The notes below the pieces were generated by a model. The model did no database searches. It worked only from the letters and a program-made list of their open reading frames with translations, and had not been told where the DNA came from. Positions 1 through 64,000 of a stretch of DNA of 64,000 nucleotides are shown here, in pieces. The stretch comes from Escherichia coli. Lineage in GTDB: Bacteria; Pseudomonadota; Gammaproteobacteria; Enterobacterales; Enterobacteriaceae. The stretch's first letter is position 1; each line of letters opens with the position of its first letter. The stretch lies in NCBI RefSeq assembly GCF_011045215.1, contig NZ_CP049201.1. One strand, written 5' to 3'. The translations under genes were made by a program, and so were the position numbers.

Positions 1-60
1 GACAGTGGAAAGCAGCGAAAAAACGAGTTAAAAAGCGGTAGAAAAAGTTAAGTTCCCGGT

Positions 61-114
61 TGATCGAATGGATGCGAATCGCTGATCGAACTTCGATGCC
101 AATCCGTGATCGAA
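61..114. repeat. Three direct copies of TGATCGAA spaced 22 and 24 bp apart (iteron-like, each containing GATC)
   Basis: Seen directly: TGATCGAA at 61-68, 83-90 and 107-114, upstream of the first ICE ORF. Confidence 0.5.
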
Positions 115-186
115 TAGAGCGGAATACGCATTCCTGTCTGGGCACATGAACAGCTGGCTGCATGGGATGCCGCAGAGTTTGCTGCA

Positions 187-882
187 ATGTCGGATTTTAT
201 TACGGAACACTACTGGACGGGACAGGGCAGTATCAATGTGTACCGCATTGTGGGGACTGACCATCCACAGTATGCCGGAATGACCTGGCTGGAGCTGCTG
301 GAGCGCGGTAAACGCATGGACATCAATATCCCGTTACTCGAAAAGAATCCGGGATATTACACGCAGGCTGAGCAACAGCATGCCGGGATGAGTTTTGTCA
401 GCACGGATGGCATTCACTGGTATGTCAGTGCTGACGGTAATCACCGCAGCTGTCTGGCCCGCTTTCTGTTTCACCTGCAGGGGGAGGGGCGCACACAGCT
501 TCACAATGTGGCCCAGAGTGTTTATCACACGGACCGGGAGTTCCGGTCTGCCTGTCGGGAGATTCACAACCTGACAGAACCGTTGTCCCGGCATGGTGTG
601 TATCTTCGTCTGCAGACCCGGCGGCAGTGTGTTTCCCGCGAAGACCTGGCCTGCTGGAAAGTGGACCGTTTCAGAACAGAGGCGCAGCTGACAGTGGATG
701 ACGGTCATGTCGGCGGACATGACGGGCCACCGGTGTATAAGGCATTACTGCTGAATGCGGCAGATGCATGGCGGGAGGTGATGGTGTTACAGCGCAGACT
801 GGAGGTTCTGTCAGCGTCACCGGAGAACGATTTGCCGCGCTCATGGTGGTGGCGTCTTTTACAGAGAGGTACCCGGTCATGA
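187..882 (+). CDS. ICE-associated hypothetical protein (231 aa), translationally coupled to the coupling-protein gene
   Basis: Long ORF in the same orientation as the T4SS block; its stop overlaps the next start (ATGA at 879-882). Confidence 0.55.
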   Translation: MSDFITEHYWTGQGSINVYRIVGTDHPQYAGMTWLELLERGKRMDINIPLLEKNPGYYTQAEQQHAGMSFVSTDGIHWYVSADGNHRSCLARFLFHLQGEGRTQLHNVAQSVYHTDREFRSACREIHNLTEPLSRHGVYLRLQTRRQCVSREDLACWKVDRFRTEAQLTVDDGHVGGHDGPPVYKALLLNAADAWREVMVLQRRLEVLSASPENDLPRSWWWRLLQRGTRS

Positions 883-2975
883 GTAACCGTTATGTGATTG
901 AGGCCCTGCTGCGACCGGCGGTGGAGCTGAACACTGCCGTGGTGGCGGCAACGGCGGCCGGTGTCTGTGTGACAGCGCCCTGGGCGGTGGCGCTGGCCCC
1001 CTCTGTCAGTTATGCCACTGCCGCCGGTTTTGGCGTTCTGGCAGCGGTCCGTTTCCGCCAGGGAATGAAGGTCATCCGCTACCGTCGCAATCTGCGGCGT
1101 CTGCCCCGTTATGTGATGAGTACCCGGCAGATACCCGTGAGCCGTCAGCGCCTTTTTCTGGGGCGGGGATTTCGCTGGACACAGAAACACACCCAGCGCC
1201 TTCAGGATACGCTGCGCCCGGAGGTGGCCAGGTACCTTCAGCCGGGCTGGCTGTACCGGATGGCCCGTCAGCTTGAGCTGAAAACGGAGCATACCGTCCC
1301 CCGTCTGGGCGCACTTTTGCGTCAGGACTCTCCGCTGAATCCGGTACGCCCCCTGCCGCCGGTGGGCGGGAATCCGGCACTGCATGGTATTGAACCGGAT
1401 GAACAGGATGTGACGCTGGCGCTGGGAGAGAGGGTGGGACACACCATTGTTTATGGTACCACCCGTGTCGGTAAAACCCGGCTGGCAGAGCTGCTGGTCA
1501 CACAGGATATCCGCCGGGGAGAGGTCACCATTGTCTTTGACCCCAAAGGGGATGCTGACCTGTTGCTGCGTGTATGGGCAGAAGCACACCGTGCCGGCAG
1601 GGGCGATGAGCTGTATATCTTTCATCTGGGCTGGCCGGAAATCTCTGCGCGTTATAACGCAGTGGGGCGTTTTGGCCGGGTATCGGAGGTGGCCACCCGT
1701 GTGGCGGGACAGTTGTCCGGTGAAGGCAACAGTGCTGCTTTCCGGGAGTTTGCCTGGCGTTTTGTCAATATCATTGCCCGCGCCCTGGTGGCGCTGGGAG
1801 AACGCCCGGATTACACGCTGATTATGCGCTATGTGAATAATATTGCTGACCTCTATATTCGTTATGCCGGAAAGGTGGTCAGTGAACAGATGCCGGAACT
1901 GGAAAGCGCCATTCTGAATAACATGAATGTGCTGGGTGAAGATGATGTGCCCAGGACCATGCAGAACCAGCCGGATGCTGTGCGTATCTGGGCTATTGAG
2001 GTGGCGCTCAGCAGTGACGCCGGGAAGAAACTCTATGACCCGATACTGGATGGTCTTCGAAGTGCGGTACGTTATGACCGTACTTATTTTGACAAAATTG
2101 TGGCCTCCCTGCTGCCGTTGCTGGAAAAACTGACCACAGGAAAGACGGCAGAGCTGCTGGCACCGGACTACCTGGATATGAGTGATACCCGTCCCGTGTT
2201 TGACTGGGAACAGGTGATACGTAAAAAGGCGGTGGTGTATATCGGTCTTGATGCGCTCAGTGACAGTGAGGTGGCCAGTGCCGTGGGAAACTCCATGTTT
2301 GCAGACCTGGTGAGTGTGGCCGGACATATCTACAAACACGGTATGAATGCCGGATTGCCCGGTGCCGGGGAGAGTAAAAATGTGGTCAACCTGCACTGTG
2401 ATGAGTTCAACGAACTGATGGGCGATGAATTTATTCCGCTTATCAACAAGGGCGGTGGTGCCGGTATGCAGGTGACGGCGTATACCCAGACGTCTTCGGA
2501 TATTGAAGCCCGCATCGGTAATGCGGCTAAAACTGCCCAGGTACAGGGTAACTTCAATAACATGATTATGCTGCGCGTCAGGGAGAACCGGACGGCAGAG
2601 CTGCTGACCAGTCAGCTGCCTCAGGTGGAGATTTACACCAAAACACTGGTGTCGGGGCATCAGGATACCGCCGATGTGACGTCCGGCCAGGATTTCACCT
2701 CCAGCACCCAGGACCGCGTTGGCACAGTAAAGGTACCCTTACTGGAGCCGGCGGATATCGTCACCCTGCCAAAGGGGCAGGCATTTGCCCTGCTGGAAGG
2801 TGGACAGTTGTGGAAAATCCGGATGCCGCTGCCGGCGTCAGAGAAGGACGATGCGCTGATGCCGGAGAGTATTGCAAAAGTGGCTGAAGCCATGCGGCGT
2901 CATTACCACACCGGAGAGGGGTGGTGGCATGAAGCCCCGGCCGTGAATGTGCCGGAAGGAGACGGACATGGCTGA
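879..2975 (+). CDS. traD: Type IV coupling protein (TraD-like ATPase)
   Basis: 698-aa ORF with Walker A-like GTTRVGKT and overall TraD/TraG coupling-protein character; start moved to ATG 879, which overlaps the upstream stop. Confidence 0.8.
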   Translation: MSNRYVIEALLRPAVELNTAVVAATAAGVCVTAPWAVALAPSVSYATAAGFGVLAAVRFRQGMKVIRYRRNLRRLPRYVMSTRQIPVSRQRLFLGRGFRWTQKHTQRLQDTLRPEVARYLQPGWLYRMARQLELKTEHTVPRLGALLRQDSPLNPVRPLPPVGGNPALHGIEPDEQDVTLALGERVGHTIVYGTTRVGKTRLAELLVTQDIRRGEVTIVFDPKGDADLLLRVWAEAHRAGRGDELYIFHLGWPEISARYNAVGRFGRVSEVATRVAGQLSGEGNSAAFREFAWRFVNIIARALVALGERPDYTLIMRYVNNIADLYIRYAGKVVSEQMPELESAILNNMNVLGEDDVPRTMQNQPDAVRIWAIEVALSSDAGKKLYDPILDGLRSAVRYDRTYFDKIVASLLPLLEKLTTGKTAELLAPDYLDMSDTRPVFDWEQVIRKKAVVYIGLDALSDSEVASAVGNSMFADLVSVAGHIYKHGMNAGLPGAGESKNVVNLHCDEFNELMGDEFIPLINKGGGAGMQVTAYTQTSSDIEARIGNAAKTAQVQGNFNNMIMLRVRENRTAELLTSQLPQVEIYTKTLVSGHQDTADVTSGQDFTSSTQDRVGTVKVPLLEPADIVTLPKGQAFALLEGGQLWKIRMPLPASEKDDALMPESIAKVAEAMRRHYHTGEGWWHEAPAVNVPEGDGHG

Positions 2976-3720
2976 TCCCCGTCGTGATGTGGACCGTCCT
3001 GACGCCGCACAACCGCCACGCCGGCACGGGCTGCTGTATAACCTGCTGTGGGGGTGGCCGTGGACACTGGCCGGGATGGTACTCTCTTCCCTGTTGCTGA
3101 GCCTGCTGATTGAGTACGTGGGTATTACGTTTTTCTGGCCCGGACAGGGGGCCGGGCACAGTGAAGCGGTCATGAACACTGAGCTGGGCTGGTTATCCTC
3201 GGAATTCACCCGCAGTCTGCTGCTGTCCACGCCGTCAGTGACGGTGATGAAGTGGGTGTCCACGGCGTACCAGTGGCTGTTTGTGGACAGCGGATTTATG
3301 GCCTGGATGAAGCAGGGCGCTTCGGTCGATAACAGTGTGATACAGGAAGTGGATACTCTGGGCCGCTGGCTGGCGCATTACCTGCATGATTACCTGATGG
3401 CCACGGTATATGTGACGGTGGTGACGCTGGTCCGGGTGACGATTCTGGTGCTGTCAGTGCCCCTGTTTGTGATGGTGACTCTGGTGGCTGTGGTGGAAGG
3501 TCTGGGAAGACGTGACCTGCGCCGGTACGGTGCTGCGTATGAATCCAGTTTTGTTTATCACCATGCCAGAAAGTCCATTAAACCGGCGATATACATTCCC
3601 TGTATTCTTTATCTGTCCTGGCCCACGGCAGTATACCCGAACCTGCTGATATGGCCGGCGGCCATGCTTCTGGGGGGAGCTATCACCGTGACCATGGCGT
3701 CTTTCAAGAAATATTTATAA
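2968..3720 (+). CDS. ICE integral membrane protein
   Basis: ORF overlapping the traD stop (ATGGCTGA); several long hydrophobic segments; conserved position after traD in this ICE type (recalled). Confidence 0.6.
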   Translation: MADPRRDVDRPDAAQPPRRHGLLYNLLWGWPWTLAGMVLSSLLLSLLIEYVGITFFWPGQGAGHSEAVMNTELGWLSSEFTRSLLLSTPSVTVMKWVSTAYQWLFVDSGFMAWMKQGASVDNSVIQEVDTLGRWLAHYLHDYLMATVYVTVVTLVRVTILVLSVPLFVMVTLVAVVEGLGRRDLRRYGAAYESSFVYHHARKSIKPAIYIPCILYLSWPTAVYPNLLIWPAAMLLGGAITVTMASFKKYL

Positions 3721-3732
3721 CCCCAGGCGCTG

Positions 3733-3772
3733 GACAGCCCGGCGCAAAACTGGTTTTTGTGCCGGGCTGTCA
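3733..3772 (+). terminator. Stem-loop (11-bp perfect inverted repeat GACAGCCCGGC / GCCGGGCTGTC) after the membrane-protein gene
   Basis: Seen directly, 13 bp after the stop codon; no clear T-run, so intrinsic terminator function is uncertain. Confidence 0.35.
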
Positions 3773-4052
3773 GCAGACAAGCCACGTGACAGTCGTCAGT
3801 GCGCGTCAGTGTGCTGTTTTATTTACATGTCATTATCTGACTTAATTCCGTTTTTTGCCAGCCCGGATGTCGGTGCAAATGTGTGAGTTTGCCAGCCAAC
3901 ACCATCAGAATCCTTGCTCAGCGCCGGAAAATCTTCCGGTGTTCAGCCATGCCGCTTTTCCCGTAAAAATTTTCAGTTCTGCAAACAGAGTTTATTGCTG
4001 ACCTGTTTCCCTGCCTTACGCATCCTGTACGCACCGTTTAACTCTGAAGGAG

Positions 4053-4403
4053 GTGCGTATGCGTTCTTTTCCGGCATCAGCCTGTCGTGCCGGCCGTCTG
4101 GCCGGGGCTGCGGGGATGCTGTTTCTTTTCACCCTTGCCATACCCGTTCAGGCGGCTGAACAGGATGAACTGGCCACTGCCATGCGCCAGCTTGATCAGG
4201 TGCAGGCGGCGCTGGAGCGGGCCCGGGTGGCTGCAGTTCAGTCCGGTTCGTCTGAGCCATCCCGTTACTTCTTTGATTATTCCCGGGCACGTGCCGATCT
4301 GGAGACCATCCGTAATGGCATTGACCGCTATCTCACACCTTCCCGGGCTCAGCCCCGCACAACGTCGACTGTGAACGGTCATTACCGACGGGAGCGTCCC
4401 TGA
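4053..4403 (+). CDS. Secreted ICE protein with signal peptide (conjugative transfer region protein)
   Basis: RBS GAAGGAGG upstream; N-terminal hydrophobic signal ending AIPVQA-AEQ. Confidence 0.6.
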   Translation: MRMRSFPASACRAGRLAGAAGMLFLFTLAIPVQAAEQDELATAMRQLDQVQAALERARVAAVQSGSSEPSRYFFDYSRARADLETIRNGIDRYLTPSRAQPRTTSTVNGHYRRERP

Positions 4404-4645
4404 TGGGCATGTCTGCCGTGCAGTCTTCCGCCTTTAAAGCGGCTTCCGGGGAAATGGATATCAGTGCCCTGCATCTGCTGTCACTCGGACTGCTTTTTGC
4501 CGTGCTCTTTCTCTGGGCGGCCTGGGCGCTGCTGGATGTCTGGGCGGGCTGGAGTAATGAGAAGGTCCGCAGCGCAATGCTGGGGCGCTTTTTTATCCGG
4601 CTGGCTCTCCTGCTGGTTCTCAGTATCTGGATGTTTGCCAGCTGA
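4403..4645 (+). CDS. Small ICE membrane protein (80 aa)
   Basis: Start overlaps previous stop (TGATGG); two hydrophobic helices. Confidence 0.55.
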   Translation: MGMSAVQSSAFKAASGEMDISALHLLSLGLLFAVLFLWAAWALLDVWAGWSNEKVRSAMLGRFFIRLALLLVLSIWMFAS

Positions 4646-4688
4646 GGTGAGTTGTTATCTGAATCATGATTATGAGGATTTTGTGTTT

Positions 4689-5087
4689 ATGAAGTGGTGT
4701 TTTCGTTTTCTGAAACGTCTTGTTTCTCTGCCGCACACAATGCTGTTACGCCTGTGGCAGGCCGTGTTCTCACTGTGTCTGTTGCTCTGGATGAGTATGC
4801 AACCGGCGCTGGCTGATCTGCCCACCATGGAACCTCCGTCCTCCGGCGGTGGCAGCGGTCTGTTCGGGCAGATTAAAGGGTATTCCCAGGACGGTGTGGT
4901 GCTGGGTGGTCTGATTATCTCCGCCATTGGGTTTATTGTCGTGGCGAATTCCGCAATTTCCACGTTTGCGGGAGTCCAGAAAGGACAAAAAACCTGGACG
5001 GAGTTTGGGGCCATTGTGGTGGTGGGGGTGATTCTGCTGGTTGCGGTGATCTGGCTGCTGACCAAATCGGCTTCCATCATTCTGTAA
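4689..5087 (+). CDS. Pilin-like (VirB2/TraA-like) membrane protein, 132 aa
   Basis: Signal-like N-terminus (MQPALA-DLP) followed by two hydrophobic segments; position within the T4SS block. Start taken at ATG 4689 rather than the ORF-track start. Confidence 0.55.
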   Translation: MKWCFRFLKRLVSLPHTMLLRLWQAVFSLCLLLWMSMQPALADLPTMEPPSSGGGSGLFGQIKGYSQDGVVLGGLIISAIGFIVVANSAISTFAGVQKGQKTWTEFGAIVVVGVILLVAVIWLLTKSASIIL

Positions 5088-5098
5088 GGAATACGCCC

Positions 5099-5464
5099 AT
5101 GCAGACCATTCATTTTTTACCCGATCGCCTTAATGTGGAGCCGGCCGTGTTCCGGGGCTTCACCACGCCGGAGCTGGGGCTGGCCGCACTGAGCGGTGCC
5201 GCTCTCGGCCTGCTCTGGCCGTTACCGCTGCTTCCGCTGACCGGCTGGGTGATGATCCCGACCGGGATGATGGTCACGCCGTTGCTGCTGATCTGGTTCG
5301 GCGGAAGCTGGATCACCCGGATGAAACGCGGCAAACCGGATAACTGGCTCTGGCAGCGGCTGGAGGAGAAAAAGTGTCGGGCCGGTATGGGGCGTTCATC
5401 GCTGATTATGGTGGCGCAGGGCTGGTCCCTGCGCCGTACCCGGCCGGTAAGGAGAGTTTTATGA
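5099..5464 (+). CDS. ICE membrane protein (121 aa)
   Basis: RBS AAGGA upstream; hydrophobic N-terminal half; overlaps the next gene start. Confidence 0.55.
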   Translation: MQTIHFLPDRLNVEPAVFRGFTTPELGLAALSGAALGLLWPLPLLPLTGWVMIPTGMMVTPLLLIWFGGSWITRMKRGKPDNWLWQRLEEKKCRAGMGRSSLIMVAQGWSLRRTRPVRRVL

Positions 5465-6114
5465 GTCGTTTTCGTCACGCCCTTCAGGACAGGGACCAGC
5501 ATATCCGCAGCCTGCGCATTATCAGTGCCGTACTGGCAGGATTTCTGTTGCTGGCCTGTATTGGCTGGATGACTGCCCCCAGCCGTCTGACCATTCATAA
5601 CCCGCCGGATTTGCGTTCCGGCAGTACCCGTCCGTGGTGGGAAGTGCCCCCGTCGACGGTTTACTCCTTCGCCTTTTATATCTTCCAGCAGTTAAATGCC
5701 TGGCCGAAGAACGGAGAAGTGGATTACCCGGCTAAAATTCATGCCCTGTCGGCCTATCTGACGCCGTCATGCCGTGAACTGATGGAGAACGATGCCCGCC
5801 GCCGTAAGGATGCAGGGGAACTGCTTGACCGCGTACGTGTGGTGTATGAAATCCCTGAGCACGGGTACGGTGGGCGCTACAACAAAAATCCGGTGACCGT
5901 ACAGGGCCGGGATAACTGGCTGGTACGTCTGGACCTGGTGGCGGATGAGTATTTTCATACCGAGCCGGTCAAGCGTGCGCTGGTGCGTTATCCCCTGAAA
6001 GTGGTGCGTTGGGAGGGGGACCCGGAACAGAATCCCTTCGGGCTGGCGCTTGACTGCTACAGCGGTACACCACAACGGCTGGAAGCCGCGCCGGCTGCCG
6101 GAGGGACGCAGTGA
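5461..6114 (+). CDS. ICE T4SS component with single N-terminal TM anchor (VirB8-like topology, tentative)
   Basis: 217-aa ORF starting at ATG 5461 (overlaps previous stop); one TM helix then a soluble domain. Confidence 0.55.
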   Translation: MSRFRHALQDRDQHIRSLRIISAVLAGFLLLACIGWMTAPSRLTIHNPPDLRSGSTRPWWEVPPSTVYSFAFYIFQQLNAWPKNGEVDYPAKIHALSAYLTPSCRELMENDARRRKDAGELLDRVRVVYEIPEHGYGGRYNKNPVTVQGRDNWLVRLDLVADEYFHTEPVKRALVRYPLKVVRWEGDPEQNPFGLALDCYSGTPQRLEAAPAAGGTQ

Positions 6115-7061
6115 TGAATGGCAACGTTTGTCGTCTGATTAGGGGGAGTCTGATGGCGCTGCCGTTACTGATACCCCCGTTTGTGCTGCATGCTGACGAA
6201 CTGATGAAGTGGGAGCGTATTCCGTTATCCGTACCCCTGAAGGTGGGGCAGGAGCGGGTGATTTTTGCGGACAAAAATGTGCGGGTGGGGTTCCCGCCGG
6301 CACTGAACGGTAAGCTGCGGGTACAGAGTACCGGTGGTGCCGTGTACCTGAAGGCGGACAGTGCCTTTCCACAGACACGGCTGCAGTTGCAGGATGTGGA
6401 GACCGGGGAAATGATTCTGCTCGATGTCACCGCCGGTGAACAGGGACCTTCTGAGCCGGTACGTATTGTGTATGACGGTGAGGTCAGCACGGTCAGTCAG
6501 GCGACTGACCTGATGAAACCGGCGTCCTCATCCGGTAAAACCTCCACCGGTCAGTCGCGGGCACCGGGACAGGATGACGGTACGCAGGCCCGGCGTCAGC
6601 CGGTTCGTTACAGCGCGCCCCTGCCGGTGTTACTGACCCGTTACGCTGCCCAGTCCCTGTATGCCCCGCTCAGGACTCTGGAGGCGGTGCCGGGTGTTCA
6701 CCCGGTCAGTCATCACCTGCCCGGACGCATCACCACCCTGTATCCGTCAGAGCCCCTGACCGTCACGCCACTGGCGGCATGGGGCGCTGGCGGACGCACG
6801 GTGGTGGCGCTGAAGCTCATCAACACGGTCAGCCGTAAGGTGGTGCTGGACCCCAGGGCACTGCAGGGAAATTTTGTGACCGCCACCTTCCAGCATCGCT
6901 GGCTGGGACCTGCAGGCACACCGGAGGACACCACAACACTGTATCTGGTGACAGAGGGCCGGCCGGACAGGGCGTTTATCGCAGAGCCAGTCCGCCGTAA
7001 AGTCACCACAGCCCGTAAGACAGGGGGCAGCGCCCGCGGGGAGGTGAACCGTGCAGATTAA
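6111..7061 (+). CDS. Secreted ICE T4SS protein (VirB9/TraK-like, tentative)
   Basis: Start overlaps previous stop; N-terminal signal peptide (MALPLLIPPFVLHA). Confidence 0.6.
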   Translation: MMNGNVCRLIRGSLMALPLLIPPFVLHADELMKWERIPLSVPLKVGQERVIFADKNVRVGFPPALNGKLRVQSTGGAVYLKADSAFPQTRLQLQDVETGEMILLDVTAGEQGPSEPVRIVYDGEVSTVSQATDLMKPASSSGKTSTGQSRAPGQDDGTQARRQPVRYSAPLPVLLTRYAAQSLYAPLRTLEAVPGVHPVSHHLPGRITTLYPSEPLTVTPLAAWGAGGRTVVALKLINTVSRKVVLDPRALQGNFVTATFQHRWLGPAGTPEDTTTLYLVTEGRPDRAFIAEPVRRKVTTARKTGGSARGEVNRAD

Positions 7062-8541
7062 ATCCAACACGCTGGTCAAATTTGTGGTGCCCGTTGTTGT
7101 GGTGGTCGGGGTATTCATCGGGCTTAAAGGCTGTGGTGATCCCGCGTCGTCATCAGGCCCGTCAGCACAGCAGACACAGGTTCCGGGGACGCTGTCTCAG
7201 GAGGAGCTGAAGGCGCTGGGTGTTGAGGGTGACACGCCGGAAGACACCCTGCGCACGCTTATCGGGCGTCTCAATCAGGTACGTGAACGTCAGCAGACGC
7301 TGGACGAACAGAACAGCAAACTGCTGAAGGAGAATGAACAACTGCGTAAACGCGGAACGGATGTGTCCGGTCAGCTGAACGATGCCGTGGCAGGACTGCA
7401 GAAAAGTTATGAGGAGAAACAGCGCCAGCTGCAGAACGAGCAGAACACCCTGATGGCAAAGGTGCAGTCCCTGACGGAGCAGCTGGCGCAGCAGGGTGGC
7501 ACCAGTAAGGCAAATACTGACAGCGATATTCCCCTCGGGCTGGGGCTTGACGGACTGAGTGGTTCTCCGGGAAGCGCGGTGTCACAGGGGGCCGATGGCC
7601 TGATGTGGGTGACGCCGGCTGACCAGTCACAGCCTGACCCACGGGATGTGGCAGGGGGTAAAAGTGGTCCCCGTTTCCCCACCTCCTTTCTGGATGATAA
7701 CCCGCTGACCCGTCAGAAGGCGGCGTATGAACAGCAGGTGAAGGGATACAGTAACGAGAAACAACAGGCCACCACACAGGCCGTCTACACCCTGCCGGAG
7801 AATGCCACCCTGGTCGGGAGCCGGGCAATGACGGCCCTGCTGGGGCGGGTGCCGGTCAACGGCACGGTGACAGACCCTTATCCGTTCAAGGTGCTTATCG
7901 GTAAGGACAACCTGACTGCCAACGGCATTGAACTGCCGGATGTGGAAGGGGCCGTGGTGTCCGGTACCGCCAGTGGTGACTGGACGCTCTCCTGTGTGCG
8001 GGGCCAGGTGAACAGTATCACCTTTGTGTTTGCTGACGGGCGGGTTCGCACGCTGCCGGCACCGGATGTGAACGGCACCACCAACAGCAATCAGCAGACG
8101 AAGAACGGGAATAACACCGGCGGCATTGGCTGGATTTCGGATGAGGATGGCATTCCGTGTATCAGTGGCACCCGTAAGTCCAATGCTGCCACATACCTGC
8201 CCACCATTTTCGGTCTGTCTGCCGCGGGGGCGGCCGGTGAGGCCCTGAGTCAGGGGCAGTACACCACGCAGAATAACGTCAACGGCCTTTCTTCTGCGCT
8301 GACCGGGAGTGCCGGGGAGGCGGCACTGGGTAAGGCGATTTCCGGCGGAATGAATGAGACAGCAGAGTGGGTGAAGCAGCGTTACGGGCAGACGTTTGAT
8401 GCCATTTATGTGCCACCGGGAAAAAGGCTGGCCGTTCACATCACCCGCCAGCTGGCGATTGATTACGAAGACCAGGGCCGTAAGGTGCGTTATGACTTCA
8501 CCCTGCCGGGAGAGGCGGACACACAGGGTGGTCTGGACTGA
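7051..8541 (+). CDS. ICE T4SS protein with TM anchor and coiled coil (VirB10/TraB-like, tentative)
   Basis: GTG start with RBS GGGGAGGTG; N-terminal TM segment, heptad-rich region (residues ~60-140), Gly/Thr-rich C-terminal domain. Confidence 0.6.
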   Translation: MQIKSNTLVKFVVPVVVVVGVFIGLKGCGDPASSSGPSAQQTQVPGTLSQEELKALGVEGDTPEDTLRTLIGRLNQVRERQQTLDEQNSKLLKENEQLRKRGTDVSGQLNDAVAGLQKSYEEKQRQLQNEQNTLMAKVQSLTEQLAQQGGTSKANTDSDIPLGLGLDGLSGSPGSAVSQGADGLMWVTPADQSQPDPRDVAGGKSGPRFPTSFLDDNPLTRQKAAYEQQVKGYSNEKQQATTQAVYTLPENATLVGSRAMTALLGRVPVNGTVTDPYPFKVLIGKDNLTANGIELPDVEGAVVSGTASGDWTLSCVRGQVNSITFVFADGRVRTLPAPDVNGTTNSNQQTKNGNNTGGIGWISDEDGIPCISGTRKSNAATYLPTIFGLSAAGAAGEALSQGQYTTQNNVNGLSSALTGSAGEAALGKAISGGMNETAEWVKQRYGQTFDAIYVPPGKRLAVHITRQLAIDYEDQGRKVRYDFTLPGEADTQGGLD

Positions 8542-8552
8542 AGGAGAATGAG

Positions 8553-8996
8553 ATGAAACCAGATTGTTCACGCCTGCGTGTTTCAGGCAGAACGCTGTTA
8601 CCGTTACTGGTACTGACAGGGGCTGTGCTGGCCGGCGGCTGTTCCACGTCAAAAGAGGAACTGCTGCCCGCCGGGGAGCAGTCGATGCTGGAAATCTGGC
8701 AGGGGCAGTCTGGCGGCGGAAGTGCCCGTTCTGCTGCGGCAGCCCGTGACACACTGCGGCGTCCGCTGACAGAAACGGAACAGCAGGACGCTGCGCAGAC
8801 GGACCGCAGTTACAGCCGGACACAGGAGAGTGAAATCAGCCAGCAGTTTCCACGACTGCCCAACCCGGACATGGTGATGTATGTCTTTCCGCACCTTGCA
8901 GAGGGGAACTCACCGGTACCGGGCTACAGCACGGTGTTTTCATTTTACAGCCAGACGCAGTATGCGATGCCCGGTGAACGCACGGCAGCGTTCTGA
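8553..8996 (+). CDS. Conjugative-transfer lipoprotein
   Basis: RBS AAGGAG; lipobox-like LAGGC at the end of the signal peptide. Confidence 0.6.
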   Translation: MKPDCSRLRVSGRTLLPLLVLTGAVLAGGCSTSKEELLPAGEQSMLEIWQGQSGGGSARSAAAARDTLRRPLTETEQQDAAQTDRSYSRTQESEISQQFPRLPNPDMVMYVFPHLAEGNSPVPGYSTVFSFYSQTQYAMPGERTAAF

Positions 8997-9070
8997 CGGG
9001 GCGGATGAGCTGAGTGATGGTGCCGGCGTGATGCCGGCGGTTTATCAACGTATGTTAAGGGACAAGTAAA

Positions 9071-11899
9071 ATGGGTTTCCCGCTGTTTAAAAAGAAAGTG
9101 AAACCGGCAATATCTGCAGAGACGACCGTGTCAGCAGAATGCGCGCAGCATTCCGGAGGCGATGACGCCGGTACTCCCCGTAACCAGACCCGCCCCGGGC
9201 GAATGACCCGTCAGGAGGAGGCGAAGATTTACCATGCGGGCCCGTCCATTATTGATTTTCTGCCCTGGGTGGAATATCTGGATGAAGAGCAGTGCCTGCT
9301 GCTGGATGACGGAGTGTCGGTCGGTGCCGTGTATGAGGTGACACCTGCGGCCACGGAAGGGCGCACGGCAGAGCGTCTTGAGCAAATCCGTGACACGGTG
9401 GAGGATGCCCTGCAGGACAGCTTTGATGAATACGACACTCACCCCTGGGTGGTGCAGTTCTTCTGTCAGGATGAAAATGATGTGGATGCGTATCTTGACC
9501 ATCTGAGGGGGTATGTGAAGCCCCGTGCGCAGCACACCGCTTTTACAGAGGCCTGGCTGGGCGAGATGGAACGGCATCTGCGGGGAATTGCCCGCCCGGA
9601 AGGGCTTTTCACGGACACGCTGGTGACCGGTCAGCCCTGGCGTGGTCAGCAGCGACGGACCCGGATGGTGGTGTACCGCCGTATCGGGAAAAACAGCCAT
9701 GACCCGATGCCGCCGGTGGCGATGCTGAACCAGGTGTGTGAACGCGTGGTGGGGGCGCTGGGCGGGGCGGGGGTGCGCTGTACCCGTCTGAACGGTCTGC
9801 AGGTACATGGCTGGCTGCTCAGACTGTTCAATCCCCGGCCGGCGTGGGTGGACAGGGACACACTGTACCGTCTGGCCACCCGTGCAGCGCCGCAGGAGAC
9901 ACCGGAGGGCATGATGCCGGTGATGACCGACTTTGCAGAAAGTCTCTGGTTCACGCCGCCGGTGTCGGATCCGGAAAACGGCGTGTGGTGGCTGGACGGA
10001 CTTCCGCATGCCGCCGTGGTGGTGGAGAAACTGCGTACACCCCCGGAGGCAGGGACGCTGACCGGTGAGAAGGCCCGGGGCGAAAAGACGGTGAATGCCC
10101 TGATGGATACGTTCCCTGAAGGCACCATGCTGTGCATGACCATTGTGGTACAGCCGCAGGACACACTCGAGGAGCGTTTTACCCGTCTGTCAAAAAATGC
10201 GGTCGGGGAAAACACAGAGTCCATTCGTGCCCGTCAGGATGTGGCCACCGTGAAGGAATATCTGGGGAACCGCCACAAACTTTACCGGGCGGGGATCAGT
10301 TTTCTGTTACGGGCTGAGGATATGGACAGCCTGAAGCGTAAGCGGGTGGCCCTGACCACGGCACTGCTGGGCGCCGGCCTGCAGCCGGTACGCCCGGAGT
10401 TTGATGTGGGGCCACTGAACAGCTGGCTGCGCGCGCTGCCCATGTGTTTTGACCCGGATACGGACAGGAAGCAGTGGTACACGCGTCTGATGTGGGTGCA
10501 GCATCTGGCTGGTCTCCTGCCGGTGACCGGGCGGGAGACGGGCACCGGTCACCCCGGATTCAGTTTCTTTAACCGGGGTGGGGATGTGCTGACCTTTGAT
10601 CCGCTGAATAAACTGGACCGCACCCAGAATGCGCACCTGCTGCTGTTTGGTCCGACCGGCGCCGGGAAATCCGCCACGCTGTGCTCCTCGCTGTCGCAGA
10701 TCATGGCCGTACATCGCCCCCGTCTTTTTATTGCTGAAGCCGGGAACTCGTTCGGGCTGCTGGCGGATTATTTTGAGAGCCTCGGGCTGAGCGTCAACAA
10801 AATCAGCGTGAAACCGGGCACCGGTGTCAGCCTGCCACCGTTTGCGGATGCACATCACCTGGTGGCACAGGGACAGACCCTGCAGGATGTGGATGAACAG
10901 ACACTGCCGGATATTGATGATGACACGCAGGACGTGAATGAGGACCAGCGCGATATCCTGGGAGAAATGGAGATCTCTGCCCGCATGATGATCACCGGGG
11001 GGGATCCGAAGGAAGAGGCGGCACTCAAACGGGCGGACAGGGCGATGATCCGTGAAGCCCTGCTGATGGCCACGCACACCACATACCGGGAGGGACGCCA
11101 GATGCTGCCGGCGGATTTGCAGTCGGCACTGTGGGAAATCTCCCGGGACAGTCAGCGAAATGAACTCCGGCGGACGAAAGCGGCAGAGATGGCGGAAGCG
11201 CTGGGGATGTTCACTCAGCCGGGCAGTTTTGAAGCGGAGCTGTTTAACCGGGAGGGGGCGCTGTGGCCGGAAGCGGATGTGACGCTGATTGACCTGGGGC
11301 ATCTGGCCCGTGAAGGGTATGAAGCCCAGATGGCGCTGACCATGGTGTCGATGACCAACATGATTAACAACATCGCGGAGCGTGACCAGTATCTGGGGCG
11401 GGACATTCTGTTTGCGGTGGATGAGGCACACATTGTGACGGTGAATCCGTTGCTGTCCCCGTACATGACCAAGGTGGTGAAAATGTGGCGCAAGCTGGGC
11501 GCCTGGCTGTGGCTGGCCACGCAGAACCTGAAAGACTATCCGAATGTCGCCGAGAAGATGCTGAATATGGCCGAGTGGTGGGTGTGCCTGACCATGCCGC
11601 CGGAGGAGGTGAACAGCATTGCTCGTTTTAAGGCACTGACAGAGGAACAGAAAGCGGTGCTGCTGTCAGCCGGCAAACTGTCGGGGTGTTACACGGAAGG
11701 GGTGGTGCTGGCGAAGAAGGTGGAGGCGCTGTTCCGGGTGGTGCCCCCGAGTATTTACCTGGCGCTGGGGATGACGGAGAAGGAGGAGAAGGCGGAGCGC
11801 CGGGCGTTAATGAAAGCGCATCAGTGCAGCGAGCTGGAAGCCGCATTTCATGTGGCCCGGAAGCTGGACAGGCTGCGTGGGCTGGCTGACGGGGAGTAA
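9071..11899 (+). CDS. traC: Conjugative transfer ATPase (VirB4/TraC-like)
   Basis: 942-aa ORF with Walker A LLLFGPTGAGKSATL; size and position typical of VirB4-family ATPases. Confidence 0.85.
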   Translation: MGFPLFKKKVKPAISAETTVSAECAQHSGGDDAGTPRNQTRPGRMTRQEEAKIYHAGPSIIDFLPWVEYLDEEQCLLLDDGVSVGAVYEVTPAATEGRTAERLEQIRDTVEDALQDSFDEYDTHPWVVQFFCQDENDVDAYLDHLRGYVKPRAQHTAFTEAWLGEMERHLRGIARPEGLFTDTLVTGQPWRGQQRRTRMVVYRRIGKNSHDPMPPVAMLNQVCERVVGALGGAGVRCTRLNGLQVHGWLLRLFNPRPAWVDRDTLYRLATRAAPQETPEGMMPVMTDFAESLWFTPPVSDPENGVWWLDGLPHAAVVVEKLRTPPEAGTLTGEKARGEKTVNALMDTFPEGTMLCMTIVVQPQDTLEERFTRLSKNAVGENTESIRARQDVATVKEYLGNRHKLYRAGISFLLRAEDMDSLKRKRVALTTALLGAGLQPVRPEFDVGPLNSWLRALPMCFDPDTDRKQWYTRLMWVQHLAGLLPVTGRETGTGHPGFSFFNRGGDVLTFDPLNKLDRTQNAHLLLFGPTGAGKSATLCSSLSQIMAVHRPRLFIAEAGNSFGLLADYFESLGLSVNKISVKPGTGVSLPPFADAHHLVAQGQTLQDVDEQTLPDIDDDTQDVNEDQRDILGEMEISARMMITGGDPKEEAALKRADRAMIREALLMATHTTYREGRQMLPADLQSALWEISRDSQRNELRRTKAAEMAEALGMFTQPGSFEAELFNREGALWPEADVTLIDLGHLAREGYEAQMALTMVSMTNMINNIAERDQYLGRDILFAVDEAHIVTVNPLLSPYMTKVVKMWRKLGAWLWLATQNLKDYPNVAEKMLNMAEWWVCLTMPPEEVNSIARFKALTEEQKAVLLSAGKLSGCYTEGVVLAKKVEALFRVVPPSIYLALGMTEKEEKAERRALMKAHQCSELEAAFHVARKLDRLRGLADGE

Positions 11900-11903
11900 G
11901 ACG

Positions 11904-12284
11904 ATGCTGTGCCTGAAATATCCGGAGCCGGAAGAGGTGTCACAGGGGCATCCTGCCGGAAGTGTGTTTGTGCTGCCGCCACAGGGGCAGCCCGGTGCCA
12001 GCCGTGCCACCCGGGATAATCTTGAGCGTCTGCGCGGACATCTGCAGAAGCAACTGGGGCTGGTGACGCGTATCTGTTGCCAGCCTCAGCGTGTGGGGGT
12101 GAACAGCAGCGTGGCGGTGGCACTGGAAGGGGGGACGGGGCAAAAGGTGCATCTTCTGCTGACGGTAAGTGGTCATGAGGGCTGGCCGTCGGAGGAGGAG
12201 TATGCGCATCCCCGCTGGTATATCCCGGTGACCGATGCTGCTGATTTGTGTTATCTGCTGCTGTGGCTGGCTGAGTTACAGTGA
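11904..12284 (+). CDS. Hypothetical protein (126 aa) following the ATPase gene
   Basis: ATG 5 bp after the traC stop; same orientation; no recognisable motif. Confidence 0.4.
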   Translation: MLCLKYPEPEEVSQGHPAGSVFVLPPQGQPGASRATRDNLERLRGHLQKQLGLVTRICCQPQRVGVNSSVAVALEGGTGQKVHLLLTVSGHEGWPSEEEYAHPRWYIPVTDAADLCYLLLWLAELQ

Positions 12285-12383
12285 GGGGATATGTGCACTG
12301 ATTTTAATGCTGCTCCGGGGCTCGCACTGACCGGGATGACAGTGATATATGGCGTATTGCAGATTAAGTAAAGAGGATGAAGT

Positions 12384-12626
12384 ATGAACTCTGGTTATGA
12401 TTTACCGGGAGGGTTGGGGCCGGTAAGGGAACGGATAATCGATGACCCATGGTTTTTTCTGTCTGTCGCACTGATTCTGTTGGTCGTGGTATATGTCGTG
12501 TCACTGGGGCTGAAAGAAGTCATTTTCAGTGTCAGAAAGGGTAAAGGGAAGAGAAATATGCTCAGGAAGGCGTACCGCTCCCGGGGCTCTGCTGAGGTGC
12601 GGGGGATGAAAAAGTCTGAGAAATGA
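12384..12626 (+). CDS. Small membrane protein (80 aa)
   Basis: ORF with a central hydrophobic helix (FFLSVALILLVVVYVVSLGL), followed by a terminator. Confidence 0.4.
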   Translation: MNSGYDLPGGLGPVRERIIDDPWFFLSVALILLVVVYVVSLGLKEVIFSVRKGKGKRNMLRKAYRSRGSAEVRGMKKSEK

Positions 12627-12710
12627 ATCAGGTTATTATAAAAGGTGATATGTTTTTATTAGTATTACAGAACAGATATGTTATTTACAGCCTGATACAT
12701 TTTCCGTTTG

Positions 12711-12732
12711 CCGCACTCCGGTGCGGTTTTTT
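12711..12732 (+). terminator. Rho-independent terminator (CCGCAC-TCCG-GTGCGG followed by TTTTTT)
   Basis: Seen directly: 6-bp GC-rich stem, tetraloop and T-run about 85 bp after the 12384..12626 ORF. Confidence 0.6.
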
Positions 12733-12951
12733 CTTCCTGAATGTCTGTTTTTAACAGGGGCGCAGTGGCGGATGTGTATTCTGTGCTGCCCTGCGAGTAC
12801 CCGCAGAGTCATATCTGTTCATGAGCGATTCACATTGCTGCAGTTGAAATAACCCTGTACTTTTTGCAACAATATAAGGTGTTGGTAGTGTTTATTTTCC
12901 ATAATGACAAATCCGGAGTGATATTGCCTGCAGGTGGCGGGCATTTTTTTT

Positions 12952-13036
12952 AGTATATCTTCGCATGAGCCATTGCCATACCGCTGACTTTTTTTCGCGC
13001 TTACGTCACAGGTGATGGCTCAGCCGAAGATATACT
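12952..13036. repeat. Imperfect 26-bp inverted repeat with ~33-nt spacer
   Basis: Seen directly: AGTATATCTTCGCATGAGCCATTGCC (12952-12977) and GGTGATGGCTCAGCCGAAGATATACT (13011-13036) are near reverse complements. Confidence 0.5.
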
Positions 13037-13053
13037 GGTTGCAGAGATGAAGT

Positions 13054-13257
13054 ATGGCTGTTCGTTATAAAATTACGGCAATAATAATGAAGCCCGGTAA
13101 TCCACCGGTGCTCTGGACCCGTTACTCCGGAAATAAAATGACCCGGGCTGAGTGTGAGAATATGTTTTCCATTCCAAAAGAGCCTGGTCGTTCTTTTGGC
13201 GATAAGGTAAAAGTACAGGATTTTCTGTGTGTGGCGGTTGAAGGTGAAAAAGTCTGA
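13054..13257 (+). CDS. Small hypothetical protein (67 aa)
   Basis: ORF immediately downstream of the inverted repeat and followed by a terminator; coding status uncertain. Confidence 0.3.
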   Translation: MAVRYKITAIIMKPGNPPVLWTRYSGNKMTRAECENMFSIPKEPGRSFGDKVKVQDFLCVAVEGEKV

Positions 13258-13382
13258 AAATGCCATGTTGCAATAAAAATGAATGTTATATGATGATAAC
13301 ATCCGGGTTGCCAGGTGAACTGGCTCATGATGATATGATGAGGCATGAACGCTAAACCTCCTTACATTGAGACGTAATTTTT

Positions 13383-13407
13383 CCGGGCCTGGTTGCCCGG
13401 TTTTTTT
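13383..13407 (+). terminator. Rho-independent terminator (CCGGGC-CTGGTT-GCCCGG followed by TTTTTTT)
   Basis: Seen directly. Confidence 0.55.
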
Positions 13408-13608
13408 ATTACGGAATACACAAAAATCCGAAATGCGATATATGAACGGAACTTACGGGCAGTAATATTCTGTGAGTTTTCCCGGTGGCATACCTGTGCC
13501 ATGAGCGCCTTGTTCTGATGCCTTGTGGGCTGACAGGCAATAACAATATAGTGTGAAAAATGCCTGATTTCAGCGTGCCGTGGTTCCTCCGGATAATACA
13601 CCGTTGAA

Positions 13609-13824
13609 TTATTTTCTGAAAAACTTTCTGAGCAGGGCGCCAGCGATTAATAAGCCACTGCATATCAGTATGAGCAGAATTGAGACGCCAAAAGCGGGAG
13701 GTGGGCATTCCCATTCATTCGGGCATTCCCCGTTCAGATAAACAATGTATGTGCTGGTTGCGATATAACCCGCAATCAGTATTATCAGCACCAGTATGGT
13801 GTTAAATATTTTATACATCGGCAT
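13609..13824 (-). CDS. Small two-helix membrane protein (about 69-71 aa) with a CPNEWEC loop
   Basis: GGAG RBS just upstream of two in-frame ATGs; two long hydrophobic segments. Confidence 0.4.
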   Translation of the reverse strand: MPMYKIFNTILVLIILIAGYIATSTYIVYLNGECPNEWECPPPAFGVSILLILICSGLLIAGALLRKFFRK

Positions 13825-14002
13825 ACTCCGTGATTGTCCTGTGTCCTCTCCGGGATTCTGACAGCGCTCCGGGCTGATTGTTCATGAATTTTACCTGTTG
13901 CTCTTCCCGTTAATTTTCAGTATCCGGTTTTGAATTAATTGATGACCCTGCTTCCGGTTCTGCGCACGCTGTCAGGTATGTATTGCCTGACGGAGTCATT
14001 CC

Positions 14003-14398
14003 ATGTACCGGAAGCTGTTGTATTCCTTTCTTGCCCTGCCGGTGATATCAGTTGCCGGCACTGCCGTTTATACCGACTCGGCACATTTGCCGGTTAATCC
14101 GCCCCCTGATGTACAGGTTGTGTTGCTCGACGGGCCACAGCAACTGCAGGATGCTTTTTTCGGCCCGTTGCCGGCTGACCCTGAAGCTGCTGAGGTGGTT
14201 GTTCGTGAGCACATGCAGTCCCCTGAATGGCAGTCTGTACAGGCTGACCTTGCAGACCGTTACCGCCAGGTGACCCACGCCTGGTCGCTGGGGCTTAAAA
14301 AATACCCTGCGGTGGTGTTCGATGACCGGGAAGTGGTGTACGGCACCACCGATGTGGCACAGGCTGAACGACTCCGGAGTCAGGGAGGTCAGCCATGA
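14003..14398 (+). CDS. Secreted ICE protein (131 aa) with signal peptide
   Basis: N-terminal signal (LALPVISVAG); start of the second T4SS sub-cluster. Confidence 0.55.
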   Translation: MYRKLLYSFLALPVISVAGTAVYTDSAHLPVNPPPDVQVVLLDGPQQLQDAFFGPLPADPEAAEVVVREHMQSPEWQSVQADLADRYRQVTHAWSLGLKKYPAVVFDDREVVYGTTDVAQAERLRSQGGQP

Positions 14399-15369
14399 CG
14401 GGTCTGCGAACACGACGTTATGCTGGCGCATTTTTGTTGTGGACAGCGACTGTTTCTGTGGCTGACGCTTCCCTGAATACGGCACAGATAGTGGCCGGTG
14501 CCATTTCTCAGAGCTGCATCAGCTGGCGGGTCAGTGGTATCTGTTACTGGCTGCACTGCTCCTGGTCGGGGTGTCGGGTCAGAACGTCCGTGAAGGTCTC
14601 ACATTTTATTCCTGAAGCCGTGGTGTCCACCTATACCGCACCGGGTGGTAACCCCTGGCGGGAGATGGCTCTGGTCAGTCAGACATCCGGCGGTGTGGAG
14701 AACGCCATCAGCAGCGGGATTGCCGGGCTGTCTGCCGGCGGGGGAAACCCGGCAGATATGAAATCGCCGGGGCAGCGTAAATCTGCTATCCGTTTCAGAT
14801 ACGCGGATGCGCTGGGACATCCGGCCACGTTGCTTATCGGGGGCAGCATTCCCGGGTATTCGTGTGAATCAGCTGCCACACCACTGAGGCCTTATTTTCT
14901 CAGCACACTGGACAGTCTTGCCTGGCGCACCGGCATGCCTGAATCCCTTTATCCCGAAGCCATGATACCCGGCAGACGGGAGCTGGGAAGCCAGCGCAAT
15001 GCGGACATGTGGGGAAATATCTACCCCCGTTCCGGTTTTGTCAGCCAGACCGATGATGACAAAGCGGCTGCCCTGGTGGCCCAGCGGGTGGCGGATATTA
15101 TCACCCGCACCGGTGAGCCCCACGTCTATCAGTCTCTGCAGGGCCGAAAAAAAGATGGCTACTGGCCACCGGATGCGGTGGAAGAAAACACCGGCACCCG
15201 TAATCACAAGTGGCAGCGCCTGACCCCTTCTGTTTCTTCATCCTGCGCCGTGTTTCCGGATGGCAGCCATGCCGCGCCGGAGGACGGTAATGCCGCTTTT
15301 GCCCTGTGGCGTCCCTACAGTTGCTGTAAAAAGCGGGGCCAGAAATTCCTGGGCAGTACGAATTTTTAG
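14395..15369 (+). CDS. ICE T4SS periplasmic protein (TraU-like, tentative)
   Basis: Start overlaps previous stop; signal peptide; Cys- and Trp-rich 324-aa protein. Confidence 0.55.
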   Translation: MTGLRTRRYAGAFLLWTATVSVADASLNTAQIVAGAISQSCISWRVSGICYWLHCSWSGCRVRTSVKVSHFIPEAVVSTYTAPGGNPWREMALVSQTSGGVENAISSGIAGLSAGGGNPADMKSPGQRKSAIRFRYADALGHPATLLIGGSIPGYSCESAATPLRPYFLSTLDSLAWRTGMPESLYPEAMIPGRRELGSQRNADMWGNIYPRSGFVSQTDDDKAAALVAQRVADIITRTGEPHVYQSLQGRKKDGYWPPDAVEENTGTRNHKWQRLTPSVSSSCAVFPDGSHAAPEDGNAAFALWRPYSCCKKRGQKFLGSTNF

Positions 15370-15382
15370 AGGAAAGCAAATC

Positions 15383-16837
15383 ATGAAGCATAAACCACAA
15401 CTGACAAACATCGTGGCACTGGCGGTCATGCTGGCCTGCAGCACCATGGCCGGTGCGGCGGAGAATGAACGCAGTACGTTCGGTCTCTCCCTGCCACAGG
15501 TGAATGACAGTGCCATCGGGTACGGAAAATCCATTGACGGTGCCATCTCGGACAAACTGTTTTACACCCTGGGGGGCGGTTCAGTGATATCGCAGCCGGC
15601 AACCCGGAGCAACATGAAGAAGCTCGGGGTGGATATTGGCTGGAGCAGTAACCTGATGTGCGGCAACTTTGACCTGAAAACCACGGTGAGTAATCAGCTG
15701 AACGGGGTGACGGACGGTTTTAAAAACCTGATGGGGGATGTGATACAGGGGGCGACGGGGGCGGTGGCCAGCCTGCCGGCGATGATTATCCAGCGGGCGA
15801 ATCCGGGACTGTATGATGCCCTGACCAACGGGGTACTGCAGGCGAATGTGGCGTTCGACAAGGCACAGCTGAACTGCCAGAACATGGCGAAGCGCATGAT
15901 GGAGTTCTCGGACAGCAGCAAGTGGACACAGGCTGCGGTTATGGAGGAGTACAAGTCACTGGTTAACAGTGGTGAGGCGGATGCTGTCAGTGCAGATAAT
16001 AAAGCACAGAAAATGACCGGAAAAAAAGGGAGTACCTGGATTGGTGGGCAGAGTCGTGGTGGTGCCGGACAGCCGGCTATTCGGCCCACGCATGATCTGG
16101 CCGCGGCGGGTTTTAACATGATGAATAACCTGCCGGTCACCAGTACATCCACGATCAGTGCGGCCAGTTGTACCGGAAGTGTCTGCAGTAAGTTCAGCAA
16201 TGCTGAAGAGGCGGCAAAGGCGGTGGTGAAAGTGCTGGGCGATCGTTCCATGCGGACCTGCGTGAATGCAACAGAGTGTACCAGCGGAGATGAAGATCAG
16301 CAGCCGGGGACGTCTGTTGCCGGAACGGGGTTTGCCCCGATGCTGGAGGAAGCGGTGAAAGTGAATACAGAGCAACTGGTGAAACTGGTTAATGGCACGG
16401 AAAAACCGACAGCCGCAAATCTGGCCAGACTCCGGTCAGGCAGTCTGACGGTAACGGCCGGAGTGATTAAGGCGCTGCAACGGGATCCGGATAATGCGGC
16501 GCTGACCGGACGTCTGGCTGGCGAACTGGCCATGGCAGATACGGTGGAGACGGCACTGCTGATGCGCAGGATGATTATGACGGGGATGTCGGAACCAAAT
16601 GCAACAGAGCAGCCTCGTGCTGTTGCTGACGGGGAGCGTCGTATTGAGGCGCTGGACCGGGAGATTGCCGCGCTGAAAAACGAGATGGAACTGAAGCGTG
16701 AACTGGCCCGTAACAGCGTACTGACCATTATTGAGCGTGAGAATCAGCGTGTTGGCGTTAACCCGCAGACGGAAAGTGCGGACAGCTCTGATACCCGAAT
16801 TAATCAACTGGAGCAGGGAACAGATGAAGATGAATAA
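15383..16837 (+). CDS. ICE T4SS protein with signal peptide and C-terminal coiled coil (484 aa)
   Basis: RBS GAGGAAAG before ATG 15383; signal peptide MKHKPQLTNIVALAVMLACSTMAGAAE; coiled-coil-like C-terminus. Confidence 0.55.
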   Translation: MKHKPQLTNIVALAVMLACSTMAGAAENERSTFGLSLPQVNDSAIGYGKSIDGAISDKLFYTLGGGSVISQPATRSNMKKLGVDIGWSSNLMCGNFDLKTTVSNQLNGVTDGFKNLMGDVIQGATGAVASLPAMIIQRANPGLYDALTNGVLQANVAFDKAQLNCQNMAKRMMEFSDSSKWTQAAVMEEYKSLVNSGEADAVSADNKAQKMTGKKGSTWIGGQSRGGAGQPAIRPTHDLAAAGFNMMNNLPVTSTSTISAASCTGSVCSKFSNAEEAAKAVVKVLGDRSMRTCVNATECTSGDEDQQPGTSVAGTGFAPMLEEAVKVNTEQLVKLVNGTEKPTAANLARLRSGSLTVTAGVIKALQRDPDNAALTGRLAGELAMADTVETALLMRRMIMTGMSEPNATEQPRAVADGERRIEALDREIAALKNEMELKRELARNSVLTIIERENQRVGVNPQTESADSSDTRINQLEQGTDEDE

Positions 16838-17165
16838 ACGTAACGCCCGTCAGCGTCTGAAAGCGGTGCTGCTCACAGGCGGTATCCTGCTGGCATTTAT
16901 GGTGGTGGCGCTGTTCATTGCGGATGTGGCCATTCGTCATCCTGAAGGGACAGCTACGTTCAGTTCGTGGATGCGGGCTCACCGTTCTGGCTGGCTGCTC
17001 TGGCGTCTGTGCATTTATATCCTGCTGGGCTGGGGTATCTGGCGTATCGTGCATGCGCCGGGGTTCCGGGCGGAATACCGCCAGCCGTTGATGCGTATCT
17101 GTTGCGCCAGTGTGGCGTTTATTCTGGTCTGTGAATATGCGCTGCTGAAGGCGCAGGGAGGCTGA
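16824..17165 (+). CDS. ICE membrane protein (113 aa)
   Basis: ATG overlaps the upstream stop; multiple hydrophobic helices. Confidence 0.5.
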   Translation: MKMNKRNARQRLKAVLLTGGILLAFMVVALFIADVAIRHPEGTATFSSWMRAHRSGWLLWRLCIYILLGWGIWRIVHAPGFRAEYRQPLMRICCASVAFILVCEYALLKAQGG

Positions 17166-18754
17166 TGATGACAACAAACAGCTATCTTGAATATTTTCTG
17201 ACCCTGCTGGGCTGGCTGATTAATAACGGCCTGTGGGATGTGCTGCTGGGGACCGGGTTGTTTGCACTGCCGCTGGTATTTAAGGTGATTGGGATTTGGC
17301 TGCGGGTCAGGGAAGAAGGGGAGGATGAGGGGAATAAGGGACTTCTCTCGCTGCCCCGTATTGAACATGCACTGTACATGGGTTTTTTTGTGATTATCAG
17401 TTGCTGCGTGCCGCTGGTTAATGTCAGTCTGGGGACTATTGAGTATGACGGCAGTCGTGCAAAGCAGTGCGGAACATGGACGCCGAAGGCACCGGATAAG
17501 ACCGGGTATGCAGGTGTGATTTCCAGTATGGACGGTAAAACGGCGCAGATCCCGCTGTGGTGGCTGATGGTGCACAAACTTTCAAAAGGGGTGACTCAGG
17601 CCGCAGTGGCATCCATTCCCTGTACACCGGATATGCGACAGATGCGTTTTGAGGTTCAGCATACCCGGATCAACAATAAGGCACTGATTGAAGAGCTGCA
17701 GGATTTTACCAATGACTGCTACTCACTGGCGCTGTACAGCTGGAAGCACCAGGATCAGGGAATGACAACGGATAAAAATACGCTGCGGGATATTGAGTGG
17801 ATTGGCAGCAGGACATTTCAGTCGCGTTATTACAATGAACTGCAGTCGAAGATGCCGAGAAGTGCGTTTCCGTGGAATGCATCCCGTGACAGTGGACGCC
17901 CAAACACCGGTCGGGGTGGTTACCCGACCTGTAATGAGTGGTGGAGTGAGGCGGATGTCGGGCTGAAAAGTCGGGTGATGAAGCAGGCTGACCCCGGTAT
18001 GTGGCTGCGTCTGTCAGCAACAATGAAAATGATCGGGAATACAGGCAAGGAGTATGAAGAAGCGGTGATACGCCGTCTGGTCAGTCCGGTGAATATGACA
18101 GTGTCACATGGTGGCAGAGCCTATGCCGGTTATGGCGGGAATGCGGATTTGTCGCTGGATAATGCGGTGACCCGCGTGTTCTCAACGGGGGGCGTGGCGC
18201 TGGGGAGTCTGGCGGCGTTTCCGGCCCTGGATGCGATGCGACAGGCATTACCCATGGTACAGGGGATCCTGTTGATGGCTATTTACGTGATGTTACCGCT
18301 GATTCTGGCGTTTGCGGCGTACGAGATAAAGACGGTGATTACACTGACGTTTGTGATTTTTGCGACTAATTTCCTGACGTTCTGGTGGGAGCTGGCACGA
18401 TGGCTGGATTCATGGATGTTTACAGCGCTGTACAGTTCGGGAACACACAGCCGTTTCAATATGGCAGGGTTTCAGAATACCTCAGATGACCTGATTATGA
18501 ATCTGGTGATGGGCAGTATGTTCCTGATTCTGCCAGCGGTCTGGATGGGGGCATTATCTTGGGCCGGGGTGTATATTGGAGGAGCGATGACTCAAAGTAT
18601 GGGAGATGGCACCAGACAAGCTCAGGCATCAGGAGGCAGTGCTGTTAATATGTTGCAGGATGCTGGGTTGCGGGGGATGTCTGGGGGCACGTCAGCAGGC
18701 TCAACAGGCCAAACAGTAGGCTCGGTAGGTCAAAAATTGAATAAGCAAAAATAA
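17165..18754 (+). CDS. TraG N-terminal-domain-like polytopic membrane protein (mating-pair stabilisation-like)
   Basis: Start overlaps previous stop; 529 aa with several TM segments and a Gly/Ser-rich C-terminus; last gene of the T4SS block. Confidence 0.6.
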   Translation: MMTTNSYLEYFLTLLGWLINNGLWDVLLGTGLFALPLVFKVIGIWLRVREEGEDEGNKGLLSLPRIEHALYMGFFVIISCCVPLVNVSLGTIEYDGSRAKQCGTWTPKAPDKTGYAGVISSMDGKTAQIPLWWLMVHKLSKGVTQAAVASIPCTPDMRQMRFEVQHTRINNKALIEELQDFTNDCYSLALYSWKHQDQGMTTDKNTLRDIEWIGSRTFQSRYYNELQSKMPRSAFPWNASRDSGRPNTGRGGYPTCNEWWSEADVGLKSRVMKQADPGMWLRLSATMKMIGNTGKEYEEAVIRRLVSPVNMTVSHGGRAYAGYGGNADLSLDNAVTRVFSTGGVALGSLAAFPALDAMRQALPMVQGILLMAIYVMLPLILAFAAYEIKTVITLTFVIFATNFLTFWWELARWLDSWMFTALYSSGTHSRFNMAGFQNTSDDLIMNLVMGSMFLILPAVWMGALSWAGVYIGGAMTQSMGDGTRQAQASGGSAVNMLQDAGLRGMSGGTSAGSTGQTVGSVGQKLNKQK

Positions 18755-18823
18755 TTCCAGCGCGGTAAATATTAAATCAGGGGATTGAAGGATGCTCTGA
18801 AATCCCCGATTTTATGTTTTTAA

Positions 18824-19231
18824 TTAATTTCCATCGCGCTCCCATTGTTCTCTCCATATAGGACGCTCCCATTCTTCTCTCCATATAGGACGCTTCCATT
18901 GTTCTCCTTCGTACTCAAAATTCAAGTCATGCCTCTTTTCAAGACTATCACATTGTGTATTAAATCCGGCACCAACACATCGAAGAATGTATGCAACAGC
19001 CCATGTAAACGCCAGACACCCGAGAACTGCCGTGATACTGAAGAGTGCACAAACCACAATTCCGGTTAATCCAATAGCCAGCGGAAGCCGTCCAGTCCAG
19101 GCTGGCAGATGCCTTTTTCTGGCCGCATGAATCCAGAAGTTGTCCCACCGACGAAGCGTTCTTACGAGTCGTTTCCACTGAATGGCAAACCGTTGTCCTC
19201 TGAGATAAGCGGCTTTGTTAGTCGTTTTCAT
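18824..19231 (-). CDS. Membrane protein (135 aa) with a C-terminal W/R-rich tandem repeat
   Basis: Two hydrophobic helices; C-terminus EQWKRPIWREEWERPIWREQWER is encoded by the 27-bp tandem DNA repeat. Confidence 0.45.
   Translation of the reverse strand: MKTTNKAAYLRGQRFAIQWKRLVRTLRRWDNFWIHAARKRHLPAWTGRLPLAIGLTGIVVCALFSITAVLGCLAFTWAVAYILRCVGAGFNTQCDSLEKRHDLNFEYEGEQWKRPIWREEWERPIWREQWERDGN
18838..18907. repeat. Tandem 27-bp repeat (about 2.6 copies)
   Basis: Seen directly: GCTCCCATTGTTCTCTCCATATAGGAC followed by GCTCCCATTCTTCTCTCCATATAGGAC and a partial third unit. Confidence 0.8.
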
Positions 19232-19357
19232 AAGAAAAACTCCTAATTTTCAGTCCTATGTAATGAATTTAATGTTCAAACTATAAGCCATTTTTGTATA
19301 AATATAGGTGAAAAACCATACAGAATCTACCGATAAATGTCTCAAAAGGAGGTGTAA

Positions 19358-19921
19358 ATGTTGAGTAAAAAATTGTTATTGGTTTGTGTTTCATGCCTGG
19401 CGTTAACTGCCTGTTCTGTTGATGAAATTGCTTCGGTTAACAAGCAAATTAGTGATGGTGCTTTTGCTTTAACGGGGGCATTGCGTGGAAACTCATCGTC
19501 TGCGGATTCAAATGGAATGCCGGTTTTAAGTCAGGCGCAAAAACCGGCGACAAAATCCAGAACGCAGGAATATTCAGTACCCGTTGATGTTGATACAGCT
19601 GCTGCTCGCCTTAAACGTTATTACGAGTTTATATCTTTCGATGAAATTGAAGCTATCCGCAAAAAAAACACCAGTGGGGAATGGGCGGCATCAGCAATAC
19701 TTGAACAGAACCCTGTATGGGAGGTTATGCCCGGTAGTTATTATAAAATGGGTCAAAACTGGGACGATTATGATCATCTGACTATTGAAGTGGAAAAGAA
19801 TGGGGCGGGAAGTAAATTATATATTACGTTTAAATCGCCATCGGATAAAAGACTGAATAGTGAAAGTCTCAGGAAACTGATGTTGAATATTAAAGATGTT
19901 GCTGAAGGGAAAATTCGTTAA
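19358..19921 (+). CDS. Lipoprotein of unknown function (187 aa)
   Basis: RBS AGGAGG 8 nt upstream; lipobox LTAC at the end of the signal peptide; AT-rich gene. Confidence 0.6.
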   Translation: MLSKKLLLVCVSCLALTACSVDEIASVNKQISDGAFALTGALRGNSSSADSNGMPVLSQAQKPATKSRTQEYSVPVDVDTAAARLKRYYEFISFDEIEAIRKKNTSGEWAASAILEQNPVWEVMPGSYYKMGQNWDDYDHLTIEVEKNGAGSKLYITFKSPSDKRLNSESLRKLMLNIKDVAEGKIR

Positions 19922-19941
19922 TTGATGATGAGATCGTGTTT

Positions 19942-20070
19942 ATGTTAAAGAAAATTGTGCTCGGATTGTTAATTGTTGCGCTGGTCGCTTTTTCTTTTGA
20001 TTTTGGTCGGCGGTGGGAGCTGTCTAAAACAGCAGAATATTGTTCTTCAATTGGCAAAAAAAATATCTGA
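19942..20070 (+). CDS. Possible small hydrophobic peptide (42 aa)
   Basis: Short ORF MLKKIVLGLLIVALVAFSFDFGRRWELSKTAEYCSSIGKKNI, below the ORF-track cutoff; coding status uncertain. Confidence 0.25.
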   Translation: MLKKIVLGLLIVALVAFSFDFGRRWELSKTAEYCSSIGKKNI

Positions 20071-20127
20071 TGCTGGTCCCGCATATTGCGTCGAAAAGTA
20101 ATCTGTAAATGGAGATGGTTTGATTTT

Positions 20128-20772
20128 ATGGACTATATTGTTATTTTCGTAGTAGGTTTTTTTATCGGTCTTGTATATGGTAGCGGTAAAAAATATGTAA
20201 AAGATAAACATGTGAGTTATTACCGTGAAAATCGTAATAACGATTTCCAGAAAGCAAATAGTAATATTGAAAAATATGAAAGAGATAATAAGGTATACAG
20301 AAATCCCCGCTGGGAGGGAAAAGATGAAATATTCTGGGGGATGATGAATTCGCAAATTTGCCTTGAAAGAAAACGTGGGCCATATTTATGCACTGATCCT
20401 GAAAATAAGTATTTGTTGAAATTAACTGAGTGGTTTGGTGACATTTGTTACATAAATTGTCAGGTGTCTTTAGGGCAATTGGTTGATTTTAAGGCTAAAA
20501 ATAATAAGCAATTTACTGAGGAGGAAAGAAGGCGGTTTTTTAGTATCTATGCTTCGATGGCAATGGATTATGTACTTGTGTACAAAAAAACAAAAAGAAT
20601 TGTTTGTGTCATAGAGCTTAATGATGGTTCACATAATAAAGAGGAACGAATCGAACGAGACAGAAAAGTTGCTGAGTTATTGAAACGTTGCGATATTTCA
20701 TTTCTCCCGGTGTCTATTGATAAAATGGATATTAAACCCGACATATGGAAAGACAGGGGAAATAGAGAATAA
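20128..20772 (+). CDS. Membrane-anchored protein with a Vsr/DUF559/DUF2726-like endonuclease-fold domain
   Basis: N-terminal TM helix (MDYIVIFVVGFFIGLVYG); C-terminal motifs LVDF ... VCVIELNDGSH ... RDRKVAELLKRCDISFL match the recalled VDF / IE(V)DG..H / D..R...L pattern of that fold. Very AT-rich. Confidence 0.5.
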   Translation: MDYIVIFVVGFFIGLVYGSGKKYVKDKHVSYYRENRNNDFQKANSNIEKYERDNKVYRNPRWEGKDEIFWGMMNSQICLERKRGPYLCTDPENKYLLKLTEWFGDICYINCQVSLGQLVDFKAKNNKQFTEEERRRFFSIYASMAMDYVLVYKKTKRIVCVIELNDGSHNKEERIERDRKVAELLKRCDISFLPVSIDKMDIKPDIWKDRGNRE

Positions 20773-20917
20773 ATAATTAATTTGTATCTACAGAATATTA
20801 ATGCTCAGGCTGGTTAACCCCGGCCTTTTTATTTTATATACAGACGTTCCTGTGAGACTATTGACATATAAAAGCCCGTCTTGCTAATCTTTTCCCGCTT
20901 TAATGTCGCTGTATGCG

Positions 20918-21102
20918 ACCATCCAAATCCCCAGTAGTCTGAGAGGGGAGCCTTCGGGCGGCTACCAGCCAATGCTTTAACGATCTGAGAGAAGCGCCTT
21001 CGGGTGATCGTAATGTTCTCGTAGCCTGGAAGAGAACGCCTTACGTGGCGGTACATCCGTTTAACCTCTGGGAACGGATATCACGGAACCGTGATTGAGG
21101 TC
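20918..21102 (+). repeat. Copy A of a ~185-bp structured direct repeat (four predicted hairpins, two with CUUCGG loops)
   Basis: Seen directly: about 88% identical to 23232..23416; contains GAGCC-UUCG-GGC and GCGCC-UUCG-GGUG hairpins plus a 7-bp stem ATCCGTT/AACGGAT. Confidence 0.8.
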
Positions 21103-21232
21103 GTGCTGGCCTGAGGCCAGTTGTTCTATGCAGGCATCCTGCAGATGCCATGATTCTTTACTTACAGGCTTATCACGCCTGCATATCAATACGTTAAGTC
21201 TTTCAGAGACATGTCTGAACGAACTGACGTCT

Positions 21233-21517
21233 TTAATCTGTTCGGGCATTCGCCCCGGGCTTCTTACGACTGTACGCACTGCATAAGGCCATCTGAAATC
21301 TGGCCGCTTGCGTGCGTATGTGGAGTTTGAAGCTGCGCGGCGTCACTTTTGTCGGCGTGTAACGATGACAAAGTGACGCATGCGCGTCTGCTTTACGAAC
21401 CCGCACAAACCGTCGCGTCACGGGATGTTTTTTAACATTTGAAGAAGTGACCAGACGTGAGAGTGTTTTTTCAACCTTCTCTGCAAACGTACAGACGATA
21501 CCGTGAATAACGTTCAT
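21233..21517 (-). CDS. Hypothetical ORF (94 aa), possibly a gene remnant
   Basis: ORF between repeat A and the recombinase; overlaps a second ORF (21061..21279) in another frame, which could indicate a frameshifted pseudogene. Confidence 0.2.
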   Translation of the reverse strand: MNVIHGIVCTFAEKVEKTLSRLVTSSNVKKHPVTRRFVRVRKADAHASLCHRYTPTKVTPRSFKLHIRTQAARFQMALCSAYSRKKPGANARTD

Positions 21518-21762
21518 CGACCGTTCTTCTTGCAGAATTTTATTGTTTTTTAAGGAGTTTTATGTAGTGAGATGCCGAACCGGCGATACCACTTATTAGG
21601 GGTGGTATCGGGGGCGACCTGGAAACAGGTACAGCGAATGCTGCAGTCGGTGTGCAACACCGGTTTGTTACCCCTCAATACCTAAACAGTCTGCGCTACC
21701 CTGGCGCTCAGGCACTCATTACCCGAAGGATCGCAACGCTTAACCGTGTCGCCAGGGAGAAT

Positions 21763-21824
21763 GCAGATGAATTTTGCTGTTGTGTTCACGGCACAACAGC
21801 AAAATTCATCTGCTGTACGTACAG
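21763..21824. promoter_or_regulatory. 22-bp perfect inverted repeat (7-nt spacer) followed by the 12-bp palindrome CTGTACGTACAG, upstream of the recombinase gene
   Basis: Seen directly: GCAGATGAATTTTGCTGTTGTG-TTCACGG-CACAACAGCAAAATTCATCTGC at 21763-21813; the RBS GAGGAGG and GTG start follow about 35 bp later. Confidence 0.6.
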
Positions 21825-21850
21825 CTGTTTAAGACAAAGAGGAGGTATCT

Positions 21851-22753
21851 GTGTCCAGACGTGAAAAATTACTGAAACAGGATTTGGTTGCTCATATCCG
21901 GAAAGACCGGGGGAGTTTCAAGAAGCTGAGTGACTATTCCCGGATCATGCACCGGTTTGCGGAAAGACTGGCTAAACTGAATATACAGATCAGTTCTGCT
22001 GCGCAGGTAAAAGTGCGGCATATTGAATTATATATGAACAGCAGGAGTGATGTTTCAAAGCGAACCAGAGAAAATGAAATGTCTGCAATACGGGTTATGT
22101 TACGTCAGGCCGGTAAACATAAAATGGCAGATCCTGAACATCCCCGTCTCAGCAATAAGGCGTTAGGTATTTCAGGAGGAAGCCGTAAAGGGACAAAGAA
22201 ATTAATTACGGATGAGCGTTTCCGGGAAATTCTTCAGCGCGTGGAAGCAAAAGATAAAGGGGTGGCAGCTGTTGTTAAACTGTCACGTTATCTCGGTCTG
22301 AGAAATGAAGAAGCTGTCCAGTCGGCCAAATCGTTACGGACGTGGAAAAAAGCGTTACAACGGGGAGATGAAAAAATAAGGGTGATTTTTGGTACGAAAG
22401 GGGGACGGGAAAGAATGACGACGGTTGTTGACCGGGATAAAGTTCTTGATGCTGTTAATTACGCACTCAAATATGCCAGTGAGCATAATGAACGTCTGAT
22501 AGACAGAGATAATCTTAAGTCGGCAATGGATTATTATCTTAATACGTTACGACGTTATGGAGAACTGAAAGGCGGAGATGAAACCGCACACAGTTTTCGG
22601 TACAGTTACGCCGCAAGTGCCATGAAATATCATATTATGAATGGTTACAGTTATAAGGAGGCACTTGCACTGACATCAATTGATCTTGGTCATGGTGATG
22701 GCAGAGGTCGATATATTGAACAGGTTTATTGTCAGTTATTAGGCTATGAGTAA
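21851..22753 (+). CDS. Tyrosine site-specific recombinase (phage-integrase family), 300 aa
   Basis: GTG start after RBS GAGGAGG; C-terminal catalytic-like motifs AHSFRYSYAA (H-x-x-R), LGHGDGRG and RYIEQVY (candidate nucleophilic Tyr). Confidence 0.75.
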   Translation: MSRREKLLKQDLVAHIRKDRGSFKKLSDYSRIMHRFAERLAKLNIQISSAAQVKVRHIELYMNSRSDVSKRTRENEMSAIRVMLRQAGKHKMADPEHPRLSNKALGISGGSRKGTKKLITDERFREILQRVEAKDKGVAAVVKLSRYLGLRNEEAVQSAKSLRTWKKALQRGDEKIRVIFGTKGGRERMTTVVDRDKVLDAVNYALKYASEHNERLIDRDNLKSAMDYYLNTLRRYGELKGGDETAHSFRYSYAASAMKYHIMNGYSYKEALALTSIDLGHGDGRGRYIEQVYCQLLGYE

Positions 22754-22785
22754 TAATTTATATCGATTTTGTGTGGGTAAATATC

Positions 22786-23109
22786 ATGGATTGTACTATT
22801 TTAATGAAAATAATCTCTGTAAAGGAGATTACAAAAGATTCGCCTTTGTGGTCACACTACCTGGTGCGATATATTGATTCCGGATATCAGGCTGAGTTTG
22901 AATGTGAAGGAACAGCAGATAAATGGGGCATCTATGATGAATGGGACATCTGTGAGTCGATTGCGGATTATTTTGACGTGGTGGGAGATTTTGACTGTGA
23001 TGTCAGACGGACGGGAAGAATAATACTGATGAAAGGTACCTGTGTTTTTCCTCCAGGAGAACCGGTTAAGGGAACACATAATATTCCTTTTTGGATCGAT
23101 GTTGAATAG
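22786..23109 (+). CDS. Hypothetical acidic protein (about 107 aa) downstream of the recombinase
   Basis: ORF 18 bp after the recombinase stop; Asp/Glu- and Cys-rich; no recognised motif. Start could be the GTG at 22771. Confidence 0.4.
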   Translation: MDCTILMKIISVKEITKDSPLWSHYLVRYIDSGYQAEFECEGTADKWGIYDEWDICESIADYFDVVGDFDCDVRRTGRIILMKGTCVFPPGEPVKGTHNIPFWIDVE

Positions 23110-23155
23110 CTTGACATCCATCTTTTGTGCCTTAAAAATATACAGGCTAACTTTG

Positions 23156-23416
23156 TTACCTTCGGGTGACCATCCAATGTTTCGGTAGTCTGAGAGAAAC
23201 GCCTTCGGGTGACTACAGTTATCTTCGGATAACCATCCAAATCCCCGGTAGTCTGAGAGGGGAGCCTTCGGGCGACTACCAGCCAATGCTTTGACGATCT
23301 GAGAAAAGCGCCTTCGGGTGATCGTAATGTCTCCGTAGCCTGAAAGGGGACGCCTTAGAGGGTGGTACATCCGTTTAACCTCTGGAAACGGATATCACGG
23401 AACAGTGATCGAGGTC
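23156..23416 (+). repeat. Copy B of the ~185-bp structured direct repeat (23232..23416) plus an extra partial unit (23156..23231)
   Basis: Seen directly: aligns with 20918..21102 over its full length with scattered substitutions; the upstream partial duplication repeats the CCATCCAA...GGTAGTCTGAGAG...GCCTTCGGGTG unit. Confidence 0.8.
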
Positions 23417-23488
23417 TTTTATACTTAACCCGTGCGGGAGATACATTCCCGTATGGTGATTGTATCTCCGGTTTTACTGTGGAGGTAC

Positions 23489-23839
23489 ATGATGCCGTTA
23501 TCTTCTTTTGTTCAGGAGTTGCTGGCTCCCTGGTATTCTTTTCGTTCTGTCTGTTGGCGCATTTTTGTGGCTTTTCCGCAACTGCGGGCAACTGTATTGC
23601 GTACCCGCTGGTATCTGTCGTTGACAGGACAACGAGAATATTGCCCCAATGTCTGGTTTGATGGCAGTGTGTACCATTGTGCTGTGTTGGTGCGGGAGTG
23701 TCATGATGCCCGTAAATCAGTACCAAAGGTGCAGTACTATATCCCTGGATACTTTTCTTCATATCGTTCAGCATACCGGACAGCCAGGAGAACGGCGATT
23801 GCGCTGGCGACGATAAAAGTGTCGTGCAGGGCTGTCTGA
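23489..23839 (+). CDS. Hypothetical protein (116 aa)
   Basis: RBS GGAGG upstream of two adjacent ATGs; first gene of a co-oriented block. Confidence 0.4.
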   Translation: MMPLSSFVQELLAPWYSFRSVCWRIFVAFPQLRATVLRTRWYLSLTGQREYCPNVWFDGSVYHCAVLVRECHDARKSVPKVQYYIPGYFSSYRSAYRTARRTAIALATIKVSCRAV

Positions 23840-23948
23840 TTCATTATTACCGAACCGGAGCATCAGCGTTGTTGTGATGCCTCCATCCCCTGACGGGTGT
23901 TTTTGTCCGTCGGGGCGAAGACTCCCGTTTCTTTTTACAGGAGTCTTT

Positions 23949-24323
23949 ATGTCAACGTTTATTTTGTGCCCTGAACCGGGCATCTCTTCTTTTTTCCGGC
24001 GAATGACGGCTCAGTTGCGGGTGTTTTTTTCACGCAATAACCTGTCATATTACAGTCGCTGGTACACCAATCCGGCCGGCAATCTGAGTGTGCGGGTCTG
24101 TATGTTTCGTCGTGGCGGTGTCTGGACACCCTGTCTGTATTACCGGCAGGGAATGCACCGCAACGCGTACACAGGCTGGTATCAGCCGTTACCGCGTGAG
24201 GTCATTTGTCTGAACCGGTTTACCGGGCGGATATCCCGTCGCAGGACCTGGCATGCTGCCTGCCGTATGGCGGAACAACTGACCACCCTGCGTTACCGGT
24301 TTGGTCTGCAGGCTGATGGATGA
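23949..24323 (+). CDS. Hypothetical basic, Arg/Tyr/Trp-rich protein (124 aa)
   Basis: RBS AGGAG upstream of ATG 23949; start adjusted from the ORF track. Confidence 0.45.
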   Translation: MSTFILCPEPGISSFFRRMTAQLRVFFSRNNLSYYSRWYTNPAGNLSVRVCMFRRGGVWTPCLYYRQGMHRNAYTGWYQPLPREVICLNRFTGRISRRRTWHAACRMAEQLTTLRYRFGLQADG

Positions 24324-24427
24324 AAGCGTCGTACAGCCCTGCTGATTTATCATTTATTACCCTGTCGGGAACACGCTTCCCGCAGGGGAGATGTGTTCCC
24401 GTGATTTTTTGTCTCTGAGGTGAACAC

Positions 24428-24907
24428 ATGAATAGTCTGTTAATACTCCTTTACGTTGTTGTATGGCGTGTCTGCACCATTCTTCGGGTAATCACACCAG
24501 TGTCGGCTGTCCGTGCGTGGTGTGAGTATCAACTGGAAGGTATGACGATACTTCGTGATGCGTACAGCTCGCTGGCAAAGGCGGCTGGAATGCAGAATGA
24601 AGCATTTGAATATCTTAAAGGTATTGCACGTCATCTGGGCTACGAAAGCGGTGGTGACCAGCTGAAATCAGGACTTTTCCGGCCGTTTCTGTGGCATATA
24701 CGTGCGAAAGGCCACAGGCTGGGGGCTGTCATGGAGATGGAGGTATGGAAGACATGGAAGAACGGCTGTAACGATGTCTGCAATCCATGGAAGGATATCT
24801 ACAATCCATGGGAGCGTGGATGGAACGATGGCTGGACTGAATGTCTGAATCAACGTGTAGCCGGCATCCTGAAGCAGGCCTGTGTTGACTTTTCCGACGC
24901 AGACTGA
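24428..24907 (+). CDS. Hypothetical protein (159 aa) with hydrophobic N-terminus and Trp-rich C-terminus
   Basis: ORF in the co-oriented block; RBS GAGG upstream. Confidence 0.5.
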   Translation: MNSLLILLYVVVWRVCTILRVITPVSAVRAWCEYQLEGMTILRDAYSSLAKAAGMQNEAFEYLKGIARHLGYESGGDQLKSGLFRPFLWHIRAKGHRLGAVMEMEVWKTWKNGCNDVCNPWKDIYNPWERGWNDGWTECLNQRVAGILKQACVDFSDAD

Positions 24908-25012
24908 AGGGTTTTTCTTTTACTTACTGCACCGTGTGTCTGCGCCGGTGCTTTCCCTGGCGGGAGTTTTGTTCCGTCAGGGACAGGACTTCCTGAACAG
25001 ACGGAGGTCATT

Positions 25013-25390
25013 ATGTATTCACCCTTACTTGTTCATTATTCAGCACTGCAGACGCAGTCTGCTCTGCTGGCGCATATCAGCCAGCTGGAAGGTGAGCTGA
25101 TGCGGTTACGCGCCTGGCAACGGCTGGGGATTACTCCGGAGCCGGATGATGAGACGGAGCCTTCACTGGTATACGTGCAACTGTGGGATACCGGTGAGGC
25201 GCTGGGCTGGCTGCTGTATGACCTGGAGCAGGAGAACATTCCTGCTCCGGGAGTTCAGGCCCGTCAGGCGCTTGACAGTCTGATGGCGCTGGGGCGTGAA
25301 ATTAATCATGAAATCTGGACTGACAGTATCAGTACCGGAAAGCTGACGGCCGGGGCGGATGCCTGTTTTGCCCGCCACGACATGATGTAG
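25013..25390 (+). CDS. Hypothetical protein (125 aa)
   Basis: RBS GGAGG 6-8 nt upstream; same orientation as neighbours. Confidence 0.5.
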   Translation: MYSPLLVHYSALQTQSALLAHISQLEGELMRLRAWQRLGITPEPDDETEPSLVYVQLWDTGEALGWLLYDLEQENIPAPGVQARQALDSLMALGREINHEIWTDSISTGKLTAGADACFARHDMM

Positions 25391-25477
25391 TTAATAACCT
25401 GACCCTGACGGGGCGTGCTCTCCGTCAGGAAGGCATTCCCCGTAGTTTATTTTTAATCTGACCATGAGGAATGTTCC

Positions 25478-26107
25478 ATGTCTGAATTATCTTCACGTCC
25501 GGCCCGTGAGCCGGTGGTATATACCCTTGAGCAGGTTGCCACAATACCGGAAAAGCAGTGGCATGCTTTTGTTCTGGCCGTAACTGAAACCTTCTGGCAG
25601 TTGCCGGAGGCGTTACGGCCGCAGAATGCGTATTTCGGCTCCCTGACCCGGGCATCTGAGTTGTTTCCGGTAACGGATACACTGGCGTTTTACAGCCGGT
25701 CTGCAGACGGGTTGTGGTCGGTGAATGTCACCATTGAACGGGAACATCGTCAGAACATTCTGGTGCTTAAGGAGCTGAATTTCGGACGCCAGCCGGGGGA
25801 TTTCTTTGCCCGTACGGTGTTTGTGCTGTTGCACAATCTGTGTCCGGATTGTTTCCACATTCATTCCACTGCCGGTGGTGCCAGCTGGTCACTGCCGCTG
25901 AAATGGATAAAACGGTTCCTGGGGCATGAGAATTTTTCTGCTCCGGAGTCTGTATTAACCACCCCGGTAAGGGGAGATGCGTTTGACTGTTTACTGCTGC
26001 AGTTTCTGTCCGGTCAGGGGCGACAGTTATCCCCGGATGACTGGTCAGCGCTGGAAGAGGCTGAACATCAGCTTTACTGGCTGCGGGCACTTGCCGGTGG
26101 ACACTGA
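25478..26107 (+). CDS. Hypothetical protein (209 aa)
   Basis: RBS GAGGAATG upstream; codon usage consistent with neighbours. Confidence 0.55.
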   Translation: MSELSSRPAREPVVYTLEQVATIPEKQWHAFVLAVTETFWQLPEALRPQNAYFGSLTRASELFPVTDTLAFYSRSADGLWSVNVTIEREHRQNILVLKELNFGRQPGDFFARTVFVLLHNLCPDCFHIHSTAGGASWSLPLKWIKRFLGHENFSAPESVLTTPVRGDAFDCLLLQFLSGQGRQLSPDDWSALEEAEHQLYWLRALAGGH

Positions 26108-26229
26108 CAGAACACCGTTGTTTCTTTTCATTTACCCGGAATAACGCCATCGCGTATTCCGTCATTCATATAACCCGGCAGGGAGATATCCCTGTGGGGA
26201 GAGTCCCTGCGTTATTCAGGAGAATTGTT

Positions 26230-26613
26230 ATGGGACTCGATATTTACTTTATGGCTCGTGATAACCATCAGAATGGTGCCGTTGTGGAAACACAGGAACA
26301 TCAGGAAGTGGGGGCTTTCCGTAAGGTGATGCCGCTTCTGACATGGTTCCGTAACCATACTGGTGCTTCGGATGAGCAGCATACTTTCCCTGTAACACGC
26401 CGGTCACTGGCTGCATTATTGCGTGACCTCAGTATGCTGATGCCGGGAAACTGCCACAGCCTGTTTCCTTATGTCAGAAACTCGCGTTTACGGGGTGAAG
26501 ACTATGCTGATGATTACTGGTATGACGTGAATGACGTAAAAGCGTGGGTCAGCGATACGCTGAAGACGTTTGATTTTGAGCGTCGTTCACTGGTGATGCT
26601 GGCGTTGTGGTAA
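26230..26613 (+). CDS. Hypothetical protein (127 aa)
   Basis: RBS AGGAG 7 nt before ATG 26230; start adjusted from the ORF track. Confidence 0.5.
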   Translation: MGLDIYFMARDNHQNGAVVETQEHQEVGAFRKVMPLLTWFRNHTGASDEQHTFPVTRRSLAALLRDLSMLMPGNCHSLFPYVRNSRLRGEDYADDYWYDVNDVKAWVSDTLKTFDFERRSLVMLALW

Positions 26614-26742
26614 GTCTGAGACCGCATAATATGAACCGCTGGCGGAGGGGGTAACCTGACCGCCATTCATCCCGTGAGGGCATTGTTCCTCACGGGACAG
26701 TGCCCTCTTTTTACATCTGATACAAAAAGAGGAGCGTAAACC

Positions 26743-27690
26743 ATGTCTGAATGGTGCCAGAATCGTTTTGAAATTACCGGTAAGTCAGTCTGTCTGGATG
26801 TGCTGACGCAGTGGATTGAAGGATGTGAGATACCGCGTTACCGCCATGCCATACAGCAGAGTATACAGCTGTTTCTGGCCGGTTGTGCAGGGCTGGTGAA
26901 ACCCACCCGGACGACGCAGTATCCGCCATATCCGGCGCTGGTTCGTCACGGTACTGGGATGTCATCTCCGGCTAACCAGGCATTTGAACAGTGGCTGGGG
27001 CTGCTGGTAAAAGATGCCGTACTGGATGAAGAGACGATAAAGACCATTGACCGCCTTTATCACCAGACATGTATTGGCGCAGTCCGCTGGGGGAATCTGC
27101 CGGATAATGCCCGGGAGATAATCACCGCGTTAATGCGTTGTCAGTATTCTGACTGGTTTGGCCTGGTCGGACTGAGCGAACACATTGATGCCGGAGCCTG
27201 CTGGAGCCGGCTGTCGGATTACCCGGAGCAGGCGCAGCCCTGTGACATGCTGATGGTCATACCCTCCCGTCTGGCCACAGAGCTGAATGGTTCAGGTGGA
27301 CTGCTGCAGGGTATTTCCACCACGACCAGCCTTTACAGCCGGATATACGGTGTGGAGTGGCCATCAGGTCACAATGTCCGCTGGGTGCGTGATGAGATGA
27401 GCAGTCTGGTGCTTCTGACGGATACGCCCTGGTATCCGCCTTCAGGTGAGCTGGTTGGTGAAATCTCGAAGGTGTTCGACTGTGAGATACGGCACTGGTA
27501 CAGCGAACCTGTCCGGGGCATACAGGGTTACAACTGTTATGACGGTGGTGAACATACGGACAGTGACCCGCAGGCTGAATGGCCGGGGAGGGAAACACTT
27601 CCTCAGCCCCGGCTGTATCTGGTGGAGGAGCGCGCTGAAGAACAGACAGAAGCCGCACCTTTACCGGTTCCGCTGGCTTCAGGCCAGTAA
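26743..27690 (+). CDS. Hypothetical protein (315 aa), N-terminus MSEWCQNRFEITG
   Basis: RBS AAGAGGAG upstream. The N-terminus loosely recalls a family of island/plasmid proteins (possibly DUF1281); uncertain without a search. Confidence 0.55.
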   Translation: MSEWCQNRFEITGKSVCLDVLTQWIEGCEIPRYRHAIQQSIQLFLAGCAGLVKPTRTTQYPPYPALVRHGTGMSSPANQAFEQWLGLLVKDAVLDEETIKTIDRLYHQTCIGAVRWGNLPDNAREIITALMRCQYSDWFGLVGLSEHIDAGACWSRLSDYPEQAQPCDMLMVIPSRLATELNGSGGLLQGISTTTSLYSRIYGVEWPSGHNVRWVRDEMSSLVLLTDTPWYPPSGELVGEISKVFDCEIRHWYSEPVRGIQGYNCYDGGEHTDSDPQAEWPGRETLPQPRLYLVEERAEEQTEAAPLPVPLASGQ

Positions 27691-27811
27691 TTAACCTCAG
27701 GGTGTCACATTCGTGGCACCCGTTTTTTCCTGTCATCTTTCATTTCAGCCCGAAGGGGAACACCTGTTCCTCCCCGGGGCCATGTGTTCCCTGTTTTTTA
27801 CGGAGAAACAC

Positions 27812-28504
27812 ATGGCCACCTTTATCGACCATCAGAAGGCCTTCATTTCGCTGTTTAATCAGACCGCCCGTTATCACAAACGCCATAAGGTGTTTGAAGA
27901 CTTTGTCAGCTGCAGTGTGATTGCCCTGGAGAACCGGCTTCAGTTCAGTGAGGCACGGGAGCAGAAGTACCTGCGAATCGTCAGTGGTTATGAAAAGCAG
28001 GATGTTATCAACATGGCGCATTTGCTTGCTCATGTCATTGAGGGACTGGAGCAGGGATTCTGTGACTTTCTGGGCAGCGTGTTCATGCAACTGGAGCTGG
28101 GGGATAAATACCGGGGCCAGTTTTTCACGCCCTGGAGTGTGGCCAGAATGATGGCACAGATGCAGCTGGGGAATGTGACGACGCTGTTTGAGAACAAGCC
28201 CTTTATCACGCTCCGTGAACCGGCCTGTGGTGCCGGCAGTATGATACTGGCTATGGCTGACACCCTGAACCATTCGGGATATCCGGCATATCGCAGGATG
28301 TGGGTGTCGGCAACGGATATTGACCCGCTGGCAGCCGGCATGGCGTATATACAACTGTCGCTGTGTGGTGTGGCCGGTGAAGTGGTGATTGGCAACTCAT
28401 TGTGTAATGAGCGACGCCGGGTACTGCTGACGCCCGGGCATTACCTCGGGAACTGGTCATATCGTCTGCGTCATTCTCAGGAACAGGTCACAGCTGATGC
28501 CTGA
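27812..28504 (+). CDS. HsdM-like N6-adenine methyltransferase fragment (SAM-binding region only, 230 aa)
   Basis: Motifs GQFFTPWSVARMM (resembles the type I/gamma MTase F/Y-TP motif) and EPACGAGSMILA (motif I-like) are present, but no NPPF/Y catalytic motif; the ORF ends soon after. Confidence 0.5.
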   Translation: MATFIDHQKAFISLFNQTARYHKRHKVFEDFVSCSVIALENRLQFSEAREQKYLRIVSGYEKQDVINMAHLLAHVIEGLEQGFCDFLGSVFMQLELGDKYRGQFFTPWSVARMMAQMQLGNVTTLFENKPFITLREPACGAGSMILAMADTLNHSGYPAYRRMWVSATDIDPLAAGMAYIQLSLCGVAGEVVIGNSLCNERRRVLLTPGHYLGNWSYRLRHSQEQVTADA

Positions 28505-28752
28505 TTTTTTATCACTACGCCAGTCTTCGGGCTGGCGTTATTATATTTGCGTTGCTTGTTATTGGGGGCGGTTTCTATGTACGTCAGGAGCATTTTTAAA
28601 CCGATGTGGATAAGTAACTGATTGATTCATCGTGATCAGCTATCGCTTCTAAGTTATTGCTTTTCTCTTATCGCATTTAGGTTATCTCATGTCCCTAAAG
28701 GTCTGCCAAACACCGTATAGCGTGGGAGTACACCCTACCGCGATAACGTAAC

Positions 28753-28768
28753 CGTACAATATTGTACG
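28753..28768. promoter_or_regulatory. 16-bp perfect palindrome CGTACAATATTGTACG (candidate operator) about 95 bp upstream of the hydrolase gene
   Basis: Seen directly in the intergenic region 28505..28863. Confidence 0.4.
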
Positions 28769-28863
28769 TTTCCCAAACGCAGCTCTGTGGGGGAAATTTG
28801 GGTTAAGTATCGACCGGTGTATGATAGGGCAATATTTAACCAGAGAAATTAAAAGGATTTGTT

Positions 28864-31089
28864 ATGTCTAAGCCGGAAAACGGCCAACAGCTGCCCGCCA
28901 TCTGTTGGCCGGTGCCTAAAAATAACCGGGGCGGGGAGTTCAGTAATCTCGAGGAGATGTTGGCGCATCTGGAGGGCGAGGCCACCGGGCACTGGCTGAT
29001 TGGCCGTAATGGTATGTGGCACGGGGGAATTCATATCACGGATATCACGACTCCGTGGTGTGCGCTCAGCGGTCAGTCGATGAATGAGGCGGTGGATTTT
29101 CCTGTGCCGTTTAAGGGAGAGCAGCCCGTGCGCTGCATGGCGGATGGTGAGGTGGTGGCGTACCGGATAAACCGGGATTCTCTCAGCGTGCCGTGGTACT
29201 GGGGGGATTTACACTACTCCGGGTCTTTTGTACTCATTCGCCATCGTATTCAGCCAGGGGAAACGGCAGAGAGCGGGCTGACCTTTTACACCCTGTATAT
29301 GCACCTCGCGCCCTGGCTGGCTTACCCGGAGCAGGACAGTACGGCGTTTAAGGTCGCAGACAGACAGTATCTGAATGCGTATGCGGACGCGTCCCGGCAG
29401 TGGGTGGTGGCAGAGTTGCCACCCGGTACACGTGTGATATGGGACAAAGCGGTAAGTGCAGACACCATGACAGGGAGCAACGGTCGGCAGTATGCGCGCG
29501 TTACGCTGGCGGAGCCGGTGACGGGCAGGATGAACCTGAACGCCGGAGACCGGGTATGGACAGTATGCGATAAAGGGAATCTGGTTCCGGTTCGTGACAG
29601 TATCATCCGTCCGGCGTGGTGGTCGCCGTTCCTGCCGCCGTCACGCGAAACGGTACAGTTTGATACGGTGGTGTGTCCGACACCTTACCCGATTAAAGCC
29701 GGTGCCCCGGTGGGGCATCTGGGCTATTTTCAGGTACCCACGGATAACGGGCATGAAAAACGCTATCAGGTGCATATCGAATGCCTGACAACGGACGACC
29801 TGCCGCGCTTCCTGAGCAACCCGGAAGGTGTGGGGCGTGACACTCCCGCCTTTGCCCGTTGTCCGAAGGATATACCGGTGTATCTGAAATATACGGACGG
29901 AGAAATACACAAGAGCCTGGTAACCACGGAGAGCGAAACGGTGATGGCGCTGTCAGGTCAGGTGGTGACGGACAAAGAGGGTAAACGCTACTGGTCGGGG
30001 GGAGGGGTATCACGCGGACTGCTGGCGGAGTCAGATGTGCAGTTGTTATCCAGGTATGACCTGGCTGACCGGGGTTTTGAGGCCACGGAGGATAACCCGG
30101 TGAGCTTTGACCATCTCGACGGAAAGAGACAGCCGAAGGGGCTGGTGAGGACGATTTTTGAGCGTTTTTTCAACGTGGCGGATAATGACGGTAAGCTCTA
30201 CAGCAAAATAGTGGCATTCAACTACCGGCAGCTGCTGGACCAGATTGATGACGCCAAATCCCCCCGGTATAACCCGGAACTGTACCGGCGCGCGGTACAG
30301 AACCCGTCAATGCGTGAGCATCTGTATCGTTTGTGCGTGAAACATCCCAGCGAGTGGTATTACTCGTCGGAGTCTTCGGTATGGAAAGCATTTTTTACGC
30401 CCCAACTGAAAAGAGACGCCACGGAGTGGTACGCCTACAGTATGAAATTTTTGACGGATCTCCGCTGGATGTACCGTGTGGCCGGAATGGTGGAAAATCC
30501 GTGGCATATGCACCCACTGGTATTTCTTGATGCTATTAATGATATAGGTATGACTCTCGATGAAGCCAGAGTTCGGGCATTTATGAGAATGATTCGAGTT
30601 GGCGAAGGGACTGTTGGTGAGGTTGGGTATGAAACATTGTTTGGTAAGCAGTCATTCATAAAAGATTATCATAAAGATTTTAGTGATCACCCGAACATAA
30701 TAATTACTAGAGGTACATTAAAGTCTTCTGCGGCTGGAGCATATCAAGTAATGGGTTATACATGGAATGATCCTAACATGTTGTTTTATCGCAAAAAATA
30801 TGGGATCGTGGATTTTTCTCCGAAATCACAAGATGAGTTTTGTGTGCTAATCCTTAAATATAAAAGGAAAGGGGCTTTAAAACTTATCATTGATGGTGAC
30901 ATTGATGGGGCTTTAGATATTTTGAGTTACGAATGGGCAAGTCTTCCCCCTGCCAGATACCCTCAACCAACCAAGAGTAAGAGTGAGGTTATGTCCTTAT
31001 ACAATAAGTATTTATTAGAAGAGCTCTTAGGGGAGACAGATCTTCACCTGCCAATCGGCTACATAAAACAAGTTTATAATGGTGTGTAA
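28864..31089 (+). CDS. Multidomain cell-wall hydrolase-like protein (741 aa) with C-terminal lambda-lysozyme-like (GH104-type lytic transglycosylase) domain
   Basis: C-terminal residues ~570-741 align by eye with recalled phage lambda R motifs (VGEGT..GYETLF, DFSDHP, AAGAYQVMGYTW, DFSPKSQDEF, KGALKLIIDGDIDGAL, EWASLP). N-terminal region has an M23-like H-x-G motif (WHGGIHITD), unconfirmed. GC drops sharply near 30540. Confidence 0.7.
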   Translation: MSKPENGQQLPAICWPVPKNNRGGEFSNLEEMLAHLEGEATGHWLIGRNGMWHGGIHITDITTPWCALSGQSMNEAVDFPVPFKGEQPVRCMADGEVVAYRINRDSLSVPWYWGDLHYSGSFVLIRHRIQPGETAESGLTFYTLYMHLAPWLAYPEQDSTAFKVADRQYLNAYADASRQWVVAELPPGTRVIWDKAVSADTMTGSNGRQYARVTLAEPVTGRMNLNAGDRVWTVCDKGNLVPVRDSIIRPAWWSPFLPPSRETVQFDTVVCPTPYPIKAGAPVGHLGYFQVPTDNGHEKRYQVHIECLTTDDLPRFLSNPEGVGRDTPAFARCPKDIPVYLKYTDGEIHKSLVTTESETVMALSGQVVTDKEGKRYWSGGGVSRGLLAESDVQLLSRYDLADRGFEATEDNPVSFDHLDGKRQPKGLVRTIFERFFNVADNDGKLYSKIVAFNYRQLLDQIDDAKSPRYNPELYRRAVQNPSMREHLYRLCVKHPSEWYYSSESSVWKAFFTPQLKRDATEWYAYSMKFLTDLRWMYRVAGMVENPWHMHPLVFLDAINDIGMTLDEARVRAFMRMIRVGEGTVGEVGYETLFGKQSFIKDYHKDFSDHPNIIITRGTLKSSAAGAYQVMGYTWNDPNMLFYRKKYGIVDFSPKSQDEFCVLILKYKRKGALKLIIDGDIDGALDILSYEWASLPPARYPQPTKSKSEVMSLYNKYLLEELLGETDLHLPIGYIKQVYNGV

Positions 31090-31527
31090 ATGAAAAATAT
31101 ATTCCTTATATTGATATTTGTATCATCATTTACTTATGCTGGTTCTGATTTTGGAACTTGGGGAACATCATGTGATGATAATGGGTTCATTCTTTCATTA
31201 AAAGAAGATTCATCTCCATTTGTTGTTAGTGATAATCAGATAGTTGTATCCATACATTCAAGAAGGATTAACCATAAAGTTATTGATGTTTTTTTTGATG
31301 ATACATTAGATCTTGGGATAGGAGGCATGGGGTTTAACTGGGGGGATGTTGATAAAACCAAAAAAATAGCCGAGTTAACATATTCTGAAAATAATAAATG
31401 GCTGATGAAATGGTTTGGTTTTTGGGATGCAAAAAAAAAGACACGTTTTTGGGTGAAAGAGCCTGATTTTATCCAAACATACGCAAAAAATAACGTCATA
31501 ACATTGATTAAATGCGAAGAACAGTGA
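31090..31527 (+). CDS. Secreted small protein (145 aa), candidate immunity protein for the upstream hydrolase
   Basis: ATG directly after the upstream stop (TAAATG); signal peptide MKNIFLILIFVSSFTYA; AT-rich like the hydrolase C-terminus. Confidence 0.5.
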   Translation: MKNIFLILIFVSSFTYAGSDFGTWGTSCDDNGFILSLKEDSSPFVVSDNQIVVSIHSRRINHKVIDVFFDDTLDLGIGGMGFNWGDVDKTKKIAELTYSENNKWLMKWFGFWDAKKKTRFWVKEPDFIQTYAKNNVITLIKCEEQ

Positions 31528-31582
31528 TGGTTTGACTGCAATGGCTAAATTGAGGCAGCAATAATTTCAGGAAAACAAAAAT

Positions 31583-31760
31583 GATCTTCTTGAGATCCTT
31601 TTTTCTGAGAGTAGTTTCTTGTCCTGTAAATGAAAAAACGCCGGAAGGCGGGTTGGTTCGGGTTCGTTGATCTACCAAATCTTTGAAGCTGGGCGGTAAC
31701 AGGACTCTATGTGGGAGACAGTTACCAATACATTATAGTACTTCCCAGTAATCTGCTGAT
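31583..31760. other. Remnant resembling a ColE1/p15A-type plasmid origin (RNA I/RNA II region)
   Basis: GATCTTCTTGAGATCC, CTGTAAATGAAAAAACGCCGGAAGGCGGG and GATCTACCAAATCTTTGAAGCTGGGCGGTAACAGG parallel recalled p15A/pBR322 ori strings in the same order; diverged, not verified by alignment. Confidence 0.4.
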
Positions 31761-31849
31761 CAGACCGGGCCAGCCAGAGATGCAGGTCGGTGATGATCAA
31801 CCGTCGTATACGAATCTGTATGGTGTTGAGCTGCTGTCCCGATTTAGTA

Positions 31850-32590
31850 TCAGACTGGATGTAGTGAATCTGTTTTTCCGGACGAGCATTTCATGGTGAA
31901 TTGTCGTGGTGTTATATTAAAGTGTTGTCTGAAAAGATAGACAAAGTAGGATGTACTGGAATAGCCACATTTTTCAGCAACGTGTTTCACTGAGTATTTC
32001 TGTTCCAGTAAGTTTCTGGCTGAAAACATTCGTACTTCGAGTAAAATTTTACTGAAACATGTGTTTTCAGACAGAAGTTTTTTCTTTATCAGACTTTCAC
32101 TCATATATACATATTCAGATATATCGCGCAACTTCCATTGTCGTGATATATCTGACAGTAATATGTTTCGTACTTTTCCTGAAAAAGTTGGGATGCCAGA
32201 TGAAAGGAAGTTTATTAAAGCGGGGCGGGTATTAAAAATTGACAATAACGAGAAACAGACAGCTTCTCTGAATTCCGGATGGATATGATTTTCATAATTT
32301 ATATTGTTTATGAGTTCTGACAACACTTCCGGGTAGGCAAAACATTTTTTCAGAAAATGAACAGGCCCGTCGTAGGTTGGTTTTTCCCCTGTATGGCGAT
32401 GGTGTATATAATGGTTTACTGTATCTTCATTCAGAGGTACTTCAGTGAATTTATCTGAAAATGTAAGAAAGCTTGTCATCAAAGATGGATTAACAAGAAG
32501 AATATCGCCATAATTTAATATTAATACATCATTAAAAAAACGGAAATTAAATGATCTTTTTATCAGTATGAAGGAGCAGATGATAGTCAT
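31850..32590 (-). CDS. AraC-family transcriptional regulator, AppY/EnvY-like
   Basis: C-terminal HTH region (ERQWKLRDISEYVYMSESLIKKKL ... VAEKCGYSSTSYFVYLFRQHFNITP) closely parallels recalled E. coli AppY ([24 protein letters not shown] ... [25 protein letters not shown]). AT-rich. Confidence 0.7.
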   Translation of the reverse strand: MTIICSFILIKRSFNFRFFNDVLILNYGDILLVNPSLMTSFLTFSDKFTEVPLNEDTVNHYIHHRHTGEKPTYDGPVHFLKKCFAYPEVLSELINNINYENHIHPEFREAVCFSLLSIFNTRPALINFLSSGIPTFSGKVRNILLSDISRQWKLRDISEYVYMSESLIKKKLLSENTCFSKILLEVRMFSARNLLEQKYSVKHVAEKCGYSSTSYFVYLFRQHFNITPRQFTMKCSSGKTDSLHPV

Positions 32591-32873
32591 AATTCTTTGC
32601 GCTGTTACAGTTTTTTATTTATGTAAGTATGGATGAAGGGAAAAAAAAGGAAAAATATTTTGTTTTTTTGTGATTGCTGTCACGTAATAAATAAAAAGCA
32701 ATTGATTATATTGCTGTATTGTGCTGTAAAGAAGAGTTAAGCTCTGTCTGGTACTGATTTATTCCGGGGGACGGAGGGGCATGGCAGATGAAGGGATGAA
32801 CAGGGACTTTTTGTTTAATTCGTTGACAGCAACAGTCATAAGAGAAAGCAACAATTCACATATGGGGCAGTTT

Positions 32874-33569
32874 ATGAAAACTATCTTCATAGCAGAGCCT
32901 GTCGTGACGGCAGGTAACAGTAACAGGCTGATTGCGGTGGAGATTCTGAGCCGATTTTATTCTGTTAACGGAAAACAACTTCCTACCGTGAAAACGCTGA
33001 ATATGTTTACAGCAGAGATGAAAATTGATTTGCTGGAATTACAGATAAGAAAAATAATAAGTAAAGCTTCTTTTTTTAGTAAGCATAATATACTGTGTTC
33101 CCTTAACGTCGATTATGATACATGTCAGTATATATACAGAAATAAAAATATTCAGGATATAATAAAGTCATATGATTTTATTGTTCTTGAAATTTCTGAA
33201 ACATACCCGGTCATAAAGGCTGATGATGCAATAATTCCTTTTCTCATTAATCTGTCAGAACATATCTGGCTGGATGATTTAGGGAGTGGTAACAGTACAA
33301 TACATACGTTGATAAGAAATAAATTCCAGGCAGTGAAACTTGACAAAAATTTTTTTCAAATACATAGTATGAAACCGCATTTTGCTGCATTAATAGACAA
33401 TATAAAAAGATTATGCCCTCTGGTTATTGCCGAGGGTGTTGAAAACAAGAATTATCTGCATGCTGCTTCAGGTGCTGGTTTATGGGGCGTTCAGGGATAT
33501 TATTTTCCATCAGTACCGCTTGAGGATATTCATCAGATAAAGTTGGATTTTTCTGAGAACATCAGCTGA
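32874..33569 (+). CDS. EAL-domain protein, YdiV-like (degenerate EAL; EIL instead of EAL)
   Basis: EAL-domain motifs (EILSRF, DDLGSGNST, KLDK, AEGVE, QGYYF); DDLGSGNSTIHTLIRNKFQAVKLDKNFFQ parallels recalled YdiV LGAGNSTMKAVFDGLFTRVMLDKSFIQ. Start chosen at ATG 32874; ORF-track start is 32781. Confidence 0.65.
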   Translation: MKTIFIAEPVVTAGNSNRLIAVEILSRFYSVNGKQLPTVKTLNMFTAEMKIDLLELQIRKIISKASFFSKHNILCSLNVDYDTCQYIYRNKNIQDIIKSYDFIVLEISETYPVIKADDAIIPFLINLSEHIWLDDLGSGNSTIHTLIRNKFQAVKLDKNFFQIHSMKPHFAALIDNIKRLCPLVIAEGVENKNYLHAASGAGLWGVQGYYFPSVPLEDIHQIKLDFSENIS

Positions 33570-33803
33570 TGAGTCTGTCATACTTTTTCTTCCCGGGTAT
33601 ATCCGGGCTGTGTTTAAATATAATAGTCATAAGAAAACTGGTTATTATATTTTCAGGTGAATTTGTTTACATGTTCTGATCGGGACTCGCTTTCAGATTG
33701 CAGGGAGTAATAAAAAGTACTATCACTGCGTATTCCGTTCTACTCTATCACGGATTGGCCCAAACTGTGTCGATTCAGATGCCATTTTGCACTATCACTT
33801 ATT

Positions 33804-34538
33804 ATGAGCTGTTTTTGTATTCATTTTAGCAGCCATCTCCATGATGGTATTGACAGTGGCTGTCCCGGTAAGAAATATGATATACACCGACCATTAAATA
33901 TGCTGGCGTTAAGCTGGCATAATACTTCTGGTCGCTATTCACTGGGGGGAAGTTATCAGAAAGATGATTCCGTGCAAATTTTAGGGGAATTAAATAAAAA
34001 ATTTAAGATCCGTGAAAGAGATTCTGCGAAAAGTCAGTTAAAATTTTTCTACGCTGAACTTGAGGGTTTTAATAAAGAAAAAAAGAGAAGGGCTGGGGAA
34101 CCTGATGATACCTATCTCCTTTCCGGACAGATATCATTTAATACACCTGATTTTGGAGCATTTGTCAGTGCGGGATATATTAATCATGCAATATCAGGAA
34201 CAAATGTAGATACCGATCGTTCTTATGTATATTCTCTGAGTATAGATCGTAATAAAGAACAAATGTACTCTTTTTAGACAGGATTTACATATAACATCAC
34301 ACCAGAATTAAGTGCAATGATGACCCATGGTTATGAATCCAGTCGTAAAGATGTAGAAATACAGGGGGCATGTATTTTGGGAGCAATGACTTACAATATC
34401 AATAATGGACCTAATATATTTCTTTCTGCAGACAGATGCAGAGAAAAAAGAGATGGCAGCCGTTTTGGTGATCGTCTTAATTATTGGGATGTTAAATTAA
34501 GTATTAGGTATGATATATATATATATGATTCTCTGTAA
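33804..34538 (+). pseudogene. Interrupted ORF: two same-frame ORFs separated by a single in-frame TAG at 34278-34280; no signal peptide
   Basis: Seen directly: 33804..34277 and 34317..34538 are in the same frame and read through apart from one amber codon; alternating hydrophobic pattern suggests a beta-barrel protein remnant. Confidence 0.35.
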
Positions 34539-34996
34539 AGAGGCAGATGCTGAATCCATTCACCCTGTAGTCCATGATTTCGAATCTGGTAGGGTGTATT
34601 TATAACTGACAATATAATGAGGTAGTTCCGGTTTCTCTTGTGTTTATAAATTTCTCATGTCTTTGTTAAGCAACTGTTTGTATTATTCTGATTGACTTAT
34701 TTTCACTGGTGTTAAGACCACAGGTATTGTCAGTATTCGAACAGTATTTCACGAAATTCTTATACAGTATTGCACGGTTTTCCGGACGTTTAAACTTCAA
34801 ATGGTTAAACTGGCTTCACAACAGGAGCTTCTGTTGTCTGTATTGTTCGAAAATACGGGGATACCGTATTTTCTGAGTTATATTATACAATCTTGTTTTA
34901 TAAAATACCCCTGTGCGAATGAACACACAGGGGTATTTTATATTTCAGTTTTTCACCATAGAGTATGAACAGATTGCAAATATAATCCCGACAATA

Positions 34997-44216: not shown

Positions 44217-45914
44217 TCACGGTTGGCGATCGCGCAAATGTGCGCTGAAGGTTTCAGCATCCATAAAGCCCGTGACGCGTGCTTGTGGATGCTCCTGGCC
44301 TTGTCCGTCAAAAAAGAGAATTGTCGGTAGGCCAAGGACATTAAGATGCTTTAACAGCGCCACATCTTGTGCGTCGTTGGCCGTGACGTTGGCCTGAAGT
44401 AAGACCGTGTCTGCTAACGCTTTTTGCACCTGCGGGTCGCTGAAGGTGTATTTCTCAAACTCTTTACAGGCGACGCACCAGTCGGCATAAAGATCTAACA
44501 TCACCGGTTTGCCTTTGGCTTCAACGAGCGCCTGATTTAACTCATCTACCGTTTTGATTTGTGTAAAGTTGAGATGCGTCTGAGTTTGCGCGGTATGCGT
44601 CGCACCAAATGCCCAATCCTGAAGTGGGCGCACGCTAACCAATGCCGCTGCCAGCAGGATTATTTGCATCACGCGCATCCAGCCGCGTTTGGCCTGTAGG
44701 CTGGTGATAAAGGCCCAGCCAAAGAATGCGACACCCAGCGCCGACCACAAGCGTAATCCCCATATATCACCAATCACTCGCTCCAGCAGGAAGACCGGCA
44801 GTGCGAGGATCACAAAACCAAACGCGGTTTTGACTTGTTCCATCCACGGGCCGCTTTTCGGCAGCAAGCGGTTACCAAAGACGGTAATTAGCATCAGCGG
44901 CAGGCCCATGCCCAACGCATAGAGATAAAGCGTGCCGCCGCCCAGCCACATGTTCCCGCTTTGGGCGATATACAGCAGAATCGCGCTAAGCGGTGCGGTG
45001 GTGCATGGTGAACAGATCAGTCCGGCAATCGCCCCCATAATAAACACTCCGCCGGGTGAGCCGCCCTGTTGGCGATTGCTCATCAGCGTGAGGCGCGTTT
45101 GCAGCGAGGAGGGGAGTTGTAGAGTAAACAAGCCAAACATTGACATCGCCAGCAAGGTAAAGACGATGGCGAGGCCAATGAGCACGTATGGGTGCTGTAG
45201 CGCCGCCTGGAACTGTAACCCTGCGGCGGCAACTACCAGACCCAGCGCCGTGTAAGTCAGTGCCATCCCCTGCACATAAATAAAGGTCAGCAACAATGCT
45301 CTGGCTGTGGAAAGCCGCTGTTTACCGCCCAGCACGATGCCAGAAATCAGTGGGTACATTGGCAGCACGCATGGCGTAAAGGCGATACCAATACCGATCA
45401 ACAACGCCCAGAGCGCGGAAAAGGGCAATTGCGCGGTGGGCTGCTCTTGCTGCGGAACAGACACAGGCTGTGGCGCTGTGTTGTTGGCGACCACTTCGCT
45501 TAACGGAACGGTTTTGGTTTCTGGCGGATAACAGAAACCGGCATCAGCACAGCCCTGGTAGGTGACAGTTAACGTCGCTCCCGCACTCGCCTGGTTGATG
45601 GTTACGGGAAGCGTCAGCCGATCGCGGTAAATCTCGCTTTTGCCGTAAAACTCATCTTCATGCCAGACGCCTTGCGGAAGCTGCACGTCGGCAATTTTCG
45701 CGTGTTCCGGCGTAATGCGGATCTGTTTACGGTAGAGGTAGTAACCGTCTTTGATCTGCCAGGTCAGATTAAGGTCATGTTGGTTTTGCTGAAAATCAAA
45801 AGTAAAGGCTTGATCCGCGGGGACAAATTGTGAACGTCCCGGCGCGTCGAATAATCCGGCAAAAACGGAAGTGCTGCAAAGTAGCAGGATCAGCGTAAAG
45901 ATGCGTTGAGCCAT
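44217..45914 (-). CDS. dsbD: Thiol:disulfide interchange protein DsbD (DipZ)
   Basis: Protein from [19 protein letters not shown] matches recalled DsbD (periplasmic domain, TM core, C-terminal thioredoxin WCVAC); start trimmed from the ORF track. Confidence 0.9.
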
Positions 45915-46228
45915 GAGAGGTAATCTGTGTCTCCGTGTGTAACAGGTAAAACCAGAAGTTCCGGGGTTTGATATGGATGATGAGACTTCAGGCATTCCAG
46001 CAGTGCCTGCTGGTGAGATACGGTAGTTTTTAAAATCATCTGCACTTCGTATTCTTGCTCCAGCTTACCTTCCCAGTAATAGAGAGAGGTAGCGCCGGGG
46101 ATCAAGGTCGCGCAGGCCGCCAGTTTTTCCGCCAGCACTTTGGCGGCTAAATCCTGGGCTGTCGCTTCATCCGGTGCGGTACATAGCACCACGACAGACG
46201 CGGTATTCGAACTTTTTTCATCAAGCAT
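45890..46228 (-). CDS. cutA: Divalent-cation tolerance protein CutA
   Basis: Sequence [35 protein letters not shown] matches recalled CutA; overlaps the dsbD start as in K-12. Confidence 0.85.
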
Positions 46229-46343
46229 AAACACCTCGCAAGAACAGATGGAACCGCAAGAGAGAGGTCACTATACAACGGACGGGGAAAGGATGTTAGT
46301 CGGCGGGAAAGAAAGCGGGGCGTGAACGCCCCGCGATTGGTCA

Positions 46344-47645
46344 TTACAGCATGAAGCTACCCAGCACGAAGCCGAAGCAAACGGCCAGGGCAACACCCAG
46401 AGTACCCGGGATGAAGAACGGATGGTTGAAGACGAATTTACCGATACGGGTAGTACCCGTGTCATCCATCTGTACCGCAGCAACCAGCGTCGGGTAGGTC
46501 GGCAGAATGAACAGACCAGACACCGCAGCGAAAGAAGCAACAGCGGTCAGCGGAGAAACGTTCAGTGCCAGAGCCATCGGCATCAGTGCTTTTGCGGTTG
46601 CAGCCTGAGAGTACAGCAGAGCAGAAGCAAAGAAGAAGATGACGGCCAGCAGCCACGGATGACCCTGAATCACTTCACCAGCGGTATCTTTGATCCAGTC
46701 GATGTTGTTGGAAACGAAAGTATCGCCCAGCCACGCAACACCCAGGATACAAATACAGGCGCTCATACCTGCTTTGAAGGTGCTGGAGTTGAGGATGTTG
46801 TCGGTATCGACTTTACAGATAACGGTGGTCAGAGTTGCAACGCTGAGCATGATGATCAGGATTGCGTTGGTGGTGTTCATCAGCGGTTTTTCAACCAGAC
46901 CCATGCTTGGGCTGTTGATGATTGCATAGATAACCACGCCAACTACGCCCAGCAGGAACAGCCAGACGGACGTTTTTGCACCGGATTTGATTTCAATCTG
47001 CTTTTCACCGCGCAGTTCAACCAGGCCCTCTTCCAGACGCTTGCGATAAATCGGATCGTCAGAGAGTTTGGAGTTGAACAGCATAGTGACCAGGAAGGAC
47101 ATCACCAGAACCGCCAGCAGGGTGGACGGGATGACCACGGAGAGCAGATGGAGGTAGCTGATGCCATGACCTTCCATCACGGAAGACATGTAAACCACTG
47201 CCGCTGAGATTGGCGATGCGGTGATCGCAATCTGCGCGGATACCACTGCAGTAGACAGCGGACGGCAAGGTTTAACGCCTTGTTCCTTCGCAACTTCAGC
47301 GATAACTGGCAGTGTCGCCAGAGAGATGTTGCCAGTACCAGCAAAGATAGTCAGGAAATAGGTCACGATCGGTGCGAGGATCGTGATGTATTTCGGGTTA
47401 CGGCGCAGCAGCTTTTCTGTCTGATGAACCAGATAGTCCAGACCGCCAGCAACCTGCATGGCAGAAATAGCGGCGATAACCGCCATGATAATGGAAATGA
47501 CATCGAACGGGATGTTACCGGGTTTAACGCCAATAGCGGCAAGAACCAGCACCCCCAATCCGCCTGCAAAACCAATACCTATTCCCCCCAATCTGGCGCC
47601 CAAGAAGATCGCCAGCAAAACTATGATGAGTTCTACAACTAGCAT
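46344..47645 (-). CDS. dcuA: Anaerobic C4-dicarboxylate transporter DcuA
   Basis: 433-aa polytopic membrane protein upstream of aspA in the conserved order; matches recalled DcuA. Confidence 0.9.
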   Translation of the reverse strand: MLVVELIIVLLAIFLGARLGGIGIGFAGGLGVLVLAAIGVKPGNIPFDVISIIMAVIAAISAMQVAGGLDYLVHQTEKLLRRNPKYITILAPIVTYFLTIFAGTGNISLATLPVIAEVAKEQGVKPCRPLSTAVVSAQIAITASPISAAVVYMSSVMEGHGISYLHLLSVVIPSTLLAVLVMSFLVTMLFNSKLSDDPIYRKRLEEGLVELRGEKQIEIKSGAKTSVWLFLLGVVGVVIYAIINSPSMGLVEKPLMNTTNAILIIMLSVATLTTVICKVDTDNILNSSTFKAGMSACICILGVAWLGDTFVSNNIDWIKDTAGEVIQGHPWLLAVIFFFASALLYSQAATAKALMPMALALNVSPLTAVASFAAVSGLFILPTYPTLVAAVQMDDTGTTRIGKFVFNHPFFIPGTLGVALAVCFGFVLGSFML

Positions 47646-47762
47646 ATTAGCCTTCCTTGTTTTTTAACAAGTTGATATTAGATTGTTATTTTTAAGTTAC
47701 TGCTCACAAGAAAAAAGGCACGTCATCTGACGTGCCTTTTTTATTTGTACTACCCTGTACGA

Positions 47763-49199
47763 TTACTGTTCGCTTTCATCAGTATAGCGTTTTGCTTTGT
47801 AAGCCGGGTGCATCAGATTCTGTACGGAGAAAATATCGTCAAGTTCCGCTTCAGTCAACAGACCGCGTTCCAGAACGACTTCACGTACACTCTTACCGGT
47901 TTCGGCACAGATTTTACCCACGATGTCACCGTTGTGGTGACCGATGAACGGGTTCAGGTAAGTAACGATACCGATAGAGTTGTAAACGTAACCTTCGCAC
48001 ACTTCTTTGTTAGCAGTGATGCCGTTAATGCATTTTTCCAGCAGGTTGTAGCAAGCGTTGGTCAGAATGTGAACGGATTCGAACATAGCCTGGCCAATGA
48101 CCGGCTCCATAACGTTCAACTGCAGCTGACCTGCTTCTGCTGCCATGGTAACAGTGGTGTCGTTACCGATGACTTTGAAGCATACCTGGTTAACCACTTC
48201 CGGAACAACCGGGTTTACTTTAGCTGGCATGATGGAAGAGCCCGCCTGCAGTTCCGGCAGGTTGATCTCGTTCAGGCCGGCACGTGGACCAGAAGAGAGC
48301 AAGCGCAGGTCGTTACAGATTTTGGACATCTTCACAGCCAGGCGTTTCAGCGCGCCGTGAACCATAACATAAGCGCCGCAGTCTGAGGTCGCTTCGATCA
48401 GGTCTTCAGCCGGTACGCATGGGAAGCCAGTGACTTCAGCCAGTTTTTTCACTGCCAGCGGAGAGTACTCTTTCGGCGTGTTCAGACCAGTACCGATTGC
48501 TGTTGCACCAAGGTTAACTTCCAGCAGCAGTTCAGCGGTACGTTGGATATTTTTCACTTCTTCTTTCAGCAGGATGCTGAAAGCGCGGAATTCCTGACCG
48601 AGGGTCATCGGTACTGCGTCCTGCAGCTGGGTACGACCCATTTTCAGGATGTCCTGGAATTCGACAGCTTTACGTTCAAAGCCTTCACGCAGTTGGTTAA
48701 TCGCATCTACCAGCTTAATCAGGGAAGAGTAAACTGCGATACGGAAACCGGTCGGGTAGGCGTCGTTAGTGGACTGACATTTGTTAACATGGTCGTTCGG
48801 GTTCAGGTACTGATATTCACCTTTCTGGTGACCCATCAGTTCCAGACCGATATTGGCCAGCACTTCGTTGGTGTTCATGTTTACGGAAGTACCTGCGCCG
48901 CCCTGGTAGACGTCTACCGGGAACTGATCCATGCATTTTCCGTTGTTCAGGACTTCATCACATGCGGCAATGATGGCATTCGCTACACTTTTAGGAATGG
49001 TTTGCAGCTCTTTGTTTGCCATAGCTGCGGCTTTTTTAACCATTACCATACCGCGAACAAATTCAGGAATATCACTGATTTTGTTGTTGCTGATATAGAA
49101 GTTTTCAATCGCTCTCAGAGTGTGAACACCATAGTAGGCATCAGCTGGAACTTCCCTGGTACCCAACAGATCTTCTTCGATACGAATGTTGTTTGACAT
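47763..49199 (-). CDS. aspA: Aspartate ammonia-lyase
   Basis: Sequence from [24 protein letters not shown] with the [10 protein letters not shown] lyase signature; start trimmed to match AspA. Confidence 0.9.
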
Positions 49200-49535
49200 G
49201 TGAACCTTCTTTTTCAAGCTGCCAATGATTTGCTTTAAACACACAGAATATATGTGGTTTCGAATGTTTTTCGACCGACGATTATCCCCTGCATCGACCG
49301 AATACCCGAGATCATATGCTGCTTGAGGATTTCTACCGTAATCTGGATCACTTTAAGTGTCGGTTTTTACCCCTTAATTATTAATTTGTGAAATAGATCA
49401 CCGCTTTGGGATTACTACCAAAAATAGTTGCGCAAATATCTTGAAATTTTGCTAATGACCACAATATAAGCTGAACGCGATTCGCAACCCATTCAGGTAG
49501 CCGGGTTTAACCGGCTGCTATTACAGGAGAAACCT

Positions 49536-50012
49536 TTGCGCTGGTTACCTTTTATTGCCATTTTCCTTTATGTCTATATTGAGATTTCAATCTTTATTCA
49601 GGTTGCCCATGTATTGGGGGTATTGCTGACTCTCGTGCTGGTTATATTTACGTCAGTTATCGGTATGTCACTGGTACGTAACCAGGGCTTTAAGAATTTC
49701 GTGCTGATGCAGCAAAAAATGGCGGCGGGTGAAAACCCAGCGGCGGAGATGATTAAAAGTGTTTCGCTGATCATTGCCGGTTTGCTGCTTTTATTACCGG
49801 GCTTTTTCACCGACTTCCTCGGTCTTCTGCTTTTATTGCCGCCGGTGCAAAAGCATCTGACAGTGAAGTTGATGCCGCATTTGCGCTTTTCTCGTATGCC
49901 AGGCGGCGGTTTTAGCGCCGGGACCGGTGGCGGTAATACTTTTGATGGTGAGTACCAGCGAAAGGATGATGACCGCGACCGCCTTGATCATAAAGACGAT
50001 CGCCAGGATTAA
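49536..50012 (+). CDS. fxsA: Inner membrane protein FxsA
   Basis: 158-aa protein MRWLPFIAIFLYVYIEISIF matches recalled FxsA. Confidence 0.85.
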   Translation: MRWLPFIAIFLYVYIEISIFIQVAHVLGVLLTLVLVIFTSVIGMSLVRNQGFKNFVLMQQKMAAGENPAAEMIKSVSLIIAGLLLLLPGFFTDFLGLLLLLPPVQKHLTVKLMPHLRFSRMPGGGFSAGTGGGNTFDGEYQRKDDDRDRLDHKDDRQD

Positions 50013-50027
50013 TGTCGAAACGCCGGA

Positions 50028-51284
50028 TTATGTGGTTATGCCATTTTCCGGCGTTTTTCGTTTTGGCAGAAACAGCCATAACCCCGCCAGCATGATCAGC
50101 GCATAGAGACTTTTCCAGCCGACCATTGCCAGTAACAGAACGCATAACAGCCCGCCAACCACCGCCAGTAGTCGATAACGACCTTGCAATAATTTACAGC
50201 CTGCCAGCATGCATAACAGATAAATCATAATAAAGATGCCATTGGCATAAATAATAAGAGCGTCCAGATTGATCTCTAAAGCATGAATCACCAACGTGCT
50301 CACCACGCAGCAGCCGAGCACCGCATTGAGGGCATTATTCGGGATATGGCGAGAAGAGAGGCGTGCCAGGTAGTGGTCAGGATTATGTTGCGCCTGCGAC
50401 CAGACCAGGCGGGCGAAGCTCTGTATATAAATGTTGAGACTGGCAAAGCAGGCCAGATAGCCAATCACGCAGGCAATCCATAACGCTCCTACACCGAACA
50501 ACTGCACTACAATTTTTGGAAGCGATGCTGCCGCCGCCATTTGTTCACCATAGGCGTCGAAGTGTAAGACGACTACCGTACAGCCCCAGTAGACTAATCC
50601 TGCCAGCAGCAGACCAATCATCAAAGCACGAGGAAAATCACGTTCTGGATTTTTAAATTCCGAGGCAAGATGGGCAAATGCTTCCAGACCGACAAAACAC
50701 CAGAACATCACTGATAACGCAGCAAATAACCCGGTAAGTTCAATATTTCCTGGCGCGGGGAAGGGGATACTCGCAGGTTTGATATCGCCCGCCCACCAGA
50801 TAGCGACAATCAGTGCGACGATAAGTCCGGCAATAACGGTTTGTAGATTTGCACTGGAACTGGCACCGCGAGTACCGATATACCACACCAACGCCAGCGT
50901 ACCGAGTTCTGCCAACAACAGTTGCCAGCTATGCCAGCCAAACATCGCCTGGCCGAACCCGGCAGCAATTTGTAGTGCGGCGGGTAAACCCACAGGAATG
51001 ACTGATAAAAACAGCCAGCCGGTGACTCGCTCAAGCCGCGAACCAAACGCCATACCTACGAAGTGCGCGACGCCGCCTGCGCTGGGATAGTGGCGACCCA
51101 GAATCGCAAACACAATCGCAATCGGGAACACTAAGATAATCAAAACGGGCCACGCCCACAGGCTGTTATTGCCCGCTACCAGCGCAGCTAACGCAGGAAC
51201 GGCAAACACGCCAGTGCCTAATAATGACGTCGATAGCAGGCCAATGCCCTGGGCCAGCCCCAGTTCTTGTTTGAGTCCACTCAT
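50028..51284 (-). CDS. yjeH: Amino-acid exporter YjeH (APC family)
   Basis: Polytopic transporter; start set at MSGLKQELGLAQGIG to match recalled YjeH. Confidence 0.85.
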   Translation of the reverse strand: MSGLKQELGLAQGIGLLSTSLLGTGVFAVPALAALVAGNNSLWAWPVLIILVFPIAIVFAILGRHYPSAGGVAHFVGMAFGSRLERVTGWLFLSVIPVGLPAALQIAAGFGQAMFGWHSWQLLLAELGTLALVWYIGTRGASSSANLQTVIAGLIVALIVAIWWAGDIKPASIPFPAPGNIELTGLFAALSVMFWCFVGLEAFAHLASEFKNPERDFPRALMIGLLLAGLVYWGCTVVVLHFDAYGEQMAAAASLPKIVVQLFGVGALWIACVIGYLACFASLNIYIQSFARLVWSQAQHNPDHYLARLSSRHIPNNALNAVLGCCVVSTLVIHALEINLDALIIYANGIFIMIYLLCMLAGCKLLQGRYRLLAVVGGLLCVLLLAMVGWKSLYALIMLAGLWLFLPKRKTPENGITT

Positions 51285-51444
51285 GGGTTGATGTCCGATT
51301 GCGCCCAAATTTTGGGCAACTGCGTAGATTTTCGATGGTAGCACAATCAGATTCGCTTATGACGGCGATGAAGAAATTGCGATGAAATGTGAGGTGAATC
51401 AGGGTTTTCACCCGATTTTGTGCTGATCAGAATTTTTTTTCTTT

Positions 51445-51485
51445 TTCCCCCTTGAAGGGGCGAAGCCTCATCCCCATTTCTCTGG
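51445..51485 (+). promoter_or_regulatory. Sigma-32 heat-shock promoter of groESL (-35 CCCCCTTGAA, -10 CCCCATTTC)
   Basis: Seen directly about 80 bp upstream of groES; matches the sigma-32 consensus and the known groE promoter. Confidence 0.7.
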
Positions 51486-51508
51486 TCACCAGCCGGGAAA
51501 CCACGTAA

Positions 51509-51853
<345 letters not shown>

Positions 51854-51884
51854 TCCTCGCACGACACTGAACATACGAATTTAA

Positions 51885-53543
<1,659 letters not shown>

Positions 53544-53570
53544 TTGCCCTGCACCTCGCAGAAATAAACA

Positions 53571-53605
53571 AACCCCCGGGCAGAAATGTCTGGGGGTTTT
53601 TCTTT
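53571..53605 (+). terminator. groESL terminator hairpin (CCCCCGGGCAG ... CTGGGGG followed by T-run)
   Basis: Seen directly 28 bp after the groEL stop. Confidence 0.5.
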
Positions 53606-53680
53606 TGGTCATCTTTCTAGTATAAGATTCAGACACGGACGACGCGAGTGGCGTCCAGCTCATTGATTATGGGGAATAAC

Positions 53681-54034
53681 ATGCACGTAAAATACTTAGC
53701 AGGGATTGTCGGTGCCGCGCTACTGATGGCGGGTTGTAGCTCCAGCAACGAATTGAGTGCTGCCGGTCAGAGTGTACGCATTGTGGACGAGCAGCCAGGC
53801 GCAGAGTGCCAGCTGATTGGTACTGCGACAGGTAAGCAAAGCAACTGGCTTTCCGGGCAACACGGAGAAGAGGGCGGTTCTATGCGCGGCGCAGCAAACG
53901 ATCTGCGCAACCAGGCGGCTGCAATGGGCGGTAACGTGATTTATGGCATCAGTAGCCCGTCGCAGGGAATGTTGTCCAGTTTTGTCCCGACGGATAGCCA
54001 GATTACCGGCCAGGTATATAAGTGCCCGAACTGA
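53681..54034 (+). CDS. yjeI: Lipoprotein YjeI
   Basis: MHVKYLAGIVGAALLMAGCSS lipobox N-terminus; matches recalled YjeI. Start trimmed from the ORF track. Confidence 0.75.
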   Translation: MHVKYLAGIVGAALLMAGCSSSNELSAAGQSVRIVDEQPGAECQLIGTATGKQSNWLSGQHGEEGGSMRGAANDLRNQAAAMGGNVIYGISSPSQGMLSSFVPTDSQITGQVYKCPN

Positions 54035-54061
54035 TGTGATGGTGACAAACGTATAATTGCC

Positions 54062-54160
<99 letters not shown>

Positions 54161-54226
54161 ACCAACGATCACGTTATCAGTCATTTCAGGCTGGATGGCT
54201 CCAGCCTCGCATTAGCAAAGATGAGA

Positions 54227-55096
54227 TTATTTCGCCTGTGGTGCAGTTTTGCTGGTGGATTGAACACGTAAGTGATGCAGCGCGCGTAAGCATTGATCCT
54301 GGGTTAGCGGTTGGGCGTTATTCGCCGCTACGGTGCGAACATAGACCTGACATGGCACACCCGCGAGTTTTTTCAGTCGTGGGCTGAAATCAAGCATTCG
54401 GCGAGTGATCGCCTCTATTTCTTTACCCGGCGTTGCTTCACGCGTTTTCACCACTGCGCCGCTAAATTGTTCTTTGCCACTTTCATCTTTAAAGCGGTAA
54501 AGCACCGCCAGATAATGGTCGAACAAGTTATGTTTCCATTCCGGTTGGGAATAGGTGTCATATTCCAGATTGCCATTTTGCTGGCAGTCAACGTCGTATA
54601 ACGGCAGGAAATCTAACAGTGAGGTAATACGTAATGCCAGTTCACGCATTTCCGCATTATTAATTGCATGAATGATTGCTCGCGCCAGCATTTCAATCTG
54701 CAATTCATTGACGACTAACTCACATTTGCTACCGTCATGTAGCGTTAATACGAAGGTAAGATTTTCGCCTTGATTATCGGTAAGTTCCAGCGTGTTAACC
54801 CGACGATTAATATCGGCATTTTTAAGCTCATCAACCAGAATTTCTGGGATGTTTTCTGCCATTTTCTTAATGACTTTATCGCGAGCTTGCTCATACTGAA
54901 GGCGTGCAGCAGCATCCAGTTTATGCTTTTGATGCAGACGACTTTCCAGCGCAATCAGCAGGTCGCGCAGTTCCATGACAGACATAAAGAACAACGATTC
55001 TTTATTGCGAGGTTCTTTAATTTTCAGCGCCAGTGCAATGAAATTATTACTCTTGCGAATAACACCGGTATTAACACCCTTGATGCTTATGGCCAT
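54227..55096 (-). CDS. yjeJ: Uncharacterised protein YjeJ
   Basis: 289-aa ORF matching recalled YjeJ, between yjeI and epmB. Confidence 0.8.
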   Translation of the reverse strand: MAISIKGVNTGVIRKSNNFIALALKIKEPRNKESLFFMSVMELRDLLIALESRLHQKHKLDAAARLQYEQARDKVIKKMAENIPEILVDELKNADINRRVNTLELTDNQGENLTFVLTLHDGSKCELVVNELQIEMLARAIIHAINNAEMRELALRITSLLDFLPLYDVDCQQNGNLEYDTYSQPEWKHNLFDHYLAVLYRFKDESGKEQFSGAVVKTREATPGKEIEAITRRMLDFSPRLKKLAGVPCQVYVRTVAANNAQPLTQDQCLRALHHLRVQSTSKTAPQAK

Positions 55097-55357
55097 GTAG
55101 GTTCTCCCTAACCATTTCTCAATTAAATAATTAATTTTAATTTATAAGCCAGGTAAATGGGCTTGGTAGTAATAGTTGTTAAAATAACATAAATAGCCGT
55201 ACTCACTCTATATAAACAGAAAAGAAAGGTTAATTATTGGTGTTAGTTATATAAAGAGTAACAACAGCAATGCATATGAATAATTAAAGGTTATGCAACG
55301 TGCAAAGATTAAATTTCCCAGTTTAATGACAGGTTGCTGTACTTGCGTTTTTTGCTC

Positions 55358-55470
<113 letters not shown>

Positions 55471-55490
55471 TGACTTCCCTGTTTAATCAG

Positions 55491-56519
55491 TTACTGCTGG
55501 CGTAGCTGGAGATCCAGCGGCGTTTTGCTGGGTTCGCCGCCAATTTCTCGCGCCAGTTTCGGCACCAGATATCCCGACACCAGTGTCAGCAACTCACGCA
55601 TAATCTGCCGTGCTTCGTCATCACTCACCATAAAATGCGCCGCGCCCTGTACTTTATCGAGCACATGCAGGTAATACGGCATCACGCCTGCATCGAACAA
55701 CGCATTACTCAGGTTTGCCAGCGTTTGTGCGTTATCGTTCACACCACGTAACAGAACGCTCTGGTTCAGCAAAGTAACGCCCGCCCGGCGCAACTTAGCC
55801 ATCGCCTGACGGAATGTTTCATCTATCTCATTGGCATGGTTGATGTGATTCACCAGCAAGATTTGCAGCGTAGAATGTGAAAAGCGTTCAACCAGCGCAT
55901 CTGTGATGCGTGCCGGGATCACAATCGGCAGACGGCTGTGAATCCGCAGACGTTTGATATGCGGGATGGCTTCCAGTTGTGTGAGCAACCAGTCCAGCTC
56001 GTGATCTTTCGCCATCAGCGGATCGCCGCCGGAGAAAATCATCTCGTCCAGTTCCGGATGCGCAGCAACATACTCAAGTGCAGTTTGCCAGTTACGCTTG
56101 TTGCCCTGATTTTCGGCATAGGGGAAGTGGCGACGGAAGCAATAGCGGCAATTTACCGCGCAGCCGCCTTTGACCAGCAAAAGCGCCCGGTTGTGGTATT
56201 TATGCAACAAACCAGGCACTACGCTGTGCTGTTCTTCCAGCGGGTCGGTGGAGAATCCGGGCGCGATGGCAAACTCATCTTGCGAGGTAAGTACCTGACG
56301 CAAAAGCGGATCGTCCGGATTGCCTTTCTCCATGCGATCGATAAATGAGCGGGGCACACGCAGGGCAAACAGCTTTCTGGCGCTGCGTCCGGCCAACAGT
56401 TTTTCGTCCGCGTCTATATTCAAAAGACGCAGAAGTTCATCAGGATCGGTCACAACATCGGCAAGTTGCGTTAACCAATCTTCTCTGGATGGGGTATTTA
56501 GGGTTACAATATGCGCCAT
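55491..56519 (-). CDS. epmB: EF-P beta-lysylation enzyme (lysine 2,3-aminomutase-like radical SAM protein)
   Basis: 342-aa protein with the radical-SAM CxxxCxxC motif (CAVNCRYCFRR); matches recalled EpmB/YjeK. Confidence 0.9.
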   Translation of the reverse strand: MAHIVTLNTPSREDWLTQLADVVTDPDELLRLLNIDADEKLLAGRSARKLFALRVPRSFIDRMEKGNPDDPLLRQVLTSQDEFAIAPGFSTDPLEEQHSVVPGLLHKYHNRALLLVKGGCAVNCRYCFRRHFPYAENQGNKRNWQTALEYVAAHPELDEMIFSGGDPLMAKDHELDWLLTQLEAIPHIKRLRIHSRLPIVIPARITDALVERFSHSTLQILLVNHINHANEIDETFRQAMAKLRRAGVTLLNQSVLLRGVNDNAQTLANLSNALFDAGVMPYYLHVLDKVQGAAHFMVSDDEARQIMRELLTLVSGYLVPKLAREIGGEPSKTPLDLQLRQQ

Positions 56520-56560
56520 TTTGTGGCTTAGCTACCAATTAACAAATTTCAGAGGGCCTT

Positions 56561-57127
56561 ATGGCAACGTACTATAGCAACGATTTTCGTGCTGGTCTTA
56601 AAATCATGTTAGACGGCGAACCTTACGCGGTTGAAGCGAGTGAATTCGTAAAACCGGGTAAAGGCCAGGCATTTGCTCGCGTTAAACTGCGTCGTCTGCT
56701 GACCGGTACTCGCGTAGAAAAAACCTTCAAATCTACTGATTCCGCTGAAGGCGCTGATGTTGTCGATATGAACCTGACTTACCTGTACAACGACGGTGAG
56801 TTCTGGCACTTCATGAACAACGAAACTTTCGAGCAGCTGTCTGCTGATGCAAAAGCAATTGGCGACAACGCGAAATGGCTGCTGGATCAGGCAGAGTGTA
56901 TCGTAACTCTGTGGAATGGTCAGCCGATCTCCGTTACTCCGCCGAACTTCGTTGAACTGGAAATCGTTGATACCGATCCGGGCCTGAAAGGTGATACCGC
57001 AGGTACTGGCGGCAAACCGGCTACCCTGTCTACTGGCGCTGTGGTTAAAGTTCCGCTGTTCGTACAAATCGGCGAAGTCATCAAAGTGGATACCCGCTCT
57101 GGTGAATACGTCTCTCGCGTGAAGTAA
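56561..57127 (+). CDS. efp: Elongation factor P
   Basis: 188-aa [22 protein letters not shown]; contains the KPGKGQAF loop bearing the modified Lys. Confidence 0.95.
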
Positions 57128-57178
57128 TGCGGTTATGGTGCGGCCTGCAGGCTGCACCATCACTTATTCAGGTCAGAG

Positions 57179-57304
57179 ATGATGAAACGCCTTATCGTTC
57201 TTGTTTTGCTTGCCAGCACGCTGCTCACGGGCTGTAACACCGCTCGCGGTTTCGGCGAAGATATCAAACATCTCGGCAACTCCATCTCCCGCGCTGCCAG
57301 CTAA
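57179..57304 (+). CDS. ecnA: Entericidin A lipoprotein (41 aa)
   Basis: [41 protein letters not shown] read directly from the sequence (below the ORF-track size cutoff). Confidence 0.7.
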
Positions 57305-57414
57305 TTTTTCTTCTCTTCCGAAAAATCATCAGATTTCCATCATTTTTGGCGATGTTGTCTATTATTAATTTGCTATAGGCAAACATAAATAACATTACCT
57401 AAAAGGAAGACGTT

Positions 57415-57561
57415 ATGGTGAAGAAGACAATTGCAGCGATCTTTTCTGTTCTGGTGCTTTCAACAGTATTAACTGCCTGCAACACCACGCGTGGCGTTGG
57501 TGAAGACATTTCTGATGGCGGTAACGCGATTTCTGGTGCAGCAACGAAAGCGCAGCAATAA
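57415..57561 (+). CDS. ecnB: Entericidin B lipoprotein (48 aa)
   Basis: [48 protein letters not shown] read directly from the sequence. Confidence 0.75.
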
Positions 57562-57736
57562 GCAATAACGGTACGACAGCTGTGTCGTGCCGTTTGTTTT
57601 TTCTGCGATAGTCACAAAGGTAATAGTTGAAATTCCCCTGCCACCTGGCAAAATATCCGTTCAACCATCAGCTTTGCAGGACGACCTGCAAACGCGTCTT
57701 TTCACCGGGGACGGCCCCAATTCTCCGGAGCCTGAT

Positions 57737-58054
57737 ATGTCCTGGATTATCTTAGTTATTGCTGGTCTGCTGGAAGTGGTATGGGCCGTTGGCCTGAAAT
57801 ATACCCACGGCTTTAGTCGTTTGACGCCGAGTGTTATTACCGTGACGGCGATGATTGTCAGTATGGCGCTACTTGCCTGGGCGATGAAATCGTTACCAGT
57901 AGGGACGGCTTATGCCGTGTGGACGGGTATTGGCGCAGTCGGCGCGGCCATCACCGGCATTGTGCTGCTCGGTGAGTCCGCTAACCCGATGCGTCTGGCG
58001 AGTCTGGCGTTAATCGTATTGGGGATTATTGGTCTGAAACTCAGCACTCACTAA
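57737..58054 (+). CDS. gdx: Guanidinium exporter Gdx (SugE), SMR family
   Basis: 105-aa [22 protein letters not shown] matches recalled SugE; start trimmed from the longer ORF. Confidence 0.8.
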
Positions 58055-58584
58055 CTACCGGGCTGCTGTACCCAAATAAACTTACTGACATCAAACCCTT
58101 CCCGGGTCGCGACTGCCAGCATCTCCTGTTTCACTTCGTCAGAAATGGTTGGCGTGCGGGAGAGTATCCACAGGTAGTCGCGGTCCGGGCCGCAAACCAG
58201 CGCATGGCGGTATTCCCGATCGAGTGCAATAACGTTATAACCGCCATAGAAAGGACCAAAGAATGACACTTTCAGCGCAGCGCGAGTTGGTGCGCCGGTA
58301 AAGTACGCTTTCCCTTCACTCTGCTGCCACATTTCTCTGTCAGGGTTATAGCCTTTATTAATGACATTCAGGCCGCCATCATCCCTCAGGCTGTATGTTG
58401 CGGTGACTTTTTCCAGTCCACGTTCAAAGCGGTGATCAAAACGGGCAATCTCATACCAGGTACCGAGATAGCGTTTAGCGTCGAAATTATTCACTACGGT
58501 CACGCCACGCGGCGGCGTAGGAGAACTGCAGGCAACGACCAGAAATGCAGCTGTCGCTGCGGCAACGAGAGGGAGCAGGCGCAT
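58051..58584 (-). CDS. blc: Outer-membrane lipocalin Blc
   Basis: 177-aa lipoprotein (signal ends VVACSS) with lipocalin motif [10 protein letters not shown]; convergent with gdx. Confidence 0.85.

Positions 58585-64000: not shown

Follow-up and report, generated by a model that had tools for sequence, protein, structure and literature searches.

Insertion sequences of the IS21 family have terminal inverted repeats (TIRs) built of multiple direct repeats (L1/L2 and R1/R2), which lie 23 bp apart (PMC10122671). A characterised member is IS5376, for which a 3.4 Å cryo-EM structure is available together with biochemistry (PMC10122671). In each IS5376 repeat, two conserved blocks are separated by one turn of DNA and are read through the major groove by HTH-1 and HTH-2 of the transposase IstA, and integration needs two complete repeats (PMC10122671). 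In the IstA tetramer, catalytic subunits occupy R1, beside the terminal CA, while structural subunits occupy R2, and the tetramer synapses two bent, intertwined ends; strand transfer requires the AAA+ protein IstB (PMC10122671).

The DNA analysed here is a stretch of 64,000 nucleotides from Escherichia coli (NCBI RefSeq assembly GCF_011045215.1, contig NZ_CP049201.1), which we refer to as the window. Its first 130 bp were 100% identical to positions 3001–3130 of two sequences (L002 and L003), both of which hold a complete 2638-bp copy of ISSso4. Further 100% matches to window 1–130 were found in several plasmids and chromosomes, as the 3’ end of an “IS21-like element ISSso4”, and matches to this ISSso4 end occurred in 2,363 E. 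coli records and in 391 plasmids from ten genera. It is almost certain that window 1–130 is the right TIR region of ISSso4, inserted into an ICE gene upstream of traD. The features of the region are listed in Table 1.

No more than the final 130 bp of the IS fall within the window; the left end and the target duplication of this particular insertion lie outside it. The complete copies (L002 and L003) encode IstA (511 aa) and IstB (251 aa) between TG...CA termini. The left terminus reads TGCAAAATGG and the right terminus, ...ACGCA, falls at window position 130. A direct target duplication borders each copy (AGTGTGG in L002 and AATAA in L003). IstA of the full element scored 287 bits on NCBIfam NF033546 (cut-off 160) and IstB scored 252 bits on NF038214 (cut-off 200). 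These scores were obtained from identical full copies, as both genes lie outside the window except for the C-terminus of IstB. Window 1–130 shows every defining property of an IS21-family end that is open to a test; the feature is of an already known kind and the insertion is biologically ordinary.

To the right, the limit of the element was read from an alignment of the window with seven independent ISSso4 copies. All eight sequences share the stretch up to ...GGAATACGCA (...ACGCA, position 130) and are unrelated beyond it, which places the junction between IS and ICE at 130/131. Three BLAST matches (H21–H23) seemed to extend the IS to 144–145. In the alignment the extra bases turned out to be flanking DNA that resembles the window by chance, and 130 was retained as the boundary. 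The ICE side gave the same position: when window 1–3000 was compared by BLAST with 5,426 complete E. coli genomes, about 100 genomes covered most of the query, and all of these matches began at 130/131. The specific combination of IS and ICE was absent from the 5,426 complete genomes, and the 52-nt junction had no exact match in species-representative genome contigs. It was present in an independent short-read assembly (Logan SRR11014969_279), in a contig that breaks 30 nt into the IS; such a break is expected in short-read assembly because the IS is a multicopy repeat. The window start is probably also an assembly break within the multicopy IS, and the upstream half of the ICE is to be sought on another contig.

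Table 1. Features at the junction of ISSso4 and the ICE, and repeat cores of distant relatives. Coordinates are those of the window.
Feature	Coordinates	Strand	Sequence or basis
Right end of ISSso4 (IS21 family), last 130 bp; rest beyond the window start	1–130	+	Sequence identity
istB (helper AAA+ ATPase), last 9 codons and stop	2–31	+	TVESSEKTS*, identical to the annotated ISSso4 IstB C-terminus
Inner conserved block, adjoining the repeat array	47–59	+	GTTAAGTTCCCGG
Repeat unit R3, innermost	59–80	+	GTTGATCGAATGGATGCGAATC; GATC-anchored alignment, eight ISSso4 units
Repeat unit R2	81–104	+	GCTGATCGAACTTCGATGCCAATC; GATC-anchored alignment
Repeat unit R1, terminal, ends at the CA-3’ terminus of the IS	105–130	+	CGTGATCGAATAGAGCGGAATACGCA
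5’-truncated ICE gene, homologue of a 262-aa hypothetical protein directly upstream of traD	131–882	+	Alignment with E. coli C5 gene (L001 5964–6752)
traD, type IV coupling protein, 698 aa	879–2975	+	98.8% identical to annotated E. coli C5 traD
ISEc12 repeat core			GAGATCAC
ISAs28 repeat core			CCGATCAC
IS408 and ISBmu3 repeat core			GTGATCA
Pseudomonas element repeat core			ACTTGGACAC
Roseomonas element repeat core			AAGTCGGC
Pseudosulfitobacter element repeat core			GGGCAG / ATTTCA

From position 131 onwards the window contains an ICE of the PFGI-1/ICEclc type with TIGR037xx genes. It is integrated at tRNA-Phe (window 43423–43498, minus strand), beside the E. coli genes dicD-dsbD-cutA-dcuA-aspA, which marks the boundary between ICE and chromosome. 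A related ICE is present at the same tRNA-Phe site in E. coli RM11911, where genes for a tyrosine recombinase, a TraI-domain protein and a UvrD-helicase lie just inside the boundary. Several structured RNA motifs in the window scored above the Rfam gathering score. Within the ICE these are two STAXI motifs (20904–21057 and 23154–23279, plus strand; 109.7 and 85.8 bits) and one EFASI motif (21564–21721, plus strand; 55.0 bits), which are structured motifs without an established function. The chromosomal part contains a Guanidine-II (mini-ykkC) riboswitch aptamer (57673–57719, plus strand; 49.3 bits, gathering score 32).

Comparison with C5 and RM11911 showed that the IS entered after codon 12 of the 262-aa gene (...GCA AAT G/TT CCT GTC TGG..., the slash marking the point of entry). 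The insertion deprived the gene of its first 12 codons, including the start codon, and of the signals upstream, including the ribosome-binding site; the longest remaining ORF starts at ATG 187 and encodes 231 aa. The 262-aa protein matched no Pfam or NCBIfam family; a ParB/Srx-like DGxHR motif picked out by eye (SADGNHRS) remained unsupported. The truncated gene and traD overlap in ATGA (879–882), which holds the stop of the former and the start of the latter, and Pfam TraG-D_C was found on a product identical to that of the window traD. In intact relatives the interrupted gene is approximately the eighth in a run of overlapping genes, in the order PilL-domain, Tat-signal, TIGR03759, lytic transglycosylase, ICE protein, restriction endonuclease, two hypotheticals and traD. 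Because this run begins approximately 4.4 kb upstream, the original prediction was mistaken in placing the repeats at the head of the coupling-protein operon, whose natural start lies elsewhere. The IS cuts the transfer operon in two just before the coupling-protein gene, and the ICE is therefore probably impaired for self-transfer or reliant on read-through from the IS.

Two related ICE copies showed peculiarities of their own. In RM11911 the homologues of the interrupted gene (L011 8964–9752) and of the TIGR03747 gene (11870–12594) are annotated as frameshifted pseudogenes, and decay of this ICE family seems to be under way in several E. coli lineages. In E. coli C5 (L001, NZ_CP010122.1; 1–5458) the ICE genes upstream of traD are present twice, head-to-head, namely those for TIGR03759, the transglycosylase, the ICE protein and the restriction endonuclease. 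The centre is occupied by two truncated Tat-signal genes (2055–2519 on the minus strand and 2525–2980 on the plus strand), and the arrangement resembles an inverted duplication or a pair of ICE copies that abut each other.

Within the IS end, the motif TGATCGAA occurs on the plus strand at 61–68, 83–90 and 107–114, with start-to-start distances of 22 and 24 bp, and forms the core of R3, R2 and R1, respectively. One GATC lies inside each core (62–65, 84–87 and 108–111). The repeat unit exceeds 8 bp: in a repeat search 71–90 paired with 95–114, with 85% identity over 20 nt. Second half-sites are present in R3 (ATGCGAA, 72–78) and in R2 (ATGCCAA, 96–102), approximately one helical turn from the GATC half-sites; on the other strand these read TTGGCAT. 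TGATCGAA is complementary to the TTCGATCA half-site and makes up one of the two half-sites of a 22–26 bp unit, TTGGCAT ... TCGATCA. In five of the eight aligned copies the core of R2 reads TGATCGGA, and the perfect triple 8-mer is limited to the ISSso4 variant in the window.

At the opposite end of ISSso4 the same unit is found inverted. The right end has three units and the left end five, perhaps six, and their distances from the termini mirror each other: the GATC cores lie 21, 44, 68, 91 and 113 bp from the left terminus and 20, 44 and 66 bp from the right terminus. The eight GATC-anchored units read (A/G)TTTGGCAT-N5-(A/T)TCGATCA, except for the terminal units, which start with TGCAAAATGGCAT (left) and TGCGTATTCCGCT (right). 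The inner conserved block has a similar counterpart at the other end (reverse complement of the right end CCGGGAACTTAACTTTTT, left end CCGGGAATTAACTCTTTT), which is inverted and lies inside the left-end array. Just inward of the repeat arrays, both ends have in common the inverted sequence CCGGGAA(T/C)TTAACT(C)TTTT (window 47–59; approximately 142–160 of the IS in L002). The block was kept in the aligned copies, with a 1-base deletion in that of E. albertii. A host-factor site, an extra IstA site and a promoter element are possibilities for its role.

An ISSso4 relative on the Salmonella plasmid pLG26p2 (L004), 86% identical, has 9 bp (TGCCAATCC) missing between R2 and R1, and this deletion takes out the second half-site of R2 (L004 3199–3320). 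Its left terminus is also different (TGAACGCTCTC..., L004 approximately 735). The copy may be defective or diverged, and because of the possible defect it was left out of the definition of the spacing.

Sequence identity, the boundary, the mirrored arrays and the family membership of IstA and IstB were observed directly, and homology with IS5376 suggests how such an end could work. The TGATCGAA motifs would be the GATC-containing half-sites of the three direct-repeat units R3, R2 and R1, each unit being bound by one IstA monomer through two N-terminal HTH domains. R1 would be occupied by catalytic IstA subunits, with cleavage at the CA-3’ end (window 130), and R2 by structural subunits, the two ends being synapsed in an IstA tetramer. 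The phasing of approximately 23 bp would align successive sites along the same face of the helix and may favour a supercoiled synapse. By this analogy the IstA of ISSso4 is predicted to bind R1–R3 in an IS5376-like manner; the structural model comprises two plus two units, against three right and five left units in ISSso4.

A chance occurrence of a short word can practically be dismissed as the origin of the cluster. The total of four TGATCGAA copies in the 64-kb window, the fourth being on the minus strand at 48393–48400, is not unusual: dinucleotide shuffles gave an expectation of 2.13 copies per window, and 18 of 100 shuffles reached four. However, three copies on the same strand within 54 bp are expected only about 3e-6 times per window, the similarity of the units runs past the 8-mer, and the array is mirrored at the opposite end of the IS and kept across copies and relatives. 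The three phased, GATC-containing repeats that had been pointed out are therefore real. It is extremely improbable that they are iteron-like sites for an ICE regulator of the traD/T4SS operon, as the original prediction had it. They do form phased repeats directly upstream of the first ICE ORF of the window, but they are present identically in ISSso4 copies whose plasmid and chromosomal surroundings are unrelated. Nor are they conserved in related ICEs, a result that the original prediction had itself named as its refutation: C5, RM11911 and the approximately 100 matching genomes align only from 130/131; the inspected C5 and RM11911 copies consist of uninterrupted coding sequence, without repeats at the junction point, and the intact operon runs upstream through overlapping genes to the PilL-domain gene. 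The proposed single feature at 55–190 joins IS DNA (to 130) with unrelated ICE DNA (from 131). What could be retained is the idea of a protein-binding array phased at about two helical turns, although with sites that by homology belong to a transposase (PMC10122671) and not to an ICE regulator. The array lacks the testable properties of ICE iterons or of an operon-head regulatory array. The finding is mainly a correction and says nothing about ICE regulation.

Given that the array is an IS end, two further readings concern its function. With GATC in every IstA half-site, recognition of the ends might be Dam-sensitive, an idea of the original prediction that can be transferred to a transposase, and transposition of ISSso4-type elements might be coupled to replication fork passage, through hemimethylated ends; we regard this as possible but doubtful. 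Of the 13 GATC sites in the 2638-bp element, eight are clustered in 183 terminal bp, where 0.7 are expected; each unit has one, and none of the eight aligned copies departs from GATCG in any of the three right-end cores. The units of ISEc12 and ISAs28 each carry GATC as well, and the hosts of these elements (enterobacteria and Aeromonas) have Dam. An influence of methylation on the binding of IstA is also plausible on physical grounds. In addition, the IstA of IS5376 reads its blocks via the major groove, where N6-methyladenine protrudes, and transposition of IS10, IS50 and IS903 is under the control of Dam methylation. On the other hand, IS408 and ISBmu3 share the TGATCA core in all their units and come from Burkholderia, which to our knowledge are without Dam, so that the specificity of IstA alone suffices to account for the GATC. 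In this small sample GATC cores were present in ISSso4, ISEc12, ISAs28, IS408 and ISBmu3 and absent from the Pseudomonas and Roseomonas elements, and the Pseudosulfitobacter element had GATC only in some spacers. It is unlikely that in Dam-positive enterobacteria the methylation state gates IstA binding and synapsis via the GATC in all eight putative units. If it did, IS21-family transposition would be tied to replication or to the conjugative entry of unmethylated or single-stranded DNA. No relevant paper on Dam control of IS21-family transposition was found in the literature searched, and such gating is unreported for the family. The other reading, which seems rather improbable to us, is that the IS end drives transcription of traD, by read-through from istAB or from an outward promoter element, with the array at the head of a new transcription unit. 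Since istB and traD are co-directional and no terminator-like site was found between the istB stop (31) and 832, read-through from istAB could, judged from the sequence, transcribe traD; for an outward promoter element there is a parallel in IS21, whose right TIR carries a -35 box (PMC10122671). No sigma-70-like promoter was predicted in window 1–1000, however, and a scan of the same region at the Rfam gathering score detected no RNA family. In addition, the start of traD overlaps the stop of the cut gene, and translational coupling into traD is probably weakened because the cut gene is left without a start codon and ribosome-binding site of its own.

In the papers found to mention ISSso4, it is no more than an entry in inventories. 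The element was compared with described relatives and systems. In distant relatives with an IstA 42–47% identical to that of ISSso4 (ISEc12, ISAs28, IS408, ISBmu3 and elements of Pseudomonas, Roseomonas and Pseudosulfitobacter), phased arrays were present at both ends in all cases, with clade-specific cores (Table 1). The terminal TGCGTATTCCG of R1 in ISSso4, read inward, also occurs in ISEc12, IS408 and the Roseomonas relative.

ISSso4 resembles IS21 and IS5376 in its TG...CA termini, in the istA-istB operon that ends just inside the right end, in direct repeats of approximately 23 bp that are inverted between the ends and have two blocks about one turn apart in each unit, and in the target duplications around full copies. 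It differs in the number of units, with three at the right end and five (perhaps six) at the left instead of two and two, and has cores of the type TCGATCA/TTGGCAT where IS5376 has the GC-rich CS1/CS2; its IstA is longer (511 aa versus about 400 aa). With IS10, IS50 and IS903 it has in common a GATC within the sequence recognised by the transposase, which for ISSso4 is predicted by homology. Dam control has been demonstrated for those three elements. GATC of the ISSso4 type is also found in relatives from presumed Dam-less hosts. Plasmid iterons, like the array described here, are directly repeated protein-binding units of approximately 22 bp in helix phase, but they are bound by a Rep initiator beside an origin. 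The array in the window has neither a rep gene nor an origin beside it; it is part of a transposable element, whose opposite end carries its mirror image. Finally, the ends of phage Mu and Tn7 also have several phased sites per end (for MuA and TnsB), which are read by tandem HTH domains, and both systems use an AAA+ helper (MuB and TnsC), as ISSso4 has IstB (PMC10122671). They differ from ISSso4 in transposase family and element size, and Mu adds an enhancer and host factors.

Follow-up and report, generated by a model that had tools for sequence, protein, structure and literature searches.

ICEs of the SXT/R391 family have hotspots HS1-HS5, intergenic sites between conserved transfer operons that hold variable cargo, including phage-defence genes. 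These hotspots resemble the locus described here in that cargo lies between transfer operons and core functions are left undisturbed, whereas the ICE family (MPF_F vs. MPF_G here), the border genes, and the cargo differ. For the PAPI-1/PAGI-5 ICEs of Pseudomonas aeruginosa, a TraC-TraU site has been published as “GI-Hotspot 3”, and its range was found to include Serratia and further genera (Garrett et al. 2025, PMC12629846). At the level of single genes, a related sequence is known from prophage Rac, where the stop of the toxin gene ralR lies in an overlap with ydaC and the opposite strand of ydaC encodes the antitoxin sRNA RalA (Guo et al. 2014, PMC4041452); the same study concluded that Rac ydaC makes no protein.

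The window analyzed here, a 64,000-nucleotide stretch of an Escherichia coli genome (contig NZ_CP049201.1), includes ICE T4SS genes separated by a GC-poor gap at positions 12285-14002. As described in the initial annotation, the gap is AT-rich (GC ~0.44 vs. ~0.60 in the flanking T4SS genes) and lies within the T4SS gene block, with the ATPase on one side and TraU/TraG_N on the other. GC content in 300-nt windows is 0.42-0.47 over 12350-13850 and 0.57-0.66 in both flanks, and the 98%-identical locus L001 has a GC of 0.446 in the gap vs. 0.601 and 0.574 in the flanks. A large ORF is indeed absent: the two longest, of 101 aa and 98 aa, are on the minus strand and have no family match. Upstream is the conjugative transfer ATPase, a TraC-like protein (9071-11899) whose homologue carries PF11130 (TraC_F_IV), and downstream are the TIGR03757, TIGR03756 (PF06834, TraU), and TraG_N genes.

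Matched by junction and border families, the gap corresponds to GI-Hotspot 3 of the Pseudomonas PAPI-1-type ICEs. Both sites occupy the same junction, from TraC-like ATPase (PF11130) to TraU (PF06834), in the same ICE class; the TraC- and TraU-family borders are conserved, the content varies among syntenic elements, defence genes occur in relatives and fill a minority of instances, and the range extends beyond Pseudomonas. Unlike the Pseudomonas site, the enterobacterial lineage has a conserved 126-aa ORF and TIGR03757 as immediate borders, the instance in the window has no known defence or anti-defence gene (no PADLOC match), and the Escherichia/Salmonella lineage has a resident DUF1187 module that PMC12629846 does not mention. 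The kind of hotspot is already described in Pseudomonas; the instance reported here contains only three small genes, whose function is unassigned. The segment is probably an inter-operon hotspot for cargo, in an ICE of the MPF_G type (TIGR037xx, PAPI-1/SPI-7/SGI-4-like), and carries two modules here. Under this explanation, low-GC modules acquired horizontally would build up between the operons and be swapped by recombination, with neither operon disturbed.

The gap had been proposed to be insertion-like and variable, and alignment with related ICEs (12 E. coli relatives and 45 Enterobacterales loci) bears this out, in that it is not conserved and contiguous in all of them. Across the Enterobacterales loci, gap length ranges from 244 bp to >5 kb, and the gap is nearly always GC-poor, typically 10-20 points under its flanks. 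Content is mosaic among the 12 E. coli ICE loci. The DUF1187 module is constant, that is, present in each E. coli ICE variant examined that retains this portion of the gap, while an 80-aa ORF (p80) may be intact, shortened, or lost. The right half contains a 69-aa ORF (p69), a 37%-identical p69 homologue, DsbA, DsbA with p75, DsbA with an ion-channel gene and an LptA-like gene, nothing, or IS1414. In other taxa, the same junction carries anti-phage cargo (IetA/IetS (IetAS), Tmn, PDC-S06, PDC-S65, and an AbiU/AIPR-like protein) and, in other Enterobacterales loci, an intimin-like adhesin; DqlB/DinQ type I toxins annotated by PGAP are found there in SGI-4 and in a Klebsiella michiganensis element. 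These comparisons identify the gap as a family-wide cargo hotspot between the TraC-like ATPase/126-aa ORF and TIGR03757/TraU. The general pattern suggested is one of MPF_G-type ICEs in which a site for cargo stays open between the operons of the TraC-like ATPase and of TraU; across Enterobacterales, the cargo gathered there ranges from phage-defence systems and type I toxins to adhesins and small envelope proteins. The enterobacterial ICE junction is therefore a good place to seek new defence and anti-defence genes.

The left border of the hotspot is the 126-aa ORF (11904..12284, plus strand), annotated as “hypothetical” or “acetyltransferase”. It belongs to the ICE backbone as the final conserved gene of the upstream ATPase operon, with 90-98% identity across all E. 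coli relatives, and follows the ATPase in 36 of 45 measurable loci, SGI-4 and the Klebsiella element included. The right border is the TIGR03757 (DUF1525) gene (14003..14398, plus strand; 126 bits to NCBIfam TIGR03757 vs. a cut-off of 73.2), which opens the TraU/TraG-proximal operon. Homology picks up again at 13908-13910 in all E. coli variants, defining a conserved 95-bp backbone leader with the probable promoter region of the downstream operon (13908..14002, plus strand). Within this leader, a hairpin at 13966-13996 (−17 kcal/mol) has at its end the GGAG that serves the TIGR03757 gene as Shine-Dalgarno sequence.

Terminator-like sites are more frequent in the gap than in shuffled sequences (7 vs. 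3.2 ± 1.8). Two intrinsic terminators had been noted; their presence is upheld, and the count rises to three strong plus-strand sites, each a GC-rich stem-loop followed by a U-run as expected from sequence for Rho-independent termination. T1 (12710..12733, site 12710-12727) has a 7-pair stem and a U-run (−13.2 kcal/mol, z −3.2), and its segment is 92-100% conserved in four related loci (L005, L006, L011, and L015). T2 (12925..12951, site 12925-12943) has a 7-pair stem and 8 U (−11.7 kcal/mol, z −2.2), and in the alignment its stem varies in sequence between loci with pairing retained. T3 (13383..13407, site 13383-13400) has a stem of 6 GC pairs and 7 U (−13.0 kcal/mol, z −2.9), and coincides with the position (13407-13409) at which module homology stops in L002, L004-L006, and L014. 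Judged from terminator motifs and conservation, T1 is likely the end of the upstream T4SS operon, which would comprise the ATPase, the 126-aa ORF, and p80 when present, while the downstream operon would start from the conserved leader and run from TIGR03757 and TraU on to TraG. T2 marks the left end of a mobile DUF1187 module and T3 its right end. This first module has the order T2, hairpin, DUF1187/YdaC-like gene, T3, and would be insulated by its terminators.

Between T1 and T2 is a variable spacer (12741..12918, no strand assigned) that is uncommon among relatives, with BLAST matches only in L001 and L007. A 26-aa ORF of uncertain status (12291..12371, plus strand) directly follows the left border; it is kept only in L001, L007, and L003, with 75-100% identity, and has no family match.

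The initial annotation listed two small plus-strand ORFs, and both are present, one of 80 aa (12384-12626) and one of 67 aa (13054-13257). The second of these, the DUF1187 gene (13054..13257, plus strand), matches Pfam PF06688 over residues 5-62 of 67 (E 1.9e-21) and PHROG 5753 (E 7.9e-22), scores 84.3 bits against NCBIfam PRK09750, under the 92-bit cut-off, and is 51% identical to YdaC (RcbA) of prophage Rac. Its dN/dS is 0.10-0.34, and variable sites at codon positions 1, 2, and 3 number 22, 28, and 51, a pattern indicating that the gene is protein-coding and under purifying selection. It shares with Rac ydaC its Pfam family (DUF1187) and the character of a small accessory gene on a mobile element; unlike Rac ydaC, it is accompanied by neither RalR nor RalA, and is preceded by a terminator and a 26-pair hairpin. 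A tblastn search for RalR against the window and related loci returned only matches with E > 0.3, and the RalA model (Rfam RF02694) has no match in the window at E ≤ 1 or in 12900-13450 at E ≤ 10. The same model scores 218.5 bits on Rac-SA53 as a positive control. A RalR/RalA type I toxin-antitoxin pair was rejected for this locus, both parts being missing. Substitution patterns indicate protein-level selection in ICE and Rac-type copies alike, and DUF1187/YdaC behaves as a coding gene under purifying selection, contrary to the published conclusion that Rac ydaC makes no protein.

The hairpin-DUF1187 module is not restricted to the hotspot, and was recovered also in IS-rich islands and on an IncF plasmid. 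A literature search for “DUF1187” found no papers. A 3′-UTR sRNA downstream of the gene was considered and discarded, the fold not being significant (z −1.6). In Rac-type prophages, DUF1187 genes adjoin ralR and recET, and the rcbA phenotype is reportedly fewer chromosome breaks. We raise, as a tentative and rather unlikely possibility, that DUF1187 is a true protein whose expression the leader hairpin governs, and that it serves incoming mobile DNA as a factor for anti-defence or DNA protection, such as a host-nuclease inhibitor. If so, this would explain its presence in all examined E. coli ICE variants that keep this portion of the gap, at a site that elsewhere holds defence systems, as well as the placing near ralR/recET in Rac-type prophages and the rcbA phenotype, and today's picture of ydaC, that of a non-coding sequence hosting RalA, would be incomplete.

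Directly upstream of the DUF1187 gene, the arms of the 26-bp imperfect inverted repeat reported earlier were found again (12952-12973 and 13015-13036), forming an imperfect hairpin of 26 pairs at 12950..13037 on the plus strand (−38.4 kcal/mol, z −4.0). Of 5426 E. coli genomes, 42 contain the hairpin, each at 1-3 places, and the DUF1187 module accompanies it in every case. Across 13 loci, 94.7% of cells are paired, the loop is near-invariant, and wobbles are strongly asymmetric on the plus strand, with 63 G-U vs. 3 A-C cells. Covariation controls were not significant (observed pairing was reached in 75 of 500 shuffles) because the hairpin is nearly invariant, and the RNA reading thus draws mainly on the G-U vs. 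A-C asymmetry. The hairpin probably lies in the DUF1187 mRNA leader, where it may be an element of the sense-strand RNA that stabilizes, processes, or regulates the DUF1187 mRNA. Neither a motif scan nor inspection by eye found a sigma-70 promoter between T2 and the DUF1187 ATG, and a hairpin in the mRNA would therefore imply that transcription reads through T2 or starts at an unrecognized promoter. Of the regulatory RNA suggested for the gap, what stands is this conserved sense-strand hairpin; assignment to a known RNA family does not, with no Rfam match, RalA included, in 11500-14800 (E ≤ 1) or in 12900-13450 (E ≤ 10).

Alternatively, the inverted repeat could act in DNA, as a single-stranded hairpin on the transferred strand (promoter or priming), a recombination site, or a double-stranded operator for divergent promoters. 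Several features are compatible with such a role: a loop this close to invariant is not typical of a simple RNA hairpin, TATACT-like −10 hexamers are present in both arms, with a minus-strand promoter-like match at 12979-12952, G-T wobbles are tolerated in DNA hairpins too, and the module is mobile, with duplicated 3′-end segments on its flanks. However, the wobble bias lies on the plus strand, while a single-stranded promoter needs a hairpin on the minus (template) strand, which disfavors an Frpo-like promoter for DUF1187. The 41-nt distance between the arms exceeds what a simple dimeric operator would allow, and the repeat matches no Rfam or repeat family. The ends are unlike the core and inverse-core motifs of an attC site when inspected by eye, and copies are too few, and too consistently tied to the DUF1187 module, for a MITE, REP, or ERIC element. 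Taken together, we regard a DNA-level role as doubtful, and retain the mRNA leader element as the preferred reading. A leader peptide encoded in the loop was also rejected, since the length of a T-run varies from 6 to 8 between loci and breaks any frame.

The other plus-strand ORF, p80 (12384..12626), encodes a predicted single-pass membrane protein of 80 aa, of which the first ~48 residues form the conserved core and the C-terminal tail is variable. The exact sequence is found in public collections, where its cluster has 24 members, all from E. coli or Salmonella; p80 has no match in Pfam, NCBIfam, PHROG, or PADLOC. Relatives in L003, L004, and L011 are 60-63 aa long with the N-terminus and TM segment unchanged, and p80 is deleted in L002, L005, L006, L014, and L015. 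Its 3′ end overlaps what appears to be the vestige of a second DUF1187 3′ end, reading “...GDEKV*” in another frame, together with its downstream sequence (12600..12654, plus strand). A 16-nt direct repeat is shared between 12607-12622 and 13245-13260, and the local alignment of 12606-12654 with 13244-13287 scores 34, compared to 17.3 ± 2.5 in shuffles. The vestige survives deletion of p80, and is found directly 3′ of the 126-aa ORF in L005 and L006.

The second module is a divergently oriented cassette of ~335 bp (13573..13907, minus strand), an insertion relative to DsbA-type variants that comprises the p69 gene and the region upstream of it. The cassette is absent in L004 and L006, where sequence matching 13509-13570 abuts backbone matching 13908 onward. 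The minus-strand two-helix membrane peptide of the initial annotation is present as an ORF at 13609..13824; its likely start is the second ATG (13818), which has GGAG 7 nt upstream and yields a protein of 69 aa (13609..13818), the length also of database homologues. The product is predicted to be a two-pass inner-membrane protein, modeled by AF2 as a helical hairpin, with a conserved loop (YLNGxCxxxxECPPxAFG) containing a Cys pair; the predicted topology is N-in, C-in, which would place the Cys-pair loop in the periplasm. There are 13 homologues at 69-96% identity and another, 37% identical, at the same site in L003. Pairwise dN/dS is 0.08-0.39 (0.17-0.23 for the most divergent pairs), which argues that the gene is coding and under purifying selection.

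Candidate functions for p69 were evaluated. Matches to VirB2/TrbC pilins are at chance level over one hydrophobic helix (NCBIfam TrbC, E 0.049, 13.5 bits against a 179-bit cut-off; PDB 9vf4, E 6.6), and the protein has no N-terminal extension, with MYKIF directly before helix 1 and the pilin signal peptide absent. A holin was rejected, as p69 has no PHROG match and lysis genes are lacking in its vicinity. A DsbB-like partner of DsbA was likewise set aside, as the link is one of co-location only, in L011 and loosely in L012/L013, and the pair is absent in the window.

It had been suggested that the ORF at 13609..13824 is a type I toxin-like peptide or that the gap holds an exclusion function. 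In the first case, p69 or p80 would be a type I toxin stabilizing the ICE, with an unannotated antisense or adjacent sRNA as antitoxin. Both proteins are small and hydrophobic, the same hotspot holds the PGAP-annotated DinQ-like toxins in SGI-4 and the K. michiganensis element, and the 16-nt repeat that joins the 3′ ends of p80 and DUF1187 is reminiscent of the pairing, likewise of 16 nt, between RalR and RalA at the Rac homologue of the DUF1187 gene (PMC4041452). The repeat is better explained as a vestigial DUF1187 3′ end, and p80 is often truncated or deleted without loss of a partner. Neither protein has a Pfam match or a match at E ≤ 0.1 to the NCBIfam type I toxin models, by which PGAP annotated DinQ and DqlB in the sister ICEs, and p69 has no NCBIfam family assignment. 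No Rfam antitoxin RNA was found, a motif scan antisense to p69 identified only weak promoter and terminator motifs, and the window contains no DinQ-like ORF. The DinQ/DqlB genes resemble p69 as small hydrophobic peptide genes between the 126-aa ORF homologue and TIGR03757; they differ in encoding single-helix peptides of 27-31 aa from curated families, whereas p69, which is unrelated, has two TM helices plus a loop with a conserved Cys pair and is under purifying selection as an ordinary membrane protein. A type I toxin role for p69 or p80 is thus very unlikely. The toxin idea does fit the site, given the DqlB/DinQ genes at the junction in SGI-4 and the Klebsiella element.

An entry-exclusion or immunity role, in which p69 or p80 would block redundant transfer of the same ICE into carriers, is highly improbable. 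While both are predicted inner-membrane proteins encoded within the T4SS gene block, and p80 lies in sense direction at the tail of the ATPase operon, neither resembles a known exclusion protein (TraS, Eex, or TrbK types) in Pfam or NCBIfam, and both are missing from many closely related ICEs with the same T4SS. Two or three copies of the element coexist in some E. coli genomes, an observation that speaks against strong exclusion, and p69 is found outside ICEs too. Neither the toxin nor the exclusion reading is supported for this window.

p69 is a narrowly distributed Cys-loop membrane protein: at 50% identity it forms only 5 clusters in a set of 1.84 billion representative proteins, and plasmids in PLSDB have no tblastn match. 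It moves in a small cassette, in some cases together with DsbA or omptin genes, and may represent a new family of small envelope proteins associated with DsbA. The cassette was found in islands carrying omptin, DUF4354, and DsbA genes, and in L012 and L013 its counterpart (13609-13906, 84.5% identity) lies in a non-ICE island.

The window ICE is of the TIGR037xx type (MPF_G, PAPI-1/SPI-7/SGI-4-like), with a conjugative transfer ATPase at 9071-11899, a 126-aa ORF at 11904-12284 and a TIGR03757 gene at 14003-14398 (126 bits vs. a cut-off of 73). An annotated E. coli locus nearly identical to the window (L001, 98%) has the order TIGR03752, TIGR03751 lipoprotein, conjugative transfer ATPase, 126-aa hypothetical protein, DUF1187 protein, TIGR03757, TIGR03756, ICE protein and TraG_N. 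The interval 12285-14002 is an AT-rich gap without a large ORF, as the initial annotation had described: GC content is 0.42-0.47 vs. 0.57-0.66 on either side, all ORFs are ≤101 aa, the longest reaching that length, and a family search with the two longest gave no match. The two small plus-strand ORFs reported there were also recovered, one of 80 aa (p80, 12384-12626) and one of 67 aa (13054-13257), as was the inverted repeat, whose arms at 12952-12973 and 13015-13036 form a hairpin of 26 pairs. Intrinsic terminators are indeed present, but they number three rather than two, with strong plus-strand motifs at 12710-12727 (T1), 12925-12943 (T2) and 13383-13400 (T3).

A search with 3.5 kb around the gap against 5426 complete E. 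coli genomes matched 69 of them. BLAST comparison of the window with E. coli relatives revealed a mosaic, with gap lengths of ~1.3 to 2.3 kb in seven annotated relatives, and the initial reading of a variable hotspot is thus correct. Conserved backbone extends up to 12288 and resumes from 13908 onward. Between these borders, 12289-12600 (a 26-aa ORF and p80) is present, truncated or deleted, ~12600-12740 (T1) is retained by most relatives, 12741-12918 is variable, 12919-13409 (T2, hairpin, DUF1187 gene, T3) occurs in all relatives at 77-99% identity, and 13410-13907 is again variable. This variable right half holds a gene for a 69-aa membrane protein (p69) in the window and in the related loci L001 and L002, a 37%-identical homologue in L003, minus-strand DsbA in L004 and L005, DsbA followed on the same strand by a 75-aa p69 homologue in L011, DsbA with an ion-channel gene and an LptA-like gene in L014, only DsbA remnants in L006, and an IS1414 insertion in L007.

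The same junction was examined across Enterobacterales by scanning one genome per species with a TIGR03757 alignment, which recovered 79 loci. Among the 45 of all compared loci in which both borders, the end of the ATPase gene and the start of TIGR03757, could be placed, the distance from the 126-aa ORF homologue onward ranges from 244 bp (L092-L094) to >5 kb, and gap GC content is nearly always far below that of both flanks (e.g., 0.33-0.45 vs. 0.55-0.60). Large gap ORFs in other loci match known or candidate anti-phage systems, including IetA/IetS (L055 2334-5840; L078 2165-5616), Tmn (L030 1850-5650; 624 bits), PDC-S06 (L097 3206-5800 and L035; 1059 bits), SIR2-like PDC-S65 (L079 4053-5867; 757 bits) and an AbiU/AIPR-like system (L083 4124-5878), while L077 and L068 encode an intimin-like inverse autotransporter, which is not a defence system. 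A 2025 study of Pseudomonas islands defined the TraU-TraC interval of PAPI-1/PAGI-5 as GI-Hotspot 3, found defence systems in 13% of its instances, and detected it in Serratia and other genera (PMC12629846). Judged by its junction, the window gap would be the enterobacterial counterpart of GI-Hotspot 3. It is a new, lightly loaded instance of an already known kind of ICE hotspot. The specific functions first suggested for it are unsupported in the window. Sister ICEs do, however, have type I toxins at this position: DinQ-like DqlB and DinQ are annotated in the gap of Salmonella SGI-4 and of a Klebsiella michiganensis element. These toxin genes (L020 6998-7093; L021 6194-6277) sit just upstream of TIGR03757. 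Separately, two large ORFs at this junction, in L057 (1097-5512; PDC-M26A-like) and in L040 (839 aa), have weak or absent defence-family matches and could be new defence candidates.

The 67-aa product of 13054-13257 matches Pfam DUF1187 (E 1.9e-21; YdaC/RcbA family) and PHROG 5753, of unknown function, and shares 51% identity with YdaC, whose gene in Rac-type prophages sits in the series recE-recT-ralR-ydaC-xis-int. Opposite Rac ydaC lies the 179-nt sRNA RalA, antitoxin of the DNase RalR, and ydaC itself was judged to yield no protein (Guo et al., PMC4041452). Unlike Rac ydaC, the ICE copies lack both RalR and a RalA-like RNA: no RalR homologue was present in the window, and the Rfam RalA model, which scored 218.5 bits on the positive control Rac-SA53, found no match in the window, nor, with the threshold relaxed to E≤10, in a 551-nt slice of it. 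Every ICE variant keeping that part of the gap has an intact ORF, dN/dS between pairs is 0.10-0.34 (dS up to 1.0), variable sites at codon positions 1, 2 and 3 number 22, 28 and 51, and two Rac-type phage copies (L101 2498-2686; L102 2486-2686) differ by eight synonymous changes and one non-synonymous change. Together these sequence patterns indicate that the DUF1187/YdaC family evolves as a protein-coding gene, against the no-protein conclusion for Rac ydaC. The module (T2, hairpin, gene and usually T3) was also found outside ICEs, in IS-rich islands and an IncF plasmid, twice adjoining DsbA.

The hairpin upstream of DUF1187 has a predicted energy of -38.4 kcal/mol (z -4.0) and consists of two stems with an internal loop between them. 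Across 13 loci, 94.7% of cells for its 26 pairs are standard pairs. Its loop and central part are almost invariant, far above synonymous-site conservation in the adjacent gene, so shuffle controls were uninformative (75 of 500 paired at least as well as observed). Informative instead was the strand bias: read on the plus strand, wobble cells comprise 63 G-U (at about 15 pairs) vs. 3 A-C, a bias that fits a plus-strand structure, that is, a sense RNA upstream of DUF1187, and fits neither a minus-strand structure nor a symmetric DNA operator. The Shine-Dalgarno region and ATG of DUF1187 lie outside the hairpin, and a scan found no sigma-70-like promoter between T2 and the ATG. The length of the hairpin and its two-stem form might fit either a stabilising role at the 5′ end or cleavage by RNase III. 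An ORF in the loop is ruled out by T-run indels. The hairpin is not a host repeat: it is confined to particular lineages and has a low copy number (1-3 places per genome, in 42 of 5426 E. coli genomes). In some E. coli genomes the hairpin/DUF1187 module is present two or three times, as is probably the ICE itself. E. coli C5 (NZ_CP010122.1) matches at three places, one of them 1292327-1292427, where the hairpin is 100% identical to that of the window, whereas L001, which also comes from C5, reaches 98% identity.

The minus-strand ORF 13609..13824, proposed initially as a two-helix membrane peptide, is real, but its start most likely lies at 13818: this ATG has a GGAG 7 nt before it, and homologues have the corresponding length of 69 aa. 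Thirteen p69 homologues (69-96% identity) and the 37%-identical copy in L003 share two hydrophobic helices and a loop, YLNGxCxxxxECPPxAFG. Pairwise dN/dS is 0.08-0.39 (0.17-0.23 for the most divergent pairs), and AF2 predicts a helical hairpin. By the positive-inside rule, given the basic N- and C-terminal ends, the acidic Cys-pair loop would be periplasmic, and the conserved Cys pair could make p69 a DsbA substrate. Only five clusters emerged when 1.84 billion representative proteins were searched exhaustively with a profile; the family is therefore very narrow. Pfam, NCBIfam, PHROG and PADLOC gave no match and PDB nothing informative. Weak matches to TrbC/VirB2 pilin covered one hydrophobic helix at chance level, and this assignment was rejected. 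Relative to DsbA-type variants, the p69 gene and 88 nt upstream form an insertion of ~335 bp (13573-13907) with the short junction microhomology TTTCAG, and the same cassette occurs in non-ICE islands at 84.5% identity. Members are found in the ICE hotspot, either on their own or following DsbA, in islands with omptin/DUF4354/DsbA/DUF535, and, next to an ICE relaxase, in a cargo region with omptin/DUF4354/MacAB-TolC. In the region upstream of p69 (13819-13906, minus strand), C(C/A)GGAG occurs three times in direct orientation, and a -10-like hexamer, TAAAAT, lies at 13893-13888; in the non-ICE copy L012 this hexamer is preceded by TG, making an extended -10. Genes of the DsbA family, omptin and DUF4354 lie near p69-family genes in different islands (L011 4170-5228, L012 3445-7185 and L019 1-6237), a recurrence that points to a loose neighbourhood of envelope-protein genes.

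The exact p80 protein is known from public data, where it belongs to a cluster of 24 E. coli and Salmonella members; its relatives, 60-63 aa long, keep the first ~48 residues and the TM segment. It is missing from several ICEs, and its sense orientation and position, between the 126-aa ORF and T1, make it the probable, dispensable last gene of the upstream operon. The final p80 codons overlap a vestigial DUF1187 3′ end (GDEKV* in another frame); against 13244-13287, this vestige and the sequence downstream (12600-12654) gave an alignment score of 34 (shuffles 17.3 ± 2.5). In L002 the DUF1187 3′ region is duplicated, terminator included (3149-3329). Both may be recombination scars, and the hotspot may have been reshuffled partly by recombination between DUF1187 3′ regions. 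The vestige is retained even in ICEs with p80 deleted. Directly after the 126-aa ORF, the 26-aa ORF (12291-12371) is 75-100% identical in three relatives and is a putative gene. At the opposite end of the gap, a 12-pair hairpin at 13966-13996 (core stem 13969-13993; -17 kcal/mol, z-score only -1.7) has its end in the Shine-Dalgarno sequence (GGAG) of TIGR03757, within a 95-bp leader conserved across all E. coli variants, and could be a translational regulator of the downstream T4SS operon.

What the first reader, a model, noticed from the sequence alone, without database searches (positions are those of the whole stretch)
18824..19231. Tandem 27-bp repeat encoding a W/R-rich repeat tail on a small membrane protein
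The 3' end of this minus-strand ORF is built from about 2.6 copies of a 27-bp unit, giving (E/Q)WERPIWRE repeats. Tandem repeats are prone to copy-number slippage, so the tail length may vary between strains.
Basis: seen in the sequence. Interest (0 to 1): 0.35.

Follow-up and report, generated by a model that had tools for sequence, protein, structure and literature searches.

The report
Likely ICE entry-exclusion protein, variable tail
The 27-bp repeat is real and occasionally changes copy number, but it is only one of many interchangeable tails on a small membrane protein, and these tails change in step with the tail of the neighbouring conjugation-channel protein TraG, which is the pattern expected of a self-recognition (entry-exclusion) pair in a widespread family of integrative conjugative elements.

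Summary
ORF 18824..19231(-) encodes a 135-aa membrane protein, and its last 24 codons are 2.6 copies of a 27-bp unit (18837..18906).

Copy number does vary, but rarely. Alleles with 1.6 and 3.6 copies exist, on 3 of about 256 carrier contigs.

The larger variation is replacement of the whole tail. E. coli relatives that are about 90-94% identical over residues 1-85 carry at least six unrelated C-terminal tails. The gene is convergent with the last gene of the ICE type IV secretion operon, TraG_N, the VirB6 analogue. The C-terminal 60 residues of TraG_N sit in the same ~400-bp variable cassette (~18560-18980).

Across 55 loci from many Enterobacterales genera, the small-protein tail class tracks the TraG tail class independently of the backbones (partial Mantel r=0.65, p=0.0005). 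In lineages that lack the small gene, TraG tails are nearly invariant and the elements accumulate in several copies per genome.

The protein is a divergent member of Pfam DUF3742, whose function is unknown. It is not homologous to F TraS.

My best reading, at 0.55 confidence, is an Eex/TraS-like entry-exclusion factor whose tail is the specificity determinant for the cognate TraG tail. Nothing has been tested experimentally, and the membrane topology is unresolved.

The parts
18824..19231 (-). Gene for a 135-aa small membrane protein. It is a divergent member of DUF3742 and a candidate entry-exclusion factor. It has a basic N-terminal helix (residues 1-40), an LPxWxG(R/H)xP motif, a 38-residue uncharged helix (49-86), and a variable acidic tail (86-135).
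   Evidence: ORF and translation. Charge and hydropathy. Family and conserved motifs. AF2 predicts helices 4-39 and 44-88 and a disordered tail. hhalign against DUF3742-annotated Salmonella proteins gives probability 98.7%.
18837..18906 (-). 27-bp tandem repeat, 2.6 copies, encoding EQWKRPIWR / EEWERPIWR / EQWER. Rare 1.6-copy and 3.6-copy alleles exist in other strains.
   Evidence: TRF. 40 of 43 matches at offset 27. Copy-number alleles.
18824..18978 (-). Variable, tail-coding 3' part of the small gene (codons ~85-135 plus stop). It is replaced by unrelated sequence in otherwise ~90-94%-identical E. coli homologues.
   Evidence: Megablast homology to E. coli genomes starts only at window 18978-18986. 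Tail sequences. Sliding identity.
17165..18754 (+). TraG_N protein (529 aa). It is the VirB6-like inner-membrane component and the last gene of the ICE type IV secretion operon. It is the proposed target or partner.
   Evidence: Pfam TraG_N, E=8.9e-81. Five hydrophobic segments. Operon context. The ICEclc homologue is essential for transfer and described as VirB6-like (PMC10018362).
18569..18754 (+). Variable C-terminal tail of TraG (residues 469-529, after the invariant ..LSWAG). It is G/S/T/Q-rich, contains a Qx[ST]GG core and ends K-rich. It co-varies with the small protein's tail.
   Evidence: Alignment A3. Tail table. Mantel test. Motif count.
18560..18980 (.). Variable cassette of about 420 bp spanning both convergent 3' ends and the spacer. 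DNA identity to four other E. coli ICEs is 0.2-0.6 inside it and 0.93-1.0 on both sides.
18774..18812 (.). Imperfect inverted repeat in the 69-bp spacer between the two stop codons. It may be a bidirectional terminator, but the support is weak.
   Evidence: RNA fold -14.3 kcal/mol, z = -1.5. The consensus terminator scan found nothing.
19232..19357 (.). 126-bp divergent intergenic region upstream of the small gene. The gene therefore forms its own transcription unit, antiparallel to the T4SS operon. No consensus sigma-70 promoter was found.
19358..19921 (+). Conserved 187-aa lipoprotein gene (lipobox LTAC), divergent from the small gene. It is a syntenic neighbour in most loci and its function is unknown.
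43423..43498 (-). tRNA-Phe. It marks the integration end of the ICE that carries the locus and is given as context.
   Evidence: The homologous ICE in E. coli RM13745 ends with TraI, an integrase and tRNA-Phe.

Best explanation
The ORF encodes the recipient-side specificity factor of an entry-exclusion (self-recognition) pair for an SPI-7/ICEEc2/ICEclc-type (MPF_G) integrative conjugative element. A conserved N-terminal module anchors the protein in the inner membrane. This module is a basic helix followed by a long hydrophobic helix. The ~50-residue C-terminal tail is the specificity determinant. It recognises the C-terminal tail of the VirB6-like TraG_N protein of an incoming donor of the same type and blocks redundant transfer. 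The two tails are encoded by the abutting 3' ends of convergent genes, so they are exchanged and diversified as one ~400-bp cassette, which creates new exclusion groups. In this window the tail belongs to a tryptophan/charge-rich class and was built by tandem duplication of a 9-codon unit. Slippage of that unit happens occasionally (1.6 or 3.6 copies) and is a small-scale route of tail change. What is shown: the repeat and its alleles, the cassette, the co-variation, the synteny, and homology to DUF3742. What is inferred: that the two tails interact, that the interaction is between donor and recipient cells, and that its outcome is exclusion.
For: 1. Adjacency rule. The gene lies 69 bp from the TraG_N gene and convergent with it. 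Family members are convergent with TraG_N, usually 1-95 bp beyond its stop (156 and 576 bp at two loci), in every locus where both genes were found; the exceptions are two orphan loci without TraG and one locus where TraG was not detected, so 38 of the 80 species-representative loci show it, in about 15 genera. The same arrangement holds for DUF3742/traG in two Pseudomonas syringae ICEs (PMC8895235) and for ORF53196/tfc19 in ICEclc. Known Eex/TraS factors are encoded next to their VirB6-like TraG target (PMC11493245).
2. Architecture. The N-terminus is conserved and the C-terminus is variable, as in SXT Eex, where the C-terminal residues set specificity (PMC5122569). Window versus L002: N-terminal part 92% identical, tail 11%, TraG core 99%, TraG tail 38%.
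3. Co-variation. Tail class matches TraG-tail class in nearly all of the E. coli loci (L017/L018 are recombinant) and across genera. For L024 versus L028, the N-terminal module is 30% identical, the small-protein tail 58% and the TraG tail 66%. The partial Mantel test of small-protein tail against TraG tail, controlling for both backbones, gives r=0.65, p=0.0005. Tail against TraG core gives r=-0.13, not significant. Co-evolving traG/eex clusters are the accepted signature of the SXT exclusion unit (PMC2791158).
4. Natural control. At TraG-core identity 0.8-0.9, TraG tails are 31% identical when the partner gene is present and 78% identical when it is absent. 42 of 48 partner-linked tails have a Qx[ST]GG core, against 3 of 28 partnerless tails.
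5. Copy number per genome. Two or more same-type elements occur in 9 of 19 genomes with partnerless elements, against 1 of 38 with partner-bearing elements (Fisher p=8e-5). Two of the three genomes with two partner-bearing elements carry different classes.
6. Expression. The gene has its own transcription unit, antiparallel to the T4SS operon. In ICEclc the equivalent plus-strand transcript 52324-53196 has a log2 stationary/exponential ratio of -1.2, while the T4SS transcript has +4.2 (PMC2892462).
7. A gap this would fill. PAPI-1, from the same T4SS family, shows exclusion (index ~298) with no determinant identified (PMC5297154).
Against: There is no experimental evidence for any member of the family. 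The two tails are physically adjacent, so co-variation could partly reflect linkage in a recombination hot spot rather than functional coupling. The natural control and the copy-number contrast are confounded by lineage, because almost all partnerless loci are from Xenorhabdus. Topology does not yet fit a simple contact model. AF2 twice predicts a single continuous 45-48-residue helix rather than a transmembrane hairpin. Combined with the charge distribution (N-terminus +9, tail -3), this favours a periplasmic tail. The TraG tail, in contrast, is predicted to be cytoplasmic by analogy with VirB6 (five transmembrane segments). A comparative table marks Sb0062, the gene after traG in ICESb1, as required for conjugation (PMC3864950). 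If Sb0062 is this family, which I could not check, a donor-side role is implied. One MAG carries two loci of the same class (L057 and L061). From my own recollection, not checked here, Pseudomonas knackmussii B13 carries two copies of ICEclc. No consensus promoter or terminator was found. No sequence similarity to F TraS was detected.
Confidence: 0.55

Rival explanations
1. The small protein is a cis-acting accessory subunit or chaperone of the type IV secretion system. It binds the C-terminal tail of TraG_N in the same cell, and the tails co-vary only because they must keep fitting each other. It has no role in exclusion.
For: The co-variation and adjacency are explained equally well by this reading. 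Sb0062, the gene following traG in ICESb1, is listed as required for conjugation (PMC3864950), although its identity with this family is unverified. IncHI1 EexA/EexB and pKPC_UVA01 TrbK are needed in both donor and recipient (PMC11493245).
Against: Cis partners give no reason for six or more unrelated tails on ~90-94%-identical backbones within one species. About 30 Xenorhabdus elements keep an intact TraG_N without the gene and have multiplied within genomes. The gene is transcribed against the T4SS operon and, in ICEclc, is not co-induced with it. If the small-protein tail is periplasmic and the TraG tail cytoplasmic, cis contact is impossible.
Confidence: 0.2
2. One reading: the locus is a contingency-type repeat whose copy number changes frequently and tunes tail length between strains.
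For: Alleles with 1.6 and 3.6 copies exist and have clean 27-bp indels. A second slippage polymorphism (STSSKS x1 versus x2) occurs in the TraG tail of another class.
Against: Only 3 of about 256 carrier contigs deviate. No 0.6-copy or 4.6-copy alleles were found. The unit is in frame, so no on/off switching is possible. The array is short and imperfect. Most tail classes have no repeat at all.
Confidence: 0.08
3. There is no specific function. The cassette is a recombination-prone operon end where two disordered, unconstrained protein tails drift and are swapped.
For: AF2 gives the window's tail pLDDT ~54. The TraG tails are low-complexity. The hybrid class F shows recombination inside the cassette.
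Against: Within a class, tails are more conserved than the membrane module across genera: 58% versus 30%, and 50% versus 40%. Tail motifs recur on unrelated backbones. The GYGYY-class tail is predicted to form a beta-hairpin with pLDDT 74-78. TraG tails stop varying when the partner is absent.
Confidence: 0.07
4. It is a polymorphic effector/immunity-like pair. The TraG tail harms the recipient, for example through lethal zygosis, and the small protein is the cognate immunity protein.
For: The architecture, a variable C-terminal tail with an adjacent cognate small protein, resembles CDI/Rhs loci. One family member is an orphan next to a PAAR-associated locus.
Against: A 40-60-residue G/S/T/Q-rich tail carries no recognisable toxin domain. 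The orphan context is a single case. In practice this reading overlaps with exclusion.
Confidence: 0.05

Closest known systems
Eex/TraG entry-exclusion pair of SXT/R391 ICEs and IncA/C plasmids
   Same: Both involve a small inner-membrane protein encoded next to traG. In both, the N-terminal part is conserved and specificity lies in the C-terminal residues. In both, the variants co-evolve with a short segment of TraG and define exclusion groups (PMC5122569; PMC2791158; PMC11493245).
   Different: The T4SS type differs: MPF_F with a ~1200-aa TraG there, MPF_G with a 529-aa TraG_N-only protein here. The TraG determinant is an internal 3-residue patch in SXT and the whole C-terminal ~40-60-residue tail here. 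The papers read here report two exclusion groups in SXT/R391, with separate EexC, EexD and EexE groups among IncC-like plasmids. Here there are at least 6 tail classes in E. coli and a dozen or more across Enterobacterales. Sequence relatedness could not be tested because I had no SXT Eex sequence. Pfam shows no shared family.
TraS/TraG of F-like plasmids
   Same: TraS is a small hydrophobic inner-membrane exclusion protein encoded immediately after traG. Its specificity is paired with TraG.
   Different: There is no detectable homology: hhalign probability 0.1%. traS is co-directional with traG, whereas this gene is convergent.
Pfam DUF3742 (PF12553), 'DUF3742 family protein' of ICEclc/PAPI-type ICEs
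   Same: The proteins are homologous: profile-profile probability 98.7%, E=2.6e-16 against Salmonella proteins annotated as DUF3742. Size, architecture and convergent synteny with traG are the same (PMC8895235).
   Different: The window protein does not reach the Pfam model at all, and relatives score 15-25 bits against a cutoff of 27.2. The Pfam model includes the GYGYY-type tail, which this protein lacks. The family has no assigned function. The three papers that mention it give only annotation lines.
ICEclc ORF53196 (transcript 52324-53196)
   Same: It is a 125-aa ORF ending 14 bp from the 3' end of the TraG homologue tfc19, on the opposite strand. It is expressed in exponential phase and not induced with the transfer genes.
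Simple-sequence contingency loci
   Same: Both have a coding tandem repeat with naturally occurring copy-number alleles.
   Different: The unit here is 27 bp and in frame, there are only 2.6 copies, and about 1% of carriers are variant. It produces no frameshift switching.

Membership tests
Pfam DUF3742 (PF12553) | Match to the Pfam HMM at or above the gathering score (27.2 bits) | tested here: not met
   The window protein has no hit at E<=1. 11 of 45 family members hit at 15-25 bits, below the cutoff. Salmonella relatives carry precomputed PF12553 hits and the name 'DUF3742 family protein'.
Pfam DUF3742 (PF12553) | Homology to bona fide DUF3742 proteins by profile-profile comparison | tested here: met
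   hhalign of the E. coli N-terminal profile (A1) against the Salmonella DUF3742 group (A5): probability 98.7%, E=2.6e-16, 76 aligned columns. An HMM of A1 retrieves P0047 at E=2.3e-9.
Pfam DUF3742 (PF12553) | Genomic context: convergent with the TraG_N gene of an MPF_G ICE | tested here: met
   (all 66 loci where both genes were found; 38 of the 80 species-representative loci). The same holds in Pseudomonas syringae ICEs (PMC8895235).
Entry-exclusion factors that target VirB6/TraG (SXT Eex, F TraS type) | Small inner-membrane protein encoded adjacent to the VirB6/TraG gene | tested here: met
   135 aa, a 38-residue hydrophobic helix, 69 bp from TraG_N. The adjacency rule is stated in PMC11493245.
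Entry-exclusion factors that target VirB6/TraG (SXT Eex, F TraS type) | Allelic specificity groups that co-vary with a segment of TraG | tested here: met
   (partial Mantel r=0.65, p=0.0005). The caveat is physical linkage of the two segments.
Entry-exclusion factors that target VirB6/TraG (SXT Eex, F TraS type) | [quoted passage not shown] | not testable with these tools
   This needs mating assays. The indirect hints are single-copy carriage versus multi-copy partnerless elements and the ICEclc expression pattern.
Entry-exclusion factors that target VirB6/TraG (SXT Eex, F TraS type) | Interacting determinants located in the same compartment (cytoplasmic in SXT and F) | tested here: inconclusive
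   AF2 gives one long helix rather than a hairpin. The charge bias favours N-in/C-out. The TraG tail is predicted cytoplasmic only by analogy with VirB6.
F-plasmid TraS family | Sequence homology to TraS | tested here: not met
   hhalign of the family profile A4 against F TraS: probability 0.1%.
SXT/R391 Eex family | Sequence homology to Eex | not tested
   No SXT or R391 sequence was available in the collections I could read. No Pfam family is shared.
TraG_N / VirB6-like (the neighbouring gene) | Pfam TraG_N domain, five transmembrane segments, last gene of the MPF_G T4SS operon | tested here: met
   PF07916, E=8.9e-81, full length. Hydropathy. Operon context.
Phase-variable or contingency tandem repeat | Frequent copy-number change that alters expression or reading frame | tested here: not met
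   The unit is 27 bp and in frame. 3 of about 256 carrier contigs are variant.

The most novel reading that the evidence does not exclude
DUF3742 proteins and the C-terminal tail of TraG_N form a modular, hypervariable recognition code with a dozen or more classes. The classes are exchanged as a ~400-bp cassette and diversified by recombination and by tandem duplication, as in this window. This code would set the exclusion or self-recognition groups of the whole SPI-7/ICEEc2/ICEclc/PAPI-1 (MPF_G) ICE family and would supply the missing exclusion determinant of PAPI-1. If the small protein's tail is periplasmic and the TraG tail cytoplasmic, recognition would require the donor's VirB6-like tail to be presented to, or passed into, the recipient envelope through the mating channel.
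Probability: 0.35. Interest if true: 0.75.

Novelty: new variant of a known kind. Interest (0 to 1): 0.6.

Why it matters
ICEs with the MPF_G (GI-type) secretion system include SPI-7, ICEEc2, YAPI, ICEclc, PAPI-1 and ICEHin1056. They move virulence, catabolic and resistance genes through Proteobacteria. In the papers I could search, no exclusion gene is described for this family, although PAPI-1 shows strong exclusion (PMC5297154). A defined two-gene cassette with readable specificity classes would have four uses. It would give a function to a Pfam DUF. It would let ICEs of this family be typed into predicted exclusion groups directly from sequence. It would help explain which ICEs can co-reside or stack in one genome. 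It would also offer a tractable natural swap series, at least six tails on nearly identical E. coli backbones, for studying how a VirB6-like protein of a donor is sensed by a recipient, which is still unresolved for F and SXT. The repeat itself shows how a new tail can arise by duplication of a 9-residue unit.

Tried and rejected
- Plasmid collection: megablast of the locus found nothing, so this is not a plasmid gene in that collection.
- RefSeq complete E. coli genomes: none carries this tail class. Matches begin only at window 18978.
- NCBIfam found nothing for the small protein or the lipoprotein.
- Consensus promoter and terminator scans of 18600-19450 found nothing. The spacer hairpin is not better than shuffled sequence (z=-1.5).
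- The narrow E. coli-only HMM missed many loci. Widening and iterating it raised the count from 65 to 69 loci and then stopped. The remaining loci truly lack the module or keep only fragments of it.
- I expected a transmembrane hairpin, because the hydrophobic block is 37 residues long and most members have a central GG. AF2 did not support a hairpin for either of the two members modelled, so I left topology open.
- I could not read Seth-Smith 2012, Roche 2010 or Marrero & Waldor 2007, which are not held. The identity of Sb0062 and the details of ICEEc2 and SXT rest on secondary citations.
- I did not model a TraG-tail/small-tail fusion. The tails cannot be aligned between classes, and the tool returns no interface scores.
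- Lookups of slippage alleles on the window's own background (P0012), and of 0.6-copy and 4.6-copy alleles, were negative. Exact-match lookups miss alleles on other backgrounds, so the variant count is a lower bound.

Full report
**1. The observation**

The minus-strand ORF 18824..19231 (135 aa, ATG start) is present as described. An AGGAG sequence lies 8 nt upstream of the start codon. Tandem Repeats Finder reports one array in the region, at 18837..18906, with period 27, 2.6 copies, 93% matches, no indels and score 126. At offset 27, 40 of 43 bases match, which has a chance expectation of about 1e-13 for the whole window. In frame, the units read EQWKRPIWR / EEWERPIWR / EQWER, followed by DGN and the stop codon. 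Residues 1-48 carry 13 Lys/Arg, and residues 49-86 form an uncharged hydrophobic block. The description 'W/R-rich repeat tail on a small membrane protein' is therefore accurate.

**2. Does copy number vary?**

The exact protein and a 96%-identical variant belong to one 90%-identity cluster of E. coli, E. marmotae and Escherichia sp. proteins. Every full-length member listed is 135 aa, and together they occur on about 253 contigs.

- The cluster listing is partial, so I built the alleles that one-unit slippage would produce and looked them up by exact sequence.
- A 126-aa allele (unit 1 joined to the partial unit 3, 1.6 copies) and a 144-aa allele (unit 2 duplicated, 3.6 copies) are both in the collection.
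- The 126-aa allele occurs on two assemblies and the 144-aa allele on one.
- Aligning the DNA shows exact 27-bp in-frame indels. The tail-coding sequence and flanks are otherwise identical.
- The TraG tail of both variant loci is unchanged.
- Alleles with 0.6 or 4.6 copies, and slippage alleles on the window's own background, were not found.

Slippage therefore happens but is rare, at about 1% of carrier contigs. Because the unit is nine codons, slippage cannot act as an on/off switch.

**3. What actually varies**

Megablast against 5,426 complete E. coli genomes finds 33 records, and none of them matches the tail. Homology starts at window 18978-18986, inside the ORF.

- The homologous proteins are about 90-94% identical over residues 1-85. 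They then continue with at least six unrelated ~45-55-residue tails.
- The gene is convergent with a 529-aa TraG_N protein at 17165..18754 (Pfam E=8.9e-81), which is the last gene of an ICE type IV secretion operon.
- The ICE carries TIGR0374x-0375x ICE proteins, TraD, a VirB4-like ATPase, PilL, TraI and an integrase next to tRNA-Phe.
- The last ~60 residues of TraG_N, after an invariant LSWAG, also differ between elements.
- Sliding identity against four other E. coli ICEs falls to 0.2-0.6 only between about 18560 and 18980, and is 0.93-1.0 on both sides.
- The unit of variation is therefore a ~400-bp cassette made of the two abutting 3' ends and the 69-bp spacer between them.

**4. Co-variation of the two tails**

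In the E. coli loci, each small-protein tail class nearly always comes with its own TraG tail class; L017/L018 are recombinant.

- A profile of the N-terminal module finds 57 clusters (50% identity) of 100-150-aa proteins with the same layout.
- Their tails fall into recurring classes that appear on very different backbones:
  - YR(D/N)GxxGYGYYSG
  - NNEYDGAPYKSP
  - W-rich SYERFSWE..SW / YWWWW
  - GSNGSNGSDGS
  - GEFGPGWY
- The window's tail belongs to the tryptophan-plus-charge type. Other members of that type also show internal duplications, for example SYERFSWEKNNYEKFSWEQE in P0110.
- Fetching loci through the conserved TraG core gave 80 loci from species-representative genomes of about 15 Enterobacterales genera.
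- 42 of them contain a family member. In all of these where TraG was also found (38 loci), it is convergent with TraG, usually 1-95 bp beyond the TraG stop (156 and 576 bp at two loci).
- Across genera the tail classes travel together. Brenneria, Kluyvera and Morganella share the GPGYRYG..ITSE(R/K)LD tail and the ..TGVSKPQETGG..KK..L TraG tail, although their membrane modules are only 30-37% identical.
- A partial Mantel test on 55 unique loci relates small-protein tail similarity to TraG tail similarity while controlling for TraG-core and N-module similarity. It gives r=0.65, p=0.0005. The same test against the TraG core gives r=-0.13.
- Within a class the tail is more conserved than the membrane module (58% versus 30%). 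The tails are therefore constrained, not drifting.

**5. A natural control**

About 30 loci, almost all from Xenorhabdus, have an intact TraG_N but no family member downstream.

- Their TraG tails are nearly invariant (VRMGDMAGMMSQGVGQVRQSAGMFGQMVMQKMLSKGK).
- At TraG-core identity 0.8-0.9, tail identity is 78% without the partner gene and 31% with it. Even at core identity of 0.97 or higher, partner-linked tails are only 52% identical.
- 42 of 48 partner-linked tails contain a Qx[ST]GG core, against 3 of 28 partnerless tails.
- Nine of 19 genomes with the partnerless type carry two or three copies of it.
- Only 1 of 38 genomes with partner-bearing elements, a MAG, carries two of the same class. 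The two other double carriers have different classes (Fisher p=8e-5).
- Both contrasts are confounded by lineage.

**6. Family assignment**

Pfam and NCBIfam give nothing for the window protein.

- 11 of 45 family members hit PF12553 (DUF3742) just below threshold, over their full length.
- Salmonella relatives are named 'DUF3742 family protein'.
- The E. coli N-terminal profile aligns to that group with 98.7% probability, E=2.6e-16.
- The protein is therefore a divergent DUF3742 member, and DUF3742 has no known function. The three papers that mention it give only annotation lines.
- One of those tables shows DUF3742 convergent with traG in two co-resident Pseudomonas syringae ICEs.
- In ICEclc, a 125-aa plus-strand ORF (53196-53573) ends 14 bp from the 3' end of the TraG homologue.
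- Its transcript is more abundant in exponential phase (log2 stationary/exponential ratio -1.2), whereas the T4SS transcript is induced 2^4.2-fold in stationary phase.
- F TraS is not homologous (probability 0.1%).

**7. Mechanism**

Known entry-exclusion proteins of F (TraS) and of SXT/R391 and IncC (Eex) are small inner-membrane proteins. They are encoded next to the VirB6-like TraG that they recognise in the donor (PMC11493245). In SXT, specificity lies in the Eex C-terminus, and eex and traG co-evolve in exclusion groups (PMC5122569; PMC2791158).

The locus here reproduces each sequence-level feature of that system. These are adjacency to the VirB6 analogue, which is essential in ICEclc (PMC10018362), a conserved anchor, a variable C-terminal determinant, and co-varying TraG alleles. 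It differs in having an independent, antiparallel transcription unit. It also has far more classes than SXT, and the TraG determinant is the protein's C-terminal tail.

I therefore propose that this is the entry-exclusion factor of this ICE family. On this reading, the W/R repeat tail is one specificity allele, created by tandem duplication and occasionally resized by slippage. PAPI-1, which uses the same T4SS family, shows exclusion without an identified determinant (PMC5297154).

**8. Weak points**

- Nothing has been tested experimentally.
- Physical linkage of the two tails could inflate the co-variation.
- Topology is unresolved.
  - AF2 predicts helices 4-39 and 44-88 with a disordered tail for the window protein (mean pLDDT 77).
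  - For a GG-containing relative it predicts helices 3-40 and 45-92 plus a beta-hairpin tail (mean pLDDT 83).
  - That is one long helix, not a hairpin.
  - The charge pattern (N-terminus +9, tail -3) fits N-in/C-out.
  - The TraG tail is cytoplasmic if TraG_N follows the VirB6 topology. This is my own knowledge of VirB6, together with the five predicted segments.
  - If both predictions hold, contact within one cell is impossible. Recognition would then have to occur across the mating junction, which is also the unresolved question for SXT and F.
- A comparative table marks Sb0062, the gene after traG in ICESb1, as needed for conjugation. I could not obtain that sequence or the original paper. 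If Sb0062 is this family, a donor-side role must be added.

**9. Verdict**

- The slippage interpretation is correct but marginal.
- The locus is best read as a polymorphic TraG-tail/DUF3742-tail recognition cassette, most likely for entry exclusion (confidence 0.55). The main rival is a cis-acting TraG partner (0.2).
- It is a new variant of a known kind of system, built from an uncharacterised protein family, and it can be tested directly with mating assays and tail swaps.

Noticed in passing
L005 and L011 (E. coli ICEs of tail class D), TraG C-terminal tail: The TraG tails differ by one STSSKS unit (x1 versus x2). Small tandem-repeat slippage therefore also occurs in the partner's tail.
   Followed up: no
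L026 and L027, 3001-3360 (Logan DRR517659 and SRR33299903): A family member with a GSNGSDGSSGS tail (P0036) sits without any TraG. It lies downstream of a PAAR-motif protein, a 729-aa protein and a 142-aa secreted protein, and near an HNH_2 protein. It may be an orphan copy in a toxin or defence island. Pfam gave nothing for the 729-aa and 142-aa proteins.
   Followed up: partly
L042 4580-4855(-), L104 4582-4857(-), L056 4353-4604(-): In Erwinia psidii, Edwardsiella ictaluri and Rouxiella silvae, a 72-74-aa ORF convergent with TraG keeps a recognisable family tail (..NAIDDGAPYGESYGTWSDSD, or ..LYDPEPYSVDDDH). It lacks the conserved N-terminal module. These could be truncated genes or genes with a replaced anchor.
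   Followed up: no
window 19358-19921 (+): A conserved 187-aa lipoprotein (lipobox LTAC) is divergent from the small gene and syntenic in most related loci. It has no family assignment. Surface-exclusion factors such as TraT and Sfx are lipoproteins, so it may deserve its own look.
   Followed up: no
L017 and L018 (tail class F, P0006): This is a hybrid cassette. The small-protein tail combines motifs of classes D and E. The TraG tail has a proximal half like classes A and D and a distal half like class E, which indicates recombination inside the cassette.
   Followed up: no
window 23155-23279: A 63-bp x 2.0 tandem repeat has the highest TRF score in the window (159, 79% matches). It overlaps ORFs on both strands.
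   Followed up: no
P0010 (Logan contig, 102 aa): This is a frameshifted allele of the class A gene. It is identical to P0001 up to residue 69 and then out of frame, so it is a naturally inactivated copy.
   Followed up: no
L057 and L061 (Serratia liquefaciens MAG): Two loci in one bin share the same small-protein tail class and nearly identical TraG tails. This is either an exception to exclusion or a mixture of strains in the bin.
   Followed up: no
window 20086-20772 (+): A DUF2726 protein (E=3.7e-17) lies just downstream of the lipoprotein gene. It is present in some related ICEs and absent in others.
   Followed up: no

Follow-up and report, generated by a model that had tools for sequence, protein, structure and literature searches.

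The gene at 20128..20772 of the 64,000-nucleotide stretch of Escherichia coli DNA analysed here (NZ_CP049201.1; hereafter the window) encodes a DUF2726 protein that is predicted to be anchored in the inner membrane and whose domain, as modelled, has a PD-(D/E)xK, Vsr-like restriction-endonuclease fold. The gene is a discrete replaceable cassette within a hotspot for defence, toxin-antitoxin and miscellaneous cargo of PFGI-1-class enterobacterial integrative conjugative elements (ICEs). Our preferred but tentative reading is that the product might be a DNase which is tethered to the membrane, where it would attack DNA that enters the cell while the tether would keep the chromosome safe, analogous but not homologous to the anti-phage nuclease SNIPE. 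As an annotation the gene is ordinary. It carries the RefSeq label "DUF2726 domain-containing protein" on E. coli loci of 98.9% and 95.3% identity, and is thereby already annotated in databases as a member of a known but functionally uncharacterised family. The interest lies in a hypothesis on the level of the family that can be cheaply tested.

Gene, domain fold and membrane anchor

The gene and the parts of its product were delimited as follows.
20128..20772, plus strand: TM-DUF2726 gene, an ORF of 214 aa with a match to Pfam PF10881 (E=5e-17)
20131..20181, plus strand: codons of residues 2-18, TM helix, from hydrophobicity and helical in the AlphaFold2 model
20182..20319, plus strand: codons of residues 19-64, K/N/Y/R-rich linker, disordered and poorly conserved
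20320..20727, plus strand: codons of residues 65-200, globular DUF2726 domain with the eight conserved residues named below
20807..20826, plus strand: terminator-like GC-rich hairpin with T-run, 35 nt past the stop codon, from a consensus scan only

The start codon was placed at the ATG at 20128, based on upstream stops and on the comparison of homologous loci. The sole in-frame alternative upstream, a TTG at 20086, was rejected since a TAG is found three codons 5' of the ATG in RM8082, a close E. coli allele of the gene that was used for the start-codon and divergence comparisons. None of six homologous loci (L004, L005, L006, L097, L098, L102; L numbers denote loci used for comparison) offered an upstream alternative, and the protein started with M-D/E followed by hydrophobic residues in 11 of the 13 loci examined. 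The gene is under purifying selection: dN/dS against two E. coli alleles was 0.20-0.27, which therefore speaks for a functional coding sequence. The preliminary description had placed the gene in an AT-rich islet, and this islet is real, with a GC content of 0.335 for the DUF2726 gene and 0.404 for the lipoprotein gene upstream, compared to 0.508 for the window and 0.525 for traG.

A nuclease-like fold of the Vsr/DUF2726 type had also been proposed and was borne out both by the Pfam match and by the similarity of the AlphaFold model. The match to DUF2726, which belongs to the restriction-endonuclease-like clan, covered residues 87-200 and model positions 4-113 of 126 (62.3 bits). The only other match listed at E<=10, to AEP_C962R, was regarded as spurious. 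The HMMs of Vsr (PF03852) and DUF559 (PF04480) gave no match in this Pfam scan of the protein at E<=10, and neither sequence nor profile searches of the PDB returned a chain of Vsr or DUF559. The AlphaFold2 model, which was built on a 140-sequence alignment and reached a mean pLDDT of 85.6, showed a globular domain from residue 65 onwards with an alpha-beta-beta-beta-alpha-beta core, and the structures nearest to this domain model were Vsr, I-Bth0305I, TnsA and DUF559. The resemblance to Vsr and DUF559 is structural only.

The catalytic-type motif that had been read from the sequence is present, but its spacing is E-x-x-D-G-x-H and not the E-x-D-G-x-x-H given before. It consists of D147, E163-L-N-D166-G-S-H169, and then R174 and E176-R177-D178. 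In an alignment of 140 diverse DUF2726 members, residues E92, D147, E163, D166, H169, R174, R177 and D178 were conserved to at least 90%; the model places E92 in the first helix, D147 in strand 2 and E163 in strand 3. Because the acidic and histidine residues are conserved to this extent and dN/dS is low (0.2-0.27), we consider the protein a putative enzyme which, with its catalytic residues kept, is predicted to be likely active. Members of the DUF2726 family share with the window protein the same E...D...E-x-x-D-x-x-H...R-x-x-R-D residues and the N-terminal TM architecture. Vsr, DUF559 and the catalytic domain of the homing endonuclease I-Bth0305I differ from it in motif spacing; the window protein is membrane-anchored. 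Its gene has neither a Dcm methylase as a neighbour nor an intron setting.

The N-terminal TM helix noted earlier was confirmed by the hydrophobicity of residues 2-18 (Kyte-Doolittle mean of 2.28 over 17 aa) and by the helix in the model. Only "MDY" stands in front of the helix and KKYVKDKH comes after it, and given the true start at the ATG at 20128 there is no positively charged n-region of a signal peptide. A charge survey covered 104 members of the family that are 130-260 aa long and have an N-terminal helix. On average, K/R numbered 4.2 in the 15 residues that follow the helix (mean net charge +3.0) and 0.25 in those that precede it (-0.3), and in 98% of the proteins K/R were more numerous on the following side. 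According to the positive-inside rule this distribution places the N-terminus outside and the domain in the cytoplasm, which predicts a single-pass inner-membrane protein, N-out, with the domain on the cytoplasmic side. The linker of about 45 aa had a pLDDT of 47-61 without secondary structure in the model and was variable in the alignment.

A variable cargo slot in a PFGI-1-class ICE

The window is a PFGI-1-class ICE inserted at tRNA-Phe. TIGR037xx-type ICE genes, TraD and a conjugative ATPase were found in the collinear locus of E. coli 8178. The features that define the element and the surroundings of the DUF2726 gene are the following.
17165..18754, plus strand: traG_N (VirB6-like), with which the type IV secretion cluster ends and which borders the hotspot on the left, from the RefSeq homologous locus
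18824..19231, minus strand: small membrane protein gene, a fast-evolving backbone gene that follows traG in most sister ICEs
19358..19921, plus strand: lipoprotein gene of 187 aa with lipobox LTA-C19 and Ser at +2, an independent cargo cassette
19936-20101, plus strand: small TM-peptide ORF (about 19943-20101)
20102..20860, no strand assigned: replaceable AT-rich cassette of about 760 bp with the DUF2726 gene and the hairpin, delimited by blastn breakpoints
20904..21057, plus strand: STAXI motif (RF01728), 109.7 bits against a gathering score of 40.5, right border of the hotspot
21564..21721, plus strand: EFASI motif (RF02957), 55 bits against a gathering score of 51.2, between STAXI and the integrase gene
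21851..22753, plus strand: backbone gene with Phage_int_SAM_2 and Integrase_1 (Pfam E=1.6e-53 and 9.3e-23)
23154-23279, plus strand: second STAXI motif (RF01728), 85.8 bits
40534-42180: PFGI-1-class relaxase
42238-43230: tyrosine recombinase
43423-43498: tRNA-Phe, beside which the element ends

In blastn comparisons with L016 and L002, homology stopped at window position 20101/20092 and resumed at 20861. In ACN002 and 401651, close E. coli relatives, an unrelated segment of about 510 bp replaces the DUF2726 cassette (6886-7401 in L002 and 4409-4918 in L016, equivalent to window 20102-20860). This exact swap at 20102-20860 thus identifies the DUF2726 gene as a discrete replaceable cassette at the STAXI-proximal end of the hotspot. 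The replacement cassette contains a minus-strand ORF of about 100-130 aa with a TM segment and a CxxC...CxxC zinc ribbon, which is truncated in one of the two strains and frameshifted in the other.

Diverged ICEs shared the order TraG_N, small minus-strand gene, variable genes, DUF2726, STAXI, EFASI and Integrase_1. Loci with this order were found in Dickeya (L004), on metagenome contigs (L006/7), in Salmonella (L008) and in L009-L011 and L013-L015. Homologues at this ICE position were only 31-57% identical, had a low GC content of 0.34-0.38 throughout, and were followed by STAXI at a distance of 130-190 nt in L004, L006, L009, L013, L037 and L081; in the window the first STAXI starts 132 nt past the DUF2726 stop. 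Identities to the window diverged in step, with 70-73% for the TraG_N genes of sister ICEs, 53-60% for Int, 57-58% for the lipoprotein and 47-54% for DUF2726. This picture first suggested DUF2726 to be a backbone gene of the ICE, which was not borne out by a survey of 80 enterobacterial ICE loci. These were collected by a TraG-anchored scan of species-representative genomes, and all their ORFs were searched with the family profile. Only two of the 80 loci carried DUF2726, namely Pectobacterium brasiliense (L037, intact) and Proteus mirabilis ATCC 29906 (L081, frameshifted), a count that may be too low where long insertions place the STAXI-proximal end outside the 7-kb flank. The count was likewise two when only the 60 loci with 3 kb or more of sequence beyond traG, or the 20 with the integrase gene within 7 kb, were considered.

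The distance between traG and the integrase gene varied from 1.3 to 6.6 kb across sister ICEs, and the slot held a variety of other genes. PADLOC identified IetA/IetS in L024 (9410-12866), a PD-T4-3-like GIY-YIG gene in L039 (8634-9440) and PDC-S64 in L046 (9864-10865). An Abi_2 gene lies immediately 5' of DUF2726 in L009-L011 (6836-7885 in L009), MazE/PIN occupies the slot in L004 (6626-7269), and a PemK/MazF-like pair, read from the sequence, that in L037 (3598-4256). Cargo unrelated to defence comprised the lipoprotein and a UmuDC-like pair (L020 and L027), again read from the sequence. The DUF2726 gene had been described as cargo of a mobile element, and its replaceability, its rarity among related ICEs and the known defence genes in the same slot elsewhere all agree with this.

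DUF2726 was frameshifted in Salmonella enterica L008 (about 7700-8438) and in Proteus L081 (9311-9846), in each case with the break between the TM part and the domain. Repeated inactivation of the gene, or else errors of assembly, would account for this; the two frameshifts so point to a dispensable gene.

That the similarly AT-rich lipoprotein gene might have arrived together with the DUF2726 gene was not supported. Homologues of the lipoprotein, which has no Pfam match, were 57-59% identical and were present in ICEs with or without DUF2726. Eight of the 80 ICE loci had the lipoprotein gene but no DUF2726, as did E. coli ACN002 and 401651 (the lipoprotein gene of 401651 has an internal stop), and DUF2726 occurred without the lipoprotein gene in L004, L009-L011, L013 and L037. 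Furthermore, the cassette breakpoint at 20101/20102 falls between the two genes, and their synonymous divergence from RM8082 is unequal (values of 0.12 and 0.22 for the pair).

The small TM-peptide ORF directly upstream of the cassette encodes 52-54 aa in E. coli 8178, RM8082, 401651 and ACN002 and 44 aa in the window, where it is truncated because of a frameshift in a run of A8 (A7 in 8178). This could be a sequencing error or homopolymer slippage. RefSeq mislabels the intact ORF of 8178 as "ABC transporter ATP-binding protein".

On the other side of the cassette, the order STAXI, EFASI, integrase and STAXI was kept in all nine sister loci scanned. It has been proposed that STAXI and EFASI motifs function in single-stranded DNA form, and a leading region that is expressed early would be in keeping with this. 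The non-coding stretch of about 500 bp with EFASI (21259-21755) accounted for spread-sampled matches of about 78% identity, including O157:H7, O111 and O103, and 605 E. coli records fell into the band of 60-80% identity. The matches over 21259-21755 thus show that the STAXI/EFASI region is common to other genomic islands.

The DUF2726 family on other mobile elements

A profile search of 1.84 billion cluster representatives (50%-identity clusters) returned 4,424 relatives at E<=1e-3 and 13 at E<=1e-30. The 13 form a narrow enterobacterial subfamily with 31-57% identity that is tied to the one PFGI-1-class ICE position, with two members outside ICEs, one beside an Erwinia island with VgrG, Rhs and SymE and one at a chromosomal locus of Xenorhabdus. 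Among 158 retrieved DUF2726 proteins, 112 had a hydrophobic helix within the first 40 residues. Membrane anchoring is therefore typical of the family and not a special fusion; the combination of TM helix and DUF2726 is its usual architecture, which had been overlooked in the preliminary description.

Relatives on plasmids were too diverged to be found by tblastn with the window protein and were reached only via P0031, a family member on an IncI-type contig. Its gene lies directly after an exclusion gene of the ExcA family (PF27689), itself preceded by genes of the traY side, and before a gene with a DotM_C domain (TrbA-like), and also adjoins a Phd/ParE pair. P0031-like genes were present in 2,618 plasmid records, 2,257 of which were predicted to be conjugative. 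On the two IncF plasmids examined, the gene order was finO, an ANR-family regulator, a thermonuclease, hha, DUF2726 and repA2, and the DUF2726 protein had 196 aa with an N-terminal TM helix. The plasmid TM-DUF2726 genes occupy fixed positions on IncF and IncI-type plasmids:
L102 5860-6450: plasmid TM-DUF2726 gene
L103 5833-6423: plasmid TM-DUF2726 gene
L097 7001-7630: plasmid TM-DUF2726 gene

They share architecture, conserved residues and a position at the edge of the transfer operon with the window gene, and differ from it in the backbone and in the position being fixed in the IncF records examined. For a more distant member, P0057, 4 nt separate the end of the gene from a downstream type IV restriction gene (GmrSD), and the surrounding island also has a type III R-M system. 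Further relatives were found on small mobile elements of Vibrio and in the record of phage Vaf1.

DUF2726 has been described as a PD-(D/E)xK family of unknown function that is linked to mobile elements (Steczkiewicz et al. 2012, PMC3424549) and as a REase domain fused to AbiJ N-terminal domains (PMC3710099). In the literature searched, no functional study, activity or phenotype of any DUF2726 protein was found, and other mentions were incidental.

Predicted function and alternative readings

SNIPE, a defence of the PD-lambda type, is the one demonstrated membrane-tethered anti-phage nuclease and discriminates self from non-self spatially. Besides an N-out TM helix it has DUF4041 and a GIY-YIG domain in the cytoplasm; it cuts lambda DNA while this is being injected, and without its TM helix becomes toxic through cleavage of the chromosome (Saxton et al., bioRxiv 10.1101/2025.11.03.685801; PMC13190303). 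DUF4041 is required for binding of DNA and of the tape-measure protein, and the defence is direct, not abortive (bioRxiv 10.1101/2025.11.03.685801). The window protein resembles SNIPE in its single N-terminal TM helix, its variable N-terminal region and its occurrence as accessory, defence-type cargo, and its predicted topology, N-out with a cytoplasmic nuclease-fold domain, would agree with that of SNIPE as well. Unlike SNIPE it has a REase fold instead of GIY-YIG, lacks DUF4041 and is less than half the size; neither DUF4041 nor GIY-YIG domains were present in the Pfam scan of the protein, and no family among the PADLOC-DB v2 models matched it at E<=0.1.

In the preferred reading, a predicted metal-dependent DNase would be anchored in the inner membrane on its cytoplasmic side. 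There the tethered domain would meet DNA entering by phage injection or from a rival conjugative element, and the tether would hold the domain away from the nucleoid. Such a one-gene defence module would benefit the host of the ICE and would work like SNIPE with an unrelated nuclease fold. This defence reading is suggested by guilt by association, because IetAS, PD-T4-3, PDC-S64, Abi_2, MazE/PIN and the PemK/MazF-like pair share the hotspot, and because P0057 lies 4 nt upstream of GmrSD and other relatives reside on small Vibrio mobile elements. Against it stand the missing PADLOC match, the missing counterpart of DUF4041, the presence of non-defence cargo (UmuDC, lipoprotein) in the same hotspot and the frameshifted copies in L008 and L081. 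It also counts against this reading that Vsr-like enzymes are nicking or repair enzymes and not bulk DNases. Taken together we consider it possible, with the doubt slightly outweighing.

Extended to the family by the same analogy, TM-DUF2726 proteins might form a large class of nucleases that has gone unrecognised, minimal "gatekeepers" of one gene each on the cytoplasmic side of the inner membrane, which would cut entering phage, plasmid or ICE DNA and whose discrimination would be purely spatial. This wider proposal is speculative and rather doubtful. If true, conjugative elements (IncF, IncI-type and PFGI-1, at the edges of their transfer operons) would routinely carry a nuclease barrier against competitors and phages. 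The family would then achieve spatial self/non-self discrimination in a second way, independent of SNIPE, with a very compact single-gene module for defence or competition, and a recurrent unannotated gene of IncF and IncI-type plasmids and ICE backbones would be explained. Relatives are carried by thousands of clinically relevant enterobacterial conjugative plasmids and by ICEs. If there is no phenotype, the gene would be just another annotated DUF in a cargo slot.

The same fold, the conserved catalytic residues and the same hotspot neighbours would also be compatible with an abortive-infection toxin, a role that had been put forward in the preliminary description and that association makes plausible. 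In this case the tether and linker would keep a non-specific nuclease inactive or off the DNA until infection, when membrane perturbation or cleavage of the linker would activate or release it, and degradation of host and phage DNA would kill the cell before phage release. The Abi_2 and toxin-antitoxin modules directly beside DUF2726 in L009-L011, L004 and L037 and the fusions of DUF2726 to AbiJ N-terminal domains elsewhere (PMC3710099) would fit a toxin of this kind, and a protease could act on the linker, which is long and disordered. However, the cassette has a single gene with no conserved adjacent sensor domain or partner gene, there is no sign of regulated release, and SNIPE, the only membrane-tethered defence nuclease studied, defends directly. 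An abortive toxin therefore appears unlikely to us.

Less probable again is that the protein is not a DNase, and that the fold serves DNA or RNA binding or another substrate, or that the gene is drifting cargo without current function. The RAP and Sen15-type relatives of the fold include non-catalytic or RNA-directed members, and published biochemistry of the DUF2726 family was not found in the literature searched. The strong family-wide conservation of the acidic and histidine constellation and the evident purifying selection argue against this.

Entry exclusion or anti-conjugation, in which an inner-membrane protein would cut the DNA that a related element sends in, or block it in the manner of TraS, Eex and ExcA, had been suggested as a candidate function and was weakened by our results to the point of being improbable. 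TraS (F), Eex (SXT/R391) and ExcA (IncI1) are likewise small inner-membrane proteins encoded beside a target gene of the VirB6/TraG/TraY type; traG is followed by traS and traT in F and by eex in SXT. A comparable placement was found here: in seven ICE lineages the gene occupies the slot that directly follows traG_N, and the order traG_N, small minus-strand gene, variable cargo and DUF2726 was seen in the window and in L004, L006, L009, L013, L037 and L081. On the IncI-type contig a relative is the direct neighbour of the ExcA-family gene (PF27689), and 2,257 of the 2,618 plasmid records with relatives are predicted to be conjugative. However, exclusion proteins are present in every element of their family, as is expected of every self-transmissible member, whereas the DUF2726 gene was found in about 3% of the related ICE loci (2/80 TraG-anchored loci). 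The window protein further shows no sequence similarity to TraS, Eex or ExcA, which have no enzymatic fold, and homologues occur outside of conjugative elements. To our knowledge, known exclusion proteins need no nuclease catalytic residues, and these are conserved in DUF2726.

The minus-strand gene at 18824-19231 fits entry exclusion instead, and because of its position, the membrane location of its product, its ubiquity and its fast divergence we regard this product as a better candidate than DUF2726. The protein has 134-135 aa, has no Pfam or NCBIfam match, is only 28-32% identical between ICEs, and was present in L004, L006, L009, L013 and many of the loci L017-L096.

An accessory role in the life cycle of the element, be it processing of the transferred strand in donor or recipient by a membrane-localised enzyme (for example trimming, nicking or resolving at the secretion channel) or plasmid or ICE maintenance, might be suspected from the recurrence at transfer-operon ends in three unrelated backbones (PFGI-1 ICE, IncI-type, IncF) and from the position immediately upstream of the STAXI-EFASI-integrase-antirestriction region, but has a slim chance in view of the gene being rare and replaceable within the ICE family, frameshifted in L008 and L081, and present in non-conjugative defence-island contexts too.

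Elsewhere in the element, the window differed from the otherwise collinear ICE of E. coli 8178 by a cargo swap of about 10 kb (28536-39008), which on the side of the window comprised a YdeO/AraC-like regulator, an EAL-type phosphodiesterase and an AIDA-type autotransporter. An ArdC-like gene was present in the ICE of 8178 and absent from that of the window.

Follow-up and report, generated by a model that had tools for sequence, protein, structure and literature searches.

In this study, we analysed a stretch of 64,000 nucleotides from an Escherichia coli genome (hereafter the window) in which a tyrosine recombinase gene lies between two 185-bp direct repeats, and determined that both repeats are almost certainly arrays of the known RNA motif STAXI, situated inside a conserved unit of STAXI, a block termed X, the RNA motif EFASI, an Integrase_1 recombinase and STAXI again. 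The Rfam covariance model of STAXI (RF01728, gathering threshold 40.5 bits) matched array A at 20904–21057 with 109.7 bits and array B at 23154–23279 with 85.8 bits, both on the plus strand. A repeat search recovered the pair of the original prediction (20918–21102 and 23232–23416), whose copies share 168 of 185 bases, an identity of 90.8% and not ~88% as first estimated. STAXI was first described by Weinberg in 2010 (Genome Biol 11:R31, PMC2864571), named for its Ssb, topoisomerase and antirestriction neighbours, and considered for a role as single-stranded DNA, the choice between RNA and single-stranded DNA being left undecided there. EFASI (RF02957) stands in Rfam for "Enterobacteriaceae, Frequently Around STAXI and Integrases", and the published gene order is STAXI, a few hundred bp, EFASI and an integrase (Rfam text quoted in PMC12370729; also PMC2864571). 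The order in the window is STAXI, block X, EFASI, Integrase_1, a variable small gene and STAXI. The earlier suggestion of a structured non-coding RNA family was borne out by the Rfam match and by covariation, but the family is already catalogued, as is the EFASI motif between array A and the integrase, and neither is new. The tandem pseudoknot unit, the UUCG loops, the Enterobacterales host and the neighbourhood of integrase and antirestriction genes are all as in published STAXI, from which we found no essential difference, the Rfam model comprising three units that end at 21057. Beyond the published description, the window has a promoter at a fixed distance, a 45-nt two-hairpin tail and an array B with four units. 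The new details are the conserved bracketing of the integrase by two arrays, a pairing that is absent from the published description, the paired homogenisation of those arrays, and the conserved non-coding block X at 21260–21460.

The host of this unit is an MPF_G integrative conjugative element (ICE) of Enterobacterales, integrated at tRNA-Phe (43426–43498). The corresponding locus of E. coli 8178, which is 97.8% identical, is annotated with the TIGR037xx ICE gene set, TraD, TraG-N and a TraI relaxase, and the defining features of MPF_G ICEs were found, including an integrase adjoining the tRNA gene. The STAXI/EFASI/integrase layout recurs in 80 related loci of many genera at one and the same point of the backbone, behind the TraG-N gene, which does not agree with the idea of a nested integrative element. 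In the closer integrase clade (59 loci), the upstream STAXI was found in 58 loci, EFASI in all 59 and the downstream array in 46; every array is on the integrase strand, and the upstream STAXI keeps a constant distance of 800–900 nt. The sister integrase clade has kept EFASI (9 of 10 tested loci) and block X without STAXI. In two of its loci (L064 and L069) the radC RNA motif occupies the upstream STAXI slot, before block X and EFASI, and in a third (L078) a C4 antisense RNA follows the integrase. EFASI thus accompanies Integrase_1 in both clades and is bound more tightly to the integrase than to STAXI. Conversely, STAXI, X and EFASI occur together without an integrase on 3–6 kb plasmids of four replicon types, with no operon downstream, and also in O157 islands; among the carriers is a 3.1-kb plasmid that encodes an HUH-type Rep, and in another (L082) STAXI is antisense to rep. 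The constant co-occurrence of repeat and recombinase that the original prediction proposed to survey is therefore not observed. As for the DNA-handling genes expected around STAXI, among them that of a XerDC-type integrase, Integrase_1 lies between the arrays, and in relatives the downstream genes encode a zincin-like metallopeptidase and an N6-methylase (the near-identical locus L001) or the antirestriction protein ArdA (L090). ArdC-like genes, like those for ArdA and the N6-methylase, are also close by, and a syntenic block of MPF_G conjugative elements may have given rise to the gene associations for which STAXI was named.

Array A extends over 20904–21102 on the plus strand, as delimited by RF01728, the unit definition and covariation, and consists of a P0 hairpin (20904–20919), three pseudoknot units (20920–20965, 20966–21011 and 21012–21054) and a two-hairpin tail (21055–21102). 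The sub-unit is 46 nt long and forms an H-type pseudoknot, with a 6-bp stem, a 5' internal loop beginning UGAGAG, an apical stem of the form GCC-UUCG-GGY and five pseudoknot base pairs with the 5' linker. Three such units and the two-hairpin tail make up each 185-bp copy, where four consecutive hairpins had been predicted. Array B (23154–23416, plus strand) has a P0 hairpin with unit B0 (23155–23216), a second P0-like hairpin (23218–23233), units B1–B3 (23234–23369) and a tail (23369–23416), its 23232–23416 portion being the part that is 91% identical to array A. The "extra partial unit" once ascribed to this copy is one complete unit, 23155–23216, and the array begins at 23154, not 23232. C-UUCG-G loops are present in two of the three units of array A and three of the four of array B, and each unit repeats the single-stranded motifs CUGAGAG and CCAAUG. 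The tail has a possible ACCUC/GAGGU pseudoknot, its covariation being read from the alignment.

Compensatory base changes in the stems, which had been proposed as a check, were abundant. Among 54 distinct units, 94.3% of cells pair and 166 cells are changed on both sides, versus 41 in shuffles; none of 500 shuffles reached 166, and slid controls gave 9–38. The P1 helix is 97.8% paired and the pseudoknot helix, whose pairs played no role in choosing the units, is 86.7% paired with covariation at all five pairs. The nested minimum-free-energy fold of the repeat was no better than those of shuffles (z = -0.97), and the support for the structure thus comes from covariation rather than from folding energy. 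Across loci the stems contain 68 G-U pairs versus 2 A-C pairs. G-U is therefore kept where A-C is not, the signature of selection on a single strand of fixed polarity and not on duplex DNA. By strand, 66 units lie on the plus and 3 on the minus strand, and the apical loops of the 66 units include 50 UUCG and 6 UACG.

Promoter placement is equally regular. In approximately 30 of 34 arrays, upstream and downstream ones together, a -35 box lies 41–43 nt before the motif and the -10 box ends 12–15 nt before it. As read from the sequence, the promoter of array A is of sigma-70 type (20861–20890, plus strand; TTGACA, 18 nt, TAATCT), its -10 box ending 13 nt before the motif, and that of array B is of the same type (23111–23139, plus strand; TTGACA, 17 nt, AAAAAT), ending 14 nt before. 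No positionally conserved sigma-70 promoter was found between STAXI and EFASI in 82 sites anchored on the block X repeat, nor was one seen just upstream of EFASI, in a scan of a type that weak or other-sigma promoters would escape. Array A is followed by two terminator-like hairpins (21105–21121 and 21133–21149, plus strand), both with weak T-runs, a weakness that we counted against a leader function. Behind array B, a terminator-like hairpin with GGTTTTAC (23437–23475, plus strand) is directly followed by a ribosome-binding site and the ATG of the next plus-strand ORF (23492); a terminator and then a ribosome-binding site with ATG were found behind 11 of the 14 downstream arrays examined in other loci. 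STAXI transcripts have been reported from Pectobacterium by strand-specific RNA-seq (PMC4710047), where the sizes given, two 228-nt windows side by side, may stem from the windowing itself, and by RNA-seq from avian pathogenic E. coli NC22 (PMC11599210), a strain (H105) that carries the same element variant as the window. In addition, STAXI was detected by RT-qPCR in vesicles of Shiga toxin-producing E. coli, where STAXI and EFASI RNAs were among the most abundant (PMC12370729). The asymmetry between G-U and A-C, the UNCG loops, the fixed promoter and the published transcripts together favour arrays that act as transcribed RNA rather than as single-stranded DNA.

Block X (21260–21460, plus strand) was delimited by its conservation profile and by alignments, and matched no Rfam family at E ≤ 5. 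It includes an invariant inverted repeat, GCGTCACTTT at 21340–21349 and AAAGTGACGC at 21370–21379, with nine invariant pairs and one covarying pair, that was identified in 57 of 59 closer-clade and 15 of 21 sister-clade loci (72 of 80 together). EFASI lies at 21564–21721 on the plus strand, preceded by a Shine-Dalgarno-like AAGGAG at 21552–21557; 462 nt separate its start from array A and 130 nt its end from the start of the integrase, an arrangement exactly as described for the motif. Its score of 55.0 bits, against a gathering threshold of 51.2, is a marginal pass owing to insertions; homologous hits in other loci scored 57–108 bits, and the conserved sequence runs past the motif to ~21760. 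By nhmmer, EFASI was found in 59 of 59 closer-clade loci, in 57 of which it ends 65–180 nt before the integrase start, and it lies about 1.5–1.8 kb upstream in the other two (L043 and L048). Rfam regards EFASI as a likely trans-acting small RNA; a 5' leader element fits the data here equally well. The perfect 22-bp palindrome noted at the outset is present at 21763–21813 with a 7-nt spacer, TTCACGG, between EFASI and the ribosome-binding site of the integrase, and equivalent long perfect hairpins of other stem sequence were found in six loci (L020, L029, L044, L047, L050 and L057).

The predicted 300-aa tyrosine recombinase was likewise confirmed (21851–22753, plus strand, pI 10), with matches to Pfam PF12835 Integrase_1 (1.6e-53) and PF12834 Phage_int_SAM_2 (9.3e-23). 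Residues R151, K183, H247, R250, H281 and Y293 are invariant in 20 homologues, and an AlphaFold model (pLDDT 89.5) gave Foldseek matches to XerA, lambda Int, XerH and Cre at probability 1.00. The catalytic set R-K-H-R-H/W-Y and the modelled two-domain fold place the protein in the tyrosine recombinase superfamily. Pfam and structure comparison both indicate two domains without an arm-binding domain. A sequence search found no solved structural relative, and the titles and abstracts in which PF12835 was found belong solely to unrelated surveys. Between the integrase and array B, the small acidic protein corresponds to an ORF of 107 aa (22786–23109, plus strand, pI 4.45) that had no match in Pfam, NCBIfam or PHROG, occurs in near-identical E. 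coli loci only and represents variable cargo. The small minus-strand ORFs are not kept as proteins in related loci and are, as judged from those sequences, probably spurious.

What the arrays do can be stated only tentatively. The interpretation that we prefer, at slightly short of an even chance, is that they are regulatory leader RNAs close to their promoters, one for the integrase and one for the operon that follows. It builds on the family membership, structure, strand, promoter placement and synteny of the arrays and on the transcripts in the literature; in addition, each array lies at the 5' end of a predicted transcript, with hairpins or terminators before co-oriented genes. Each array would be the first part transcribed from its own sigma-70 promoter. 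Array A would head a structured integrase mRNA leader of ~950 nt made up of STAXI, attenuator-like hairpins, block X, EFASI and the long hairpin; we infer its co-transcription with the integrase because no other conserved promoter was found. Array B would head the next operon, of small ICE genes, with the terminator just ahead of the first ribosome-binding site. The tandem pseudoknots may offer multivalent binding sites to a single shared factor, which could be a protein or the polymerase that transcribes them; the occupancy of these sites could set how much transcription or translation gets past the downstream hairpins, and the integrase and neighbouring establishment genes may thereby be co-regulated.

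Nearly as likely, though possible rather than probable, is that each array is a stand-alone trans-acting small RNA of ~230–330 nt, whose three or four pseudoknots sequester or scaffold a host or ICE protein in the manner of CsrB/RsmZ; the adjacency to the integrase might then, with the same reservation, reflect co-inheritance and not regulation in cis. A separate promoter and a terminator-like end go with each array, the CUGAGAG and CCAAUG motifs recur in every unit, and both STAXI and EFASI are small RNA genes in Rfam and rank high among vesicle RNAs, as noted above. The integrase-free modules on small plasmids of four replicon types, which have nothing in cis to regulate, are more readily explained by an RNA that is self-contained and acts in trans, or by a site that is used in trans, than by a leader acting purely in cis. 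CsrB/CsrC and RsmY/RsmZ resemble STAXI in presenting a conserved single-stranded motif on repeated stem-loops and in having paralogous copies per genome, but STAXI has pseudoknots with a CUGAGAG loop and not GGA hairpins. However, a small RNA requires neither the strict position and orientation observed in 58 of 59 loci nor the constant distance of 800–900 nt, and the STAXI promoter is the sole conserved one found for X, EFASI and the integrase.

Comparisons with other leader-type RNAs can be drawn as well. The radC RNA motif (RF01754) and C4 antisense RNA (RF01695), which take the same slots in sister loci, are like STAXI promoter-proximal structured RNAs of DNA-handling genes in mobile elements, although their folds differ, tandem pseudoknots are lacking, and a mechanism has been demonstrated for C4 only. 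C4 is a leader-derived antisense regulator in phage P1. Both occupants of the STAXI slots are described leader or regulatory RNAs. The cis-acting processive antitermination RNAs putL/putR of HK022 and EAR are promoter-proximal and structured, with two similar copies per element that each head a terminator-containing operon. They are comparable to STAXI in placement and in copy number, without similarity in sequence or fold, and the presence of STAXI on tiny plasmids is not expected of antitermination RNAs.

The likeness of the two arrays deserves separate consideration. The original prediction had taken the repeats to be conserved rather than recently duplicated; comparison of the loci indicates that the bracketing is indeed ancient, whereas the 91% identity is due to homogenisation between the two arrays within one element. 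It is unlikely that this identity is a mere by-product of gene conversion or duplication between paralogous repeats and that the pair as such has no functional meaning. That explanation would account for the A/B homology beginning exactly at a unit boundary, with array B resembling a copy of array A joined to a first unit of its own, and for E. coli A41, in which both arrays are of another type and are again alike. Moreover, repeats of 200 bp at a spacing of 2.3 kb make good substrates for RecA. It explains the similarity of the arrays but not their existence, and stands against the conservation of bracketing, promoters and covarying structure across genera. In L040 and L041, upstream arrays match upstream arrays and downstream arrays match downstream arrays better than upstream ones match downstream ones, and therefore both positions are maintained independently. 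Under the leader interpretation, the arrays would be kept alike by gene conversion, possibly aided by selection to answer the same factor.

There is a slim chance that STAXI (or radC), X and EFASI form one large structured RNA that assembles with Integrase_1 into a ribonucleoprotein, which would be a tyrosine recombinase scaffolded or directed by RNA and comparable to IscB with its HEARO/omega-RNA or to IS110 with its bridge RNA; the plasmids bearing STAXI, X and EFASI might in that improbable event borrow the ICE-encoded enzyme in trans. The counts of EFASI (59 of 59 and 9 of 10 tested loci) and of the block X repeat (72 of 80) allow for such a complex, as does the ratio of ~950 nt of conserved non-coding sequence to a 900-nt gene. 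To our knowledge, the Integrase_1 recombinase family has no known DNA site.

Similarly improbable is a signal in single-stranded DNA, such as a single-strand origin, a primosome site or the promoter of a leading region with establishment genes, that acts after conjugative entry or during rolling-circle replication. The neighbourhood resembles a leading region, with the ArdA of L090 and the metallopeptidase and N6-methylase of L001 co-oriented after mating-pair genes; the neighbours for which STAXI was named and the HUH-type Rep of the 3.1-kb plasmid point the same way. In F-like leading regions the transferred strand is the template for co-oriented genes. If the ICE is F-like, the transferred strand would carry STAXI in its complementary form, with A-C mismatches in place of the G-U pairs, an argument from polarity that is inferential. 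The antisense position of STAXI relative to rep in L082 and the duplex-type -35 and -10 boxes outside the folded part are also at odds with such a signal.

Least probable, by a little, is that the arrays are recombination substrates of Integrase_1, whether duplex arm-type sites or folded single-stranded DNA as in attC and the attP of CTX phage, with recombination between the direct copies excising or exchanging the integrase cassette. A recombinase gene with an intact catalytic set is bracketed by direct repeats, the bracketing is kept in 46 of 59 loci with the arrays of each element homogenised, the mosaic breakpoints between this element and that of A41 (near 21200 and 23211) coincide with the arrays, and a single-stranded DNA role was raised in PMC2864571. 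Integron attC, CTX-phage attP (XerCD) and ColE1 cer/Rcd likewise place a structured, strand-specific element beside a tyrosine recombinase, and cer is an example of a recombination site that also encodes a small RNA and is found on small plasmids lacking their own recombinase. However, Integrase_1 is neither IntI nor Xer, STAXI has promoters and RNA-type loops, and neither cassette mobility nor deletion was observed. The covariation, with G-U but not A-C pairs, excludes the duplex-DNA version, and the UNCG loops and the frequency of G-U pairs are more in keeping with RNA than with DNA (an argument made in PMC2864571). A promoter is fixed to each array and transcripts are reported, the recombinase lacks an arm-binding domain, the sister clade lacks STAXI, STAXI also occurs without the integrase, and the module is immobile, at one place in the backbone. 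We therefore do not retain the arm-type array or excision module of the original prediction. A synthetic query for the deletion junction between the arrays, searched in 5,426 complete E. coli genomes, matched 67, none of which covers at least 80% of it at one place, in a search of low power. An excisable att/res-type cassette was rejected with this lack of deletion polymorphism in the 67 matching genomes and with recombinase and arrays not always occurring together, and an integron with Integrase_1 not being IntI, with arrays that carry their own promoters and share the gene orientation, and with no cassette variability at a fixed attI.

As orphan motifs, STAXI dates from 2010 and EFASI from 2017, and the importance of our results lies in the question of mechanism and not in the repeat itself. 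Our survey adds that the arrays are paired around the Integrase_1 recombinase family, that each is predicted to begin a transcript, that they are kept alike, and that the non-coding part can exist by itself on small plasmids. The elements concerned are vehicles for the spread of virulence and resistance genes in E. coli, Salmonella, Serratia, Pectobacterium and related bacteria. If true, either the control of establishment genes in these elements by a regulatory RNA or a second recombinase that has RNA as its partner would be of practical interest.

The 185-nt direct repeat of the original prediction was present at 20918-21102 and 23232-23416, with 168 of its 185 positions identical (90.8%), and Rfam assigned both copies to the catalogued RNA motif STAXI (RF01728), with scores of 109.7 bits (20904-21057) and 85.8 bits (23154-23279) against a threshold of 40.5. 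The repeat is composite: copy A contains three units of ~46 nt, and four such units lie around copy B. Its original description was correct overall, except that the downstream array (array B, 23154-23416) starts at 23154 and includes a complete extra unit, and that the units are pseudoknots rather than the simple hairpins proposed. As predicted, a 22-bp perfect palindrome (21763-21813), a 300-aa ORF (21851-22753) and a small acidic ORF (22786-23109; 107 aa, pI 4.45) lie between the copies. The minus-strand ORFs (20829-21056, 21061-21279 and 21233-21517) were rejected as genes: at protein level they matched only the near-identical E. coli locus, and the DNA, though conserved, has indels of lengths other than multiples of three.

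A second catalogued motif, EFASI (RF02957), was identified by Rfam just upstream of the 300-aa ORF (21564-21721; 55.0 bits, threshold 51.2). STAXI was described by Weinberg et al. (2010) as a pseudoknot repeated two or three times, with neighboring genes for Ssb, topoisomerase, antirestriction and XerDC-type integrase proteins, and those authors left open the question of whether it is RNA or single-stranded DNA that matters (PMC2864571). EFASI, or "Enterobacteriaceae, Frequently Around STAXI and Integrases", has been described as following STAXI by a few hundred bp and preceding an integrase (Rfam text quoted in PMC12370729), and the order in the window matches that arrangement of STAXI, EFASI and integrase exactly. 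The finding is a rediscovery of catalogued motifs, in a catalogued arrangement, on a known type of conjugative element, and as such is already known; our search of the literature on STAXI, EFASI and PF12835 returned no mechanistic study.

The 300-aa ORF encodes a tyrosine recombinase of the uncharacterised Integrase_1 family (Pfam PF12835, 1.6e-53; PF12834, 9.3e-23), whose catalytic residues R151, K183, H247, R250, H281 and Y293 are invariant among 20 homologues. A fold search was needed since comparisons with NCBIfam and PHROGs, and a PDB sequence search with the integrase profile, returned no match. The structural model (pLDDT 89.5) has two domains, without an arm-binding domain, and its fold matches XerA, the lambda Int core, XerH and Cre. 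The E. coli 8178 locus, which is 97.8% identical, belongs to an MPF_G integrative conjugative element (ICE) with TIGR037xx genes, TraD, TraG-N, a TraI relaxase and a second integrase adjoining tRNA-Phe. The tRNA-Phe gene of the window is at 43426-43498 on the minus strand, and its equivalent in E. coli 8178 is the ICE integration end, adjoining a tyrosine integrase and yjdC. In strain AH19B041 the integrase module was found on the 17,767-bp record NZ_CP196319.1 and also near the start of the chromosome record (NZ_CP196316.1 is cited alongside); the 17.8-kb record could represent a duplicate from assembly, or a segment that was excised or amplified.

A profile of 20 Integrase_1 proteins, searched with one genome per species, identified 80 loci, 59 of which form a closer clade (L002-L060) with integrases at least 49% identical. 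The STAXI and EFASI counts for this clade were checked by Rfam on 26 loci. An upstream STAXI array was present in 58 of the 59, usually 700-1000 nt before the integrase start (2.0-2.5 kb in L043 and L048), the sole exception, L051, being cut by a contig end. EFASI was found in all 59; in 57 its end is 65-180 nt ahead of the integrase start, and in L043 and L048 it is ~1.5-1.8 kb upstream. A second STAXI array follows 80-1700 nt past the integrase stop in 46. All unit matches in the clade are on the integrase strand. The module has a single position in the ICE backbone, a few genes past TraG-N, and is therefore not an independently moving cassette. In the sister clade (L061-L081), EFASI was found in nine of ten loci scanned with Rfam, and only L075 and L078 have STAXI. 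In place of STAXI, L064 (4346-4482) and L069 (4315-4455) have the radC RNA motif, and L078 has a C4 antisense RNA behind its integrase (5636-5722). A retron msr RNA was also detected behind the L069 integrase (6169-6234), and the islands of L064, L069 and L078 adjoin tmRNA or tRNA genes.

The two arrays of one locus are far more alike than random pairs. At 21 of 45 loci, no array from a locus with an integrase <85% identical resembles either array as closely as the two resemble each other. At others, such as L040 and L041, the match is between arrays of the same position (upstream with upstream, downstream with downstream). In E. coli A41, identity to the window is 97% across 21200-23200 and again from 23900 onward; both STAXI bodies of A41 are of another type, common to its two arrays, and its promoters stay position-specific. 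These comparisons indicate that the bracketing is old and that the 91% identity reflects homogenisation, most simply by gene conversion.

Evidence for the structure of the unit came from pairing counts on 54 distinct units, in which 94.3% of cells were paired. Changes on both sides of a pair were found in 166 cells, compared to 41 in shuffles (0 of 500 shuffles reached 166) and 9-38 when partner columns were slid. Covariation extended to all five pairs of the pseudoknot and all six pairs of the P1 stem; since units had been chosen by required P1 pairing, only the pseudoknot represents independent covariation evidence. Within the window, the two copies of unit 3 differ in a compensatory manner (GUUCUC/GAGAAC vs GUCUCC/GGGGAC). 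Thermodynamic folding of array A (z = -0.97 for the plus strand and -2.36 for the minus strand) was uninformative as nested folds are blind to pseudoknots, and covariation was relied on instead. The unit pattern occurred 66 times on the plus strand and three times on the minus strand, the non-Watson-Crick pairs comprised 68 G-U and two A-C, 39 of the 54 units close the apical stem with a G-U pair, and the loop is UUCG in 50 and UACG in six of the 66. The strand bias, G-U pairs and loops indicate that the selected structure forms on the strand with the sense of the integrase mRNA, with RNA-type loops. We favor a function of the STAXI arrays as RNA.

In ~30 of 34 arrays, upstream and downstream and from many genera, a TTGAC-type -35 box lies 41-43 nt ahead of the first hairpin and the -10 box ends 12-15 nt ahead of it. 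The boxes of array A (20861-20890) and array B (23111-23139) share this placement, and STAXI is therefore the first part of a transcript. Searches for a separate promoter for block X (a noncoding block at 21260-21460), EFASI or the integrase revealed no positionally conserved sigma-70 promoter in the STAXI-EFASI interval (82 sites, anchored on block X), nor one just upstream of EFASI. Two terminator-like hairpins with weak T-runs follow array A. In 11 of 14 downstream arrays examined, a hairpin and T-run occur ~60-110 nt later, followed by a ribosome-binding site and ATG; the hairpin after array B is at 23437-23475, before the ORF at 23492. STAXI-containing transcripts have been detected by strand-specific RNA-seq in Pectobacterium (PMC4710047), by RNA-seq in APEC NC22 (PMC11599210) and by RT-qPCR in E. 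coli vesicles (PMC12370729), and our E. coli genome search found that APEC NC22 carries the same element variant as the window (match H105).

Conservation across the ~200 nt of block X, between array A and EFASI, exceeds that of the integrase protein, and its indels do not come in multiples of three. At the core of the block lies an inverted repeat, GCGTCACTT(T/G)...(A/C)AAGTGACGC, at 21340-21379 (arms 21340-21349 and 21370-21379), with nine invariant pairs and one covarying pair, and this repeat is present in 57 of 59 closer-clade and 15 of 21 sister-clade loci (72 of 80 in total). Block X matched no Rfam family, and RNAalifold recovered the invariant 10-bp stem as its only structure. GUGAAA or GCGAAG is frequent within the loops. 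The inverted repeat may form an RNA hairpin or be recognized by a protein or a relaxase; that block X might be an origin of transfer was also considered, because of the invariant repeat, its occurrence on small plasmids and the typing of one such plasmid as "mobilizable" without a relaxase. An SD-like AAGGAG precedes EFASI in both integrase clades (21552-21557 in the window). Across 26 loci its distance to the first position of EFASI is 4-10 nt, no usable start codon follows it, and EFASI has a conserved unpaired ACCUC resembling an anti-SD sequence. The palindrome at 21763-21813 precedes the integrase ribosome-binding site and has structural equivalents with other stem sequences at several loci, which suggests an RNase III-type or lox-like element. 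Its center is of GTTCAC type, and other loci have equally long perfect hairpins with a similar loop in the same place. A role as a lox-like core, with 22-bp arms and a 7-bp spacer, was considered, but the palindrome is missing from many loci, including L006, L014, L023 and L032, and so cannot be essential. Together, STAXI, block X, EFASI and these hairpins amount to ~950 nt of conserved structured sequence ahead of a 900-nt gene.

STAXI-X, the array with block X, also occurs where no integrase is present. It was found on a 3.1-kb plasmid that encodes an HUH-type Rep, on plasmids of 5.3 kb, on plasmids from Pantoea and from Rahnella (those from Rahnella with a Rop gene) and on an IncK2/Z plasmid; O157:H7 islands contain a remnant of it. 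EFASI follows STAXI-X in the plasmids where it was detected. The records are L082 (NZ_CP059920.1; typed "mobilizable" though without a relaxase), L083, L087, L085, L086, L084 and L091 (EDL933), and the small plasmids are 3-6 kb and of four replicon types. Block X with EFASI matched 577 E. coli records, and strain TUM9803 has the ICE module plus two small STAXI-X plasmids.

Among RNA readings we tentatively favor, at somewhat less than even odds, arrays that are promoter-proximal regulatory leaders. Array A would open the integrase leader and array B the following operon, and read-through would be set by a common factor bound at the tandem pseudoknots. That each array is instead a stand-alone multivalent sRNA would explain the plasmid copies better, but leaves the rigid position of the arrays unexplained, and we consider it the less probable of the two. 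Roles as single-stranded DNA, taking replication and recombination jointly, appear improbable. A crossover-site or arm-site role is unlikely in view of the integrase-free copies, taken together with the covariation, the array promoters and a sister clade that lacks STAXI; a search of low power for a deletion product, using a synthetic junction query (left flank, one array, right flank) against 5,426 complete E. coli genomes, matched 67, never as a single stretch covering at least 80%, so that this sample contains no deletion product.

The small ORFs around the arrays had no matches in NCBIfam, PHROGs or Pfam, bar one PHROG of unknown function matched by the DUF2726 protein. The small plus-strand ORFs after array B each have ahead of them a hairpin of the repeat family CCCTGACGGG...CCGTCGGG (23880-23952, 24955-24981 and 25403-25429), and a second stem, ...TTTTTACAGGAG...ATG, sequesters their ribosome-binding site; similar structures occur in other genera. 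A small protein just past the downstream array (23949-24323) is conserved in L002, L004, L017, L020, L044, L047, L050 and L057, with an EW(I/F)TN...SF(R/Q)A motif and a C-terminal LRYRF, and has no Pfam family. Three tandem 21-nt repeats (24767-24841) lie within the ORF 24428-24907. A guanidine-II (mini-ykkC) riboswitch on the plus strand (57673-57719; 49.3 bits) lies beyond the conjugative element and has no relation to the arrays.

To the question of what STAXI, EFASI and Integrase_1 do, our survey adds testable structure: the pairing of the arrays and their homogenisation, promoters at a fixed position, block X, and plasmid copies that lack an integrase.

Follow-up and report, generated by a model that had tools for sequence, protein, structure and literature searches.

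What is the role of a long, perfect palindrome that lies directly in front of a recombinase gene? A preliminary description of the window (by which we mean the whole 64-kb stretch of DNA that was analysed) pointed out a 22-bp perfect inverted repeat with a 7-nt spacer, followed by an adjacent 12-bp palindrome. It offered three readings: a core site for the recombinase, an autoregulatory operator, or an RNA element that sequesters a weak GTG start codon.

The palindrome lies in a conjugative element, next to a second recombinase gene

The window is a chromosomal integrative conjugative element (ICE) of the MPF-G type (PAPI-1/ICEclc-like), inserted at tRNA-Phe (43426-43498). We took the annotation of its context from relatives with 97-99% identity in parts of the region. 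These encode TraD, TIGR037xx ICE genes, a protein with a TraG N-terminal domain, ArdC, DUF1281, an N6-methylase and a CBASS-like operon, together with a UvrD-like helicase (ORF 39042-40622 in the window) and a TraI-domain protein (ORF 40534-42180), which is taken to be the relaxase. A tyrosine integrase (ORF 42238-43230) adjoins tRNA-Phe, and then come dicD, dsbD and cutA. The palindrome sits in the ArdC, methylase and anti-defence stretch of the element.

The gene downstream of the palindrome (21851-22753, + strand) has a GTG start and encodes a protein of 300 amino acids. It had been labelled a recombinase and this label holds, as the protein matches Pfam PF12835 and PF12834 and its predicted structure has a tyrosine-recombinase fold. 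Because the integrase of the element is encoded at 42238-43230, beside tRNA-Phe, the PF12835 gene is a second recombinase and not that integrase. Its homologs number more than 1,200, essentially all of them in Enterobacterales. Residues R151, K183, H247-x-x-R250, H281 and Y288/Y293 are invariant in an alignment of 20 sequences, and motif similarity suggests that they form the catalytic hexad of tyrosine recombinases. The AlphaFold model is confident (pLDDT 89.8) and its fold matches those of XerA, IntI, lambda Int, XerH and Cre, with weaker matches to the recombinase-fold repressors MrpR, YopR and SroF. A sequence search of the PDB with the family profile found no match and hence no sequence relative with a solved structure, and an NCBIfam scan of the recombinase and eight neighbouring ORFs returned nothing. 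We found no literature on the function of PF12835; citing papers use it only as a marker.

A 22-bp stem-loop precedes the Shine-Dalgarno sequence

The palindrome forms a long stem-loop at 21763-21813 on the + strand. Its 5′ arm (GCAGATGAATTTTGCTGTTGTG, 21763-21784) and 3′ arm (21792-21813) are 22 nt each and 100% complementary, with the 7-nt loop TTCACGG (21785-21791) between them. No other perfect hairpin in the window is as long, and stems of 11 bp or more were absent from 19 of 20 mononucleotide shuffles. When folded alone, the hairpin had an energy of -37.8 kcal/mol as RNA (z = -9.3; 22-24 pairs) and -26.7 kcal/mol as DNA (z = -9.9). Thus, the arm coordinates, the shuffles and the fold scores confirm the original observation that a perfect repeat of this kind is rare by chance. 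The middle of the stem is AT-rich. As a perfect Watson-Crick palindrome, it folds nearly equally well from either strand (-37.8 kcal/mol for + and -36.1 kcal/mol for -, as RNA).

The adjacent 12-bp palindrome (CTGTACGTACAG, 21813-21824, without strand), which shares the last base of the hairpin 3′ arm, is present as had been described, but it is unremarkable. The window contains 18 perfect 12-bp palindromes, compared with 15.6 ± 4.1 in shuffles, and this one folds weakly (z = -1.85). In close relatives it is broken (CCGAACGTACAG in loci L002 and L171, CTGTAAGTACAG in L170) or absent (L084 and L173). As its frequency is that of shuffled sequence and it is not conserved, the 12-bp palindrome is a chance occurrence and does not belong to the stem-loop element.

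The Shine-Dalgarno (SD) sequence of the recombinase gene, read from the sequence as AGGAGG (21839-21844, + strand), lies 25 nt past the 3′ end of the hairpin, and the GTG at 21851 lies 37 nt past it. SD-like sequences follow the hairpin in all relatives. Because the SD and the start codon are both outside the stem, the hairpin does not sequester the start. The GTG start itself is not conserved, as ATG stands at the equivalent codon in L002 and L084. The proposal that the palindrome hides a weak GTG can thus be set aside.

The region upstream of the recombinase gene appears to be non-coding and structured

Two copies of the Rfam motif STAXI (RF01728) bracket the locus. Copy 1 (20904-21057, + strand) marks the upstream boundary of a non-coding stretch, and copy 2 (23154-23279, + strand) lies downstream of the recombinase gene and a small ORF. 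STAXI units contain GCCTTCGGGC, which as RNA is the cUUCGg tetraloop; this tetraloop is unusually stable in RNA. A structured leader motif, EFASI (RF02957; 21564-21721, + strand), is found upstream of the hairpin with 55 bits against a gathering score of 51.2. EFASI is extended on its 3′ side by an inverted repeat (21699-21757, + strand) in which CCCTGGCG at 21699-21706 pairs with CGCCAGGG at 21750-21757. This extension stem is outside the Rfam model, where its 5′ half is unpaired, and elsewhere it is altered on both sides (CCCTGACG/CGTCAGG in L173, CCCCGATG/CGTCGGGG in L008). The hairpin begins 6 nt past the extension stem. We considered whether the hairpin could be a part of EFASI and rejected this; the model extends to 21721 and the first base of the hairpin is 21763, so that the hairpin is a neighbour and not a member.

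Between STAXI copy 1 and the recombinase start (~1 kb) we found no plausible ORF on either strand, in the window or in a distant locus; a small ORF between STAXI and EFASI was also considered and rejected, as only implausible ORFs were present on either strand. This region of ~1 kb appears to be non-coding and structured. A promoter and terminator scan identified no promoter upstream of EFASI and no promoter-like site in 21500-21850. Two further pairings were looked at. The loop and the conserved upstream sequence AACCGTG are complementary (CACGG/CCGTG) and could form a pseudoknot; the variants are uninformative or break one pair. Pairing of the hairpin 3′ arm with 21535-21547 was rejected as chance, as it is not conserved in L002.

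The order STAXI, EFASI, recombinase gene, STAXI was found in almost all of 20 other loci scanned, the three most distant of which had no STAXI. Nineteen of the 20 had EFASI at a constant position relative to the recombinase gene. EFASI precedes the hairpin in the window and in those scanned loci that have hairpin types A and B (described below), with the qualification that L002 had no EFASI match at the gathering score. Thus, the hairpin is like EFASI and STAXI in its locus, its strand and its association with the recombinase gene. However, it lies outside the model, its sequence is lineage-specific and it is missing in the most distant homologs. EFASI, in turn, can occur without the hairpin: the tellurite-island loci of O157 and O103 keep EFASI, but homology to the window ends at 21755 and neither the hairpin nor the gene follows.

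According to Rfam, EFASI occurs downstream of STAXI and upstream of integrase genes, has no assigned function and is likely a trans-acting small RNA; the Rfam text on STAXI raises a role in single-stranded DNA (ssDNA). Our literature search found EFASI mentioned in a single paper. EFASI and STAXI have been detected by RT-qPCR in vesicle preparations of another E. coli (PMC12370729).

Pairing in the stem is conserved

Homologous loci were collected from E. coli genomes, from one genome per species through a protein alignment, from contigs encoding intermediate homologs, from a metagenome pattern scan and from annotated records. The scan of one genome per species found no relatives when a single protein was the query and 80 loci when an alignment was used. 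The metagenome scan gave 66 matches, 16 of them true homologs and the others chance.

The hairpin was found in 53 of 5426 complete E. coli genomes, at one locus per genome (the median of two matching 'places' per genome reflects the palindrome matching itself on both strands), and in none of the PLSDB plasmids. Strains NC101 and NGF1 of E. coli carry it with 100% identity. Four haplotypes of the stem exist in E. coli; they differ at pairs 9, 12 and 14, and every internal change is compensated. Three of these haplotypes keep 22 of 22 pairs; the type found in L084 and L173 keeps 21, with a terminal G·T. Changes in the loop (TTTACGG in L169 and L170) and in the flanks are uncompensated in E. coli.

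Hairpins of the window type, which we call type A, occur in E. coli, Salmonella, Phytobacter and Rahnella, four genera in which the recombinase proteins are 69-100% identical. Among the seven distinct type A sequences 98.1% of cells are paired and 8 of 22 pairs have changed on both sides. This degree of pairing was matched by none of 500 shuffles, and registers that were slid along the alignment were 34-55% paired. Of the three unpaired cells, which fall at two further pairs, one reads C·A and two read U·C in the sequences. Compensatory transversions are seen at pair 14 (G-C to T-A) and pair 8 (A-T to T-A). Type B has a stem of 19 bp and the loop TCACRCRG and is found in Pectobacterium, Brenneria, Erwinia, Hafnia, Trabulsiella and others; its nine sequences are 100% paired, and both sides have changed at 10 of the 19 pairs. 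Types A and B have only GTTCAC in common, at the junction of 5′ arm and loop. Where a pair varies on one side only, the result is always a G·U on the + strand; this holds for three pairs of type A and two of type B, counts that include pair 13, where double changes also occur. In types A and B alone this excess of G·U amounts to ~5 positions against 1 and does not reach significance on its own. The compared sequences are related, so that the covariation counts are not independent events. The aligned stems show that the hairpin is maintained by selection for pairing.

Unrelated hairpins occupy the same position in other lineages

To survey the position more widely, we slid a fold prediction along the 140 nt upstream of the start codon in ~90 loci. 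Homologs of more than ~50% identity mostly have one dominant hairpin between EFASI and the SD. These fall into ~7 unrelated sequence types, and across 40 distinct hairpins the stems have 16-28 pairs (median ~21); the types were sorted by eye and are taken as equivalent because of their position only. As a rule, 0-8 nt separate the hairpin from the SD. Internal loops and numerous G·U pairs are found in types C to G. Consensus folds of types C and D recovered the structure with little covariation, because the sequences within these types are too similar. In 31 of 34 representative loci the best hairpin beat its shuffles at z < -2 (mononucleotide, eight shuffles per locus). The hairpin is absent from many homologous loci; in distant homologs (~47% identity) there is no separate hairpin and the EFASI extension stem directly precedes the gene.

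Thus, comparison of the leaders shows that the slot is general and the sequence lineage-specific: in most lineages a hairpin of about two helical turns lies just 5′ of the SD. The preliminary description had named absence of the palindrome from homologous recombinase loci as a point against its importance, and this turns out to be half true. The same palindrome is confined to the closest clade, but a hairpin of similar size is widespread.

The hairpin folds better from the sense strand

Because the stems of the window and of type B are perfect Watson-Crick palindromes, evidence on the strand comes from relatives and from the other hairpin types. Of 40 distinct hairpins, 36 fold more stably as the + strand than as the -, and the mean difference is 6.2 kcal/mol (Wilcoxon p = 8e-8). 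Across the 40 hairpins there are 126 G·U pairs on the + strand and 27 on the -. When the best hairpin was picked independently on each strand, the + strand prevailed 36 to 2. A symmetric duplex site has no reason for a strand bias, and this suggests that the element folds as a single sense strand.

Sequence alone does not separate an RNA from a single sense strand of DNA. We favour RNA for several reasons. The hairpin tracks the SD, STAXI contains the cUUCGg tetraloop, and EFASI and STAXI have been detected as RNA by RT-qPCR. In addition, anti-defence genes in leading regions are generally templated by the transferred strand (PMC11541004). If the same rule applies to this element, the transferred strand would be antisense here, and a sense-strand fold would not be a fold of the transferred strand. 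The literature that we searched on ICEclc/PAPI-1-type elements contained no usable statement about oriT or strand polarity.

A model for the leader of the recombinase gene

Based on these results, we propose that the palindrome is the DNA image of a cis-acting RNA stem-loop, formed by the sense strand in the leader of the recombinase gene. From the comparisons above we give this reading about an even chance. Its pairing is kept by compensatory changes and by G·U changes on the sense strand, as is expected of a leader stem-loop. The RNA option of the preliminary description therefore survives in part: the sense-strand bias, the one-sided G·U changes and the compensation argue for an RNA element, whereas the sequestration of the start does not stand.

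In our model, the leader would consist, in order, of an SD-like box, EFASI, the EFASI 3′ extension stem and, last, the hairpin. We believe that the hairpin acts on the transcript rather than on the DNA and that it is most likely an element for double-stranded RNA processing or for stability. Put more broadly, it probably serves in processing, in stability or in the tuning of translation. It is possible that an RNase III-type site separates the EFASI RNA from the recombinase mRNA, leaving a protected 5′ end beside the SD. This idea comes from the unrelated hairpin types, which have stem length and not sequence in common. The 22-24 pairs of the window hairpin reach the ~20 bp or more of double-stranded RNA that RNase III substrates have. 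RNase III specifically would account for perhaps half of the chance that we give to the RNA stem-loop, and cleavage by this enzyme is a guess from the stem length. Nearly as likely is a simpler variant, in which the hairpin would be a structural insulator, holding the SD free of the EFASI fold and preventing decay that depends on the 5′ end.

The hairpins processed by RNase III in other systems (T7 early R sites, the lambda N leader, the pnp and rnc leaders and lambda sib) offer a possible parallel. They too are stems of about two turns, with or without internal loops, that lie just upstream of an SD in a long transcript, and their sequence is free while the structure is kept. Lambda sib differs in that it acts from the 3′ side of int, whereas the hairpin of the window is on the 5′ side.

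Alternative explanations

The strand asymmetry and the tolerance of G·T would suit ssDNA as well as RNA, and the hairpin is stable with DNA parameters (-26.7 kcal/mol). The hairpin could thus work as sense-strand ssDNA in phases of conjugative transfer or rolling-circle replication when only one strand is present, and either prime DNA synthesis (as a single-strand origin, ssi) or fold into a substrate for the recombinase. Tyrosine recombinases are established to act on folded ssDNA in IntI/attC and XerCD/CTX phage, and IntI is among the fold matches of the recombinase. The locus lies in the ArdC, methylase and anti-defence stretch of a conjugative element, the Rfam description of STAXI mentions an ssDNA role, and ICEs are able to carry single-strand origins (review PMC5812530). 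If it does act as ssDNA, this would bear on duplex conversion or rearrangement of elements after transfer. However, the sense strand would not be the transferred one if the ICE obeys the leading-region template rule. Most hairpin types are tied to the spot just 5′ of the SD, which would be needless for a priming site, and they lack the common core sequence that a recombinase substrate would need. The cUUCGg sequence of STAXI is specially stable in RNA. On balance, we consider an ssDNA element unlikely. The folded intergenic elements of plasmid leading regions (Frpo/ssi), which also lie in anti-defence-rich conjugative stretches, are comparable in setting. However, Frpo has its -35 and -10 in a long stem on the transferred template strand, while our hairpin belongs to the sense strand. 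A Frpo-type ssDNA promoter was rejected: the 22-bp stem is shorter than the 28-30 bp needed for -35 and -10 with a spacing of 16-18 nt, no promoter-like hexamers were found, and the better fold of the sense strand (36/40) puts it on the wrong strand.

A site bound symmetrically as double-stranded DNA, whether a recombinase core or resolution site or an autorepression operator, is decidedly unlikely. In its favour, the geometry resembles that of loxP, FRT and dif: inverted arms around an asymmetric centre of 7-8 bp (22-7-22 in the window, 19-8-19 in type B), beside a recombinase gene whose catalytic-type residues are intact and invariant in 20 homologs. The bases of the inner stem and loop are the most conserved in each type (GTTCAC in A and B, TTCCGT in B), the repressors MrpR, YopR and SroF are among the fold matches, and a multimer-resolution site needs one copy per replicon only. 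Several points speak against this reading. The arms of loxP, FRT and dif are 11-13 bp, and those of our hairpin, at 19-22 bp, are about twice this length. The middle 9-10 positions of each arm vary freely if the partner changes too, and changes confined to one arm tend toward G·T on one particular strand, which would be meaningless for duplex DNA. Proteins that are 50-60% identical stand behind unrelated hairpins with internal loops and bulges, and those of ~47% identity have no hairpin. A partner site is also lacking. The search for a second copy that had been suggested found none of the palindrome core in the 64-kb window, even with up to three mismatches; E. coli genomes have a single copy of the hairpin and plasmids have none. 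The idea of a recombinase core site is thus not supported, given the missing second copy, the unrelated hairpins in homologs and the strand-asymmetric folding. The same evidence speaks against an autoregulatory operator. Operator half-sites are typically 5-8 bp, whereas here the arms are long (19-22 bp) and their middle varies freely, and the scan found no promoter at or beside the palindrome; a palindromic operator is disfavoured on these grounds.

It is also conceivable that the hairpin has no function and is kept perfect by replication template-switching between its arms. This correction is a known mechanism of quasipalindrome mutation and can maintain perfect palindromes without any selection on RNA. 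A one-step template switch would easily explain the transversions at pairs 14 and 8, which cannot pass through a wobble intermediate, and many homologous loci have no hairpin. A by-product would not be expected, however, to recur as unrelated hairpins of similar size at one position in many lineages, above shuffles. Neither would it leave G·T positions 3 and 5 stably 'uncorrected' in Salmonella, Phytobacter and Rahnella, or be retained across four genera at 69-100% protein identity. We regard this origin as very unlikely. Hardly any weight falls to an intrinsic terminator or attenuator that ends an EFASI small RNA. Rfam does call EFASI a likely trans-acting small RNA and the hairpin is the first very stable stem past it, but neither strand has a T-run after the stem, in the window (TGTACGTACAGCTG on +, ATTCTCCCTGG on -) or in types B-D. 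The terminator scan did not report the hairpin, and the middle of its stem is AT-rich.

There is a slim chance that the hairpin, EFASI and the bracketing STAXI copies are all folded single-stranded nucleic-acid sites used by the PF12835 recombinase. They may be sense-strand ssDNA substrates like integron attC or the CTX-phage attP hairpin, or the structured leader RNA may be the recombinase's own partner. The attC sites of integrons are folded bottom-strand substrates of IntI. Like the hairpin, they are strand-specific folded palindromes with little sequence conservation that go with a tyrosine recombinase, and IntI is matched in fold. However, by inspection we saw no attC-type core boxes or conserved extrahelical bases. 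Additionally, the hairpin is a single copy in the gene's own leader, not at cassette boundaries, and the recombinase gene is co-directional with its neighbours. If folded ssDNA substrates are involved, the locus would be a recombination or single-strand-origin device of MPF-G conjugative elements.

For the RNA stem-loop that we prefer, the consequences are of another kind. EFASI and STAXI were already known. They are widespread in enterobacterial conjugative elements, and no function has been assigned to them since their description. What is new is that the recombinase gene behind EFASI has a further, strongly selected sense-strand stem-loop. The locus thus offers a long regulatory leader that can be tested, in front of a conserved and uncharacterised second recombinase. 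Should the hairpin prove to be a processing site, expression of an ICE recombinase would be tied to host RNase III. In terms of annotation the outcome is modest, an unannotated structured element beside a known motif.

Several other identities were considered for the hairpin and rejected. Targets of telomere resolvases have perfect dyad symmetry through the centre, without an asymmetric spacer, and the centre TTCACGG is asymmetric, so that a protelomerase target does not fit. A dispersed repeat of the REP or MITE kind does not agree with the occurrence of the hairpin at a single locus in each of 53 E. coli genomes out of 5426 and its absence from plasmids. As for known Rfam families, the only matches, at 21750-21826, were to microRNA-precursor models below threshold (17.7-23.7 bits against 50-68); these are generic long-hairpin matches.

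An additional stem and a loop complementarity next to EFASI

The EFASI motif (21564-21721) can be prolonged past its Rfam model by a stem that pairs 21699-21706 with 21750-21757, and this stem forms a pseudoknot relative to the closing helix of the model. Both sides of the stem are changed in other loci, for example to CCCTGACG/CGTCAGG and CCCCGATG/CGTCGGGG. Just 5' of its 3' half lies a conserved AACCGTG (21742-21748), whose CCGTG is complementary to CACGG in the loop of the 22-bp hairpin (21785-21791). This complementarity is also present in most loci that carry the type B hairpin (19-bp stem, TCACRCRG loop). The variants that we saw were either uninformative (a U·G) or had one pair broken.

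In the window sequence we also read a strong Shine-Dalgarno (SD)-like box, AAGGAG (21552-21557), which is followed by an ATG-TAG start-stop (21562-21567) where EFASI begins. Of the 20 loci examined, 19 have AGGAG and a spacer of 2-8 nt, mostly A-rich, directly before the 5' edge of EFASI, in most cases without a start codon. A conserved unpaired EFASI segment, CAAUACCUCAACA, contains an anti-SD-like CCUC, and in the minimum free energy fold of the full leader CCCCUC is paired with the SD of the recombinase gene. This arrangement could be an SD/anti-SD switch.

The surroundings of the module

The module of EFASI, hairpin, recombinase gene and small ORF is flanked by two copies of STAXI (20904-21057 and 23154-23279), arranged as direct repeats. 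No other copy was found between 15 and 45 kb, and a core of about 75 nt, with 2 mismatches, is common to both. Because GCCTTCGGGC within the STAXI repeat units would read in RNA as a cUUCGg tetraloop, the sequence suggests a function as RNA rather than as DNA.

From the first STAXI to the recombinase start (20829-21850, about 1 kb) neither strand contains a convincing ORF. In O157/O103 islands this region shows 77% conservation. Relatives carry a RefSeq annotation of a 94-aa 'hypothetical protein' on the minus strand (21233-21517); its composition is odd and the annotation may be spurious. The tellurite-resistance-island loci of O157/O103/O111/O121 strains (L003, the locus of E. coli O103:H2 12009, at 4001-4760, and 577 E. 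coli records) keep the stretch before EFASI and EFASI itself at about 77% identity. Their homology to the window ends at 21755, 8 nt 5' of the hairpin, and beyond this point, in place of the recombinase gene, there is a repeat of about 150 nt in two tandem copies.

Other structured elements in the window

The second-longest perfect hairpin of the window (34899-34942; 17-bp stem TATAAAATACCCCTGTG, 10-nt loop) probably serves as a bidirectional terminator between the convergent ORFs 33804-34277 (+) and 34997-37549 (-), where it lies. A perfect 14-bp hairpin in the chromosomal flank (47711-47742) with arms AAAAAAGGCACGTC and GACGTGCCTTTTTT, running from an A-run through to a T-run, looks like a bidirectional intrinsic terminator. 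The chromosomal portion also contains a match to the Guanidine-II (mini-ykkC) riboswitch (57673-57719), which is unconnected with the hairpin at 21763-21813.
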